This document shows positions 1 to 51,958 of a DNA stretch of 51,958 nucleotides, piece after piece. The notes beneath the pieces are model-generated. The model worked only from the letters and a program-made list of their open reading frames with translations. It was not told where the DNA came from and made no database searches. Position numbers and translations under genes: made by a program. Source of the DNA: Candidatus Sivonenia alaskensis PMM_0068 (GTDB taxonomy: Bacteria > Cyanobacteriota > Cyanobacteriia > Gloeobacterales > PMM-0068); contig CASBPW010000100.1 in the NCBI GenBank assembly GCA_949127685.1, positions 1 to 51,958 on the forward strand, read 5' to 3'. Each line of letters opens with the position of its first letter. Within the stretch, counting starts at the first letter, position 1.

Positions 1-326
1 CTATCTTAGCAGCGGGCCAACTGACCGGAACGGAGGGATACACACCTGCGGTGGCAGGTGGATGGATTGCTGGAACCAATGCGGCCCGGCTGGCTAAGGG
101 GGAAACTCCGATTACTCTTCCCTCTACCACGATGTTGGGGGCGCTTGTGCAGTACATCACCAGTGCTGAACCCAAGCATTTTCAGCCAATGCCTCCCAAT
201 TTTGGGATTTTGCCGGATCTACCCCATAAAATCCGCAATAAAGTAGACCGTTATCGAGCTTATCGGGACCGAGCGCTCAAGGATTTGGAACAATTCTCTG
301 TACTTCAACGGTCCCTTGCAGGATAG
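1..326 (+). CDS. trmFO: TrmFO (folate-dependent tRNA U54 methyltransferase), C-terminal part; the 5' end lies outside the window
   Basis: Frame 3 is open from the window edge to TAG at 324-326. ...[26 protein letters not shown]... and ...[16 protein letters not shown]... match the conserved C-terminal half of TrmFO/Gid as I remember it. Confidence 0.8.
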
Positions 327-522
327 GACAAAGCAAAAAATATAAGTAGGAATTTATATCCGTATAACTACCGGGTAGATTTGCGTAAGTTACGGATGCT
401 TTACGCTGTGTATTTTCTTACTATTAGGGACGAGAAGAACAGGATACGCCCGGCTATCAATATTCAATTTGTAATAGAGATATCCGGGCATTTATTTCTC
501 CATTTACCTGTATGTTGCCTGT

Positions 523-1887
523 CTATACTGGTGCTAGAACCGGATTTGTCCCAATCCGATGCAGTTCTGCTCCAATCATGCACAATTTCTCTTCAATCCG
601 GTCGTAGCCCCGGTCTAGATACTGCAATCCAGCCACGTGGGTTTCTCCCTGAGCTGCTAGACCCGCTAAGATGAGGGCCGCTGAAGCTCTAAGGTCTGTA
701 GCATCTACAGGGGCTCCAGACAGGAAGGGCACTCCCCGGACAATGGCATGGTTAGAGCGGATCTTGATGTCAGCTCCCATCCGATTCAGTTCCGAGGCAT
801 GCTGCATTCGATTTTCAAACACGGTTTCACTAATCAGACTGGTTCCTTCGCCTAGGGCTAAAAGAGCCATGAAGGGAGCTTGCATATCCGTGGGGAAGCC
901 TGGGAACGGTAATGTTTCAATGTGTACTTCCCTGCGTTCGCGGGCTGGTCCTATCCGCAAATGATTCAGTCCCTCTGGCTCCACGGAATAGCCAATTTCT
1001 CTTAATTTAGCGATCGGAGCAGTCAGATGGTCTATGAGTACAGGACCTACCACGATCGAAGAATTGGTAATCGCTCCCGCTATCAAGAACGTTCCTGCTT
1101 CTATACGGTCGGGAATGATTCCATATTCGGTGCCATGGAGATGGGGGACACCACTGATCACGATAGTCTTGGTGCCCGCTCCGCGGATTTTAGCGCCCAA
1201 AGCCCGACAAAATCCTGCCAGGTCAGAAATCTCAGGTTCCTGAGCACAATTTTCTAAAACCGTCTCTCCCTCGGCGAGGGTTGCTGCCATCATCAAGGTT
1301 TCGGTCGCGCCAACACTGGGATAGTCCAGATAAATTTTTGCTCCTTTGAGCTTGCGGGCATGGGCTTCTACGACCCCATGTTCAATCCGTACATCCGCGC
1401 CCATCGCTTGCAGCCCGCGCACATGCAGTTCGACTGGCCTTGCACCAATCGCACAGCCGCCGGGCAAGGGGATGCGGGCCATCCCAAAGCGAGCCAACAT
1501 CGGACCCAAAATAAAGAAACTAGCGCGGAGACGGCTCACCAACTCATAGGGGGCCTTGTGCGATTTAATACTCCCGGCATCGATCTCTAGCCAACCTTCT
1601 CCGAAGGAAACCTTAGCTCCCAACGCTTCCAAGACTTGAGACATCGTATCGATATCCATCAGTCTAGGGATGTTGGTGATGCGACACGGCTCTGGGCTTA
1701 GGATTGCTGCAGCCATAATCGCAAGAGCTGCATTTTTGGCTCCACTAACTGGAATAAACCCAGAAAGAGAACGTCCTCCGACAATTTTCAATACAGGCTG
1801 CGACTGCTGCGTTTGGGGTACAGCAGAACGAGTTGATGCCAATTTTTTTTCCTCACACGTGTCAAGCTTGTTAGATTCTAACGGCAA
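523..1887 (-). CDS. murA: UDP-N-acetylglucosamine 1-carboxyvinyltransferase MurA
   Basis: 454-aa [32 protein letters not shown] and the Cys loop [16 protein letters not shown] are classic MurA. TTG start with an N-terminal extension of about 35 aa before the conserved core. Confidence 0.95.
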
Positions 1888-2047
1888 TATAGACTTCTTT
1901 GTTATCGGATTGCAGCTTTTTGTAGCCTTTTAGATACTTTTTCAATAAATCTCGAAAATGTATCACAAGAAAGCGGTAGGTCTCGATGACACTGAAGCTT
2001 CTCATTAAGTTATGAAGTCTCCATGAAGAACTTTTGAAGTTCCTGTG

Positions 2048-2072
2048 AAAAAGCCCCTGGAGGACCAGGGGC
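2048..2072 (-). terminator. Intrinsic-terminator-like hairpin read on the minus strand (GCCCCUGG-UCCU-CCAGGGGC followed by UUUUU)
   Basis: Stem 2053-2060 / 2065-2072 (8 bp, GC-rich), loop 2061-2064, and an A5 run at 2048-2052 on the plus strand (U5 on minus). It lies about 235 nt downstream of the ferredoxin stop codon. Confidence 0.5.
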
Positions 2073-2307
2073 TTTAAACCCGCAACGCCGTTTTACCTCT
2101 TGTGGGCGACCTGGAGGACCAGGGGGGAATCTCGGCTGTCTTTTAGAGGATACAGAATGAATCTGCCATGCTCACCAGAACACACACTCGATTCCCAGAC
2201 ACACGAAGTTATAGATCGAGCAACATGATGGCAGCCACCAACGCCGCAGGCTTTCGCTATCATACCCGATGGAAGAGGCCCCTTATCAGACAGTCGAGGA
2301 CAGCAAA

Positions 2308-2604
2308 TCAAAACAACTCTGATTCTTGCTCCGTACGGATAGTGCAGTTTGAACGAGGATAGGCAATACAGGTCAGGATAAATCCTGCTTCTTGCTGTTC
2401 TTCCGTCAAAATAGTGCCTTCGTCCTGGTTGATGGTGCCCTCTGAGAGGCGTCCGGTACAGACGGAGCAGACTCCGGTACGACAGGAATAGGGTAGGGAA
2501 AGCCCTTGTTGTTCGGCTACTTCAAGAATATGTTGGTCTTCTTTGACTTGGAAGGTACGGTCAAGGCCTTTTTTCTCGTTGATTAATCGCACCGTATAGG
2601 TCAT
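2308..2604 (-). CDS. Plant-type [2Fe-2S] ferredoxin
   Basis: 98 aa. MTYTVRLINEKKG..., the cluster motif YSCRTGVCSVCTG, and a later ILTCIAYP Cys. The layout parallels cyanobacterial PetF but with substitutions (CRTGVCSVC versus the usual CRAGSCSTC), so it may be a paralog. Confidence 0.9.
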   Translation of the reverse strand: MTYTVRLINEKKGLDRTFQVKEDQHILEVAEQQGLSLPYSCRTGVCSVCTGRLSEGTINQDEGTILTEEQQEAGFILTCIAYPRSNCTIRTEQESELF

Positions 2605-2722
2605 GTTTGCGTTGTGTCGCTAGGGATACCATGCGACATGGTAACTCCTAATCTCGTATGCTGGGAGTCTTGTGGTTCCAAGATCTTAATAGGACTGGAA
2701 TCAAGTTTTTAGGATTGTCCCC

Positions 2723-4075
2723 ATGTCCACTCTGCCCATTGTTGCTATTGTTGGTCGGCCGAATGTAGGTAAATCGACCCTAATTAACCGAATTTGCGGG
2801 GGACGAGAAGCAATCGTTCATGACGAACCTGGCGTTACCCGCGACCGTCTCTACCTACCTGCAGATTGGAATGGCTACTACTTCCAGATCGTAGATACGG
2901 GGGGGCTCGTGTTTGAAGATAAAGAAGAGTTCCTCCCGAAAATCCGCCAGCAGGTAGAAGTAGCGCTGGAAGAAGCGAAAGCGGCGATTTTTGTGGTGGA
3001 TGGTCAGCTCGGTCCAACCGCTGCAGATTATGAAGTGGCAGAATGGCTGAGAGGGCGTAAACTCCCCATTCTATTGGCCGTTAATAAGTTGGAAGAACCG
3101 TCCACGGCGCTGACTTTGGCTTCGGAATTTTGGGGCCTTGGCTTAGGAGAGCCCTATGCGGTTTCGGCAATTCATGGAGCGGGGACGGGAGATTTTTTGG
3201 ATGCTTTGGTCCAGAATCTGCCTTTGATGGGCGAAGAAGAGGCTGCTCCAGAATTAAAAGTGGCGATTGTTGGTCGCCCGAATGTAGGTAAATCGAGCTT
3301 ACTCAATGTTTTGGTAGGCAGCGAGCGGGCGATTGTCTCCGCGATTTCAGGGACGACGCGGGATGCGATTGACACGGTAATCGAGCGGGATGGCAAGCAA
3401 TATCGCTTCATTGATACCGCTGGGATTCGCAAACGGTCAAAAGTAGACTATGGACCTGAAGCCTTTGGCGTGGACCGGGCGTTGAAAGCGATTCGTCGCG
3501 CTGATTTGGTGCTTTTGGTCATAGATGCAACGGAAGGGGCCACGGAACAGGAACAGCGTTTGGCTGGAAAGATTGAGGAATCAGGTCGGGCCTGTGTCTT
3601 GGTCGTGAACAAGTGGGATGCGGTAGAAAAAGACACCTACACGATGAATACCTATATCGAGCAGATTCGAGAGGAACTGTATTTCGTCAAATGGGCTCCC
3701 ACGATCTTTACCAGTGCACTGACCGGACAGCGTGTCCCTCAAATCATGGAAATGGTGGATGCGGCCAGTGTTCAACATCAACGCCGAATTTCTACTTCGG
3801 TCATTAATGAAGCGATCAAAGAAGCGACTATTCGCATGATGCCGCCTTCAGATAAGAGAGGCCGCCAAGGAAAAATCTATTACGGTACACAAGTTCGAGC
3901 CGAGCCGCCTACGTTTGTTCTCTTTGTGAACGAACCTAAGCTGATCAAAGACAACTATCGGACCTATTTGGAAAGTCAATTCCGAGCCAGTTTAGGCTTT
4001 GAAGGAACTCCTCTCCGATTCCTATGGCGTGGGAAAACGCCCAGGGAATTAGAACGGGATGGACGACGGGGTTAA
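2723..4075 (+). CDS. der: Ribosome-associated GTPase Der/EngA (tandem GTPase domains plus KH-like domain)
   Basis: 450 aa with two P-loops (GRPNVGKST at the N-terminus and again at about residue 185), DTGG/DTAG and NKxD motifs, and a C-terminal YGTQV...PPTFVLFVN block. Confidence 0.95.
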
Positions 4076-4084
4076 CTCCAGAAC

Positions 4085-4435
4085 TTAGGCGAAGCTCTTC
4101 CCGCCAATTAGCCCAACTAATCCATTGGCGACGGCAATGAACACGGCTGCCAAGAGCGCAGGCCAAAATCCAGCAATCGCGAAGCCAGGAACCAAGGCTG
4201 CGGCTAAGAGTAACCCCACTGCGCTCACTACGAACGAGAATAGGCCCAACGTCAAAATATTCAAGGGCAGGGCCAACAGGTTAAGAATAGGAACCACGAC
4301 CGCATTGACAATGCCTACAACCAAAGCGGCGATGAGGGCCGCCGTGTAGGTGGTCACGGTAAAGCCAGGCACGATATAGGAAGCCAGAACCAACACTGCT
4401 GCTGAAACCAGCCAGGTAATGAAAAAATCGACCAT
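4085..4435 (-). CDS. Small 4-TM membrane protein of the phage-holin-4_2 / YvlD (DUF360) family
   Basis: MVDFFITWLVSAAVLVLASYIVPGF...VNAVVVPILNLLALPLNILTLGLFSFVV... follows the family pattern. I chose the internal ATG at 4433-4435 because GAGGAAG lies 5 nt upstream. The ORF track extends to 4471. Confidence 0.7.
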   Translation of the reverse strand: MVDFFITWLVSAAVLVLASYIVPGFTVTTYTAALIAALVVGIVNAVVVPILNLLALPLNILTLGLFSFVVSAVGLLLAAALVPGFAIAGFWPALLAAVFIAVANGLVGLIGGKSFA

Positions 4436-4584
4436 AATAACTTCCTCTAGTGAGAAAAGTAGCAATCTCACCTCTAGACTAGCTTGGACAGAGGGTGTTT
4501 TGTCATATCTTAAAGGGGAGGGCTTGGTAACTAAATCTTAAACCGTGACTCTTGTGCCCTTTACGACTCCCGCGAAGGAGATAT

Positions 4585-5280
4585 ATGCGTACAGATGACA
4601 GTTCGCAGATGGGTGGTGAAAAAGAAACGGGGCGGCTTGAAGCTTTCAGTGACGCGGTTTTTGCCATCGCCATTACCCTCCTCGTTCTGGGAATCAAGGT
4701 GCCGCCTCACATGGAAGGAGTATCTTCTTGGGGATTGTTGACCCTGCTCTTTAAACAGTGGCCTTCCTATCTAGCATTCTTCTTGAGCTTCATTTCCATT
4801 CTCGTTATTTGGGTGAAACATCACAACGTGTTTACCCATATCAAACACGTGGACAATCACTTCCTCTATCTGAATGGTCTTTTACTTCTGTTTGTGACCT
4901 TATTACCCTTTCCTACAGCTCTGCTTGCGGCTTATATCCAGCACGAACCCAAGGTTGCCGCCGTCGTCTACTCAGGAAACTACCTATGCATTGCCCTAGC
5001 CTTTAATCTTCTTTGGCGGTATGCCTCCTCGGATGGCTACAGGTTGTTGGGAAAAGATATGGACCAAGGGCTTGTGGTAATTATCAATCGACGCTGCAAT
5101 TATGGGCTTCTCTATACTCTTGGCTCGGTATTTTTCGCATTCGTTAACGAGAATCTTTTTTTGGCCTATCTGCTTATCTTTTTGCCTTTCAACATGTATC
5201 CATTATCTCTCTGGCGTACGAATAGCGATTCAGGCAAGAACAGGACTCACGCAAAGCCCCCTAAATCCCCCATAGCGTAA
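4585..5280 (+). CDS. TMEM175/DUF1211-family potassium channel homolog, paralog 1
   Basis: GRLEAFSDAVFAIAITLLVL carries the RxxxFSD signature of helix 1, followed by 6 predicted TM segments. ATG 4585 is preceded by AAGGAG at 4575-4580. The track's upstream start (4552) is unlikely. Confidence 0.8.
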   Translation: MRTDDSSQMGGEKETGRLEAFSDAVFAIAITLLVLGIKVPPHMEGVSSWGLLTLLFKQWPSYLAFFLSFISILVIWVKHHNVFTHIKHVDNHFLYLNGLLLLFVTLLPFPTALLAAYIQHEPKVAAVVYSGNYLCIALAFNLLWRYASSDGYRLLGKDMDQGLVVIINRRCNYGLLYTLGSVFFAFVNENLFLAYLLIFLPFNMYPLSLWRTNSDSGKNRTHAKPPKSPIA

Positions 5281-5316
5281 GCTTCCTGTGGTAGTTGGGG
5301 GCCGGGGGGGGCCATT

Positions 5317-5478
5317 TTATGCGAAGCACTTGCCGCCAATCAAACCGACTAATCCATCGACGACGGCAATGAAAACGGCTGCTGCTATGAACTTACTCAC
5401 GCTAAAGCCAGGCACGATGTAGGAAACCAGAATCAATACTGCTGTTGCAACTAACCAGTTAATTTAAAAGTCCACCGT
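5317..5478 (-). pseudogene. Decayed second copy of the holin-like gene (internal deletion of about 215 nt, start codon lost)
   Basis: 5317-5385 aligns to 4085-4152 and 5386-5478 to about 4367-4440 of the intact copy. The ATG equivalent reads ACG (plus strand cgt at 5476-5478) and the remnant contains stop codons. Confidence 0.7.
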
Positions 5479-5625
5479 AACAACTTCTTGGAACGGGAAA
5501 AATGGTATCTCACTTCTAGGCTAGCTCTGCCAGACAGTACTTTGCCATATCTTGAAGGGGAGTGCTTAGTAACTGAATCTTAAACCGTGACTCTTGTGCC
5601 CTTTTTGATCCCGCAAAGGAGATAT

Positions 5626-6270
5626 ATGCGTACCGATGACAGTTTGTTGATAAGTGCTGAAAAAGAAACGGGGCGGCTTGAAGCTTTCAGTGACGGGGTT
5701 TTTGCCATCGCCATTACCCTCCTCGTTCTGGAAATCAAGGTCCCCCATCTGGAAGGAGAATCTCCTGTAGGGCTGTTAACGCTGCTGATTAAGCAGTGGC
5801 CTTCCTATTTGGCATTCTTCCTCAGCTTCATTACCATTCTCGTTATGTGGGTAAATCATCATATTTTGTTTACCTATATCAAGCGCGTGGACAAACGCTT
5901 TCTCTTTCTGAATGGTCTTTTACTTCTGTTTGTAACCTTCGTCCCCTTTCCTACCGCCCTGCTGGCGGAATATATTCAGCACCCCGAAGCCAAGGTTGCC
6001 GCTGTCGTCTACTCAGGAACCTACCTATGCATCGCTCTAGCCTTTAATCTCCTTTGGCGGTATGCCTCGAATGGCTACAGATTGTTGGGAAAAAATGTGG
6101 ACCGAGCGCTTGTGGAAAGTATCAATCGACAATATCTTTTGGGTCCACCTGCTTATCTTTTCGCCTTTTTCCTCGCATTTATCAACGTGGCAGCGAGTGT
6201 GGGCTTCTCTATGCTCTTGGCTCTGTATTTTGTTTTTACAGGCTCTCTGTGGCGTGGAAATAGCGATTGA
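5626..6270 (+). CDS. TMEM175/DUF1211-family potassium channel homolog, paralog 2
   Basis: GRLEAFSDGVFAIAITLLVLEIKVP... ATG 5626 has the same AAGGAG spacing as paralog 1. The N-terminal two thirds are nearly collinear with paralog 1; the C-terminal third has diverged. Confidence 0.8.
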   Translation: MRTDDSLLISAEKETGRLEAFSDGVFAIAITLLVLEIKVPHLEGESPVGLLTLLIKQWPSYLAFFLSFITILVMWVNHHILFTYIKRVDKRFLFLNGLLLLFVTFVPFPTALLAEYIQHPEAKVAAVVYSGTYLCIALAFNLLWRYASNGYRLLGKNVDRALVESINRQYLLGPPAYLFAFFLAFINVAASVGFSMLLALYFVFTGSLWRGNSD

Positions 6271-6340
6271 GGGGAACGAGAATCTTACGCTATGGGGGGG
6301 CTGGGGGCCCCTGAGGAAAAATAAGCCCTCAAGATTTCAA

Positions 6341-6369
6341 TTGACAAACGCTCTGAACTTCAACACAAT
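6341..6369 (+). promoter_or_regulatory. Candidate sigma70-type promoter for tRNA-Leu (TTGACA, 17 nt spacer, CACAAT)
   Basis: TTGACA at 6341-6346, a 17-nt spacer, and CACAAT at 6364-6369, which is 22 nt before the tRNA 5' end. The -10 element is weak. Confidence 0.3.
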
Positions 6370-6390
6370 GAGATGCTGTCCAAAGCATTT

Positions 6391-6477
6391 GCGGATCTGG
6401 CGGAATTGGTAGACGCGCATGATTCAGGTTCATGTGGGAGCAATCCCTTGGGGGTTCAAGTCCCCCGTTCCGCACCA
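6391..6477 (+). tRNA. tRNA-Leu (anticodon CAG), long variable arm, CCA encoded
   Basis: Folded by hand: acceptor GCGGATC/GTTCCGC (one U-U), D arm, anticodon stem CATGA/TCATG with loop TTCAGGT, a 16-nt variable arm, T arm GGGGG-TTCAAGT-CCCCC, then ACCA. Confidence 0.9.
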
Positions 6478-6510
6478 TATTTGACCTATTAATTTAATAA
6501 GAGTACTTCT

Positions 6511-7389
6511 GTGGAAGGGTTTCTCAACCTCAATAAGTCTGCGGGAATGACCTCTCATGACTGTGTAAATAGAGTGCGTAGATTGCTCAAAGAGCGCAGA
6601 GTTGGGCATGGAGGCACCTTAGATCCTGCTGCTGTGGGCGTCTTACCGATGGCGATTGGCCCAATGACGCGCCTATTGCGATTTATGGAAGGGAATAAGG
6701 TTTACCAAGCCACTGTGGTCCTTGGCATTGCGACCGATACGGATGACTTAGAAGGCCAAGAGCTCCATCGCAAAACTATGTCCTATGTCACGGAAGATGC
6801 AGTGGAAGGAATCTTAGGGAATTTCTTGGGGACGATTGAGCAGATTCCCCCGCGCTATAGTGCTGTGCGCAAAGATGGCAAAAAGCTCTATGAGTTGGCC
6901 AGAGCAGGTATTGAGGTGGAACCGGAAGCCCGTAGGGTTTCGATTCAACGTCTAGATATTCTCCAGTGGCAACCGGGGGATTTCCCAAAAGTGAAAATAG
7001 AAATTGAGTGCTCTTCTGGCACCTATGTTCGTTCTATTGCCCGTGATTTGGGGGCACACCTTGGCGGCTACGGCACTTTGGCTTACTTAGTTCGAAGCCA
7101 GAGTGGAGGTTTTCATCTGGACCATGCCATTGACTTAGAAAAAATGCAAGACTTGCTAGAGCAGGACCAACCAATTCCACTTCTTTCCCCCAAAGTGGCT
7201 TTGAGCCATCTGCCCATTGCCTATCTCACGAGTGACCAGGCTGAACTCTGGTGCTGTGGTCAGAAAGTCTTTTGGCCTGGAGATTCGGGCCATGTTCAAG
7301 TCTGGGAAGAAGAAGATAGCTTCCTGGGAATCGCCCATTGTGACAACCGCAAACTTCAACCCTTGACGGTTCTTCGGGGCATTCAATAG
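6511..7389 (+). CDS. truB: tRNA pseudouridine-55 synthase TruB
   Basis: GFLNLNKSAGMTSHD..., the catalytic block GHGGTLDPAAVGVLP, and IPPRYSAVRKDGKKLYELAR. GTG start. Confidence 0.9.
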   Translation: MEGFLNLNKSAGMTSHDCVNRVRRLLKERRVGHGGTLDPAAVGVLPMAIGPMTRLLRFMEGNKVYQATVVLGIATDTDDLEGQELHRKTMSYVTEDAVEGILGNFLGTIEQIPPRYSAVRKDGKKLYELARAGIEVEPEARRVSIQRLDILQWQPGDFPKVKIEIECSSGTYVRSIARDLGAHLGGYGTLAYLVRSQSGGFHLDHAIDLEKMQDLLEQDQPIPLLSPKVALSHLPIAYLTSDQAELWCCGQKVFWPGDSGHVQVWEEEDSFLGIAHCDNRKLQPLTVLRGIQ

Positions 7390-7510
7390 AAAGTTTGATG
7401 CGCTGGGCTATACCTGGTATGGGCTTGCTAACTGATTGGGGCCTGATCCAACACTTCTGGGATAAAGCATCGAACTTTGCTATATTTCAGCTTATCTTTC
7501 TGCGTAGGAA

Positions 7511-8200
7511 ATGGGTATGAACCTCAAGAAGTTTGCCCCTGCTCTCTTACTGGCCTTGGCAACTTTTCTGCCTCTTCCCGTAATGGCTCAATCTACAGCA
7601 GCCCCTGAAAAGCCAGCCACTAGTGCTCCCGCTGCTGAGAAAGATGCAGGTAAGACAACAAAGAAAACAAAAACCAAGAAAACCACCGATCAATCAACCA
7701 AGAAGACTGAAGATGCCGCGAGTACGGCTGAGCCTGAAAAAGACTCTGGCAAGACGATGAAGGAGGAGAAGGGAGCTAAACCTACTGCTCCCACCACCGC
7801 TACTCCCAAAAAAACAATGAAGAAAGAAAAGGGATCTCAGGAACCCGCCGAGGCGACTACGGCTCCAGCTGATGCTCCTATGATCAAGGACAAAGACAAT
7901 TCGACGCTCGAGCCCACAGATACAGATTCTAAGAAAGCTCCTGCTGTCGCTGCTCCGACTAAGGATAAGGACTCAAGCAAAACCACCTCTGGGGAAAGCA
8001 CCAAGAAATCCACGACAGCTGTCATTGGTATCAACTCTGAGTCTTTAACAAATCTCCAGCAGGTCAAAGGAATAGGCCCAGTGACGGCGAAGAAGATTGT
8101 TGATGGTCGCCCTTACAAGTCCTTGGATGATTTGGTTACCAAGAAAGTCTTAACTCAGAAGCAGTTTGATAAATTCAAGCCTCAAATGACGCTCAAGTAA
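7511..8200 (+). CDS. Secreted ComEA-like helix-hairpin-helix DNA-binding protein with a long K/T/E/P-rich low-complexity linker
   Basis: Signal peptide ...LPLPVMAQS, about 150 aa of low complexity, and a C-terminal LQQVKGIGPVTAKKIVDGRPYKSLDDL (HhH, ComEA type). Confidence 0.7.
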   Translation: MGMNLKKFAPALLLALATFLPLPVMAQSTAAPEKPATSAPAAEKDAGKTTKKTKTKKTTDQSTKKTEDAASTAEPEKDSGKTMKEEKGAKPTAPTTATPKKTMKKEKGSQEPAEATTAPADAPMIKDKDNSTLEPTDTDSKKAPAVAAPTKDKDSSKTTSGESTKKSTTAVIGINSESLTNLQQVKGIGPVTAKKIVDGRPYKSLDDLVTKKVLTQKQFDKFKPQMTLK

Positions 8201-8407
8201 ATCTTTCGTGTATTGGCTAAATTCCACCGATCCATTCTGTGGGGTTTTTATGACGAACTGTTTTTAACAACCCTGTGCCTAATGAAGAGTAAGGAGATAG
8301 AGATATAGAAGTCTAAGCCTTGTGAAACGAAAGGCTTAAGAATTCTAAGGGTGAAAAGAACCAATACCGAACCCATCCCCTAAAATGGGTAGAATCCTCC
8401 TCCTATA

Positions 8408-9424
8408 TTGGTCTTGAAAAAAACAGCTGTCTTGCTGGTAGGGTATGGCGAAGTACCAGCCCACAAGAGTCCCCGGGACTTTTATGACTATAACCACAAG
8501 GCTCTGACGCTCTTGGCGGGGAAGTTTCTACCCAACACCCCGTGGAGTGATGCCCTACTGACCCGGATTCTTTCCTGGTGGGACCATCGGGAATGGGAGC
8601 AGGAACATCGGTTTCAATCCCCCTATAATTGGATTTTTGAGAACCAGCGGGTTGGGGTGGAGCGATACCTGCAGGCTGAATACGGAAGAGATATCCAAGT
8701 ATTCAAGGCCTTCAATTTTTGTGATGGATTTTTGCCGGAACAGGTTTTAACCCAGATCCAAGCCCAAGGATTTGAACGATTAGTTCTTTTTCCTCTGCTC
8801 GTGATCGACTCTGCCTTCACCACAGGCATCACTATCCAACAGGTCAATCAAGTTTTAAATATCCAGGACTTCCGCTGCCTGCCTTCATTCACAGAGCGTA
8901 ACGACTACCACGACTGGATGGGCACCTTCCTAACCCATCAGATTATTCAGACCAATGGTATCTATAACCCATCACAGGTCGGATTGGTGCTGATGACCTA
9001 CGGCTCTCCTTTAGAAACAAGAGGATACGACACAGGGATTCGGGAAAATCAAAGTCTCTATGAAGCGGTCCGCCAAAGACTGGTACATCAATTTCCTTTG
9101 ATTTCCATCGGTTGGCTCAACCACAATATCCCTGTGGGCTGGACCCGCCCAGATGTCAATCAAGCTGCAGAGAATTTGCTGCATTTGGGCGCAAAAACCT
9201 TAGTATTCTGCCCCATTGGTTCTGCTACGGATAACCATGAAACCCTCTTGGATCTGGGGCGCACCATACGTCGCCTCAGACAAAGGCGGATACCATGCAC
9301 ACAGCTACCTTGCCCTAATGATGACCCTGGCTTTCTCAAACTATTGGTGCGCTGGCTGAGTCCTTTGATAACCACAGGGAACGAAAGCAGACTCCTTAGC
9401 GAACGAACATCTTCCAAGCCATAA
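8408..9424 (+). CDS. Ferrochelatase-fold (class II chelatase) paralog, atypical active site
   Basis: Collinear with HemH blocks as remembered. AVLLVGYGEV ~ GVLLLNLGGP. RLVLFPLLVIDSAFTTG ~ KLVILPLYPQFSISTSG. LVLMTYGSP ~ IFFSAHGVP. FCPIGSATDNHETLLDL ~ VVPISFVSEHIETLQEI. TTG start with no clear SD. Confidence 0.55.
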   Translation: MVLKKTAVLLVGYGEVPAHKSPRDFYDYNHKALTLLAGKFLPNTPWSDALLTRILSWWDHREWEQEHRFQSPYNWIFENQRVGVERYLQAEYGRDIQVFKAFNFCDGFLPEQVLTQIQAQGFERLVLFPLLVIDSAFTTGITIQQVNQVLNIQDFRCLPSFTERNDYHDWMGTFLTHQIIQTNGIYNPSQVGLVLMTYGSPLETRGYDTGIRENQSLYEAVRQRLVHQFPLISIGWLNHNIPVGWTRPDVNQAAENLLHLGAKTLVFCPIGSATDNHETLLDLGRTIRRLRQRRIPCTQLPCPNDDPGFLKLLVRWLSPLITTGNESRLLSERTSSKP

Positions 9425-9602
9425 AACCCACCGCAAGGATCAAGCTAGAAGTCCCAAACAACATCAAACCCATCCCGATAGCCTTATCCATCCAACCTAC
9501 GGGAGCACCATTATTTTCCTCGACTACGGACTCATACTTGCGGTTGTCCCACTCAAAATCTTCGTTGGTACTATTACCTTTCTTGTCCACAAGCACAGCC
9601 AT
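9396..9602 (-). CDS. Hypothetical small protein with a single C-terminal TM helix
   Basis: 68 aa with an acidic N-terminal half and then GMGLMLFGTSSLILAVGFMAWKMFV. It overlaps the 3' end of the convergent ferrochelatase-like gene by 29 nt. I recognise no family. Confidence 0.4.
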   Translation of the reverse strand: MAVLVDKKGNSTNEDFEWDNRKYESVVEENNGAPVGWMDKAIGMGLMLFGTSSLILAVGFMAWKMFVR

Positions 9603-9813
9603 GGTTTTAGGAATTCATTTGTGCCTATCAATATACACATAACTTCTATCTTTGATAAGTTAAAATTATTAAAGTAACGAAATATAACAACACATTGCGT
9701 AATAGTTAACTATTAAATTTGATTAATGATGGCCTGTACCTTGCTCTGGTTTCCTAGCCGCCGTTACTTACTTTCAATTCTCTGACGACCTCTCCAAACA
9801 GCGGATTGTGGGA

Positions 9814-12324
9814 TCATAAAGAAGTACGGCGTAATAACAGCGCATTGCCTACGACCGTAATCGAACTTAGAGCCATGGCTAGTCCGGCCAATTCCGGTTT
9901 GAGCGTGAGGCCAAAGGGAACGTAAAAGACACCGGCAGCGATGGGTATACCGACTAAGTTATAGAAAAAGGCCCAGAAAAGGTTCTGTTTTATCTTAGAC
10001 AAGGTAGCGCGTCCCAGCCGAATTGCCCGTTCTATATCCAGCGGATTACTTCTGGTGAGAATGATATCTCCCGTTTCTTTTGCCACATCAGTCCCCGAAC
10101 CAATAGCCATACCCACATCAGCCTGGGCAAGGGCTGGGCTGTCATTAATACCATCGCCCACCATCACTGTTTTCAGCCCCTGAGCTTGGTAGTGCTTAAC
10201 CCACTGCAATTTCTCTGCAGGCAGTACTTCCGCTTGAAATTCGGTAATTCCCAAGGCTTTTGCCACCGACTGAGCCACGGGTTTGTTATCTCCCGTCAAC
10301 ATCACTACCTTTAGCCCCATGGTGTTTAATCGGCGGATCGCTTCTGCGGCTTGCGGTTTAATCTGGTCAGCCAAAGCAACAAGGCCCAGGATTTCTTGTC
10401 CTCGCGCTACATAGACCACCGTTTTCCCTTCTTCGGTCAGGGCGCGATAACGAGCTTGCCAAGGGGATAGGACAATTCCCTGAGCTTCGATGAAATCTTG
10501 GCGACCCACATAATAAGTTTCATCGACTATCTGCCCAGAGCAGCCCTGGCCTTGAACTTCTACAAAGTCATTAACAGCGCTCAGGGAAAAACCCTGGGCT
10601 TTTCGCATGATGGAGCGGGCTAAAGGATGGCTACTGTACTGTTCGACGGACGCAGCGGTCTGCAAGAGTGCATCCGCAGAACCTTCAGCCACTACATCCG
10701 TAACCTGAAACTTCCCTTCCGTCAGCGTTCCAGTCTTATCCAAAATGATGCAATCTAATTTAGCCAAAGATTCCAGACTCGAAATTTTCTTGAACAGAAT
10801 TCCCCGTTCTAATCCCATTCCAGAACCAACGACCAAGGCGGTAGGAGTTGCCAGCCCTAGGGCACAAGGACAAGCAATGACCAGGACCGCAATCGTTTGA
10901 CTCAAGGCAAAGAAAAGAGAAGCCCCGACCCAAAAATACCAAACAGCAAAAGTAAGTAGCGCTAGCAACAGGACTAGGGGCACGAATATATTGCTCACTT
11001 GGTCTACGAGTTTCTGAATCGGAGCTTTATCGGCTTGGGCTTCCTGCACCAAACGCACAATCTGTTGCAGAACCGTATCGCCACCGACGCGGGTAGCTTC
11101 GATCACCAAACGGCCCCCTTGGTTGATCGTCCCCGCCGTAACGGGATCTTGGGCCCGTTTAACAACTGGCAGAGCTTCTCCTGTCAGCATCGATTCATCA
11201 ACGGTTGACTGACCTTCTATTACCGTTCCATCTACCGGAACTTGGCCCCCAGAGCGGATGAGTACCCGCGCTCCAACCTGAACTTCCGAGGCAGGAATTT
11301 CCAGCACTTCACCCGTAGCCGTCAAAACCTGAGCATTGTGAGCCTGTAGGTGCAATAAAGAACGCAAGGCAAGATTGGCTCGGCCTTTGGCCCGTGCTTC
11401 CAGCCATTTACCCGCTCGAATAAAGGTAATCAGCATGGCTGCTGTCTCATAGAACACGGGGCCAGGGTAGAAATAGGTGGCTCCTACACTCCAGCCATAG
11501 GCGGCGGTAATCCCTAGGGCAACCAGCACATCCATATTGGCGTAACCGTTCCGTAGTGCCTTATAAGCTCCCCGATAGAACGTCCAGCCTGCCGTAAATT
11601 GCAACAGGGTGGTTAAGGCAAAAGACAGCCCTATTGGCCAGGAAGTCCCAGCAGTCTTAGAAGACGTGGCAACCATCTGAGACATATCCCCGAGTCCGAA
11701 CATCAGAAGCACTACAGGGACAGTCAATATCACGCTGTAAAGTAGCCACCAAAACTCTTGCTTGGCGTGCTTAGCATCTTCTGATTCCTTTTCTTCTGAA
11801 ACGGTCTGAAGCTCGGAAGGCCGAGGAGTCGCCTGATAGCCCAAATCCTGAACTTTCTGAACAACGGAAGAGATAAGGTCCGAGGACGGGCCTTTGGGAT
11901 AAACCACCATCTGTTCCGTGGCAAAGTTCACTTCAGCCTTAGACACGTCTTTAAGTTGGGAAACCCCGCGCTCGATATTCTGAGCACAGTTAGCACAGCT
12001 CATCCCCTGAATCGAAAACGTGAGCCGCTCAAAGACTGGGGAAAAAGCGATGTCAGGTCTTGAGGGCTGGCTACTGTGATCTTCTGAATCTTCAGCGGAA
12101 GTGTCCGCATCACCGAGCAGTGAGGCTTCAAAGCCCAATTCAGTAACCTTAGCGCTTATGGCCTGAGCAGTCAGACTGGGGGCAGCCTCCACCGTTAGCA
12201 TTTTCTGTTCTAAATTTACGTGGGTGACTTCTACCCCAGGTAGCGCTGAAATACCTGCTTGGACCGCATTAACGCACCCTTGGCACTTCATGCCTTCTAT
12301 GTGAAACCTGCGAACTGCCTTCAT
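9814..12324 (-). CDS. copA: Copper-translocating P1B-type ATPase with two N-terminal HMA domains
   Basis: GMKCQGC and GMSCANC metal-binding motifs, the transmembrane CPCALGLATP, the phosphorylation site DKTGTLT, and the hinge GDGINDSPAL. Confidence 0.95.
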   Translation of the reverse strand: MKAVRRFHIEGMKCQGCVNAVQAGISALPGVEVTHVNLEQKMLTVEAAPSLTAQAISAKVTELGFEASLLGDADTSAEDSEDHSSQPSRPDIAFSPVFERLTFSIQGMSCANCAQNIERGVSQLKDVSKAEVNFATEQMVVYPKGPSSDLISSVVQKVQDLGYQATPRPSELQTVSEEKESEDAKHAKQEFWWLLYSVILTVPVVLLMFGLGDMSQMVATSSKTAGTSWPIGLSFALTTLLQFTAGWTFYRGAYKALRNGYANMDVLVALGITAAYGWSVGATYFYPGPVFYETAAMLITFIRAGKWLEARAKGRANLALRSLLHLQAHNAQVLTATGEVLEIPASEVQVGARVLIRSGGQVPVDGTVIEGQSTVDESMLTGEALPVVKRAQDPVTAGTINQGGRLVIEATRVGGDTVLQQIVRLVQEAQADKAPIQKLVDQVSNIFVPLVLLLALLTFAVWYFWVGASLFFALSQTIAVLVIACPCALGLATPTALVVGSGMGLERGILFKKISSLESLAKLDCIILDKTGTLTEGKFQVTDVVAEGSADALLQTAASVEQYSSHPLARSIMRKAQGFSLSAVNDFVEVQGQGCSGQIVDETYYVGRQDFIEAQGIVLSPWQARYRALTEEGKTVVYVARGQEILGLVALADQIKPQAAEAIRRLNTMGLKVVMLTGDNKPVAQSVAKALGITEFQAEVLPAEKLQWVKHYQAQGLKTVMVGDGINDSPALAQADVGMAIGSGTDVAKETGDIILTRSNPLDIERAIRLGRATLSKIKQNLFWAFFYNLVGIPIAAGVFYVPFGLTLKPELAGLAMALSSITVVGNALLLRRTSL

Positions 12325-12392
12325 TTTGATCCCACCTTGAGATGTCTTATGTCACCCAACCCCTATCCGGAGGAAGTCAGCAATAATCAGAG

Positions 12393-12656
12393 TTAACGAT
12401 TACTTTTGAGTACTTTCATCAGTTCAGTAATAGCTTTTTCCCCTTCTCCCTCTGCTAGAGCGTGGGTAAAACAAGTCTTGAGATGTCCTTCTACCATGAC
12501 CTGTTTTGTATTCTCCAGAGAAGCTTCAATCGCTCTGATCTGGTGCAAAATATCAATGCAGTATTGCTCTTCATCCACCATTCTTGCCACCGCGTCCAGA
12601 TGGCCACGGATCGTAGCCAGACGCCTAAGCGTGTTTTTCTTAACTTCAGGAAGCAT
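12393..12656 (-). CDS. csoR: CsoR/RcnR-family metal-sensing repressor, upstream of and co-oriented with the Cu-ATPase
   Basis: 87 aa. LRRLATIRGHLDAVARMVDEEQYCIDILHQIRAIEASL...HLKTC carries the Cys/His/Cys ligand positions typical of CsoR (DUF156). Confidence 0.85.
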   Translation of the reverse strand: MLPEVKKNTLRRLATIRGHLDAVARMVDEEQYCIDILHQIRAIEASLENTKQVMVEGHLKTCFTHALAEGEGEKAITELMKVLKSNR

Positions 12657-12694
12657 GGAATCTTTGGAATAGATTTATAGCCCTATGTTAACCC

Positions 12695-12713
12695 ATCCCC
12701 CTAGGGAGGGGAT
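12695..12713. promoter_or_regulatory. Candidate CsoR operator (C-tract / G-tract pseudo-palindrome ATCCCCCTAGGGAGGGGAT)
   Basis: It lies 39-57 nt upstream of the csoR start, about 15 nt upstream of a TATAAA box on the csoR strand, and contains the perfect palindrome CCCTAGGG flanked by C4/G4. This resembles described CsoR sites. Confidence 0.4.
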
Positions 12714-12768
12714 ATCAGGAGAAATAAATGCTTACACTAGAGGGTAATCCTCTTTTTTTGTAGTACTT

Positions 12769-13293
12769 ATGACCCAGAGTTCGCCTAGCCCGGACAACAA
12801 GATTCGGAATATTGCCCTGGCCGTAGCCGCTGCTGCCGTCAGTGCTGGACTCTTTTTCGCTACCCGCAATGATGCCCAAACACTTACTGCAGCCAAGGTA
12901 GCAGAACGCGCTATTCCCTTGGAACAGGCACAGGCAAACGGTAAACCTAGTCTCGTGGAGTTCTACGCTGAATGGTGCACCTCGTGCAATAGCATGGCCG
13001 CGACCGTAGCAACGATGGAAGAAAAATACCGAAACAAAGTTAACTTTGTCGCCCTGAATGTTGATAACGAAAAATGGGTTCCAGAAGCAGAACGTTACCA
13101 AGTCAGTGGAATTCCCCACTACGTCTTCATTGACGCGAAGGGGAAAATCTTAGGCAACTTGATTGGCGAACAGACCAATGCAATTTTTGATGCCAACTTG
13201 AAGGCTTTGTCTGGAGGAAAGTCGATTCCTTACGCACAAGCCCAGGCTGGGCAAACATCTACCTTCAGAAAAAACCAAGTGAAGGTTCAGTAG
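12769..13293 (+). CDS. txlA: Thioredoxin-like membrane-anchored thiol:disulfide protein TxlA
   Basis: N-terminal TM segment (IALAVAAAAVSAGLFFA), then PSLVEFYAEWCTSCNSMA (WCxxC) and GIPHYVFID. Layout matches cyanobacterial TxlA. Confidence 0.75.
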   Translation: MTQSSPSPDNKIRNIALAVAAAAVSAGLFFATRNDAQTLTAAKVAERAIPLEQAQANGKPSLVEFYAEWCTSCNSMAATVATMEEKYRNKVNFVALNVDNEKWVPEAERYQVSGIPHYVFIDAKGKILGNLIGEQTNAIFDANLKALSGGKSIPYAQAQAGQTSTFRKNQVKVQ

Positions 13294-13474
13294 CTGTTCT
13301 GCAAACAGCAAATCGGGCCCAGTAACTCTCCAGTAACTCTAAAGATACTTCCCAGTCCTTAATTCTGGTCCTCTTTCCATTAGGGCTCAAGATGTTCTAT
13401 ATTTGTTAGGCTGTGCCTGCTCATTCAGGCGCAACATAAACCCCTAGTAAATGAGACTCCCTTAGGAGGAAACC

Positions 13475-14410
13475 TTGGCTCAAGCCACAGACATTGGATT
13501 TACCCGCGAAGACTTTGAGAAGTTACTTCCACAGTATGACTACACCTTCAGCCCTGGCGACATCGTAGAAGGCACCGTATTCAGCCTAGAGCCGGGTGGA
13601 GCACTCATCGATATCGGAGCTAAGACGGCTGCCTATCTTCCCGTACAAGAAATGTCCATCAATCGAGTGGATGACCCTCGCAAAGTGATGGAAGAGGGAG
13701 AGGCCCGAGAATTTTTTATTCTTTCTGATGAGAATGAAGAGGGACAGCTTACCCTCTCTATCCGTCGTATTGAGTACATGAAAGCTTGGGAGCGCGTCCG
13801 CAAGCTCCAATCTGAAGATTCAACCGTCCGCGCTAAGATTTTTGCCGTCAACCGGGGTGGAGCCTTGGTCCGCATCGAGGGACTCAGAGGGTTCATCCCT
13901 GGTTCTCACTTGAGCACCAAGGAACCTAAGGAAGACCTGATTGATCAAGAATTGCCTCTGAAATTCCTAGAAGTAGATGAAGAGCGCAACCGTCTTGTCC
14001 TCTCCCACCGTCGTGCGTTGGTTGAAAAACGCATGAACCGCTTGGAGCAAGGTCAAGTGGTCATTGGTCGCGTCCGTGGGATCAAGCCCTACGGAGCCTT
14101 CATTGATATCGGCGGTGTTTCTGGACTGTTGCACATCTCTGAAATTTCTCACGACCATATTGAGACGCCCCATTCCGTCTTTACCGTTGGTCAGGAAATC
14201 AAAGTCATGGTTATCGATCTAGATGCTGAGCGGGGACGGATTAGCCTCTCCACCAAGCAACTGGAAGAGACTCCTGGCGAGATGGTCCAAGACCAAGAAG
14301 CCGTTTTTGCCAATGCTGAAGAGCGGGCTGCTCGCTACCGTGAAAAGATGGAAGCGGAACAGCAAGCTCAGTTGGAAGAGGCGTTGGTTGAAGTCTCGGC
14401 AACTGAATAA
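13475..14410 (+). CDS. rpsA: 30S ribosomal protein S1 (short cyanobacterial form, three S1 domains)
   Basis: Repeated S1 motifs (GDIVEGTV..., ...NRGGALVRIEGLRGFIPGSH, GQVVIGRVRGIKPYGAFIDIGGVSGLLHISE). TTG start 7 nt after AGGAGGA. Confidence 0.9.
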   Translation: MAQATDIGFTREDFEKLLPQYDYTFSPGDIVEGTVFSLEPGGALIDIGAKTAAYLPVQEMSINRVDDPRKVMEEGEAREFFILSDENEEGQLTLSIRRIEYMKAWERVRKLQSEDSTVRAKIFAVNRGGALVRIEGLRGFIPGSHLSTKEPKEDLIDQELPLKFLEVDEERNRLVLSHRRALVEKRMNRLEQGQVVIGRVRGIKPYGAFIDIGGVSGLLHISEISHDHIETPHSVFTVGQEIKVMVIDLDAERGRISLSTKQLEETPGEMVQDQEAVFANAEERAARYREKMEAEQQAQLEEALVEVSATE

Positions 14411-14531
14411 GTTCCTAAGTCTCATAAACCTTAACCCTTAGGAAATAACCCTTCTTCAAGGTAGACTCGGTTTATTGCTCTTTACGGCGCTTAACTGCAC
14501 TGCTATGGGGTGGGGGAACCCACCTTATTTT

Positions 14532-15014
14532 ATGTCTAGCTCTTCCGTCCATGCAGACAACCCACCCTATATACAAGCCCTCTGGCAGCTAATTGAACCG
14601 ACTATTGCTGCTTTAGACTTGGAAATAGTGGGCCTGCATCACCAAACCCACCACAATCCACCCATCCTTAGGGTAGATATCCGCAACCCCCAGCACGATA
14701 CGGGACTAGCCGATTGCGAGCGGGTAAGTAGAGCGATAGAACCGATCTTGGATGGTGCGGAACACCTTCTTCCAGAAGCCTATGTTCTGGAAGTGTCCAG
14801 CCCAGGAGCAGAGCGCAACCTGACCACGGACCGTGAGTTTCAGGTATTTAGGGGTTTTTCAGTCACCATTCATGTAAGTCCTCCGATCAAGGGCAAAAGT
14901 GACTGGAGTGGAAAACTCCTAGAACGAACAGACGATCTAGTAATTGTGATGATTCAAGGCCGTAAGGTTCCCTTGCCTCGCGGTCAAGTCACCCAAGTAC
15001 TGCTCACTCATTAG
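14532..15014 (+). CDS. rimP: Ribosome maturation factor RimP
   Basis: LEIVGLHHQ...LRVDI...CERVSRAIEPILD...YVLEVSSPGAERNL fits RimP, and it is first in a rimP-nusA-ylxR-infB order. The start is uncertain: ATG 14532 chosen, the track gives TTG 14475. Confidence 0.8.
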   Translation: MSSSSVHADNPPYIQALWQLIEPTIAALDLEIVGLHHQTHHNPPILRVDIRNPQHDTGLADCERVSRAIEPILDGAEHLLPEAYVLEVSSPGAERNLTTDREFQVFRGFSVTIHVSPPIKGKSDWSGKLLERTDDLVIVMIQGRKVPLPRGQVTQVLLTH

Positions 15015-15056
15015 CGCCTCTAAAAAACAAGACAACTACATAATCTGGAGGACCCT

Positions 15057-16205
15057 ATGTCCCTGATCCCCCTCCCTGGAATCAATGAACTGATTGACGG
15101 CATCAGCCGCGAACGAAATTTACCTAAAAGCGCTGTTTCAGACGCTTTACGCGAAGCCTTGCAGAAAGGGTATGAGCGATTCCGCAAGACCTATAAAGAC
15201 AAAGATGCTGTTTTTGACGACGAGTATTTTCTAAATTTTGATGTGGACCTCGACCTGGAGAACCAAGGCTTCCGCGTACTAGCGACCAAGACGATTGTCG
15301 AAGCAGTAGAGAATACAGACCACGAGATCGCACTGGAAGAAGTGCTAGAAGTAGACCCTGGCGCTGAGCCGGGCTATCAGGTTTTAGTGGATGTTACCCC
15401 TGACAAACAAGAATTTGGCCGCATGGCCGCCATTCAAACCAAGCAAGTCCTCAATCAAAAATTGAGAGACTATTCCCGTCAGCTCATTCAAGAAGAATTT
15501 CGGGATCAAGAAAATACAGTCTTACAAGGACGGGTCACCCGCTTTGAAAATCGTTCCGTCATTGTCAGTGTCAACTCTGGCTTCGGACGCCCTGAAGTGG
15601 AAGCTGAACTGCCGAAAAACGAGCAACTCCCCAATGAACCCTATCGCATTGGTTCGGTGATCAAGGTCTTCTTGAAAAAAGTTTGGGAGGGTTCTCGTCG
15701 CGGTCCCCAACTTTCTGTTTCTAGAGCAGATGCAGGTTTGGTGGTCTATCTCTTCGCGAACGAAGTTCCAGAAATCGAAGATGAAGTAGTCCGGATTGTA
15801 GCCGTGGCCCGTGAGGCTAACCCCCCTACCCGCACCGTCGGTCCGCGTACTAAAATAGCAGTAGACACTTTGGAACGAGATGTAGACCCTGTTGGAGCCT
15901 GTATTGGAGCTAGAGGATCCCGTATACAAGCGGTAGTTAATGAACTCAGGGGTGAGAAAATTGACGTAGTTCGTTGGTCTCCAGACCCTGCGACCTACAT
16001 TGCGAATGCACTCTCTCCTGCTAGAGTGGCGGAAGTGCGTTTGGTAGATCCAGAAGCCCGTCAGGCCCACGTCGTAGTCCCAGATGACCAGCTCTCTTTA
16101 GCCATCGGTAAAGAGGGACAAAATGTGCGTCTAGCAGCCCGTTTAACGGGATGGAAGATAGATATTAAGAAAGCTTCTGAATATTACCAAGCGGAGACAC
16201 AGTAA
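15057..16205 (+). CDS. nusA: Transcription termination/antitermination factor NusA
   Basis: 382 aa with an N-terminal domain, an S1 domain (GRVTRFENRSVIVSV), two KH domains (PVGACIGARGSRIQAVVNEL, AIGKEGQNVRLAARLTGWKIDI), and a GGAGGA SD. Confidence 0.95.
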   Translation: MSLIPLPGINELIDGISRERNLPKSAVSDALREALQKGYERFRKTYKDKDAVFDDEYFLNFDVDLDLENQGFRVLATKTIVEAVENTDHEIALEEVLEVDPGAEPGYQVLVDVTPDKQEFGRMAAIQTKQVLNQKLRDYSRQLIQEEFRDQENTVLQGRVTRFENRSVIVSVNSGFGRPEVEAELPKNEQLPNEPYRIGSVIKVFLKKVWEGSRRGPQLSVSRADAGLVVYLFANEVPEIEDEVVRIVAVAREANPPTRTVGPRTKIAVDTLERDVDPVGACIGARGSRIQAVVNELRGEKIDVVRWSPDPATYIANALSPARVAEVRLVDPEARQAHVVVPDDQLSLAIGKEGQNVRLAARLTGWKIDIKKASEYYQAETQ

Positions 16206-16210
16206 CCTAT

Positions 16211-16531
16211 TTGAAGAAGAATTATCGTCGTTGCTTGAGCTGTCGCAAGATCGAGCATAAGTCTGCTCTTTTGCGGGTTGTGCGGTCATGGCCCAGTCAA
16301 ACAGTACAATTGGGTGAAGGTATGGGCCGTTCCGTATACTTCTGTCCTGCAGTAGACTGCCTACAAGGTGTCGAGCGTAAAGGGCGATTGGCTAAAGCGT
16401 TAAAAGCTCCAGTCCCCCCTGCTGTTCTCCAAACCCTCTGGGAACAGGTTCAACACCATCGCTGCACCGACTCTTCTTTTTCTCAAGAGGCAGTACAGAG
16501 GTCGGGGGCAGGTGCCAACAGCATTCATTAA
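16211..16531 (+). CDS. ylxR: YlxR/RnpM-family (DUF448) RNA-binding protein
   Basis: [19 protein letters not shown]...GRSVYFC matches the DUF448 signature, and it holds the canonical position between nusA and infB. TTG start. Confidence 0.8.
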
Positions 16532-16569
16532 ACACAGGTAGTAAGAGGGAAGCACGTCGAGGACAGTTC

Positions 16570-19395
16570 ATGAACGAAAAAAAACGAATTTACGATTTAG
16601 CTCGCGACCTTAACCGCGATAGCAAAGATATTTTGGCCATCTGTGATGCGCTAAAAATTGTCTACAAAAGTCATAGCAGCTCGGTTAGCCATGAAGATGT
16701 AGAACGCATCAAGCAGCGGATCGCCAGTGGTCGCAGAACTGCCCAAAAGCCACCGGGGGTGCCCCCCCAAAAGCCAGGGATCGCAGGCATAGCCAAATCT
16801 AAGGCTCCACAAATTGTCTCTGTCCATCGACAGCAGATTGTTGGTATTCCCACGCGGCCCATTCAGCCTCCCGCCCCTCCCGTAGAAGCTGCGCCACCGC
16901 CTCAACCTACAGCCACTCCAACGGTGGCTCGTCAAGCGGTTATCGAACCTCAAGCTCCAGAGCGCGGTGGCAGTGTTAGCACTGTAGTCCCCGTTCAACC
17001 GGTAGCCAAAGAAGGCAAAAAGGTTGAGCCTCCGCGTGCTCCTGTACCCCCGCCTGCACTAACTACTGCTCCTGCCTCTGTTGCTCCTCCCGTAGTTCCT
17101 CCCGTAACGCCTCCTCCAGTCGCTGCACGTGCGGTTCCTCCGGTTCCTGAAGTACCTAAACCTCCTACCGCACCTCAAGCTCCAGCGGCACCCGTTGCTC
17201 CCCCAGGACCTATAAAAACTGAAGGGCCTAAACCAACCACCACAGGGGAGAGACCGACGAACCCGAGAGTGATAAAAAGCGCGGAGGAACCGCTGCCGCC
17301 TATCCGTCGGCTATCTGCTGTGGTGGAAGAAACCGAATCAGAACGGCGCGGGAAGGCTGGAGCTTCTCCTGCAAAGGCCCCCAAACCCCCTAAACGCTTA
17401 AAGGCGAAGGTTGTCGGGGAAGATGATGATGCAGTCGAACTCGATGTCACCAAAGCTTTAGATGAACAGTCTTTATTGGCCCGTCCGATTTCCCGGCCTA
17501 CGGCCAAGGCAAGTGCCAACGCACCAGCCCCAGTGCAGACTACCCGGTTTACAACCAGTAAGAAACGGGGCTCTAGCTCAGCCAGTCAGCGTCGTCGAGA
17601 CCGGAGGCCAGTAGAAGAAGCAAAGCCAACCAGCATTGTTTTAGGTGGAAACCTGACCGTTAAAGATCTGGCCGAATTGATGAAGGTGTCCAACACCGAA
17701 GTCATTAAGGTCCTCTTCCTCAAAGGCATCCCGGTTACCATCAACCAGACTTTGGATATGGAAACCGCTGAATTGGTAGCCACTCAACTCGGCTACGAGG
17801 TGGAATTTGCGGAGCAGGAAGCTGCGGCCAAGAAGACCGAAATGCTGGATATAGAAGACTTAGATCACCTTGTGATCCGTCCTCCAGTAGTTACGATCAT
17901 GGGCCACGTAGACCACGGAAAGACCTCTCTTCTAGATGCCATCCGTCGCACTAAAGTAGCTCAAGGTGAGGCTGGAGGCATTACGCAGCATATTGGTGCA
18001 TATCACATCGATGTTGAAGTAGAAGGCCGACCACGCCAAATTGTTTTCCTGGATACCCCAGGCCACGAAGCCTTCACGGCTATGCGGGCAAGGGGAGCCA
18101 AAGTCACGGATATCACCATTTTGGTGGTAGCTGCAGATGACGGTGTGATGCCTCAAACGAAAGAAGCAATTTCCCACGCTCGCGCTGCGGGTGTGCCGAT
18201 GATTGTTGCCATCAACAAAATCGATAAACCTGAAGCCAATCCAGACCGGGTTAAGCAGGAACTTGCGGACCAAGGACTGCTTGCTGAGGAATGGGGTGGA
18301 GATACTGTTATGGTCCCAGTCTCAGCCAAATCTCAGCTCAACCTGGATAAACTACTGGAAATGATTGTGCTGGTAGCCGATGTCCAAGAACTGTCGGCTA
18401 ATCCAGACCGCAGGGCTAAAGGAACGGTGATTGAAGGCAACCTGGACAAAGCGAAAGGCCCAGTCGCTACGATCTTGGTCCAGAATGGAACCATCCGCGT
18501 CGGCGATCCCTTTGTAGTCGGCTCCGTTTACGGTAAGGTTCGGGCTCTATTCGATGACCGCGGTGGTGCTGTTGAGAGTGCAGGTCCGTCCATGCCTGTG
18601 GAGGTCCTAGGATTCTCGGATGTGCCTGGGGTGGGCGATGAGCTGGAAGTTTACGCTGATGAGCGGGAAGCCCGTATAGAAGCTGAAAAGAGAGCTTTAG
18701 GGCAACGGGAAAACCGTTTAGCCCAGGCGATGGCGACCAGCCGGGTAACCTTGGGGATGCTTTCTTCGCAAGCGAAGGCAGGAGATCTCAAGGAACTTAA
18801 CCTAATCGTCAAAGGGGATATGCAGGGTTCTGTGGAAGCGATTCTCGGATCCTTGGCTCAACTGCCCCAAGACCAAGTCCAGCTCAAAATTCTACTTTCC
18901 GCAGCGGGAGATGTCTCAGAAGCAGACGTTGACCTCGCAGCGGCTTCAGGGGCTATTATTCTCGGGTTTAATATCACCTTGGGTCCTGCGTCCAGAGCGG
19001 CGGCAGAGCGTTCTCACGTCACTATTCAAGAGTATGACGTAATCTACAAGCTCCTCGAAGATGTGCGGGATGCCATGGCTGGGAAACTAGAACCCGAAAT
19101 GGTAGAAGAGCCTCTAGGGGTGGCGGAAGTGCGCCAGATTATTTCCATCGCCAAAGGAGCTGTAGCAGGCTGCATGGTCAAGGAAGGTAAGATCAGCCGC
19201 AGTAGTAATATTCGAGTCCGTCGGGGCAAGGATGTGGTCTATGAAGGCTATCTAGAGTCACTGAGGCGCTTCCAGGAAGATGTTAAGGAAGTCAATGCTG
19301 GCTTTGAATGCGGTATTCGGACTGCCTTTAGTGACTGGAAAGAAGGGGACTTGATCGAAGTCTATCGGATGGTCACCCAAAAACGCAGTCTGTAA
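16570..19395 (+). CDS. infB: Translation initiation factor IF-2
   Basis: 941 aa with a Pro/Ala-rich N-terminal region of about 350 aa, then the G domain ([25 protein letters not shown]) and conserved C-terminal domains. Confidence 0.97.
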
Positions 19396-19398
19396 AAC

Positions 19399-19435
19399 AC
19401 CTCCTTTCCCTCTGAATTTGGCGACGAAGGGAGGT
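19399..19435. terminator. Hairpin between convergent infB and mltA (possible bidirectional terminator, no U-tract)
   Basis: ACCTCCTTTC (19399-19408) pairs with GAAGGGAGGT (19426-19435), 10 bp with one mismatch. It lies 4 nt after the infB stop and 3 nt before the mltA stop. Confidence 0.3.
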
Positions 19436-19437
19436 CC

Positions 19438-20736
19438 CTAATGCTGAATCAGCGGCTCGTTTGGAGAGGGTGTCACCTTAATACTGGGAGCAGGATCTAT
19501 GCCCGTATTTGGGGTGCCTGGAGTAGACGCCTGATTAGAAGGTTGCTTCAACAGAAGAAAATAGAATTTCCCAGGATTTTTAACTCCCCCAGCAATCTGG
19601 CCTGCTTCCGGTCCGGTACCCATAAACAGATCAGCCCTAGAAGGGCCAATGATTGCCCCGCCAGTATCCTGATTGAGCATCAAGCGACGGAAGGGGCGTC
19701 CTTCAATTTGGGTATCCACAAGAGCAATTGCTCCGTAGGGAAATACGGTCTTATCCGTAGCAAAGGAACGCTTTGCCGTTAGGGGAACTCCCAGACTACC
19801 TCTAGGACCTTCCGGTGTATTAGGTTTGGGCGCAAAAAAGACGTAGCTTTCGTTTTGATAGGCATAGGTATTGAATTCTTCAGGATGTTCTTGGAAATAG
19901 CTCATAATGCTTTCCAGGGAAACCTGTTTCCGGGTCATTTTACCTGCCTGGATGAGGGCTTGGCCCAAGCTCCGATAAGGCCGGTCCGTTTTACCCGCAT
20001 AGCCTAAGCGTAGCTCCCGGCCTTCCGGCAAAGTTAGGCGGACAGATCCTTGTACCTGGGCTAAAAATACCTCCATCGCACTACCGAGATAGGCAAGTTC
20101 CAGTCCCTTGAGTAGACCTCCTTCTTCAATCTCCTGGCGGGTTGGATAGGGCACAATCCCATTGGGAGTTGATTTGCCCAGAGCTTTTCCTTTCTTATCT
20201 ACGACCAAATCAGGAGGGAGGCTATAGAGAGGATAGATGAAGGGTGGAATGGGCTTGGTGCGAGCTTCATAAACAGGCTCGAAATAAGCAGTGTAGAGTA
20301 TAGAGCCTAGTTGAGGTGCAGGAGTGAGGGGAGTCGTCCCAGAGAGGGGTGTGGGAGTATTGGATGGGGATGGTACGGAGGGCCTCGTAACAACGGTGTC
20401 TGGATGAACATAAAGCTGGAATTCTCGTTGGACCTGATTGCTGAACTCCCACCCGGAACGACAAGCATCCAAAAGGGCTCGCAAACGTTCCAGACTGGAT
20501 TTTGCCCAGCTATGACTTACCCCGGCCAGAGGAAAATCTTCCTGGGACTTGGGCCCTTCGAAATACTGCAAACTGTAGGCTATGGACTGCTTAAGGGAAT
20601 CCCGTTCCCGCCAGTCCTGAATCAAATTTCCCGAATTTTGGTTGATCGGGACCAATGGGCTTGCATAAGAAGCTCCAGCCAAACTAGAGACCGCTAGAGC
20701 ACTTAGGATGGTCCGTCTCATCACCCACATCAGCAC
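19438..20736 (-). CDS. mltA: Murein transglycosylase A family protein (MltA domain plus 3D domain)
   Basis: Signal peptide, then YFEP...YPLY, GSVRL.L.EG, and the C-terminal 3D-domain block DTGGAIIGPSRADLFMGTG. An S/T/P-rich insert occurs near residue 120. Confidence 0.8.
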   Translation of the reverse strand: MLMWVMRRTILSALAVSSLAGASYASPLVPINQNSGNLIQDWRERDSLKQSIAYSLQYFEGPKSQEDFPLAGVSHSWAKSSLERLRALLDACRSGWEFSNQVQREFQLYVHPDTVVTRPSVPSPSNTPTPLSGTTPLTPAPQLGSILYTAYFEPVYEARTKPIPPFIYPLYSLPPDLVVDKKGKALGKSTPNGIVPYPTRQEIEEGGLLKGLELAYLGSAMEVFLAQVQGSVRLTLPEGRELRLGYAGKTDRPYRSLGQALIQAGKMTRKQVSLESIMSYFQEHPEEFNTYAYQNESYVFFAPKPNTPEGPRGSLGVPLTAKRSFATDKTVFPYGAIALVDTQIEGRPFRRLMLNQDTGGAIIGPSRADLFMGTGPEAGQIAGGVKNPGKFYFLLLKQPSNQASTPGTPNTGIDPAPSIKVTPSPNEPLIQH

Positions 20737-21113
20737 ACTCCTCAGAGTTAGTAGATCAACATCTCCTAGATAGACAGAGTAAGCTATGGATAGCGCTTCA
20801 TAACAATTTCATCAAAATCTGTAAGGGAAATAAGCTCATCTGTGCGAAGATTAACTCGTCCCAAGCATACAAACAACAAGAGGAGTTTAAGAAATTCCGG
20901 TTGTTAAAAAACTTTAGGGCTTCCAGGATATATTTCTGTGTTTAAGATCCCCCATCAACCTAATTTTAAGCTTTGTTTATGCCGCATTACGAGGCATGAA
21001 CAGGGGCGGTATGATTTGGGGGATCAGTTTTGTCTGAATCTGGTCAACCAGCAGAAAATTTGAGGCTATCGGTCTGTACTTTCTAGTCTAAACCTTACTA
21101 TAGGAGTTCCCCA

Positions 21114-22112
21114 GTGATCCGCTCCGCTACACGTTTCGATCCTAGTTCTATTACAGCGGCTGCTTTTATCGGAGATGAAAGGCTTCGCGTCTTCTCCGGT
21201 TCAGCCAATCCAGACCTAGCCCTGATGGTAGCTCGCTATCTGGGGATGGACCCAGGACCGTTAGTCCGCAAAGCCTTCGCAGATGGAGAATTATATGTTC
21301 AGATTCAGGAGTCGGTAAGGGGTTGTGATGTTTATTTGATTCAGCCTACCTGTGAACCCGTAAATGACCACCTTATGGAACTGCTGCTGATGATTGATGC
21401 CTGTAAACGGGCCTCTGCTCGGCAGATCACAGCAGTTATTCCTTACTACGGATATGCCCGAGCAGACCGAAAAACCGCAGGTCGAGAATCCATTGCCGCC
21501 AAATTGGTCGCCAATTTGATCACCAAGGCTGGAGTGAGCCGAGTCTTGGCTATGGACCTTCATTCAGCACAGATCCAAGCTTATTTTGATATCCCCGTGG
21601 ATCATGTCTATGGCTCACCTGTAATCATTGAATACATCAAAAGTAAACATCTGGAAGATGTGGTGGTAGTCTCGCCCGATGTGGGCGGGGTAGCTCGTGC
21701 CCGTGCCTTTGCTAAAAAATTGGATGACGCACCGCTGGCCATTGTAGATAAGCGCCGTCAAGCCCATAACGTGGCAGAAGCGATGAATGTGATCGGGGAA
21801 GTAGAAGGCAAGACAGCTATCCTCGTCGATGACATGATTGATACGGCAGGGACGATTTCAGAAGCAGCCCGTGCCCTGATTGCAGAGGGAGCGCGTGAAG
21901 TGTATGCCTGTGCTACCCACGCTGTGTTTTCTGGCCCTGCCGTATCCAGGCTTTCCACAGGAATCTTCAAGGAAGTTATCGTTACCAATACCCTGCCGAT
22001 TTCTCAGGCGCGACGTTTTCCCCAACTCCAAGTTCTTTCCGTCGCCAATCTATTGGGGGAAGCTATTTCACGTATCCATGAAGATTCTTCCGTCAGCAGC
22101 ATGTTCCGCTAG
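21114..22112 (+). CDS. prs: Ribose-phosphate pyrophosphokinase
   Basis: LRVFSGSANPDLA, YYGYARADRK, DLHSAQIQAYFDIPVDH, and the PRPP loop ILVDDMIDTAGT. GTG start. Confidence 0.95.
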   Translation: MIRSATRFDPSSITAAAFIGDERLRVFSGSANPDLALMVARYLGMDPGPLVRKAFADGELYVQIQESVRGCDVYLIQPTCEPVNDHLMELLLMIDACKRASARQITAVIPYYGYARADRKTAGRESIAAKLVANLITKAGVSRVLAMDLHSAQIQAYFDIPVDHVYGSPVIIEYIKSKHLEDVVVVSPDVGGVARARAFAKKLDDAPLAIVDKRRQAHNVAEAMNVIGEVEGKTAILVDDMIDTAGTISEAARALIAEGAREVYACATHAVFSGPAVSRLSTGIFKEVIVTNTLPISQARRFPQLQVLSVANLLGEAISRIHEDSSVSSMFR

Positions 22113-22128
22113 GCGCTAGGATCGTCTG

Positions 22129-22971
22129 GTGACCTTTTCAACTGAATGTCTTATACACCCGACTGCGGTGGTTCATCCATCAGCCCAGCTCCACCCAACT
22201 GTTCGGGTGGGAGCCAACGCTGTTATCGAAGCTGATGTGATTATTGGCTCAGGCACCGTGGTGGCCCATCGAGCGGTCATTGCCCAGGGGACTGTCCTCG
22301 GCGAAAATAACCAAATTTATCCCGGAGCTATGTTAGGAGCTATCGCCACCTTGGTGATTCCTGAGAAGTCTGAGGAAGAAGGCTTACCAGAAGCCCTGCC
22401 AGGAAAGGTAGTCTTAGGTTCTCGAAATTACATTCGAGAACACGTAATTATTGAACGTGGGCCCGGTCAAGACACGGTGATTGGGAGCGACAATCTTTTA
22501 ATGGGCTATGTATTCATTGGCCATGGGGCACAAGTCGCTGACAATACCGTTATGGTGAATTGGGTCCATTTAGGAGCTCATGTCCACGTTGCGCCCAGAG
22601 CCATCCTTGGAGGACTTGCGTTTATCTTGCCAAATGTTTGGATTGGTCGCTGCGTAATGGTCGGAGGTAAAGCCACTGTCCGCGAAGATATACCCCCTTT
22701 TATGCTCGCAGCGGATGTCCCTGCTCGGGTGCGTTGTCTGAATACCATTGGTCTTTCCCGCATTGGCATTTCACCGCGTGCGGATATTGAAGGTTATCGA
22801 CTTCTCCGGCTTGCCCATCGTCTGCTCTACCGTTCTGGGTTGACCTTGCCAGCAGCGCTTGCCAAAATTGATCAACTAGCTGCCCATCCCCAGGTACAAG
22901 AACTGAGTAACTTTATAGAAGCATCCTTACAGAGAGCTCCCGAGCCTATTGGAGAAGTAGAGGAGGATTGA
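22129..22971 (+). CDS. LpxA-like acyl-ACP:UDP-GlcNAc O-acyltransferase (left-handed beta-helix), stand-alone copy
   Basis: Collinear with E. coli LpxA as remembered. IHPTAVVHPSAQL..., GSDNLLMGYVFIGHGAQVADN (His retained), GGKATVREDIPPF, LRLAHRLLYRSGLTL. It carries an extra acidic insert of about 20 aa (PEKSEEEGLPEALPG). GTG start. Confidence 0.65.
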   Translation: MTFSTECLIHPTAVVHPSAQLHPTVRVGANAVIEADVIIGSGTVVAHRAVIAQGTVLGENNQIYPGAMLGAIATLVIPEKSEEEGLPEALPGKVVLGSRNYIREHVIIERGPGQDTVIGSDNLLMGYVFIGHGAQVADNTVMVNWVHLGAHVHVAPRAILGGLAFILPNVWIGRCVMVGGKATVREDIPPFMLAADVPARVRCLNTIGLSRIGISPRADIEGYRLLRLAHRLLYRSGLTLPAALAKIDQLAAHPQVQELSNFIEASLQRAPEPIGEVEED

Positions 22972-23045
22972 CCTTTCCTGCGTATAGGGTAACCTATCAA
23001 TGACTAGGGTGTGTTTAAGGTGAGCAGCCATCATAAGGAGATAGG

Positions 23046-23765
23046 ATGCTACGCAGAATTATATATTTCCTGTTTGGAGAGCGGGCGGGCAGAGTCCTCG
23101 TTGGGGGCTGGAATTGGCTGTGGGGAAAACCTATAGATGAAGGCGGACAGGTTGCGGTTTCTGTGGCTGAGGAATCTCTGCGCACCATGCAGGAATCTGT
23201 CCAGCGCTTAACCCAGGCTGTATCAACCCAAGTGGCTGCCTACCAACGCGCGCAGCAGAAATATCAAGAAAAAGTTAAAGAATATAATCAATACGAAAAG
23301 CAAGTCCAAACAGCCCGTGGCAATAGTAATGGAGAAGCAGCCCGTCTTGCTATGGGGCGTTTGATTCAGGTAGAGAAGATACTCCCTCAGTTGGAAGAAC
23401 AGGTGAGTCAAGCCGAGCAGTTTGTCAATCAGGCCAAAGAAAAGCTCAACCGAGAACGCGCGAAACTAGAAACTTCTAAGACTGACCTGCAAAATATGAA
23501 AGACCTAACCGAGATCAATGAGGCGTTAGAACAGATGGCTAAAGTGAATTCAGACTACAGTATCGACTCAGCCCGTTCCCAATTTGAAGCGGCCAAAGAT
23601 GCCGTCCAACGCAAGAATCTGAAAATATCAGCTTTCAACGAATTATCCGAAAACCCGGCAGAGAAGGTAGACGAGGACTTACAAAAAATGACGTTAGATG
23701 ATGAGATTACTCAGCGCTTGGCTAGATTTGATACGCCTGAAAAATTGCCGGAGAATCCATCGTGA
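23046..23765 (+). CDS. Divergent PspA/IM30 (Vipp1)-family coiled-coil protein
   Basis: EESLRTMQESVQRLTQAVSTQVAAYQRAQQKYQEK..., GEAARLAMGRLIQVEKIL... and the C-terminal LDDEITQRLARF parallel PspA blocks (MIQEMEDTLVEVR..., EDLARAALIEKQKL, DDAISEQLAQLK). The N-terminus is atypical (MLRRIIYFLFGERAGRVLVGGWNWLWG). Confidence 0.6.
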   Translation: MLRRIIYFLFGERAGRVLVGGWNWLWGKPIDEGGQVAVSVAEESLRTMQESVQRLTQAVSTQVAAYQRAQQKYQEKVKEYNQYEKQVQTARGNSNGEAARLAMGRLIQVEKILPQLEEQVSQAEQFVNQAKEKLNRERAKLETSKTDLQNMKDLTEINEALEQMAKVNSDYSIDSARSQFEAAKDAVQRKNLKISAFNELSENPAEKVDEDLQKMTLDDEITQRLARFDTPEKLPENPS

Positions 23766-24676
23766 GTCAGTCTAAAAGTGGGCTTCCTCCCATTGTTTAC
23801 ATTCTGCTCCTGCTTGGTCTCGGGGCAGGTGGTTATTACTACTACACCAATAAACAGGGAAATGGAGCTCCTTCCTTGAGTCTGCCTACGGCTGATTCAG
23901 CAAATTCACCGGCAGCGGTCTCTACGACAACTTCAGGGCTGAATCTGCCAAATACGCTATCGGCCGGAAGTTCTGTGCGACTGGATGGGTCTACCAGCCT
24001 TGCTAAGTTTAACCAGCGCTTGGGCCAAGCTTTTTTAGACCGTTACCCAGGGGTGAACTATGACTGGAAAGCCAATGGCAGTTCCAAGGGGATTCAAGCT
24101 CTACTCGCAGGCCAAGTAGATATAGCTGCAAGCTCTCGACCGTTGACGGAGGAAGAAAAAATTAAGGGTTTAGTGGCTGTCCCCGTCAAAAGCGATGCCA
24201 TTGCGCTCTTAGTCAGCAAAGAAAGTCCTTTTGAGGGAGGACTGACCTCTAACCAAGTGCGGGATATTTTCACGGGTAAAGTAACGAATTGGTCACAGGT
24301 AGGCGGTCCACCCCTCCCTTTACGGGTGATCAACCGCAATTCGAGCAGCGGAACCTATAAAGTCTTCCAAACTGCGGCGTTAGAAGGGAGCAATTTTGGC
24401 AGCGGTCCTAACTGGACTACGATGAAGCGGGATGTCACGACTGAGATTTTGCAGCAATTAAAAACAAATGGCATTGGTTACGCAAACTACAGTGAGATCA
24501 AAGCGCAGAAGACTATTCGGGTTATCCCCCTAGACGGGAATTCTCCAGGTTCCCCCAATTACCCTCTCCCCACCGTGCTCTATTATGTCTATAGTCCGAA
24601 CGCCACCGAAGCTACCAAAGCTTTTGTTGCGTTCGCCACGAGTCCTGCCGGGAAAGCCATTGCTGCGTTAGAGTAG
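23762..24676 (+). CDS. Membrane-anchored periplasmic binding protein of the PstS / PBP-like-2 fold
   Basis: N-terminal TM segment (PPIVYILLLLGLGAGGYYYY), an S/T-rich linker, then VRLDGSTSLAKFNQRL..., ANGSSKGIQALLAGQVDIAASSRPLT and INRNSSSGTY. The GTG start overlaps the upstream stop by 4 nt. Confidence 0.65.
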   Translation: MSQSKSGLPPIVYILLLLGLGAGGYYYYTNKQGNGAPSLSLPTADSANSPAAVSTTTSGLNLPNTLSAGSSVRLDGSTSLAKFNQRLGQAFLDRYPGVNYDWKANGSSKGIQALLAGQVDIAASSRPLTEEEKIKGLVAVPVKSDAIALLVSKESPFEGGLTSNQVRDIFTGKVTNWSQVGGPPLPLRVINRNSSSGTYKVFQTAALEGSNFGSGPNWTTMKRDVTTEILQQLKTNGIGYANYSEIKAQKTIRVIPLDGNSPGSPNYPLPTVLYYVYSPNATEATKAFVAFATSPAGKAIAALE

Positions 24677-24678
24677 CA

Positions 24679-26205
24679 ATGGCTTTCCTGTTCTCGATAC
24701 ATAAAAAAGACGTGAAATCTCCATTTTTCAAAAGTCCAGTTTGGGCTATCTTCTGGGGTTTCTTGTTACTGGCTCAACCTGGCCACGCGGAAACTTTACG
24801 CATCGGTATTCAGCAATGGTTTGGGCCCCAAGACCGAGTTACGATTCAGGCGAGCGGGGGTGGAACCCTTTCTCTTAAGTTTCCAGAGCAATCAGCTCCT
24901 TTAAAGACAAAGGCGATCACTCTAAAAGCTCCGCTCACTGCTTTGTCTGCGCCCCAAGATCTGAGTCGTTTGGTGATTAGTTCGCACCGTAGTTTTGAAG
25001 ACGCCGATCTAATTGCGACGAACCTCCGTAAAGCAGGATTCCCTGTAGAAGTAGCGCGCCCTAAACGCTGGCAAGTATGGGCAGACCGTAAGATCTTTCG
25101 GGATACAGCCCTAAAGGAATCGGTACTGCCCAAACTCCAACAGCAGGGGTACCCCGCGCGTATTGAATCGGTCATCCGCAACGAAGGTCCCCTACTTTCC
25201 TGGAATGCCGATGGACTCCAATACAGAGGACCTAGGTTAGAGATTTCTAGCACCAGTGGCAAGATTAAGTTTGGACGTTATACCTATCCAGGAACCTTAT
25301 CCATAGAGCCCAACTCCTATGGCACGTACACCGTTATCAATACCGTAGACCTGGAATCCTATATACGGGGTGTTGTCCCTTACGAATTGAGTGCTAACCC
25401 ACCGTTTGAAGCGATTAAAGCCCAAGCCGTCATCGCGCGCACCTATGTGCTCAAAAATCGCCATCGCTTCGCCATAGATGGCTATGAGCTCTGTGCTACG
25501 CCCAATTGTCAGGTTTACCGGGGAATTGGCGGATTAACTCCAGCGATGGATGAAGCCGTGCGCCAGACAAAAGGTCAAACGGTCAGTTATCAAGGACAGC
25601 TCGTTGATGCGCTCTACACTTCCTCTAACGGGGGAAGGACCGCTAGCTACACTGACCTTTGGCAAGGTACCGACCGACCCTACCTCCGATCATTCTTTGA
25701 TACCCCTCTGAAGATTCCCCAACTCACCTTCTCACGCTTAGATCGAGAACAAGATATCCGTCAGTTTTTGGGAAGTACTCCGCTCTTGAATGAATCTTCT
25801 TGGCCTGGCTTCCGCTGGAAGCGAACCTATTCCAATCAGGGATTGATGGACTCTTTTTTGGAAAACTTGAGCAGCGTAGGAATATCGATTCCCCCTTTTA
25901 CCGTTGTTCAAAATATCCAAGTTACCCAACGTTCTAGCAGTGGTAGAGTTCTTGCCCTCCAAGTCCAAACTGACAGTGCTACCTTCACTCTGGGAAAAGA
26001 TGCCATTGTTGCTGTCATTGATAAACTGCCTAGCTCTCTGTTCTTTGTAGACCGCACCCCTGAGGGTTCCTTTATCTTTACGGGAGGAGGCTGGGGGCAT
26101 GGCATTGGTTTGAGCCAATACGGAGCTTATACTTTAGCCAATCGAGGCTGGAATTACCGGAAGATTTTGCAATTCTATTTTCCTGGGACACAAATTTCCG
26201 AATGA
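24679..26205 (+). CDS. SpoIID/LytB-domain protein (peptidoglycan remodelling)
   Basis: Signal peptide ...AQPGHAE, then the SpoIID block LESYIRGVVPYELSANPPFEAIKAQAVIARTY...CATPNCQVYRG and GGWGHGIGLSQYGA. It starts 2 nt after the upstream stop. Confidence 0.85.
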   Translation: MAFLFSIHKKDVKSPFFKSPVWAIFWGFLLLAQPGHAETLRIGIQQWFGPQDRVTIQASGGGTLSLKFPEQSAPLKTKAITLKAPLTALSAPQDLSRLVISSHRSFEDADLIATNLRKAGFPVEVARPKRWQVWADRKIFRDTALKESVLPKLQQQGYPARIESVIRNEGPLLSWNADGLQYRGPRLEISSTSGKIKFGRYTYPGTLSIEPNSYGTYTVINTVDLESYIRGVVPYELSANPPFEAIKAQAVIARTYVLKNRHRFAIDGYELCATPNCQVYRGIGGLTPAMDEAVRQTKGQTVSYQGQLVDALYTSSNGGRTASYTDLWQGTDRPYLRSFFDTPLKIPQLTFSRLDREQDIRQFLGSTPLLNESSWPGFRWKRTYSNQGLMDSFLENLSSVGISIPPFTVVQNIQVTQRSSSGRVLALQVQTDSATFTLGKDAIVAVIDKLPSSLFFVDRTPEGSFIFTGGGWGHGIGLSQYGAYTLANRGWNYRKILQFYFPGTQISE

Positions 26206-26273
26206 CCTCTTGGTTCCTACCTATAGCGTTAGAAGTTCAAGGTTATACTATTTGGGATCCTCCTTCATTTGCC

Positions 26274-26732
26274 ATGCCTCTAAACATTGGCGATCCTGCC
26301 CCCTCTTTTAAAGCTTTAAGTACTGCGGGAGAAGAAATTTCTCTAGAAAATTTACAGGGGATAAAAGTACTCCTTTACTTTTATCCTAAAGACGATACCC
26401 CTGGTTGTACCAAAGAAGCCTGTGGATTTAGAGACCAATGGTCCCGCTATCAGGAGCAGGGAATTATGGTCCTAGGGGTGAGTAAAGACTCTGTGGCCGC
26501 TCACCAAAAATTCACCCAAAAATATACGCTCCCTTTTCCTCTATTGTCAGACCCTGATGCCGTCATCGCCAGTTCATACGGAGTTTGGGGAGAAAAAAAG
26601 TTTATGGGAAAGACGTACATGGGGGTCAACCGCTCTACCTTTTTGATTGATGAAAACGGTAAGATTGCCCATATCTGGTCTAAAGTCAAAACGGATACGC
26701 ACGCGGAAGATGTTCTGAGCATCCTTACATGA
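26274..26732 (+). CDS. bcp: Peroxiredoxin PrxQ/Bcp
   Basis: MPLNIGDPAPSF...LLYFYPKDDTPGCTKEACGFRD... The track's longer start (ATG 26202, ATGA overlap with the SpoIID stop) is an alternative that adds 24 non-conserved residues. Confidence 0.9.
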   Translation: MPLNIGDPAPSFKALSTAGEEISLENLQGIKVLLYFYPKDDTPGCTKEACGFRDQWSRYQEQGIMVLGVSKDSVAAHQKFTQKYTLPFPLLSDPDAVIASSYGVWGEKKFMGKTYMGVNRSTFLIDENGKIAHIWSKVKTDTHAEDVLSILT

Positions 26733-27490
26733 AAGATTTCCAAGAAATTCCTGTAGCTCGTCGTGAAGCCTCTGCCGGGCAAACCCCACGGCGGACGGCC
26801 GCAAAAAAAGGCACGTCTCCTTTGGTTTGGATTGGACTAGGCGTAGGAATCGCAGGGATTGCTTTAGGTTTTTTTCTGACCAGTGCTCCTTCAACTCCTC
26901 CTACTGCTTCAGCTCCAAGTAATGTCACAGCCCCCGATCCTACAGTGACTCCCACAGCTGCTCCGAGCACCTCTGAACCGGATACCCTCTTGGGCCATCA
27001 TCGCTATGCAGACGCTCCTTTATCAAGCTTGACTGTCGTTTCCAGGACCAAGGGAAAGGTCGTCATGCTGCGCGTTGTAGCAGCAGAGAAGTTTTTTGAG
27101 ATGCAACGAGCCGCAGCCAGAGATGGCATAGACTTAGTTGCTGTTTCTGGCTTTCGGGATAAAGCCTATCAACAAGGCCTTTTTGACCGTAATTTAGGCA
27201 AAATGGGCCAAGCTATGGAAGTAACCAAGGTCAGTGCCCCCCCAGGCTATAGCGAACACCATACGGGTTATGCCTTGGATGTCGGAGACGGCGGGCAGCC
27301 AGAAACCCATGTAGAAACTACATTTGAGCAAACGAGAGCTTTTGAATGGCTGCAAAGCAATGCAGGACGCTTTGGCTTTGAAATGTCCTTTCCCAAAGAC
27401 AACAAGCAGGGGGTTAGCTATGAACCTTGGCACTGGAGATTTATAGGAGATCCAGAGAGTTTAGAGACCTTCTATCGCAACAGCCCCTAA
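26729..27490 (+). CDS. VanY-type D-alanyl-D-alanine carboxypeptidase (peptidase M15B), membrane anchored
   Basis: TM segment LVWIGLGVGIAGIALGFFL, a P/T/S linker, then SGFRDKAYQQGLF, SEHHTGYALDV and EPWHWRF (Zn ligands). The ATG overlaps the bcp stop by 4 nt. Confidence 0.85.
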   Translation: MKDFQEIPVARREASAGQTPRRTAAKKGTSPLVWIGLGVGIAGIALGFFLTSAPSTPPTASAPSNVTAPDPTVTPTAAPSTSEPDTLLGHHRYADAPLSSLTVVSRTKGKVVMLRVVAAEKFFEMQRAAARDGIDLVAVSGFRDKAYQQGLFDRNLGKMGQAMEVTKVSAPPGYSEHHTGYALDVGDGGQPETHVETTFEQTRAFEWLQSNAGRFGFEMSFPKDNKQGVSYEPWHWRFIGDPESLETFYRNSP

Positions 27491-28475
27491 TGGACGCACA
27501 CTAAGAAGCCCACTCCAGAAAAAATTCATAAACATAGATCCATTTGCGAGAGAACTACTTCCGCCCTTTGTTTCTAGGGAAGCGGGCTGCTTTGTGTTAG
27601 ACAACTTGAGTCCTAGTCTTTTGTCGTCTATTATACAATCCGTCATAGCATTAATTATAGAGAACGAGGAGACAACAGTACGCTGCCTAAATTTCTAGGG
27701 AATTCTGTACAAAAGTTTCTGTAAAGACTTTGTTTGTACATAAAGCCCAAGCGAACTAAAACCTTTAAATTTCAATTAACTTATTATCAAGAGAAAAAGT
27801 GAATTTGTCCAAGGGATGGATCTTCTGAAACTATGTATACCGTCGCCAAGATTCTTAGGACAGGTGGGATCAAGAGCCTATCGGGTTGGACATCATCAAA
27901 ATATTCTAGCCTAGGTAGCGACAGATATATATATTATTAGAGAAGAATATAGAACTTGCTTAACTAACATTTTAAATAAGATAAAAGTGAATTAATATTC
28001 CTTAATAATCACTTGTTTATTGTTATAAATCCTATCTATATATTTCCGAATAAATGATTAGCTCGATCTTATGATCATCTAAAAATTTCATTTAGACTGT
28101 ACTTGCTGAGTGCAAAAATATTCCCATCCAAGACCACTCTTAATCCTATGGCTGCAGAATACTTGCGTTGACATAATGTGCCAAACCTTAAGCTCAATTC
28201 CTGTGTGGCTGGGTGTTCCTTTCCAGAAATAAATAAAGCAAGAGCCGTATACCCACTCAAAAGGATTCAAATTTTTACCAAATAATGTTAATATTCCCAA
28301 AAATGAGGGAACAGTATATGTATCCTCACCAAGTAGAAACTAGCTAGCAGCATAAAGCTTCTCTCCTTCTTTCGAATACCAGGGATTGGTATAAAGTTCA
28401 GGAGACTTGACAGGTGAGATCAGTTTTTTCATCCTGATTCAATCTACAAATCTACGGGAACCGAGAATAGCATCC

Positions 28476-28754
28476 ATGTCCTACCCTATTCGAAGCATCA
28501 TCAACCATTGTCAAGATGATGAACTGAGCATGGCAGAGAAATCTAAAGTCTTTTACAAAGATTTATACTTTGGGCTAGGTTTAGTCATAATATATGGGGC
28601 GTTATCCTCTGTTAACGAGTGGTTGCTATCAAGCTTCTCGTTTACACAGGGATCCAACCTGCTCCCGCTGTCTACTAGACGGCATTGTTCCTCACACTCA
28701 AACTCTCAACTGCTTACACCTTATCTAGACGTCGATGGGCTAACAGACATATGA
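28476..28754 (+). CDS. Hypothetical small protein with one TM segment, possibly translationally coupled to the response regulator
   Basis: Open frame 28407-28754, first ATG at 28476. One hydrophobic helix (LYFGLGLVIIYGALSSV). The stop TGA (28752-28754) overlaps the regulator ATG (28751) as ATGA. No SD and no recognised family. Confidence 0.25.
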   Translation: MSYPIRSIINHCQDDELSMAEKSKVFYKDLYFGLGLVIIYGALSSVNEWLLSSFSFTQGSNLLPLSTRRHCSSHSNSQLLTPYLDVDGLTDI

Positions 28755-29401
28755 AACACCTTCTTCTCATAGATGATGACACTCGCTTTCTACTCCTGAT
28801 GGGAGACTTTCTGGAAGAGCGGGGTTATCAATTAAGTCGAGCGGCCAATGGGAAGCAAGGTATTGAAGTCCTAGGTCGACTGGCGAGGGAGTCCCGCCCC
28901 CCAGACTTGATCGTTTGCGACGTTATGATGCCCCAAATGGATGGGTATGAATTTGTGCGTACCCTGCGGGCGCTGCCTGGTCGCGAAGCCCTTCCTGTTA
29001 TCTTCCTCTCCGCAAAAGGAGAAGTCCCTGACCGGATTCGAGGACTCAAGGAAGGAGGAGATGCCTATCTCGTAAAACCATTTGAACCCGATGAATTGGT
29101 AGCCTTGACCGAAGCTTTACTGCGCCGTTCAGAGCACGTGAAAACCTCAGGCAGTGGCCTAGACGGATGGCGAAATTTAGGCGAACCTGCCATCGCTATT
29201 CAATTTGATGTAGACCTTACCGCAACGGAAGGTAAAGTACTGCGCTATGTGGCTCGTGGCCTTTCCAACAAAGAGATCGCAAAAGAAATGGGCGTCTCTC
29301 AACGGACCGTAGAAAGCCATGTCAGTAATATGCTCCAAAAAACCACGCTTACTAATCGGACTGAGTTAACCCGTTGGGCTATTGAGAGTGGCCATATCTA
29401 A
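28751..29401 (+). CDS. NarL/LuxR-type response regulator (REC plus HTH_LuxR)
   Basis: MKHLLLIDDD..., the phospho-acceptor context LIVCDVMMPQMDG, SAKG...KPF, then LTATEGKVLRYVARGLSNKEIAKEMGVSQRTVESHVSNMLQK. No histidine kinase lies within the window. Confidence 0.9.
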   Translation: MKHLLLIDDDTRFLLLMGDFLEERGYQLSRAANGKQGIEVLGRLARESRPPDLIVCDVMMPQMDGYEFVRTLRALPGREALPVIFLSAKGEVPDRIRGLKEGGDAYLVKPFEPDELVALTEALLRRSEHVKTSGSGLDGWRNLGEPAIAIQFDVDLTATEGKVLRYVARGLSNKEIAKEMGVSQRTVESHVSNMLQKTTLTNRTELTRWAIESGHI

Positions 29402-29888
29402 AAGTTTGTTGCTCCTCAGAGCCTGAAGCGAATAGCTTCACGGCAAAAACAGCAGGGATAGACCGACTTGACTGCTTTAGCAGGTCTAATCGCTCAGGAG
29501 TGGGCTCCGTATAAAGTTTTATACTCCTACCATCAGGACTAACAAGGAGAAACGCACCAATACCCAGTAGCCCAAGAATCAATAGACTGAGTAAAGTAGT
29601 GAATAATCCCAGAGGATAAGGTCGCTTAGGAAGTGGTCCAGCAGGCTCGGCAGGAGTAGACTGTTGCGCAAAAGAATCTGGTGTAGGCCGAAGAGGAGGA
29701 GAAGTTGGAGGAATGGGCATGGGTTGTGGCTTGATCTCTGGAAGTTCAGGCTCCTGTCTTTCGCCTTTTTGTCCTGACTGTTTAGCGCGCCTAGTTTTTC
29801 TCCTCGCATCCGAATTTGGATTTGGCTTGGGCGTATTCCCTTGGGCGGGAGGAAGGGATGGTGGGAGATTATCGTTGCCGGAATTCAC
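29379..29888 (-). CDS. Hypothetical proline-rich protein with one TM segment
   Basis: 169 aa with a P/K/Q-rich N-terminal half, the TM segment GLFTTLLSLLILGLLGIGAFLLV, and a short C-terminal domain. It overlaps the regulator 3' end by 23 nt (convergent). Confidence 0.4.
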   Translation of the reverse strand: MNSGNDNLPPSLPPAQGNTPKPNPNSDARRKTRRAKQSGQKGERQEPELPEIKPQPMPIPPTSPPLRPTPDSFAQQSTPAEPAGPLPKRPYPLGLFTTLLSLLILGLLGIGAFLLVSPDGRSIKLYTEPTPERLDLLKQSSRSIPAVFAVKLFASGSEEQQTFRYGHSQ

Positions 29889-30009
29889 GCCCAGCGCTCC
29901 GTAGGATTACTTTTAAAATTCATATTGAGAATATGATTGTAGGCCAAATAAAGATACCTCATTTGAAACAACGCTGTGCGTGGAGGATATGCAGAATGCA
30001 GTCTTCATA

Positions 30010-30249
30010 TCAAGTACGCCCCTGAGAACCCAAAATCTGCTTGAGTTTACTCGAAACAAAACTTACTAACACGCCAAGAAAAAAAATTCCAAGTAGCGGA
30101 TTAATGACTGGCGTCCATAAAGACCGCCACATCGAAAGGCCCAAATTTAGGCCAAGGGTATTGCCAATAACTGCCACCACAAACCATAGAAAAAAGAAGC
30201 CAATAGCAGCCATGACCCAAAGCAGAAAATTGTCCCAATATTGCTTCAT
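30010..30249 (-). CDS. Hypothetical small membrane protein (2 TM, Trp/Phe-rich)
   Basis: 79 aa, FLLWVMAAIGFFFLWFVVAVIG ... LLGIFFLGVLVSFV. It starts 4 nt after the stop of the upstream Trp-rich gene. Confidence 0.45.
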   Translation of the reverse strand: MKQYWDNFLLWVMAAIGFFFLWFVVAVIGNTLGLNLGLSMWRSLWTPVINPLLGIFFLGVLVSFVSSKLKQILGSQGRT

Positions 30250-30252
30250 AGT

Positions 30253-30567
30253 TTAAACTTCGATGACGCTCTGGATTGTACTATGCCCATCAAGAGCCTC
30301 AACTTGTTCTCCCTCTATTATTCGGCAAGGCTCGACCTGGACAATTTCTTTCCAGCCTGGTTCCCACTGACTCCGGTCTTTAAGCACTCTAGCGTTCACC
30401 CAAAACTGAACTTTTTCATCGACAACGGAGCGCATCAGCGCGAATGTAAAGGGTTTGCGGTCTGCCCTCCCGTGCACCTGATAGTGCCGCCATCCTTGAA
30501 TAGACTTTGCCGCTGTCCATTTAGAGCCAACAAGATGGGGGAAAAAGAGTTGTTGCTTGCCTTTCAT
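30253..30567 (-). CDS. Trp-rich conserved hypothetical protein (TIGR02450-like, from memory)
   Basis: HLVGSKWTAAKSIQGWRHYQV... and ...RVLKDRSQWEPGWK resemble the SKWTA ... W..GW pattern of that family. Confidence 0.5.
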   Translation of the reverse strand: MKGKQQLFFPHLVGSKWTAAKSIQGWRHYQVHGRADRKPFTFALMRSVVDEKVQFWVNARVLKDRSQWEPGWKEIVQVEPCRIIEGEQVEALDGHSTIQSVIEV

Positions 30568-30665
30568 GGTCCCTAGTACATTTTGTATTCAAGATCCTAA
30601 CTCCAACCACTCGACCCTGGTCAGAAAAAGATTAGGATACAGGTTGATTTAGCTAAGATGCTTTC

Positions 30666-30917
30666 ATGAAATTCCGTGCCACGGTCCAGATTACCCTCCG
30701 CCCCTCCGTTCTAGATCCTCAAGGGGTAGCAGTGCGCGCTGGACTCCAGCAAATGGGATATGCCCAAGTTGAGGAAGTCCGGGTGGGCAAGTATGTTCAA
30801 CTAGAGCTGGAAGCTGAGACTGAAGAGCAAGCACGCCAACAGGTGGACCGTATTAGCGACCAGCTTTTAGCCAATCCGGTAATCGAGAATTACCACTTTG
30901 ATTTGGTTGCCGTTTAA
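30666..30917 (+). CDS. purS: Phosphoribosylformylglycinamidine synthase subunit PurS
   Basis: 83 aa. MKFRATVQITLRPSVLDPQGVAVRAGLQQMGY...VRVGKYVQLELEA is typical PurS. Confidence 0.9.
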   Translation: MKFRATVQITLRPSVLDPQGVAVRAGLQQMGYAQVEEVRVGKYVQLELEAETEEQARQQVDRISDQLLANPVIENYHFDLVAV

Positions 30918-32482
30918 GTGGATTTTTTGAATCGGCGTAGGATTTGATTTCTAAATAGGGTGATTTCCGGGAAATCTAAACGCCACAACCAGAGCGCTTG
31001 GCTGGCGAGCCCGATGCTTAGGGCAATCAGTAGCTTTGTGAGTACGACAAAAAAGTTTTCTCCAGGCCAGAAGTGCTGTAGTCCTGCATAAACACCCCAG
31101 GTCAAAGCTCCCGTGAACAAAGCTCCGATAAATAGAATGGCTAAAGGCCCAAACAGGCCAGAGCGCCATCCCAACGGCCCAACCTTCTTTCTAAATAACC
31201 AGGCCAATCCTACGAACGTGATCGTGGTCACACCCGCCGTCGCTAAAGGAATTCCAGGCGCACCGATCCATTTAACCAATAGAAAATCCAAAGCAAAATT
31301 TAAAGCAATACCCAGAAAGCTCATGATTAGAGGCGTTTTTCCATCTCCCAGAACATAGAAGAGCCGGATCATCAGATCTCGACCCAAAAAACTGAACATT
31401 CCCACTGTACCGGCGATGAATAGCCCAGAAACCAATTGCGTAGCTTTTGAGTCGAAGGCCCCACGCTGATAGATAATTTGGACAATCGGCTCACTCAAGG
31501 CTATACAAAAAGCCATCAGCGGCAAGACTGCTATCGCTAAGGTGATCAGCCCCTGACGGATCTTAGAAAGCAGCTCAGAGCGGTCTTCTTCTCCACTGAG
31601 GCGACTATAGAGGGGCAACAGAGGAATCAAAAAAGCATTCGACAAAATGCCTTGAGGCGTTTGTACCAACAAATTAGCCGTGGGTAGGCCCCCAATCACC
31701 CCTGCTCCCAAAAATGAGGCAAAGAACTGGTCTGTATAGGTATTCAAATTAGCCAAGGTGGAACTCAAGGTGGCAGGAGCCATTAGCTTCATCACCTGTC
31801 TAACTTGAGGGAGATGCCAGTCGAAACGAGGACGTAAAGAACCTAACCCCAATTTCCATTGCAAAGGGACCTGGGCAAACCATTGCAGGAGTGCTCCAGC
31901 CAGCGTTCCCCAAGCCAGAACTTGTGCGCCATAGTCCTTGGCAAAAAACAAAATGGCAACGATTACAGCGCCACTAGAAAGAATAGGACTTAAAGACGGG
32001 AGGACAAAGCTATTGGCTGTGGTGAGTACCCCAAATCCAAGTCCGACTTGCCCCGCGATAAAAGCCAGTGGGGCCATGATCCGCATATCGTGTACGGCGA
32101 TAGCTTGAACCTCTGCCGGTGCGCCTTGAGCCACCAAACCGACAATCCAAGGAGCGGCAACCATAATTCCGACGGTAGCCGCACCAAAGGCTAAAGCTAC
32201 CAGCGTGTTCAAGGTTTCGATGACCCGTGGTTTGTCTTCAGAATCTTTGGATAAAACACTGACAATGGCACTATGGAAAGGGCCGTTTACTCCCCCCAGG
32301 ATGATGAGAAAAAAGGCAGGAAGACTATAAGCGAGATTGTAAGCATCAAGCGCTGACGACAGACCGTATTGGGCCGTCATGGCCTGCGCACGCACCAGGC
32401 CCGCCACTTTACTCAGCAACGTGACCACTACGATCAAAGAAGCAGCTTTTAAAAGAGATTTGGGTGCGGAATGGGCAGGCAT
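30914..32482 (-). CDS. murJ: Lipid II flippase MurJ (MviN)
   Basis: 522 aa, polytopic. ...LLSKVAGLVRAQAMTAQYG...DAYNLAYSLPAFF... and overall MOP-superfamily layout. Confidence 0.9.
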   Translation of the reverse strand: MPAHSAPKSLLKAASLIVVVTLLSKVAGLVRAQAMTAQYGLSSALDAYNLAYSLPAFFLIILGGVNGPFHSAIVSVLSKDSEDKPRVIETLNTLVALAFGAATVGIMVAAPWIVGLVAQGAPAEVQAIAVHDMRIMAPLAFIAGQVGLGFGVLTTANSFVLPSLSPILSSGAVIVAILFFAKDYGAQVLAWGTLAGALLQWFAQVPLQWKLGLGSLRPRFDWHLPQVRQVMKLMAPATLSSTLANLNTYTDQFFASFLGAGVIGGLPTANLLVQTPQGILSNAFLIPLLPLYSRLSGEEDRSELLSKIRQGLITLAIAVLPLMAFCIALSEPIVQIIYQRGAFDSKATQLVSGLFIAGTVGMFSFLGRDLMIRLFYVLGDGKTPLIMSFLGIALNFALDFLLVKWIGAPGIPLATAGVTTITFVGLAWLFRKKVGPLGWRSGLFGPLAILFIGALFTGALTWGVYAGLQHFWPGENFFVVLTKLLIALSIGLASQALWLWRLDFPEITLFRNQILRRFKKST

Positions 32483-32548
32483 AAATTAAGTAGGCATAAG
32501 TTAAGCGGGGGTAGACCTACCCGATACTAACAGGCGTGCGTAGCTGTT

Positions 32549-33766
32549 TTAGCGGACTTGGACCGTGCCGACTTGAAGAACCCGAATATCCACACCGCGC
32601 TCAACTTTTTCAGTGCCCACAGGAACGATCCCAAAACCGTTGATGCCCTGCAAGTTGACTAGATTACCGGAAGCATGGGAAGACCGAGGCGTGAAATATA
32701 GTTGCTCTTCCTGTTGATATAAAACGCCTCGGACATAGGTTTCGCGATCCCCAGTTCCTTCAGCAGGAGCGGTCAGCCGTGCAGGCAGTACAGGGAAATT
32801 TTGTAAACTTTCGGGATAGCCCATGCTTTTACGAATCGCCGGGTAAACGGTCAGCCAAAAGCCTACTAAACAGGAGACAGGATTGCCCGGCAGTCCCCAG
32901 TAAACAACCTGGTTCAGCAAGGCAAAGGTGAGCGGTTTTCCAGGTTTGACCCGGACTTTCTGAAACAAGATCTGGGCACCTAAGTTTTGGAGCGCTGTTT
33001 TCACATGGTCATAATCCCCGACAGAGACCCCGCCAGAACTAAGGATGAAATCTGCATCTAGGGCCTCGGTGATCGCCTGTGTAAGCGATGGGATGTCATC
33101 CTTCACTACTCCCAGCAAACGAGGAACCGCTCCCGCTTCGATGACTTGCGCGGCCAGAGCATACTGATTTGAGTCAATAATTTGACCTGGTTGCAACTCA
33201 TGACCGAGGGAGACCAGCTCATTTCCCGTAGAAAGAATCGCTACGACCGGACGACGATACACAGAGACAAAACTGCGGCCCACACTACTGAGGATGCCAA
33301 TTTCTGGAGCACGGAGCACGGTTCCCGCAGACATTAACAAGTCGCCAGTCCGTAGATGGGCTCCTTTGCTCACCATGTTGGCCCCAGAGTTTACCGATTT
33401 GAGGATGCTCACAGTGCCATCGGGGTTAGCCGTGGTATTTTCCTGAATTACCACCGCATCGGCCCCTTCTGGCATCATCGCCCCAGTAAAAATGCGGCTT
33501 GCTTCCCCCATCCCCAGTGGATGCTGAGGAATAGTTCCGGCAGCAATTTCCTCGACAATAGGCAAGGTTACAGGAATTACTCCCAAATCTTCGGAGCGCA
33601 CAGCATACCCGTCCATCACAGAACTATTCCAGCGAGGAAAATCTAGAGATGAGAAAACAGGTTCTGCCAAAACTCGATATAAGGCAGAAAATAAATCTAC
33701 CCGCTCAATTCCAAGGGGCTTAATCGAGCCTAAAACTAAAGCTTGAGCTTCTTCGATGGGGATCAT
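32549..33766 (-). CDS. moeA: Molybdopterin molybdenumtransferase MoeA
   Basis: MIPIEEAQALV..., SSVMDGYAV, IFTGAMMPEGADAVV, STGNEL, SSGGVSVGDYD and LPGNPVS blocks. Confidence 0.9.
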   Translation of the reverse strand: MIPIEEAQALVLGSIKPLGIERVDLFSALYRVLAEPVFSSLDFPRWNSSVMDGYAVRSEDLGVIPVTLPIVEEIAAGTIPQHPLGMGEASRIFTGAMMPEGADAVVIQENTTANPDGTVSILKSVNSGANMVSKGAHLRTGDLLMSAGTVLRAPEIGILSSVGRSFVSVYRRPVVAILSTGNELVSLGHELQPGQIIDSNQYALAAQVIEAGAVPRLLGVVKDDIPSLTQAITEALDADFILSSGGVSVGDYDHVKTALQNLGAQILFQKVRVKPGKPLTFALLNQVVYWGLPGNPVSCLVGFWLTVYPAIRKSMGYPESLQNFPVLPARLTAPAEGTGDRETYVRGVLYQQEEQLYFTPRSSHASGNLVNLQGINGFGIVPVGTEKVERGVDIRVLQVGTVQVR

Positions 33767-33786
33767 GGTCTGATGCTCCTAGCGAT

Positions 33787-34737
33787 TCAGTAGACCCACG
33801 TCCCAGCAGGATAGACCCCCGGTTGGAGAGCACTATGAATCAACGCCCCTCTACCCACCAGCGTATTGGCAAGAATCATCGCTTTTGAGCCAAGTTGAGA
33901 ATAGGCTCCGATGTAGCAAGGGCCTTGCAGTTTGGCTTCAGGAGCAATTTCCACTCCTTCCCCGACCCAAACCTGGGGAGCAATTTCTTGGGCTTCCAGG
34001 GCGTAGGGCATGACCCCCGAGAGAATATCCAGATGAGCTTGCAGATATTTTTGGGGATTGCCGATATCCATCCAATAGCCTTCATAAGGAAATCCGAAAA
34101 CGGTGCCCTTACTGACCAAAGAAGGGAATAATTGACGCTCCATACTCCAGGGTTGACCAGCGGGGACTTCCTGAAAAACTTCTGGTTCCATGACATAGGT
34201 ACCGGCGTTGATCGTATCGATTCCTAAGAGGGCAGCCTCTTCTGGAGTAGGCTTTTCACGAAAAGCGCGGACAGGCTGTGCTGCGTTTGATGCCTGTTCA
34301 AGCTCTACCAAACCATAGGCTGTAGGGTCTTGAACCCGGTAAAGGGCAATGGTTGTTTTCGCTTGCGCTGAACGGTGAGCGGTGATCAGCGCTTTGAGAT
34401 CTAGATTGGTAAGAATATCGGCATTAAACACAAGCAAGGTCTCACCCGTAAAATATTCTTCCGCTAGTTTGACGGCCCCACAGGTATCCAGGGCTTCTGT
34501 TTCCAAGCTATAGCGGACTTTGACCCCAAACGGGCTTCCGTCTTGGAAGTACCGCTGAATGTGCTCAGCTCCATAGCGGACATTCAAAAGAATGTCGGTA
34601 ATCCCGACATCTCGACACCTTTCGACGAGCACTTGGAGGAAAGGGCGGTCAAAAAGGGGAATCATAGGTTTCGGGGTGGCATAGGTAAGCGGACGTAGAC
34701 GAGTACCCTTTCCACCAGCAACGATTACAGCCTGCAT
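33787..34737 (-). CDS. NDP-sugar pyrophosphorylase (mannose-1-phosphate guanylyltransferase-like nucleotidyltransferase plus beta-helix tail)
   Basis: MQAVIVAGGKGTRLRPLTYATPKPMIPLFDRPFL is the signature N-terminus, with YWMDIGNPQKYLQAH later. Sugar specificity cannot be told from sequence. Confidence 0.8.
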   Translation of the reverse strand: MQAVIVAGGKGTRLRPLTYATPKPMIPLFDRPFLQVLVERCRDVGITDILLNVRYGAEHIQRYFQDGSPFGVKVRYSLETEALDTCGAVKLAEEYFTGETLLVFNADILTNLDLKALITAHRSAQAKTTIALYRVQDPTAYGLVELEQASNAAQPVRAFREKPTPEEAALLGIDTINAGTYVMEPEVFQEVPAGQPWSMERQLFPSLVSKGTVFGFPYEGYWMDIGNPQKYLQAHLDILSGVMPYALEAQEIAPQVWVGEGVEIAPEAKLQGPCYIGAYSQLGSKAMILANTLVGRGALIHSALQPGVYPAGTWVY

Positions 34738-34977
34738 TGCTTCACTCCTTTCTTGATTAATTTGGCCTTCACTAATTTAGACTTGGCTAATTTCAGCACA
34801 GAACAATCTATCCACTGCGGTATAATCCCTCTAGAAAGAACCCGTTTCCCTTGGCGCAGCATAACGTTTAACGGCTTATCCCCACACAACTAAATTGCTT
34901 ATGAGCAACCAGCTTGCCGCAGACCACGTCTATATCGTTACATCACTTGCCCATCCTGGGTATTCGAGATTTCGTTC

Positions 34978-36252
34978 ATGAAACGTTGGCTACTGTTTGC
35001 GGTTCCTTGTTTTTGTCTATTTGTATCTTTAGGCGCATTATCCGCGATCTGGCTGCCCAACACTCGCCCTTTCAGTACTCTCAACTCTGAACAACAAGCG
35101 ACTCTAGCGAAGCTACGCTCTGGCGAAAATCGCCTAGATCACTCCATGAATATTTTGGTCTTAGGAACCGATGTGGTAGCGAGTAGAGAATCCACCAAAA
35201 CTGGATTCCGCGCTGCTACCCATTCTCTGGACGGGCGCTCCGACACGATACTTCTGGCTCATTTAGACCCTGCCAATAACAAGATAAACGTCCTCTCCAT
35301 TCCTCGCGACAGTCGTTTCACTATCGAAGGGGTGGGCAAACGTAAAGCGAATGAAGCAAACCAGCGCGGAGGCATTCTACTGGCCGCCCCTACCATCAGC
35401 CAGAATTTGAACGATGTGCCGATTGACCGTTATGTCCGCATCAACACCCTAGGCGTCATTGATTTGGTCACTGCCGTAGGTGGAGTCAGAGTCTATCTAC
35501 CCAAAGCCATTAAGTACAGCGACGATTCTCAGCACCTCTACATCAACATTGCGCAAGGGTGGCAAACCTTGGGAGGACTCGATGCCCAGAAATTTATGCG
35601 CTTCCGTCATGATGAACTAGGTGATATTGGCCGAGTCCAACGCCAACAGCAAGTGATCAAAGCCTTGGCTCAAAAAGTGGCCAGCCCTGATGTGCTCACC
35701 CGCCTCCCCCAGATTGTCGACGTCCTCAAAGCCAATATCGATACCGATCTATCCCTGGAAGACTTATTGTCTCTAGCTCAGTTCGGACTCAGGGTCAACC
35801 CAGATAAGGATCTGCAGCTCGTTATGCTCCCAGGCCGATTCAGCCGTCCTGGAGAATTTAACGCCAGCTATTGGCTCCCCACGGAACATAGAATTCCCGG
35901 TCTGATCAACCAATATTTTGCTTGGGGCGATCCCCAGACCGATCGCACTGAGCTGCGGCCAAGTCAGATTCGTATTGTCTTGCAGAACTGTAGTGGGGAT
36001 CCTACCGCGCTACAGGCAGCCAGAAAATTCCTCAAAAAACAGGGATTTACGAACCTAGGCACCCTCAGAGACCAGATAGACCCGATTTGGCATACCGAGA
36101 TTGTTGCTCAACAGGGCGAAAAAGCGCCAGCAGAACTCGTCCAGCAAGAACTAGGGCTTGGAGACATTAAGGTAGAAGCTACGGGCAATATTCTGTCCGA
36201 TGTAACCGTAAAAATTGGGAAGGATTGGGCTGCCACCAAGCCCAGGGTCTAA
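34978..36252 (+). CDS. LytR-CpsA-Psr (LCP) family protein with a C-terminal LytR_C-like domain
   Basis: N-terminal TM segment, NILVLGTDV, GRSDTILLAHLDP, VLSIPRDS and RFRHDELGDIGRVQRQQQV. Confidence 0.85.
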   Translation: MKRWLLFAVPCFCLFVSLGALSAIWLPNTRPFSTLNSEQQATLAKLRSGENRLDHSMNILVLGTDVVASRESTKTGFRAATHSLDGRSDTILLAHLDPANNKINVLSIPRDSRFTIEGVGKRKANEANQRGGILLAAPTISQNLNDVPIDRYVRINTLGVIDLVTAVGGVRVYLPKAIKYSDDSQHLYINIAQGWQTLGGLDAQKFMRFRHDELGDIGRVQRQQQVIKALAQKVASPDVLTRLPQIVDVLKANIDTDLSLEDLLSLAQFGLRVNPDKDLQLVMLPGRFSRPGEFNASYWLPTEHRIPGLINQYFAWGDPQTDRTELRPSQIRIVLQNCSGDPTALQAARKFLKKQGFTNLGTLRDQIDPIWHTEIVAQQGEKAPAELVQQELGLGDIKVEATGNILSDVTVKIGKDWAATKPRV

Positions 36253-36275
36253 GACAAGACCGAGAAACTCAAAAT

Positions 36276-36458
36276 CTAATAAGCCAAAGTCTGAAGTGTC
36301 TCTCTCAGATAGAGGCGTACCCGTTCCTCATCGGTCACAGATACTTTAAAATTCTTTGCTTCCTGCCATCTTAGAAACCCAGAACTCTTGACAATAGCTT
36401 TCTTCAGGGCTTCCCAAGTATTTCCGCCAGAAGCTGATGATAGAGTGCTTTTAGTCAT
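36276..36458 (-). CDS. Hypothetical 60-aa protein
   Basis: ORF only, no recognised motif. It lies 70 nt downstream of the thioesterase gene on the same strand. Confidence 0.3.
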   Translation of the reverse strand: MTKSTLSSASGGNTWEALKKAIVKSSGFLRWQEAKNFKVSVTDEERVRLYLRETLQTLAY

Positions 36459-36527
36459 GGTTTAATTCTCACTGGTCACTCAACGATAGCCTAGAGATCT
36501 ATAGACTTTTGTACCATAGTGAACATT

Positions 36528-36974
36528 TTATATTGGTGATTTTGGGGCAACGAGGAGCGAACGAAAGCAGCACTCCAAAAGTTCTGGCATACGCCGATGA
36601 GGACGCCATCCCTGCTCTGTTACCTGCACAATGGCATGGTCACTGCGTCCTTGTACATAAACCGTTTGTGCGGAGTCTTGAATCCTGTAGCACCAAGCCA
36701 TGCGCGGTGCCCGCAGCTGAACGAGTTGAGCCCCAAGTAGAATTTCAGTGCCAAAAGGGATGGACTGAAGGTACGCCACATTCAAAGCAGTGACGGGAAG
36801 ATCGGTCCCATGCTGCAATAACTCCGGCAGAGAAGTCCCAGCCGCTACGGCGAATTGTATGCGAGCCATCTCTAGCCACTGGACAATCGCCCGGTGAGAA
36901 ACTACGCCCCCATAGTCCGTGTCGTGGGGGTAAATGGGATGAACAGACCAAAACCAACCTTGAGTGTCCAACAT
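36528..36974 (-). CDS. Hotdog-fold acyl-CoA thioesterase (4HBT/YbgC class)
   Basis: YPHDTDYGGVVSHRAIVQWLEMAR matches the Y.EDTD..G.V.H..Y N-terminal motif with the catalytic Asp. At 148 aa it could be a DHNA-CoA thioesterase type, but that is only a guess. Confidence 0.65.
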   Translation of the reverse strand: MLDTQGWFWSVHPIYPHDTDYGGVVSHRAIVQWLEMARIQFAVAAGTSLPELLQHGTDLPVTALNVAYLQSIPFGTEILLGAQLVQLRAPRMAWCYRIQDSAQTVYVQGRSDHAIVQVTEQGWRPHRRMPELLECCFRSLLVAPKSPI

Positions 36975-37129
36975 AGTCTTAAGGATGTGAAGGGCAAGTG
37001 CTATCTACCAAGCCTACTGCTGGAGAGGACCATTCCTCAACAAGACCGCCTTGACAAAGCGTACTCATAATGAGTACGCTTTGTAAGATAAGACCCATCG
37101 TCCATTTTGCTCAATTAGGAGTCAAATCT

Positions 37130-37864
37130 ATGTTGTCGAATCGAGAAGGCCAGAAAGTTCCAAACGTTACATTCCCTACCCGCCAAGATAATGAGTGGGT
37201 GAATGTAAGCACCGATGACTTATTCGCAGACAAGACCGTAGTCGTTTTCTCCTTGCCTGGAGCATTTACCCCTACCTGCTCGTCTGTGCATCTCCCTGGC
37301 TATAACGAATTGGCTAAAGTTTTCAAAGAAAATGGCGTGGACAAAATTGTTTGTATATCGGTCAACGATACTTTTGTGATGAATGAATGGGCCAAGGACC
37401 AAGAAGCAGAAAATGTGATCCTGATTCCCGATGGCAATGGAGCGTTCAGCGAAGGCATGGGCATGCTCGTGGATAAGACGGACCTCGGCTTTGGGAAGCG
37501 GTCTTGGCGTTATTCCATGCTGGTCAAAAATGGCGTCATCGACAAGATGTTTATTGAGCCAGAAGAACCAGGGGACCCTTTTAAAGTATCGGATGCTCAA
37601 ACTATGCTCCACTACCTCAATCCCAAAGCAGTCAAGCCTAGAACAGTTTCCTTGTTTACAAAAGTAGGATGTCCTTTCTGCGCCAAGGCTAAAGCCATGC
37701 TGCAGGAACATGGTTACGATTACGAAGAGATCATCCTGGGCAAAGATGTCACTACGCGCTCGGTACTGGCTATGACTGGAGCGATGACCGTTCCCCAGGT
37801 GTTTATCGATGGTCAGCTCATTGGTGGATCTGAAGATCTAGCCGCTTACCTAGGGGTTGCCTAA
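37130..37864 (+). CDS. Hybrid peroxiredoxin-5 / glutaredoxin fusion protein
   Basis: The Prx5 part carries [19 protein letters not shown]. The C-terminal Grx part carries [14 protein letters not shown]...[21 protein letters not shown] 37130 lies 8 nt after AGGAG; the track start 37070 adds 20 unlikely residues. Confidence 0.9.
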
Positions 37865-37978
37865 AGTTCTACAGAACATGGCTGTAGGTCCGCAAAAAAT
37901 GCGATATTAATAATGTGCAATCTTTGTTTAAGAAACTTATTCTTAGGCAGTGAAGATACACAATCTTGGTTTGGAGTG

Positions 37979-38008
37979 TGCTGCGGAACTTCCTCCGCAG
38001 CATTTTTA
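37979..38008 (+). terminator. Intrinsic terminator downstream of the Prx-Grx gene
   Basis: TGCTGCGGA (37979-37987) pairs with TCCGCAGCA (37994-38002), with a 6-nt loop, followed by TTTTTA. Confidence 0.7.
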
Positions 38009-38083
38009 TTCTCCAAAAATGTGCCTTGGCCAAGAACAACGCTATCTTAAGAATATCGTTATTTTATTAAGGTTGCAGGAGCC

Positions 38084-38212
38084 ATGCTGATTGCTGCTAG
38101 TTTAGCCTCTGAAATTATTGGCATAGGGATTGGAATGTTTGTCTTGACCGTAGTAGGAATGGCTGTGGGCTTTGGCCTTCTTAAGGTTGGCGGAGAGCAT
38201 ATCAGGCTCTAA
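38084..38212 (+). CDS. petM: Unlisted 42-aa single-TM ORF resembling cytochrome b6f subunit PetM
   Basis: MLIAASLASEIIGIGIGMFVLTVVGMAVGFGLLKVGGEHIRL. The tail VGMAVGFGLLKVGGE parallels remembered PetM tails (FVGWGLGVLLLKIQGAE / LGLAWGFVIIKLQGSE). It is below the 60-aa cutoff of the track. AGGAG lies only 2 nt from the ATG, an atypical spacing. Confidence 0.45.
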   Translation: MLIAASLASEIIGIGIGMFVLTVVGMAVGFGLLKVGGEHIRL

Positions 38213-38227
38213 AGGTCTCTCTAACGC

Positions 38228-38398
38228 CTAGAAGAACATCCGCTCGTACTCTGCCAGGAGGTCATCAATTTCATTGAGGGCCTCCCGCACGTCACTTTGA
38301 AGAGAGGCGCTTAGGTCTGTACGCTCCAGTAACGAAACGACAAAGCTACGTTTCTCTCGAATTGCTTCGATCTTGCCCTCAAGTACTTTACGGTCCAT
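38228..38398 (-). CDS. Unlisted 56-aa helical ORF (hypothetical)
   Basis: MDRKVLEGKIEAIREKRSFVVSLLERTDLSASLQSDVREALNEIDDLLAEYERMFF. AAGGAG lies 5 nt upstream of the ATG. It replaces the implausible 134-aa track ORF 38311-38715 in another frame. Confidence 0.4.
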   Translation of the reverse strand: MDRKVLEGKIEAIREKRSFVVSLLERTDLSASLQSDVREALNEIDDLLAEYERMFF

Positions 38399-38626
38399 GG
38401 CAGCTCCTTGGGTTCATGAATATCTTCCTTCCCTAATATCCTACGAAAAGAAGTAACATTCAGCCCTGTGTCTAGATTTGTGCAACGGTTATTACTTCCT
38501 GATGTACGATATTGATGATTCTGTAAAGTAATTTGCAATATCCCTTTAAGATTCGCCATGCGGCAGCAAGTTATCGAAGGAAAATTTGTAGCCCTCCCCC
38601 CCATTGCAGTAAGAGGTTGATGCCCA

Positions 38627-39385
38627 ATGAAGAGCCCGGTACTCGCTGTTCTAATTTTTGGCTTTGGAGCTTTAGCTCTAACCAGTTGCAGTTCTGACCG
38701 TAGCATCGGATCCACCGCAGTGCCGGTCTATGGTATTGTCCAGTGTCCAAAAGCCAGTGAAGGTCGGGGTACTATTGCCCTTGCTCCTGGCACCGTCCTG
38801 AAGAGTACTAATCTTTGTCTGGAAGCACGTTCCGCTAAGTATGAAGGCAAGATTGCCAAGATTATCTGGGGAAGCACTTCTCCGATTGGGCCGGTCTCTG
38901 CTGAACTTGCCAGGGATGCCTCGGGCAAAATTGCGTTAACGTATGCGGGCGGTCGCCACGGTACGCAAGCAACTTTACAGCAAGGCAGTCAGCGTATACC
39001 CTTCAACTTCACAATTAACGCGCTTGAAGCCAGTGGAGCTGCAGCGAGTCAAATAGATACTTCCACCAACTTCGTAGGTTCTATAACCGTGCCTCCGCTG
39101 AGAGGCCTGGGGTACACCGATTCAAGAGGTCGGGGCGCTGACGCTGGCTATGACCAATCCACAGCTTTCTATGCCTACAGTCCAGAAGGAGCCGTAAAGG
39201 GTACAGAGGAATCTAGGGTCCGAGAAAGTGGTGAAGGCAAAATAACATTCCAGGTGAAGAATATCAATGCTGACAAGGGTGAAATCTCAGGGACCTTTGT
39301 CTCGGATCAACCTTCTGGAGTCGAAGGGAAAGGTGAAGTCCAGGTAGAAGGCTACTTTATCGGCAATTTTAAAGCAGGTGCTTAG
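38627..39385 (+). CDS. Divergent PsbO (manganese-stabilising protein, MSP) family protein with a lipoprotein signal peptide
   Basis: The signal peptide ends in the lipobox ALTS-C. Blocks QRIPFNFTINALEAS, IDTSTNFVGSITVPPLRG, DSRGRGADAGYD, GKITFQVKNINADKGEISGTFVSDQPS and VQVEGYFIGNF are collinear with canonical PsbO, and the Cys pair is conserved. AAGAGG SD. See finding. Confidence 0.7.
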   Translation: MKSPVLAVLIFGFGALALTSCSSDRSIGSTAVPVYGIVQCPKASEGRGTIALAPGTVLKSTNLCLEARSAKYEGKIAKIIWGSTSPIGPVSAELARDASGKIALTYAGGRHGTQATLQQGSQRIPFNFTINALEASGAAASQIDTSTNFVGSITVPPLRGLGYTDSRGRGADAGYDQSTAFYAYSPEGAVKGTEESRVRESGEGKITFQVKNINADKGEISGTFVSDQPSGVEGKGEVQVEGYFIGNFKAGA

Positions 39386-39412
39386 ACCTGCTTTAGTCTA
39401 GATATAGATATT

Positions 39413-39440
39413 AAAAAACCTCCTGTCCAGGAGGTTTTTT
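39413..39440 (+). terminator. Strong, symmetric intrinsic terminator after the PsbO-like gene
   Basis: AAAAAACCTCCTG-TC-CAGGAGGTTTTTT: a GC core CCTCCT/AGGAGG flanked by A6 and T6, 28 nt after the stop codon. Confidence 0.8.
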
Positions 39441-39496
39441 AATACTTTGACAGGGGTACTCTAACAAAGCATTCTATAATCACGGGATCCTTTCTG

Positions 39497-40039
39497 ATGG
39501 TGAGGCGTGAGGTAGTGAAATACGTTGGTGCTCTACTCTGGCTTCTTTTGAGTGCCGTCTGCTTGAGTAAACCTGTGTTTGCAGACCAAAATCCTACCTA
39601 TCAAAACCAGAATCTCTGGCGAACCGTTTCCTTTCCCGTAAACAATTTTTCTCGTATTTCTTCTCGTTTCGGCTATCGTTCTTCGGCAACCGGTGGGGAA
39701 GGGCAAGAGTTTCACAATGGCTTGGACCTGGCGGCCCCGGCAGGCTCCTATATCCGTTCTTGGGCTGCTGGCACCGTCAAAAAAGTAGCGTTCGATTCCC
39801 GATGCGGGTGGCATGTACTCGTGGAATCCGGGCCTTGGACCCATCTGTACTGTCATATTCAAGCGGTGGCCGTAGAAGCAGGAAATATCGTTGAAGCCGG
39901 ACAGGTAATTGCTGCCGTGGGCTCTACCGGAAGAAGCACGGGTCCACATCTTCACTGGACGCTACGCTATCAGGGACAACTGATCAACCCGGAGCGAGTG
40001 CTTGAGCAAATGCAGGCGGCTTGGGCTCAACAGCCTTAG
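39497..40039 (+). CDS. M23/LytM-family metallopeptidase
   Basis: Signal/TM segment, then FHNGLDLAAPAGSYIRSWAAGTV and GSTGRSTGPHLHWTLRYQGQLINP (HxxxD and HxH motifs). Confidence 0.85.
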   Translation: MVRREVVKYVGALLWLLLSAVCLSKPVFADQNPTYQNQNLWRTVSFPVNNFSRISSRFGYRSSATGGEGQEFHNGLDLAAPAGSYIRSWAAGTVKKVAFDSRCGWHVLVESGPWTHLYCHIQAVAVEAGNIVEAGQVIAAVGSTGRSTGPHLHWTLRYQGQLINPERVLEQMQAAWAQQP

Positions 40040-40223
40040 GAATGAGGATGTTCTTAGTCCTTCTGGAACCCTTGCTGCCAGATTCTGGTGCGGCGGTTCA
40101 CTAGGATTAATTTCGGCTATGCCGACTGCCCATGGCAAGAATATTACCCCATCTGCTGCAAGAGCTTTTGCCCCAATCTGATGTCTAAAAGTACTGCGCT
40201 GAGCTAGGTCGAAGTGAAGAGTG

Positions 40224-40296
40224 TGGAGAGTAGGGAATTCGAATCCCTGGCCTCTGCAGTGCGATTGCAGCGCTCTACCAGCTGAGCTAACTCCCC
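40224..40296 (-). tRNA. tRNA-Ala (anticodon CGC), CCA not encoded
   Basis: The reverse complement is GGGGAGTTAGCTCAGCTGGTAGAGCGCTGCAATCGCACTGCAGAGGCCAGGGATTCGAATTCCCTACTCTCCA. It folds as a cloverleaf with G3:U70, anticodon loop AUCGCAC and T loop TTCGAAT. Confidence 0.9.
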
Positions 40297-40400
40297 TTGG
40301 GCTTCTTATTGTCTGTTGAAAACTTCTCTCTGTAAAGACTAGAGGTTTTTTACCAGTAATTCCGGCCTCGGCAAGGCCCGTTGCTTCACGGGACCTGCGG

Positions 40401-41786
40401 TTACGGACGCTTTGCCAAAATGCTCAGCGCCGCCACGGCATTGACTTTCGCACCAATCGGGATTGCCGCGAGATCGACAAAGAAGTCGGGGTTGTGGTTC
40501 GAATAAGGAAATGGCCGCCCGGCCGCCCGCGCTTTGGCAAACAATTCGGGCGGGGCAACGCCGACCAATATGAAAGCATAGGGTGTATCCAAGGACTTGA
40601 ACGCTTCCTGAAAATCCTCTGAGCCCATCACTGCCGGAAATTGATCGATGACCTTGCCCTTGCCCATCAGCTCCTCCAGCGAGGGGTTGATGCGTGCCAC
40701 TAGCGCCTTGTCGTTGACCAGTGGCCCGGCGTTACCCTTCATCAGCCGCGTCGGCATCTTGTCTTTAGCCACGCCCGCCGCAATCGCGACGCCATTATTA
40801 ATCTCGTCAATACGCTTGAGCATCTGTTGGCGTACTTCGGGAGTAAACCAGCGCAAATTGAGTTTGAGTACCGATGTCTCGGGAATCACATTATTGTCAC
40901 GCCCGGCGACGATCGAGCCAACCGATAGCACGGCCGAAGTTTGCGGGTCAAGATTGCGACTGACGATGGTTTGATAGGAGAGTACCGCCTGTGCCGCCAT
41001 GACCACTGGGTCGATGGTCATCTGCGGCGTGGATCCATGTCCGCCGATGCCATTGAAGGTAATGTCGAGCTGATCGGTGCCCGCCATGCGAACTCCCGGC
41101 GAACTCGAGATCACACCGACGGGTCCGGGTACGGTGTGGGCGCCGAACGCATAGTCAGGTTTCGGAAAACCGCGTTGCCACAACTTGTCCTCCACCATGG
41201 CCTGCGCACCAAGACCAACTTCCTCGGCGGGCTGGGCATAGACCACCAGCGTTCCAGACCAGTCGGCCTTCATCACAACCATCGTCTTGGCAAGACCGAG
41301 TAACCATGTCACATGCGCGTCGTGGCCACAGGCATGCATAACGTCAATCTCACTGCCATCGGCAAGGCGCTGCTGCGCAGTTGCTGCCCAGGGCAGCCCT
41401 GTTGCCTCGCGTATCGAATTCGAATCCATATCCGCGCGGAACCAGACTGTGGGGCCGGGGCCGTTCTTAAGCACGCCGACAACGCCGGTTTTGCCGATGC
41501 CTTCGGTGACGATAAAACCCAGTGCTTTCAGCTCCTTGGCAACTATCGCCGCAGTGCGCGTCTCAGTGAACGCAATCTCGGGGTGCTGATGCAGATCCTT
41601 GAAGATAGCGGTGAGGCGCGGTGTATCGGCAGCGACCGCCGTATTGACCTTTGCGATTAATGCTGTGGGGATCGGAGCCTCAGCGGAAGCTAACGTCACC
41701 TCTGCTCTCGTGCTCGTAGCAGCTATAAATAGGATTCCAATGGTTAATGGGAGGAGGATAAGATTTCGAGCAATGTGAAAGTTCAT
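40401..41786 (-). CDS. Secreted M20D-family amidohydrolase (aminoacylase / hippurate-hydrolase-like)
   Basis: Signal peptide MNFHIARNLILLPLTIGILFIAATSTRAEV, then the motif MHACGHDAH and GGHGS. The coding region is visibly GC-richer than its surroundings (39/60 and 38/60 GC on lines 40501 and 41041). Confidence 0.9.
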   Translation of the reverse strand: MNFHIARNLILLPLTIGILFIAATSTRAEVTLASAEAPIPTALIAKVNTAVAADTPRLTAIFKDLHQHPEIAFTETRTAAIVAKELKALGFIVTEGIGKTGVVGVLKNGPGPTVWFRADMDSNSIREATGLPWAATAQQRLADGSEIDVMHACGHDAHVTWLLGLAKTMVVMKADWSGTLVVYAQPAEEVGLGAQAMVEDKLWQRGFPKPDYAFGAHTVPGPVGVISSSPGVRMAGTDQLDITFNGIGGHGSTPQMTIDPVVMAAQAVLSYQTIVSRNLDPQTSAVLSVGSIVAGRDNNVIPETSVLKLNLRWFTPEVRQQMLKRIDEINNGVAIAAGVAKDKMPTRLMKGNAGPLVNDKALVARINPSLEELMGKGKVIDQFPAVMGSEDFQEAFKSLDTPYAFILVGVAPPELFAKARAAGRPFPYSNHNPDFFVDLAAIPIGAKVNAVAALSILAKRP

Positions 41787-42015
41787 GCGTTCCGTTTGAA
41801 TGTGACCAACTTATGGGCCCCAGGGCAGAGCCAGATGCTTCTACCCTAGCGACAACATTGAAGCACAGTCCCACCGATAGAGGCTAATACCAATTGAAAT
41901 AGTAACCCAAGTTTCGGGTTATATAAGTCAAGAATAACAGGCTTAGAGTGAGTATACGAATCACCCCGAACGGCAACAGACTGCGCCGGGTAAAGATCGG
42001 GCGAAACTTTTGAAA

Positions 42016-42545
42016 TTAACTAATAAACGCTACTTCCATCGTGAAGACAATGATGAACGTGGCCACTTTCAGCAAAAATCCATCCATGGTCACCGCATGG
42101 ATAAATTTAGGAAACCGAGAGGTAATGCCACTAAACACTGTTTCAATATAGTAACGAGTACTTTGCTTGATGTAAGCGACCCAGGGCGCATCCAAGCGCT
42201 TGGAATTGCGTTTGCGGGCAATCTGGAGAGAAATGGCATTCGTCTCCTTGAGAGCATCTTCCGCCTGATAGTCGGTATAACCAGCGTCCCCATAGACTAA
42301 ATTGCCCGCTGGTAGGTTGAGGGGGAGGGCGTTGAGTCCCCGTGTGTCATTGGCTTCACCCGGTAAAAAGGCAAAATTAAAAGTTCGTAGAAGACCTTCC
42401 TCACAAGTTCCTCATATTTGGCATCTAACCTTAGAAAAGAAACAATTTAAGAGGAGGAGTTCTTCCAGAGCTAGTTTCAGGTTTATCTGTTCTTCTTATG
42501 ACGCTTTGCAGAGCCTTGGTGGAGGACGGTACCGATGAATACCAA
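42016..42545 (-). mobile_element. Degenerate remnant of a DDE transposase gene (IS982-like layout), 5'-truncated and broken by an in-frame stop and frameshifts
   Basis: The minus-strand frame is open over 42016-42411: ...EEGLLRTFNFAFLPGEANDTRGLNALPLNLPAGNLVYGDAGYTDYQAEDALKETNAISLQIARKRNSK...STRYYIETVFSGITSRFPKFIHAVTMDGFLLKVATFII*. Upstream fragments (CFFSKVRCQI*, ..SAKRHKK..) continue in shifted frames. No terminal inverted repeats identified. Confidence 0.55.
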
Positions 42546-42645
42546 AAGGTTCCTATGGGCTAGCTAGTATCAATGCCCCAGCTAGGGGCACTGTCCAGCG
42601 GTTAACAAAAGTCCTAAAGAATCAAATACTCGAGGGAAACGTTGT

Positions 42646-44184
42646 ATGGAAGCGGATTACCTGATTGTAGGTAGTGGATTGTCGGCCCTAGTGTTTGGGG
42701 CGTTGATGGCAAACTCTGGGAAGGCTGTGCAAATTTTAGAGGCCCATGAACATCCAGGCGGTTTTGGTCATACGTTTACCATGGCCAAAAAATATACTTT
42801 TAATGCTCAATTTCATTACGTTTGGGACTGTGGGGAAGGGCAAACCGTCCAAAAAGTCCTGAAAAAACTGGGCTTAGCTACAGACGTGACCTTCACGCGG
42901 TATGACCCTAAAGGTTTTGATCACATGCGGATGCCGGGCTATTCCCTGGAAATTCCCTCCGAGAACCCTGAGCTGATCGATCGACTTTCTGCACTCTTCC
43001 CTAAGGATGCAGAGAAAATTCGTAAATTTATTGTGGAAGTCCAAAAAACCAGTGAGGGCATGAGGAAATTATCCCCTCCCGTGAACTTTGCGGATGCACT
43101 CAAGCATTTGGATGAAGTTTTCTGTGCCGTCCTCTATCTGAACAGTACACTCCAGGATGTTTTTGATAAGTTTGACCTACCGCAAGAAGCGCAAACCCTT
43201 TTAGCCTTGCAATGGCCTGATTTTCTCCTACCCCCAGACCAACTTTCTTTCTTCGCCTGGGTGATCTTATTCACAGGATATCAACAAGGCGCTTTCTATC
43301 CTGAGCAGCACTTTGAGCATGTGATTGAATCCTTGGTCAAAGTTATCGAAAGGCATGGGGGCGAGGTTCTACTCAATCAGGAAGTCACCAATTTCGTGGT
43401 CAAAGATAAACAAGTAATGGGAGTCAAGGCAACCGATCTCGTCACCCATCGAACGCATGAATTCACAGGCAAAACGATTATCTGCAACATGGACCCTAAA
43501 AAAGCAGCTCAGATGATCGGACCAGAAAATTTCTCTAGCTCGATTCGCCAGAAGCTTAATTATGATTATTCGCCCTCCAACTACATGGCTTACTGTGTCG
43601 TAAAAGATATAGATCTCCGAGAATATGGATTTGGGAAATGGAATACCTTCCATACAGGTCATCAGGATTTGAATGAAGCTTTTTATCAGATGTATGAAAA
43701 GAATGATTATTCTAATCCAAGTTTTGCCATCACAACACCCACCTTGCTCACCGAAGAGAAACGAGATTGTCCAGAAGGTCATCAAATCGTTGAGTTCTTG
43801 ACCGTTGCTAATTATGAGTACTTCAAAAAACTAAATGACACCGATCGTAAGGCTTATAACCATAAAAAAGAGGAAATTCTGGATTCTATTCTAGATGTCG
43901 TAGAACAAAACTATGTCCCCAATTTTAGGAAACACATCGTTTTCAAAATCACGGGCAGTCCTACTACCAATGAGCGATTTTGCTGGTGTCCTCAGGGGAA
44001 TTCCTATGGTTCTAACCTAACGCCCCGCAATATGGGAATAGGCAGGCTGAATCATAAGACCTCGCTCAAGAATTTCTATTTCTGTAATGCTTCATCCGGT
44101 TATCCAGGTTTTGCTCCTACCTTTTGGACAGGAGCCCTCTTATATCAAAGATTGTCGGGAGATTTGATTTTATCGAAGGGCTAA
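42646..44184 (+). CDS. NAD(P)/FAD-dependent oxidoreductase of the phytoene-desaturase / CrtISO / RetSat-like family
   Basis: N-terminal dinucleotide fold DYLIVGSGLSALVFGALMANSGKAVQILEAHEHPGG, 512 aa, C-terminal ...GNSYG...FYFCNASSGYPG. Substrate unknown. Confidence 0.75.
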   Translation: MEADYLIVGSGLSALVFGALMANSGKAVQILEAHEHPGGFGHTFTMAKKYTFNAQFHYVWDCGEGQTVQKVLKKLGLATDVTFTRYDPKGFDHMRMPGYSLEIPSENPELIDRLSALFPKDAEKIRKFIVEVQKTSEGMRKLSPPVNFADALKHLDEVFCAVLYLNSTLQDVFDKFDLPQEAQTLLALQWPDFLLPPDQLSFFAWVILFTGYQQGAFYPEQHFEHVIESLVKVIERHGGEVLLNQEVTNFVVKDKQVMGVKATDLVTHRTHEFTGKTIICNMDPKKAAQMIGPENFSSSIRQKLNYDYSPSNYMAYCVVKDIDLREYGFGKWNTFHTGHQDLNEAFYQMYEKNDYSNPSFAITTPTLLTEEKRDCPEGHQIVEFLTVANYEYFKKLNDTDRKAYNHKKEEILDSILDVVEQNYVPNFRKHIVFKITGSPTTNERFCWCPQGNSYGSNLTPRNMGIGRLNHKTSLKNFYFCNASSGYPGFAPTFWTGALLYQRLSGDLILSKG

Positions 44185-44237
44185 AGCGCTTATAAAGACT
44201 GATTGGTACATACATTCTCTTAGGTCAATGGTGAAAT

Positions 44238-45452
44238 ATGAAAATTGCTATTATTGGCGGTGGTGCAAGCGGCATGGTAACGGCCTATTTGCTCGATAGA
44301 AATGAGCATCATGTCACCGTTTTTGAAAGACAACCGATTTTGGGTGGGCATATTCGCACCTTAAATAAAAATGTCCCTTTCAGCCAGTCGGAGCCTGGAC
44401 TTTTTTTAGAAGCAGGCGTACTTGAATTTCCCCGTAAGTTTCAAAATTTTCTGGCTTTAATGGAAGAACTAGGTATTGAATTAGAACCTGTCGAAATTGG
44501 ATCCGCGTTGTATTTAAAAGATGGGAATCACTTTCTTTCGCCTGAAGTGATCCGGAAGAACTTCACAGGATGGCAACGCATCGTCGAATATCTTCGGCTT
44601 GAAAGTCTCTATGCCCGTTCTCTTGGACTGTGGCTAGAATTGCGTTCCCCCAAAGTGCAGGAACTATATGATCAATCTCTATCTCAATTTATGAAGATTC
44701 CAGCAATTGGGAATGACTGGCTCAAATTGCTGACGATGTATAGTTACTCGATGCCTTTTGAACTCATGGACAATTTCCCGGCAGCCCTAGCAGTTCCAGC
44801 TATGTTGGATTATGTTTATGTGGACTGGCTACGCATTAAAGGAGGAGTTTATTCCTACATTGAAAAAATTCTGGAACGCTTTAAGGGGGATATTTTACTC
44901 GGGGTAGAGGTTACAGAAATTTCTAGAACTCCTAATCCCGTTACGATTAGGCTGTCGGATGGGAAAACGCAACAGTTTGACAAAGTTGTTTTTGCTACGC
45001 CGCCTGACCAGGTGATGGAGTTATTGTCCGATCCGACCCCTGAAGAAACTAAACGGTTTTCTCCCTGGAAGCGCAACCAGGCAACCACAGTTATCCATAC
45101 GGATACTTCAATGTATGCCCAGCATGGTATCAAGCACCTATCAGAATTTGATTTTTTCCAAACAGATAAGGGTTGGGGTTATAACGCCTATCTCAATCAG
45201 CTTTGTGGAATATCATCCCCTCTTGCCTATAACCTGGCATTCAACCTGAATGATTGGATTGCGCAAGACAAAATTCTCCATACGCAAGAACATCATACTC
45301 CGCTATATACGGTTGAGGCTTTCAAGTACAGAGATGAGGTTGCCCGCACCAATGGGGAACATGATACGTACCATGCGGGAGCTTATCTTGGCGATGGGTT
45401 GCATGAAGGAGCGATTACCTCTGCCATACGGGTTGCTGAGTTAATCGGATAG
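44238..45452 (+). CDS. FAD-dependent oxidoreductase of the COG2907 type (amine-oxidase fold)
   Basis: MKIAIIGGGASGMVTAYLLDRNEHHVTVFERQPILGGHIRT and the C-terminal YHAGAYLGDGLHEGAITSAIRVAE match the family pattern as remembered (..GGHT.T ... GAY.G.GFHEDG..S). Confidence 0.7.
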   Translation: MKIAIIGGGASGMVTAYLLDRNEHHVTVFERQPILGGHIRTLNKNVPFSQSEPGLFLEAGVLEFPRKFQNFLALMEELGIELEPVEIGSALYLKDGNHFLSPEVIRKNFTGWQRIVEYLRLESLYARSLGLWLELRSPKVQELYDQSLSQFMKIPAIGNDWLKLLTMYSYSMPFELMDNFPAALAVPAMLDYVYVDWLRIKGGVYSYIEKILERFKGDILLGVEVTEISRTPNPVTIRLSDGKTQQFDKVVFATPPDQVMELLSDPTPEETKRFSPWKRNQATTVIHTDTSMYAQHGIKHLSEFDFFQTDKGWGYNAYLNQLCGISSPLAYNLAFNLNDWIAQDKILHTQEHHTPLYTVEAFKYRDEVARTNGEHDTYHAGAYLGDGLHEGAITSAIRVAELIG

Positions 45453-45468
45453 GATTCGGGATAGGCAA

Positions 45469-46911
45469 TTAATGAATATAAGGATTTTGTAACTGTTTGA
45501 CTAGCGTATTGAATGGCTCCCAATTGTCATCATAGGTAATATGAGCCCAAACTTCCTCAATTGCAGGTCTTGAAAGCACTGTCTTGGGATTGTGCTGACG
45601 TAAGCATTGAATAATAATCGCCATCTCAGATTCTTGGAACTGAGATAATAGATGGTGATACCGAGCCCGCCAAGATTCTGAATAAGCGGCTTGATATAGA
45701 TAACTATCTTGGAAAATATACTCAGGACCTTTTTGCCAATCGGGAGAAAAATGTTCGGTAAGTTCAGTAAAGAATTGGTGATAACCTATTTCTGTATCTT
45801 TAAGCAATTTAAGTGTTAAGAACAATAGCTCTTGCAACTCAGGAGTAATTGCTTGATTAAATCCTAATTTGCTCAGCATTCTCTGTGTATAGGCAGCACT
45901 ATAGCGCTCCTCAAAAGTAGCAAGGCCGACTTCCATATCAGCCATAGAAAGCACCGCTTCTAGTGGGGTTTGAAGCATTTTCAAATTCCATTGGCAGATA
46001 GCAGGCTGATTGCCATAGCTATAGCGGCCATAATGGTCAAAATAGGCGGCTGTAAATAGAGGATTGTAGCGATCCATAAAGGCATAGGGACCATAATCAA
46101 AACTTTCCCCCGTAATGGACATGTTATCGGTGTTTAGAACTGCATGGCAAAAGCCTAAAGACATCCATTGAGCACACAATTCTGCAGTTCTACCAACAAG
46201 CTCTGTATAGAACAAAGCATAGCCCTCTTTTTCTGTTTGCAGATGAGGATAATACTGTTCAATAACGTGGTCTAAAAGAATTTTGACTAAGTCTCCACGC
46301 CCCAGATAATCTAATCGTTCAAATGTGCCAAAACGAATATGGGAGCGACTAAAACGGACCATGACCGATGAGCGAGTTGGGGAGGGTTCGTCCCCACGGA
46401 ATAAAGGTTCTCCCGTTTCAATCAGACTCAGACAACGGGAAGTGCGAACGCCCAAAGCATGGAGTGCTTCTGACGCTAGTACTTCACGCACGCCCCCTTT
46501 CAGGGTCAGTCTGCCATCCGCCGTTCTAGAGTAAGGAGTGGTACCTGAACCTTTGGTTCCAAAGTCGTAGAGTTCTCCATCTATCCCTCGAACCTGACCA
46601 TAGAGGAACCCTCTGCCATCTCCTAGGCGGGGATTGTATTCTCCAAACTGATAACCGTGATAGCACAGCGCCAGTAAGGGCCGTCTACCTTGAAACTTCC
46701 CTAGCGCCTCTATAAAGTGCTCATCGTTTACCCCAGAAGGTTCTAGGCCCAGCTTAGCCAGAACAGCATCATTGCGAAACCGGAGCAGATGTTTGGGAAA
46801 TTCAGCAGGCTCTACTTCATCAAAATATTGACTTCCCAACGCCTCGATAGCAGGCTCGTAATTCAGTTCAAGTAAGGGATTTCCCACGGGCTTCTTTATG
46901 TTGGGCAACAT
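45469..46911 (-). CDS. selO: Protein adenylyltransferase SelO (YdiU, UPF0061)
   Basis: [64 protein letters not shown], and [25 protein letters not shown]. Confidence 0.9.
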
Positions 46912-46975
46912 TCATCTTAAGGCACCCTTCCCTGCTTGGCGGGACGCATGGCATAGGGGCGAGGGTGAAGAAAGA

Positions 46976-47539
46976 CTAAAAGGACGAACCTGGCTGCTTG
47001 AGAAATTCTTCTTCTTCCGGAGTATTGGCCCGCCCCAAGATCTTGTTGCGATGAGGAAAGCGACCAAACCGCGCAATCACTGCTTGGTGCTTGAACGCAT
47101 AGTCCGTCACATCTTCTATTTGAAGGGCTCGTATCCTCTGAACAGCTTGGTGTTGATGTTCCAGATGTTCGCTATGTTCAAAGGGCAAATAGATAAACAT
47201 CCGCTGAATGGGCGGTAATTCTAGGTCAAAGCCTTGTGCTATGGCATACTGCGCAATGGCAAGAGCTTGGCTATCCGTAGTAAACGACTGAGCCTCACCC
47301 CGGAACATGTTGCGGGGGAACTGGTCTAACAGCAAAATCAAGGCCAAACAGCCCTGAGTAGTTTCCTGCCAATCCCTGAGTTTCCCTGCGGCAGCCAGCT
47401 CATAATCTGTCTGGAAATGAGTGCGAATCGTTTGGTCAAAACTTGGATTTTTAGCGAACCAAACCTTCCGACGTTGCGCATACTCCGCTTGTTCATTTTG
47501 CGCAAACCAAAAATCCAGAATTTTATCAACGCGCGTCAT
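46976..47539 (-). CDS. DUF924-family protein
   Basis: ILDFWF..., LALILLLDQFPRNMFRG, YLPFEHSEHLEHQ, and HQAVIARFGRFPHRNKILGRANTPEEEEFL. Confidence 0.8.
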   Translation of the reverse strand: MTRVDKILDFWFAQNEQAEYAQRRKVWFAKNPSFDQTIRTHFQTDYELAAAGKLRDWQETTQGCLALILLLDQFPRNMFRGEAQSFTTDSQALAIAQYAIAQGFDLELPPIQRMFIYLPFEHSEHLEHQHQAVQRIRALQIEDVTDYAFKHQAVIARFGRFPHRNKILGRANTPEEEEFLKQPGSSF

Positions 47540-47792
47540 AATAGTGCTCAGAAGTCTGTCCTTGCTTCACTCGCGATTCCAGAGGGTCCTCCTGCACTGA
47601 GCTCTTTGGTCAAGGGGCTGCCTGGGACGGGAGCTGTGCTTGTGCAGGTGAAGCCAAGCCTATGGCTCCTAAAACGACCAAACTCGCCGCCGATTTCCCT
47701 AATAGCTTGAATAATACAGACCGCCTTTAAAAAGGATTTGTAATACATCTATTGTAGAAGTTTCTTTCTAAAGATCTTGTACTTTGCACTAT

Positions 47793-48857
<1,065 letters not shown>

Positions 48858-49033
48858 AGTTCTTTTTACCTCATGATGCTCTACAGGTACAGTAACGTTT
48901 GTGACCGCGCTAGTGTTTTGTGCGCTTCCTGGGTGCGGCTCAAAGCTTTTCATAAATTTTTTTTCTGCTTTAGTCTTCTGGCCGAGAGAGAGGACAATAG
49001 AAATAGTTAGCTGTCCACCGATTTGGGTCCGTT

Positions 49034-49477
49034 ATGCATCATCAGGTACTCTTTCATCTTGCCTTTCCCATTGGCGACCTTACCCAAGCCAAACAATTCT
49101 ATGCCAATGACTTAGGATGTGAAATAGGGAGAGAGACGGCCAATTCTGTCATTTTCAATATGCATGGGCACCAGTTAGTCGCCCATGTGACGAAAGAGCC
49201 ACTTATGCCCCAAAAAGGTATCTATCCCCGGCATTTTGGCTTGATTTTTAGTGATGAATCAGATTGGCAAGCCTTGCTCAAACATGCTCAAGAGAAAGGA
49301 CTGGCTTTCTATGAGGAGGACAAACTGCGCTATGAGGGATTGCCTTTAGAGCACCGTACGTTCTTTCTGGAAGATCCCTTTCATAATTTGCTGGAATTTA
49401 AGTTTTACCGTCATCCCTCGGCGATCTTCGGTCACCAGGATTATGCCCAGGTAGGTGATTCCTGGGAGTTCCCGTAA
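49034..49477 (+). CDS. VOC-family (glyoxalase/bleomycin-resistance/dioxygenase fold) protein
   Basis: FHLAFPIGDLTQAKQFYANDLGCEIGRE... and HFGLIF...FFLEDPFHNLLEFK are typical paired beta-alpha-beta-beta-beta modules. Confidence 0.7.
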   Translation: MHHQVLFHLAFPIGDLTQAKQFYANDLGCEIGRETANSVIFNMHGHQLVAHVTKEPLMPQKGIYPRHFGLIFSDESDWQALLKHAQEKGLAFYEEDKLRYEGLPLEHRTFFLEDPFHNLLEFKFYRHPSAIFGHQDYAQVGDSWEFP

Positions 49478-49535
49478 ATTATCCCCACCGATAGCTGAAA
49501 TATTCCACTCGGCTTTTCCGGGAAGCGCTAATTGC

Positions 49536-49979
49536 TCACTGAGAGACTTCTAAGTGATGCACTAGAGCCTGAAGACCTAACCGATAACTTTCAGCTCCAA
49601 AACCTGAAATCTGTCCCACGGCTACAGGGGCGATAAATGAATGGTGGCGAAAGGATTCGCGCTTATGGATATTGCTCAGATGCACTTCCACCACGGGTAC
49701 ACCTACGCCGCTGATCGCGTCCCGCAGGGCCACACTGGTATGGGTATAACCGCCAGGGTTGAATACGATGCCATCGTGGCGGTTAAGGGCTTGCTGAATA
49801 GTGTCGATCAGGGCCCCCTCATGATTTGACTGAAAAAATTCGACGGACACCCCTAATTTAAGGGCATCCGTCTTTAAGAGTTCTTCTATTTTTGGCAGGG
49901 TCAAACACCCATAAGTCTCAGGCTCGCGCGCTCCCAAAAGGTTTAAGTTCGGGCCATGCAGGATCAGTATGGATAACAA
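49536..49979 (-). CDS. aroQ: Type II 3-dehydroquinate dehydratase
   Basis: [46 protein letters not shown] and [19 protein letters not shown] start. Confidence 0.95.
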
Positions 49980-50287
49980 AGTCGATTAACGCCGACGAGG
50001 GTATTGCTCTCGAACGGGCACAGGAATGGGCACAAGGTCAGGTTGAGGAGGAGGGCCAAAGAGCTCAGAGATTTTTTCCATAGCTTCGAGAATTTTCTTG
50101 ATTGCCTTTCGCATGACGGGAAATAGCCTTTCTAAGATGTCGGAGTGCCTAACAAGTCCATATTAGCAGCTCTATTTGTTCTGTGTTCAATGTTTATTAG
50201 ATTCATAAAAAGCCCCTGAGAAGTATACGCCTGTGGATAAGTGTGAGAGGTCTCTGACCCGTAGGCCAATCGGCTGTGGATATTAGT

Positions 50288-50343
50288 ACATAAGCCTCTA
50301 AGTGATCCCCGAGTCCTCCAGGGGATCACTTAGAGGCTTATGT
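50288..50343. repeat. Perfect 23-bp inverted repeat with a 10-nt spacer (long hairpin) in the cinA-aroQ intergenic region
   Basis: ACATAAGCCTCTAAGTGATCCCC (50288-50310), spacer GAGTCCTCCA, then GGGGATCACTTAGAGGCTTATGT (50321-50343). Checked base by base. No flanking U-tract on either strand. Confidence 0.9.
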
Positions 50344-50436
50344 TTACCAGGGCTTTCGGTCTCTGGTTAGCCCGTATGAACACTGATTAAGATTTAAGTC
50401 AATTAAGATTTAGGACAGTCATTGAGCAAGGTGCGC

Positions 50437-51699
50437 TTACAAAAAATGACGTATCCGGTCTAGGGCCGACTGTACGCTGAGCCAACGGATCCATTCTCGG
50501 CTACGGTCTTCGCCGAAGTGATATTCGAAGGTCTCTGCGACTTCAGGGCCGACAATCGCGATATGGACTAACCCAACGGGTTTAGCCTCAGTGCCTCCGG
50601 TTGGACCCGATACTCCTGTGATCCCAATCCCCCAATCGGCATGTAAATTTTTGCGGATAGCTTGAGCCATTTGGAGGGCAACGAGGCTACTGACTGCGCC
50701 CTGTTCCTCTAGAATTTGAGGATCTACGCCCAATTGTTCGGTTTTGACTTGGTTATAGTAAGCTATGGCCCCGCCCACAAAAAAGCGGGAACTCCCGGAA
50801 GTATCGGTGAGGGCTTTTGCCAACCAGCCTCCGGTGCAGGATTCTGCTACGGCTAAGGTCTGTCCTTGTTGCGCTAAAAGTTCGCCCACGACAGAAGCTA
50901 ACGTGGCCTCATCCTCCCCAAAATAATACAATCCTCCCAATTCTTTGAGCGCTTGAACGGTTGGTTCTGCGATGGTTTTAGCCTGGTCGCGGTCTGGGGC
51001 TGAAGCTGTCACCCGTAGTTTGACGACCCCCATGCTGGCATAGGGGGCTACCGTTGGATTTTGCTGGTCCAGAAAGGCTTGGGCTTTTTCGGCTAGATCC
51101 GATTCACCGATGCCCCAGTAGAGTAAGGTCCGACTGTAAAAAACCCGACTGCCATAGCGTTGGGTTAAAAAAGGGACTGCAGTTTGCTGCCACATTGCTT
51201 TCATTTCGCTGGGCACGCCAGGGAATGTCAGGATCACAACGTCAGGGCGAGCTTCCCAGATGATCCCCGGTGCAGTTCCGGTTGGATTGGGTAAGACCAT
51301 GGCCCCTTTGGGAAAAGAAGCCTGTTTACGGTTGGAGGGACTCATCACCCGATTGCGTTTTTGGTAACGCAGCTCTAGCGCCTTCAAAATTTCTGGATGT
51401 TCTACCATCGCCACCCCAAAGTAGGAGGCCAAGGACTCATGGGTAAGGTCATCGGGGGTAGGGCCTAGTCCTCCGGTGGTGATCAGCACACCTGGCCCTC
51501 TCTCGCTCATCTGGTCTAGAACTTGATGAATGCGCCCGGTGTTGTCCCCCACCACCGTCTGGAGGAAATGGGAAATACCGAGTCCTGCCAGCTCCTGCGC
51601 CAGAAAAGTGGCATTGGTATTGACGATCTGACCAAGAAGCAGTTCGCTGCCAATACATAAGACTTCTGCACACGAAACTTCTACAGAGAATAGAGCCAC
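50437..51699 (-). CDS. cinA: CinA-family protein (MoCF-binding domain plus C-terminal nicotinamide-nucleotide amidohydrolase PncC domain)
   Basis: AEVLCIGSELLLGQIVNTNA, TTGGLGPTPDDLT, and C-terminal LAVAESCTGGWLA...GGAIAYYNQVK. GTG start. Confidence 0.9.
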   Translation of the reverse strand: MALFSVEVSCAEVLCIGSELLLGQIVNTNATFLAQELAGLGISHFLQTVVGDNTGRIHQVLDQMSERGPGVLITTGGLGPTPDDLTHESLASYFGVAMVEHPEILKALELRYQKRNRVMSPSNRKQASFPKGAMVLPNPTGTAPGIIWEARPDVVILTFPGVPSEMKAMWQQTAVPFLTQRYGSRVFYSRTLLYWGIGESDLAEKAQAFLDQQNPTVAPYASMGVVKLRVTASAPDRDQAKTIAEPTVQALKELGGLYYFGEDEATLASVVGELLAQQGQTLAVAESCTGGWLAKALTDTSGSSRFFVGGAIAYYNQVKTEQLGVDPQILEEQGAVSSLVALQMAQAIRKNLHADWGIGITGVSGPTGGTEAKPVGLVHIAIVGPEVAETFEYHFGEDRSREWIRWLSVQSALDRIRHFL

Positions 51700-51958
51700 G
51701 ACTTTATCCTTAGCGTATCCGGGGCCATCTTAGTCTGGACAAGGTGGTAACAGCAAAAGCAATGTGGGTTTCGACTCCGCTCAGCCGAAGGGCAGCCGAC
51801 AAACCCTGTATTCGCTTCAACGGAGCCGATCATTTCCTATAATTCATAATGTATATTCCAATACAGAGGACGATCCTAGGCACTGTAATCGTCCTGAGAA
51901 CGTCTCTCTGGAAGCCTATTCACTCATTTGTCCTTGAAGGTCCTATGAAGCGCATTCC

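Follow-up and report, generated by a model that had tools for sequence, protein, structure and literature searches.

A strongly diverged PsbO of an uncultured Gloeobacterales cyanobacterium, probably tethered to the membrane by a lipid anchor

PsbO, the manganese-stabilising protein (MSP) of photosystem II (PSII), is stated, like PsbU and PsbV, to be cut by signal peptidase I and to be soluble (PMC5033237). This textbook view of a soluble PsbO is based on model organisms, whose PsbOs are of the signal-peptidase-I type. For the Gloeobacterales, a basal order that lacks thylakoids, published genome analyses describe only a poorly conserved psbO, the product of which is nevertheless taken as a functional subunit (PMC7368068, PMC8386580, PMC12216592). 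The Gloeobacter violaceus protein is cited in the literature as BAC91632.1, and WP_218079464.1 (P0008 in our set) was taken as the PsbO of Anthocerotibacter panamensis in a 2025 review. A standard lipobox has been reported for another PSII protein of the Gloeobacter lineage, Ycf48 (PMC8038367).

The DNA analysed here, which we call the window, is a stretch of 51,958 nucleotides from Candidatus Sivonenia alaskensis PMM_0068. An earlier note on its sequence had singled out a 252-aa ORF at 38627-39385 as a divergent, lipoprotein-type paralog of PsbO. The ORF itself was found exactly as described, running on the plus strand from an ATG at 38627 to a TAG ending at 39385, with a Shine-Dalgarno-like AAGAGG 8 nt 5' of the start (Table 1). 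On the 3' side, RNA folding of 39386-39470 gave -26.8 kcal/mol (z = -3.67, with 0 of 200 shuffles equally stable), and the hairpin within this stretch is likely a bidirectional intrinsic terminator after psbO. A pattern scan of 38000-39600 for sigma-70 promoters and terminators delivered nothing useful and missed the folded hairpin.

Table 1. Features of the psbO locus (positions in the window)
Feature	Positions	Strand	Basis
psbO, Gloeobacterales-type manganese-stabilising protein precursor	38627..39385	+	252 aa, stop codon within coordinates; ORF list
Signal peptide, residues 1-20 (n-region MKS, hydrophobic core PVLAVLIFGFGALAL), ends L-T-S before Cys21	38627..38686	+	sequence read
Cys21 codon, predicted lipid-modified mature N-terminus	38687..38689	+	invariant Cys in Gloeobacterales PsbOs
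Tether and remnant of the N-terminal segment, residues 22-39, Ser/Thr/Ala/Pro-rich	38690..38743	+	pLDDT <50 for residues 22-34; alignments
Cys40 to Cys64, disulfide-pair region, including Arg47	38744..38818	+	alignment
Site of 11-residue deletion between K75 and I76, removing the beta1-beta2 loop (Tv 56-66)	38846..38851	+	alignments
Core of head-domain loop VPPLRGLGYTDSRGRG, residues 155-170, with R159, D165 and R169	39089..39136	+	alignments
Shortened C-terminal loop QPSGVEGKG, residues 228-236	39308..39334	+	alignments
Hairpin 3' of psbO with A/U tracts on its flanks	39410..39443	+	RNA fold

The product of 38627..39385 is a clear member of the PsbO/MSP family and a beta-barrel protein, so that the core of the earlier proposal stands. 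The Pfam MSP profile PF01716 was matched with 106.8 bits (E = 1.4e-30, cut-off 25 bits), residues 39-246 aligning to profile positions 16-240 of 242, while an NCBIfam scan of the 252-aa protein gave no family at E <= 10. A phmmer search against the PDB sequences returned PsbO chains only (best E = 1e-20). The AlphaFold model (mean pLDDT 78.9, pTM 0.72, barrel strands >90) has the PsbO-like beta-barrel that had been anticipated, and the best 41 Foldseek matches to it in the PDB are all PsbO chains; the barrel-only structure 5g38 fits with a TMt of 0.87 and an rmsd of 2.3 A. The head loop was modelled with low confidence (pLDDT <50 for residues 161-183).

The status of the gene as a paralog did not hold up. 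According to the earlier note, the protein would be an additional, membrane-tethered PsbO with a role in assembling or repairing PSII, or with a different target in the periplasm, while a canonical psbO would be present at another place in the genome. Its identity to crown PsbO of about 30% makes it very divergent indeed, the GTGLAN motif, the beta1-beta2 loop and the acidic loop are all lost, and a lipobox also occurs in the assembly factors CyanoP, Psb27 and Ycf48. However, its closest relatives, orthologs that are 43-95% identical to it, are the annotated or published PsbOs of Gloeobacter kilaueensis, A. panamensis and Cyanaurora vandensis and those of Gloeobacterales MAGs, all taken as Gloeobacterales PsbO in databases and papers, and the genome analyses cited above know no other psbO. 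In a neighbour-joining tree with a midpoint root, which separates the Gloeobacterales PsbOs from all others, the Gloeobacterales clade is monophyletic (100% bootstrap) and sister to all other PsbOs, and thus mirrors the species tree. Within it, the window PsbO and its uncultured relatives (82-95% identical to each other) form a clade of their own, which lies nearer to Anthocerotibacter and Cyanaurora than to Gloeobacter. The whole family amounted to 117 clusters among 1.84 billion representatives. Two of the 117 are of the Gloeobacterales type (439 and 392 bits), as is a single fragment (146 bits), and the best canonical PsbO scores 130 bits. No intermediate or additional PsbO clade was present among these 117 family representatives. 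Since, furthermore, the residues on the side of the oxygen-evolving centre do not vary and the lipobox does not distinguish the protein from canonical PsbO (both discussed below), we regard an extra paralog as very improbable, and nothing pointed to a role in assembly or repair or to a target outside PSII. The best reading is an ordinary but strongly diverged Gloeobacterales PsbO; the phylogeny came out as the alternative that the earlier note had itself named against its paralog, a fast-evolving orthologous PsbO.

Concerning copy number, a genome scan yielded 10 loci, all in Gloeobacterales MAGs, with one Gloeobacterales-type copy per bin, barring strain copies in one bin; the cultured Gloeobacter and Anthocerotibacter genomes are not among them, even though the search patterns fit their proteins. 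The two loci of ES-bin-141 were considered as paralogs and rejected, as only a handful of residue differences separates them and they are strain or assembly copies. A second MSP gene was not found within the window. Published genome analyses and the congruence of the trees suggest that psbO is present in a single copy. The PetM-like ORF that had been noticed upstream of psbO is real, but the order petM, orf56, psbO, M23 peptidase is kept only in the two closest MAGs, and this neighbour thus gives no functional argument. At 7511-8200, the window also encodes a secreted helix-hairpin-helix (HhH) protein, which we considered as a divergent PsbU; ComEA-type HhH proteins match it better.

Aligned with crown-group PsbOs, the protein is 28-33% identical (about 30% on trimmed columns), which agrees with the third or so that had been estimated by eye and goes beyond the divergence among canonical PsbOs. 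Its two Cys residues, 24 positions apart, indeed occupy the PsbO disulfide positions: they align with C19 and C44 of Thermosynechococcus vestitus (Tv; mature numbering, derived as precursor minus 26 on P0273), are invariant in 31 of 31 sequences of a family alignment (A2), and are predicted to form the conserved disulfide pair. Arg47, which lies between them, is invariant in our alignment of Gloeobacterales PsbOs (A1); Arg or Lys at the aligned position is described in a review as an inter-dimer contact. The head-loop residues facing the oxygen-evolving centre, R159, D165 and R169, correspond to Tv R152, D158 and R162 and show no variation among Gloeobacterales, crown cyanobacteria and eukaryotes, Asp158 being placed near the Cl-1 channel (PMC12661325). 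Elsewhere, the Glu found in most PsbOs (Tv E114) corresponds to Q122 in the window PsbO.

The remaining differences from crown PsbO are mostly deletions. Behind the second Cys, where a shorter stretch had already been noticed, 11 residues are gone, and with them the beta1-beta2 loop. The likewise suspected change of the acidic SD(T/D)D loop turned out as a shortening by 4 residues with loss of the acidic side chains, as QPSGVEGKG stands in place of QPSDTDLGAxEP and Tv D222-D224, E229 and H231 are lost. The N-terminal docking segment, which had been called missing, is reduced rather than wholly absent. Relative to crown PsbO, 7 residues are deleted here and the GTGLAN motif is lost; the lipobox Cys is separated from the first disulfide Cys by the 18 residues that are left, and the Tyr of 'LTY' still aligns. 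Of the full LTY(D/E)-I-GTGLAN segment, which has been implicated in specific PSII binding, this Tyr is all that is aligned in the window clade, and in the Gloeobacter clade it is absent too. Judged from the alignments, the loss of the segment is a lineage trait common to the whole order, and it does not exclude the protein from the PsbO family.

High divergence and several deletions would also be expected of a decaying, non-functional psbO remnant. In that case, it would be hard to understand why the ORF is intact and equipped with a ribosome-binding site and a terminator, why the identical deletions are common to the whole order, and why the prediction of the beta-barrel is so confident. Strong purifying selection acts on the gene (dN/dS = 0.05-0.16 against two relatives), and together with the order-wide conservation this effectively refutes a remnant and leaves it with a negligible probability.

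The lipobox that had been seen at the end of the signal peptide is genuine and conserved across Gloeobacterales. We used a rule that asks for K/R in the n-region, a hydrophobic core, L-(A/S/T/V)-(G/A/S)-C and a Cys at position 15-35; the window PsbO has K2 in the n-region, a hydrophobic core at 4-18 and L18-T19-S20-C21. The PS51257-type lipobox pattern is satisfied by it and by 35 of 35 Gloeobacterales PsbOs. Cys21 is invariant in all 35 while positions -2, -1 and +2 vary, and alignment A1 has L18 and C21 as invariant residues. This pattern suggests that Cys21 is lipidated. Pfam scans of 39 ORFs of the window (38 of at least 150 aa and the PetM ORF) detected neither lgt nor lspA. Our favoured explanation is that the gene is the psbO of an uncultured Gloeobacterales cyanobacterium and encodes an orthologous, diverged extrinsic PSII subunit that a lipid probably anchors to the cytoplasmic membrane on its periplasmic face; we consider this likely, at roughly two-thirds confidence.

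The same orthologous PsbO might instead go without a lipid, if the lipobox-like motif were no more than a site for signal peptidase I, or if the tether were clipped later, and would then be a soluble periplasmic PSII subunit. Several observations agree with this. L-T-S before the Cys is also compatible with the -3/-1 rule of signal peptidase I when the sequence is read by eye, PsbO, PsbU and PsbV pass in the literature as soluble proteins cut by this enzyme (PMC5033237), and no report of a lipidated PsbO from any organism was found in the openly accessible literature. The tether also appears dispensable because about 30% of one crown sample has an A-x-A type site in its place. On the other hand, signal peptidase I does not require a Cys at +1, and yet this residue is invariant in 35 of 35 sequences that are only 43-55% identical, right beside the variable positions -2, -1 and +2. 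Equivalent Cys residues are found in 119/120 and 70/100 crown precursors, and the Cys is followed by a low-complexity linker (pLDDT <50) as is typical of lipoproteins. We thus judge a non-lipidated PsbO to be unlikely, although it is the most serious competitor of the lipid-tethered subunit that we prefer.

The crown samples also decide how much the lipobox says about the protein's place in the family. The earlier note had treated it as a mark that sets the protein apart from canonical PsbO, and this is not the case: most sampled crown-cyanobacterial PsbO precursors have one (119/120 in one sample, 70/100 in another). Thermosynechococcus-type precursors are without a lipobox and are included in the roughly 30% of the second sample that have an A-x-A type site. 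Homology between both forms of signal peptide is still visible (MRYRALIVAFLA.CLG.LTAC versus ...LTLGGNALA|A). Because the lipobox is found in the basal order and in most sampled crown lineages, PsbO could be lipid-anchored in Gloeobacterales and the majority of crown cyanobacteria, and the anchor could be ancestral for the manganese-stabilising protein. This wider reading is tentative, and we would not quite put our weight behind it. In ancestors that lacked thylakoids, PsbO would then have been tethered to the membrane in the periplasm, and the soluble, signal-peptidase-I PsbO of Thermosynechococcus, Synechocystis and plastids would be a derived state.

For the lipid-tethered Gloeobacterales PsbO, the following course may be envisaged. 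The precursor would be exported via the Sec pathway by its 20-residue signal peptide, Cys21 would probably be diacylglyceryl-modified and become N-terminal after cleavage by signal peptidase II, and a flexible linker of about 13-18 residues would tether the beta-barrel to the periplasmic leaflet of the cytoplasmic membrane, the site of Gloeobacterales PSII. The protein would bind PSII and stabilise the Mn cluster. Docking on the PSII donor side may be achieved mainly by the conserved head-domain loop VPPLRGLGYTDSRGRG and without the beta1-beta2 loop, so as to shield the Mn4CaO5 cluster. As the beta1-beta2 loop and the acidic C-terminal loop are gone and the N-terminal segment is only partial, contacts to the neighbouring PSII monomer and the surface carboxylate cluster probably differ from those of crown PsbO.

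The gene itself is ordinary, being the psbO of a Gloeobacterales lineage not yet cultured. Few sequences are available from the deepest-branching oxygenic phototrophs, and this one is a useful addition when early PSII is to be reconstructed. In crown PSII, the beta1-beta2 loop, the N-terminal segment and the acidic loop are linked to dimer contacts and binding specificity, and also to proton handling. Because the deletions in these elements are order-wide, a structure of Gloeobacterales PSII should show a different docking mode of PsbO; none from any Gloeobacterales species was among the PDB matches (phmmer, Foldseek), and the accessible literature held no structure paper. That most cyanobacteria may have a lipoprotein PsbO is an under-discussed point: the lipobox is invariant in Gloeobacterales and widespread in cyanobacteria, although PsbO figures as a soluble protein in the accessible literature. 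If PsbO is lipidated, this would alter the view of its retention, especially where the donor side faces the open periplasm, and would also bear on ideas about assembly and about release-reconstitution experiments with non-model cyanobacteria.

Among known systems, the window PsbO is closest to the named Gloeobacterales PsbOs with which we compared it (G. kilaueensis WP_023171455.1, A. panamensis WP_218079464.1, Candidatus Cyanaurora (Aurora) vandensis WP_287130109.1). They are alike in length, in the lipobox Cys and in the three deletions relative to crown PsbO, have the head-loop motif PPLRGL(G/N)Y(T/L)DSRGRG and the K(I/L)IWG motif in common, and are 49-54% identical over the full length. 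With the lipobox-type crown PsbOs of Nostoc, Fischerella, Chroococcidiopsis (P0192, the aligned stretch of which matches PDB 9t5t chain O) and Gloeomargarita, the protein shares the MSP family, the fold of beta-barrel and head domain, the disulfide Cys pair, Tv R152/D158/R162, and a signal peptide with L-x-(A/S/G)-C at its end, after which comes a short linker rich in Ser, Thr, Pro and Ala. These crown proteins, about 30% identical to it, differ in keeping LTY(D/E)QI-GTGLAN, a beta1-beta2 loop of 11 residues and the acidic SDTD loop; in most crown sequences, the first disulfide Cys lies 26 positions after the lipobox Cys, as against 19 in the window PsbO. The PsbOs of T. vestitus, Synechocystis 6803, Prochlorococcus and plastids are alike in family, fold and functional head loop, but have an A-x-A type cleavage site or a bipartite transit peptide instead of a lipobox. 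Finally, the PSII lipoproteins CyanoP, CyanoQ, Psb27 and Ycf48 are similar in being donor-side PSII proteins with a predicted N-terminal lipid anchor; they have no kinship to the window protein in sequence or fold, and all but CyanoQ are assembly factors, whereas the window protein is a structural PsbO subunit.

Residues 39-246 of the window protein (numbering of its precursor) align with positions 16-240 of the 242 in the Pfam profile of the manganese-stabilising protein family, MSP (PF01716; E = 1.4e-30, 106.8 bits, curated cut-off 25). A phmmer search of all PDB sequences returned 34 distinct sequences, PsbO in every case (best E = 1e-20). An AlphaFold2 model was built from a 31-sequence alignment; its mean pLDDT is 78.9 and its pTM 0.72, with the barrel strands above 90 and residues 22-34 and 161-183 below 50. 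All 41 Foldseek matches of this model in the PDB at E <= 0.001 are PsbO chains, among them the crystal structure of the isolated barrel, 5g38 (TMt 0.87, rmsd 2.3 A), and the matches that follow are unrelated (E > 5e-3). The profile search and structure prediction proposed in an earlier note thus bear out its claim of a PsbO fold, far beyond chance. The reading frame has the extent and length given there. An AAGAGG motif lies 8 nt 5' of the start, and the RNA downstream (39386-39470) folds at -26.8 kcal/mol (z = -3.67). ORFs that overlap it in other reading frames or on the opposite strand are short and lack support.

The earlier note took the gene for a divergent, lipoprotein-type paralog, perhaps serving PSII assembly or repair or another target. 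A word-indexed search of 5.8 billion proteins gave 15 clusters, all Pfam MSP. Relatives at 82-95% identity are metagenomic proteins, named "photosystem II oxygen-evolving enhancer protein 1" by JGI, and an NCBI entry; those at 43-54% are PsbO of Anthocerotibacter panamensis, Gloeobacter kilaueensis and Candidatus Cyanaurora vandensis. By exact look-up, one compared sequence (P0008) is WP_218079464.1, which a 2025 review lists as A. panamensis PsbO beside G. violaceus BAC91632.1 (PMC12661325). According to published analyses, Gloeobacter, Aurora and other Gloeobacterales do have psbO, but a "poorly conserved" one, with at most 36% identity to other cyanobacteria, which share at least 55% mutually; it is taken there as the functional subunit (PMC7368068, PMC8386580, PMC12216592).

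A profile built from the Gloeobacterales proteins, run exhaustively with HMMER against 1.84 billion cluster representatives, retrieved 117 representatives of the PsbO family, with no intermediate or extra clade among them. Two full-length Gloeobacterales clusters scored 439 and 392 bits and a fragment 146, against 130 for the highest-scoring canonical PsbO, that of Gloeomargarita. In a neighbour-joining tree (213 trimmed columns; crown cyanobacterial, plastid and 12 Gloeobacterales sequences), all 12 of the latter form one clade with 100% bootstrap, and the midpoint root separates them from all crown and plastid PsbO, as in the species tree. Gloeobacterales sequences share 55% identity on average and those of crown cyanobacteria 59%; between the two groups the mean is 30%, close to the third estimated by eye. 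No second MSP gene was found within the window, and comparison with the two closest relatives gives dN/dS values of 0.16 and 0.05. The published genome analyses and the congruence of gene and species trees suggest that psbO is single-copy here. The novel-paralog reading is therefore not supported: all lines agree with a fast-evolving orthologous PsbO, the outcome that the note itself had named as refuting it. The gene is a Gloeobacterales PsbO, a kind already recognised, from an uncultured clade.

A divergent PsbO without lipobox on a 5.5 kb Logan contig (P0034), the second-best non-Gloeobacterales match (120.6 bits), falls at the base of the crown group in the tree; its KAIMLYAATIGP recalls the Gloeobacterales KIIWGSTSPIGP.

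Two conserved peptide patterns, searched for in one genome per GTDB species, matched at 10 loci, all of them in Gloeobacterales MAGs, Cyanaurora and "Aphanocapsa lilacina" among them. ES-bin-141 carries two near-identical psbO copies on different contigs (L008, L009); considered as paralogs, these two loci were rejected, as their products differ at only a handful of residues and are strain or assembly copies. The ES-bin-141 proteins (P0269, P0270) were deposited as 'hypothetical protein', and one source gives the label Gemmatimonadaceae, so annotation pipelines sometimes miss divergent Gloeobacterales PsbO.

The signal peptide reads MKS, PVLAVLIFGFGALAL and T-S before Cys21. A regular expression, which we take to represent the PROSITE PS51257-type rule, matched this protein and all 35 Gloeobacterales-type sequences compared. 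Neither L18 nor C21 ever varies, whereas positions -2, -1 and +2 do, the pattern expected under selection on the Cys itself. The lipobox is real, but does not distinguish this protein from canonical PsbO. Of the 120 database sequences that best match a Gloeomargarita PsbO (Gloeomargarita, Nostocales, Chroococcidiopsis, Leptolyngbya, Oscillatoriales), 119 have it and the remaining one is truncated at its N-terminus; it also occurs in 70 of 100 further sequences from a T. vestitus-type query. In the other 30, Thermosynechococcus and Cyanothece PCC 7425 among them, the signal peptide is otherwise homologous but has an A-x-A type site instead; PsbO of Prochlorococcus also lacks the lipobox. Among the crown precursors compared (P0033, P0147-P0265, P0273-P0372), most carry L-x-T-A-C, and L-T-A-C is present even in 9t5t chain O, the top-scoring PDB sequence. 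PsbO is described as soluble and cut by signal peptidase I (PMC5033237). Ycf48 of the Gloeobacter lineage is reported to carry a standard lipobox (PMC8038367). We found no discussion of a PsbO lipobox in the accessible literature; its prevalence in cyanobacterial PsbO, apparently overlooked, is of remaining interest.

The protein is most likely the PsbO subunit of Gloeobacterales PSII, to which it would bind. The precursor would be exported via the Sec pathway, Cys21 probably lipid-modified and the signal peptide cut off by signal peptidase II. [quoted passage not shown] Such a tether would plausibly help retention where the PSII donor side faces the periplasm, not a closed lumen. Since thylakoid-bearing cyanobacteria also have the lipobox, it cannot be a special adaptation to the lack of thylakoids.

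The window and the two closest MAG contigs (L001, L002) share a gene order (LytR, thioesterase, Prx-Grx, PetM, 56-aa ORF, PsbO, M23 peptidase) at 74-100% protein identity, which places the window in an uncultured Gloeobacterales lineage. The PetM-like ORF noted about 400 nt upstream is a genuine PetM, found 5' of psbO only in these two and absent there in more distant contigs. The 56-aa ORF had no Pfam match; its product is charged and helical-looking and, at 95-100% identity in L001 and L002, better conserved than those of the adjacent genes, so the ORF could encode a genuine small protein. Similarity of the L002 ortholog begins at residue 21 of the peroxiredoxin-glutaredoxin fusion, whose start is thus probably the Met there (37130) rather than 37070. 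The secreted helix-hairpin-helix protein begins with a signal of the signal peptidase I type, followed by a long low-complexity linker rich in Lys, Thr, Ala, Pro and Glu, and has its helix-hairpin-helix domain at the C-terminus. Its Pfam PsbU score, 27.6 bits, is only slightly over the threshold of 24.5, and it better matches HHH_3/ComEA (Pfam E = 2.5e-10; PDB 2duy E = 2.8e-7 against 6.5e-3 for PsbU); it could be ComEA-like or a poorly conserved PsbU of the lineage. The TMEM175-type pair is a tandem duplication. PspA/IM30, in a lineage thought to be thylakoid-less, may bear on the PspA-to-Vipp1 story.

Features of the window around and beyond psbO
Feature	Position	Strand	Details
TMEM175-type potassium channel domain genes, adjacent pair	4552-5280 and 5587-6270	+	PF06736, ~100 bits each
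Secreted helix-hairpin-helix protein	7511-8200	+	229 aa
PspA/IM30 (Vipp1 family)	23046-23765	+	239 aa; PF04012, 37.9 bits
Peroxiredoxin-glutaredoxin fusion	37070-37864	+	Redoxin and Glutaredoxin domains
PetM, cytochrome b6f subunit 7	38084-38212	+	42 aa; PF08041, 30.3 bits (cut-off 25.1)
Small ORF between petM and psbO	38228-38398	-	56 aa
psbO	38627 (ATG) to 39385 (stop)	+	252 aa
Strong hairpin with A and U tracts either side	39410-39443		3' of psbO; RNA folding

For comparison with Thermosynechococcus vestitus PsbO (Tv, mature numbering), the Thermosynechococcus-type P0273 served as reference; precursor minus 26 gives the published positions of C19/C44 and Asp158 and was so checked against PMC12661325. 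R47 of the window protein is conserved and aligns with an Arg/Lys that has been tied to inter-dimer contacts (PMC12661325). Also conserved are C40 and C64, the counterparts of Tv C19 and C44, as well as R159, D165 and R169, which match Tv R152, D158 and R162. Tv E54, E114 and H231 are presumably the residues proposed for Ca2+ binding; E54 and H231 are not kept in the order, and E114, variable there, is Q in the window protein. KLLTR has become KIIWG, and FLDPKGRG YTDSRGRG, throughout the order. Three deletions are likewise order-wide. Seven N-terminal residues are gone with GTGLAN, but 18 remain between Cys21 and Cys40, so the docking segment said to be missing is shortened, not absent. The stretch after the second Cys is indeed shorter, by the 11 residues of the beta1-beta2 loop (Tv 56-66), which we take to be the "cyano-loop" contacting CP47 of the other monomer (T. 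elongatus structures, 5g38 construct). The acidic SDxD loop is altered, as first noticed, by loss of four residues in Tv 222-229 and with them the D222-D224 cluster. Whatever effects we ascribe to the missing loops are putative; the order-wide loss of three surface elements from PsbO remains of interest.
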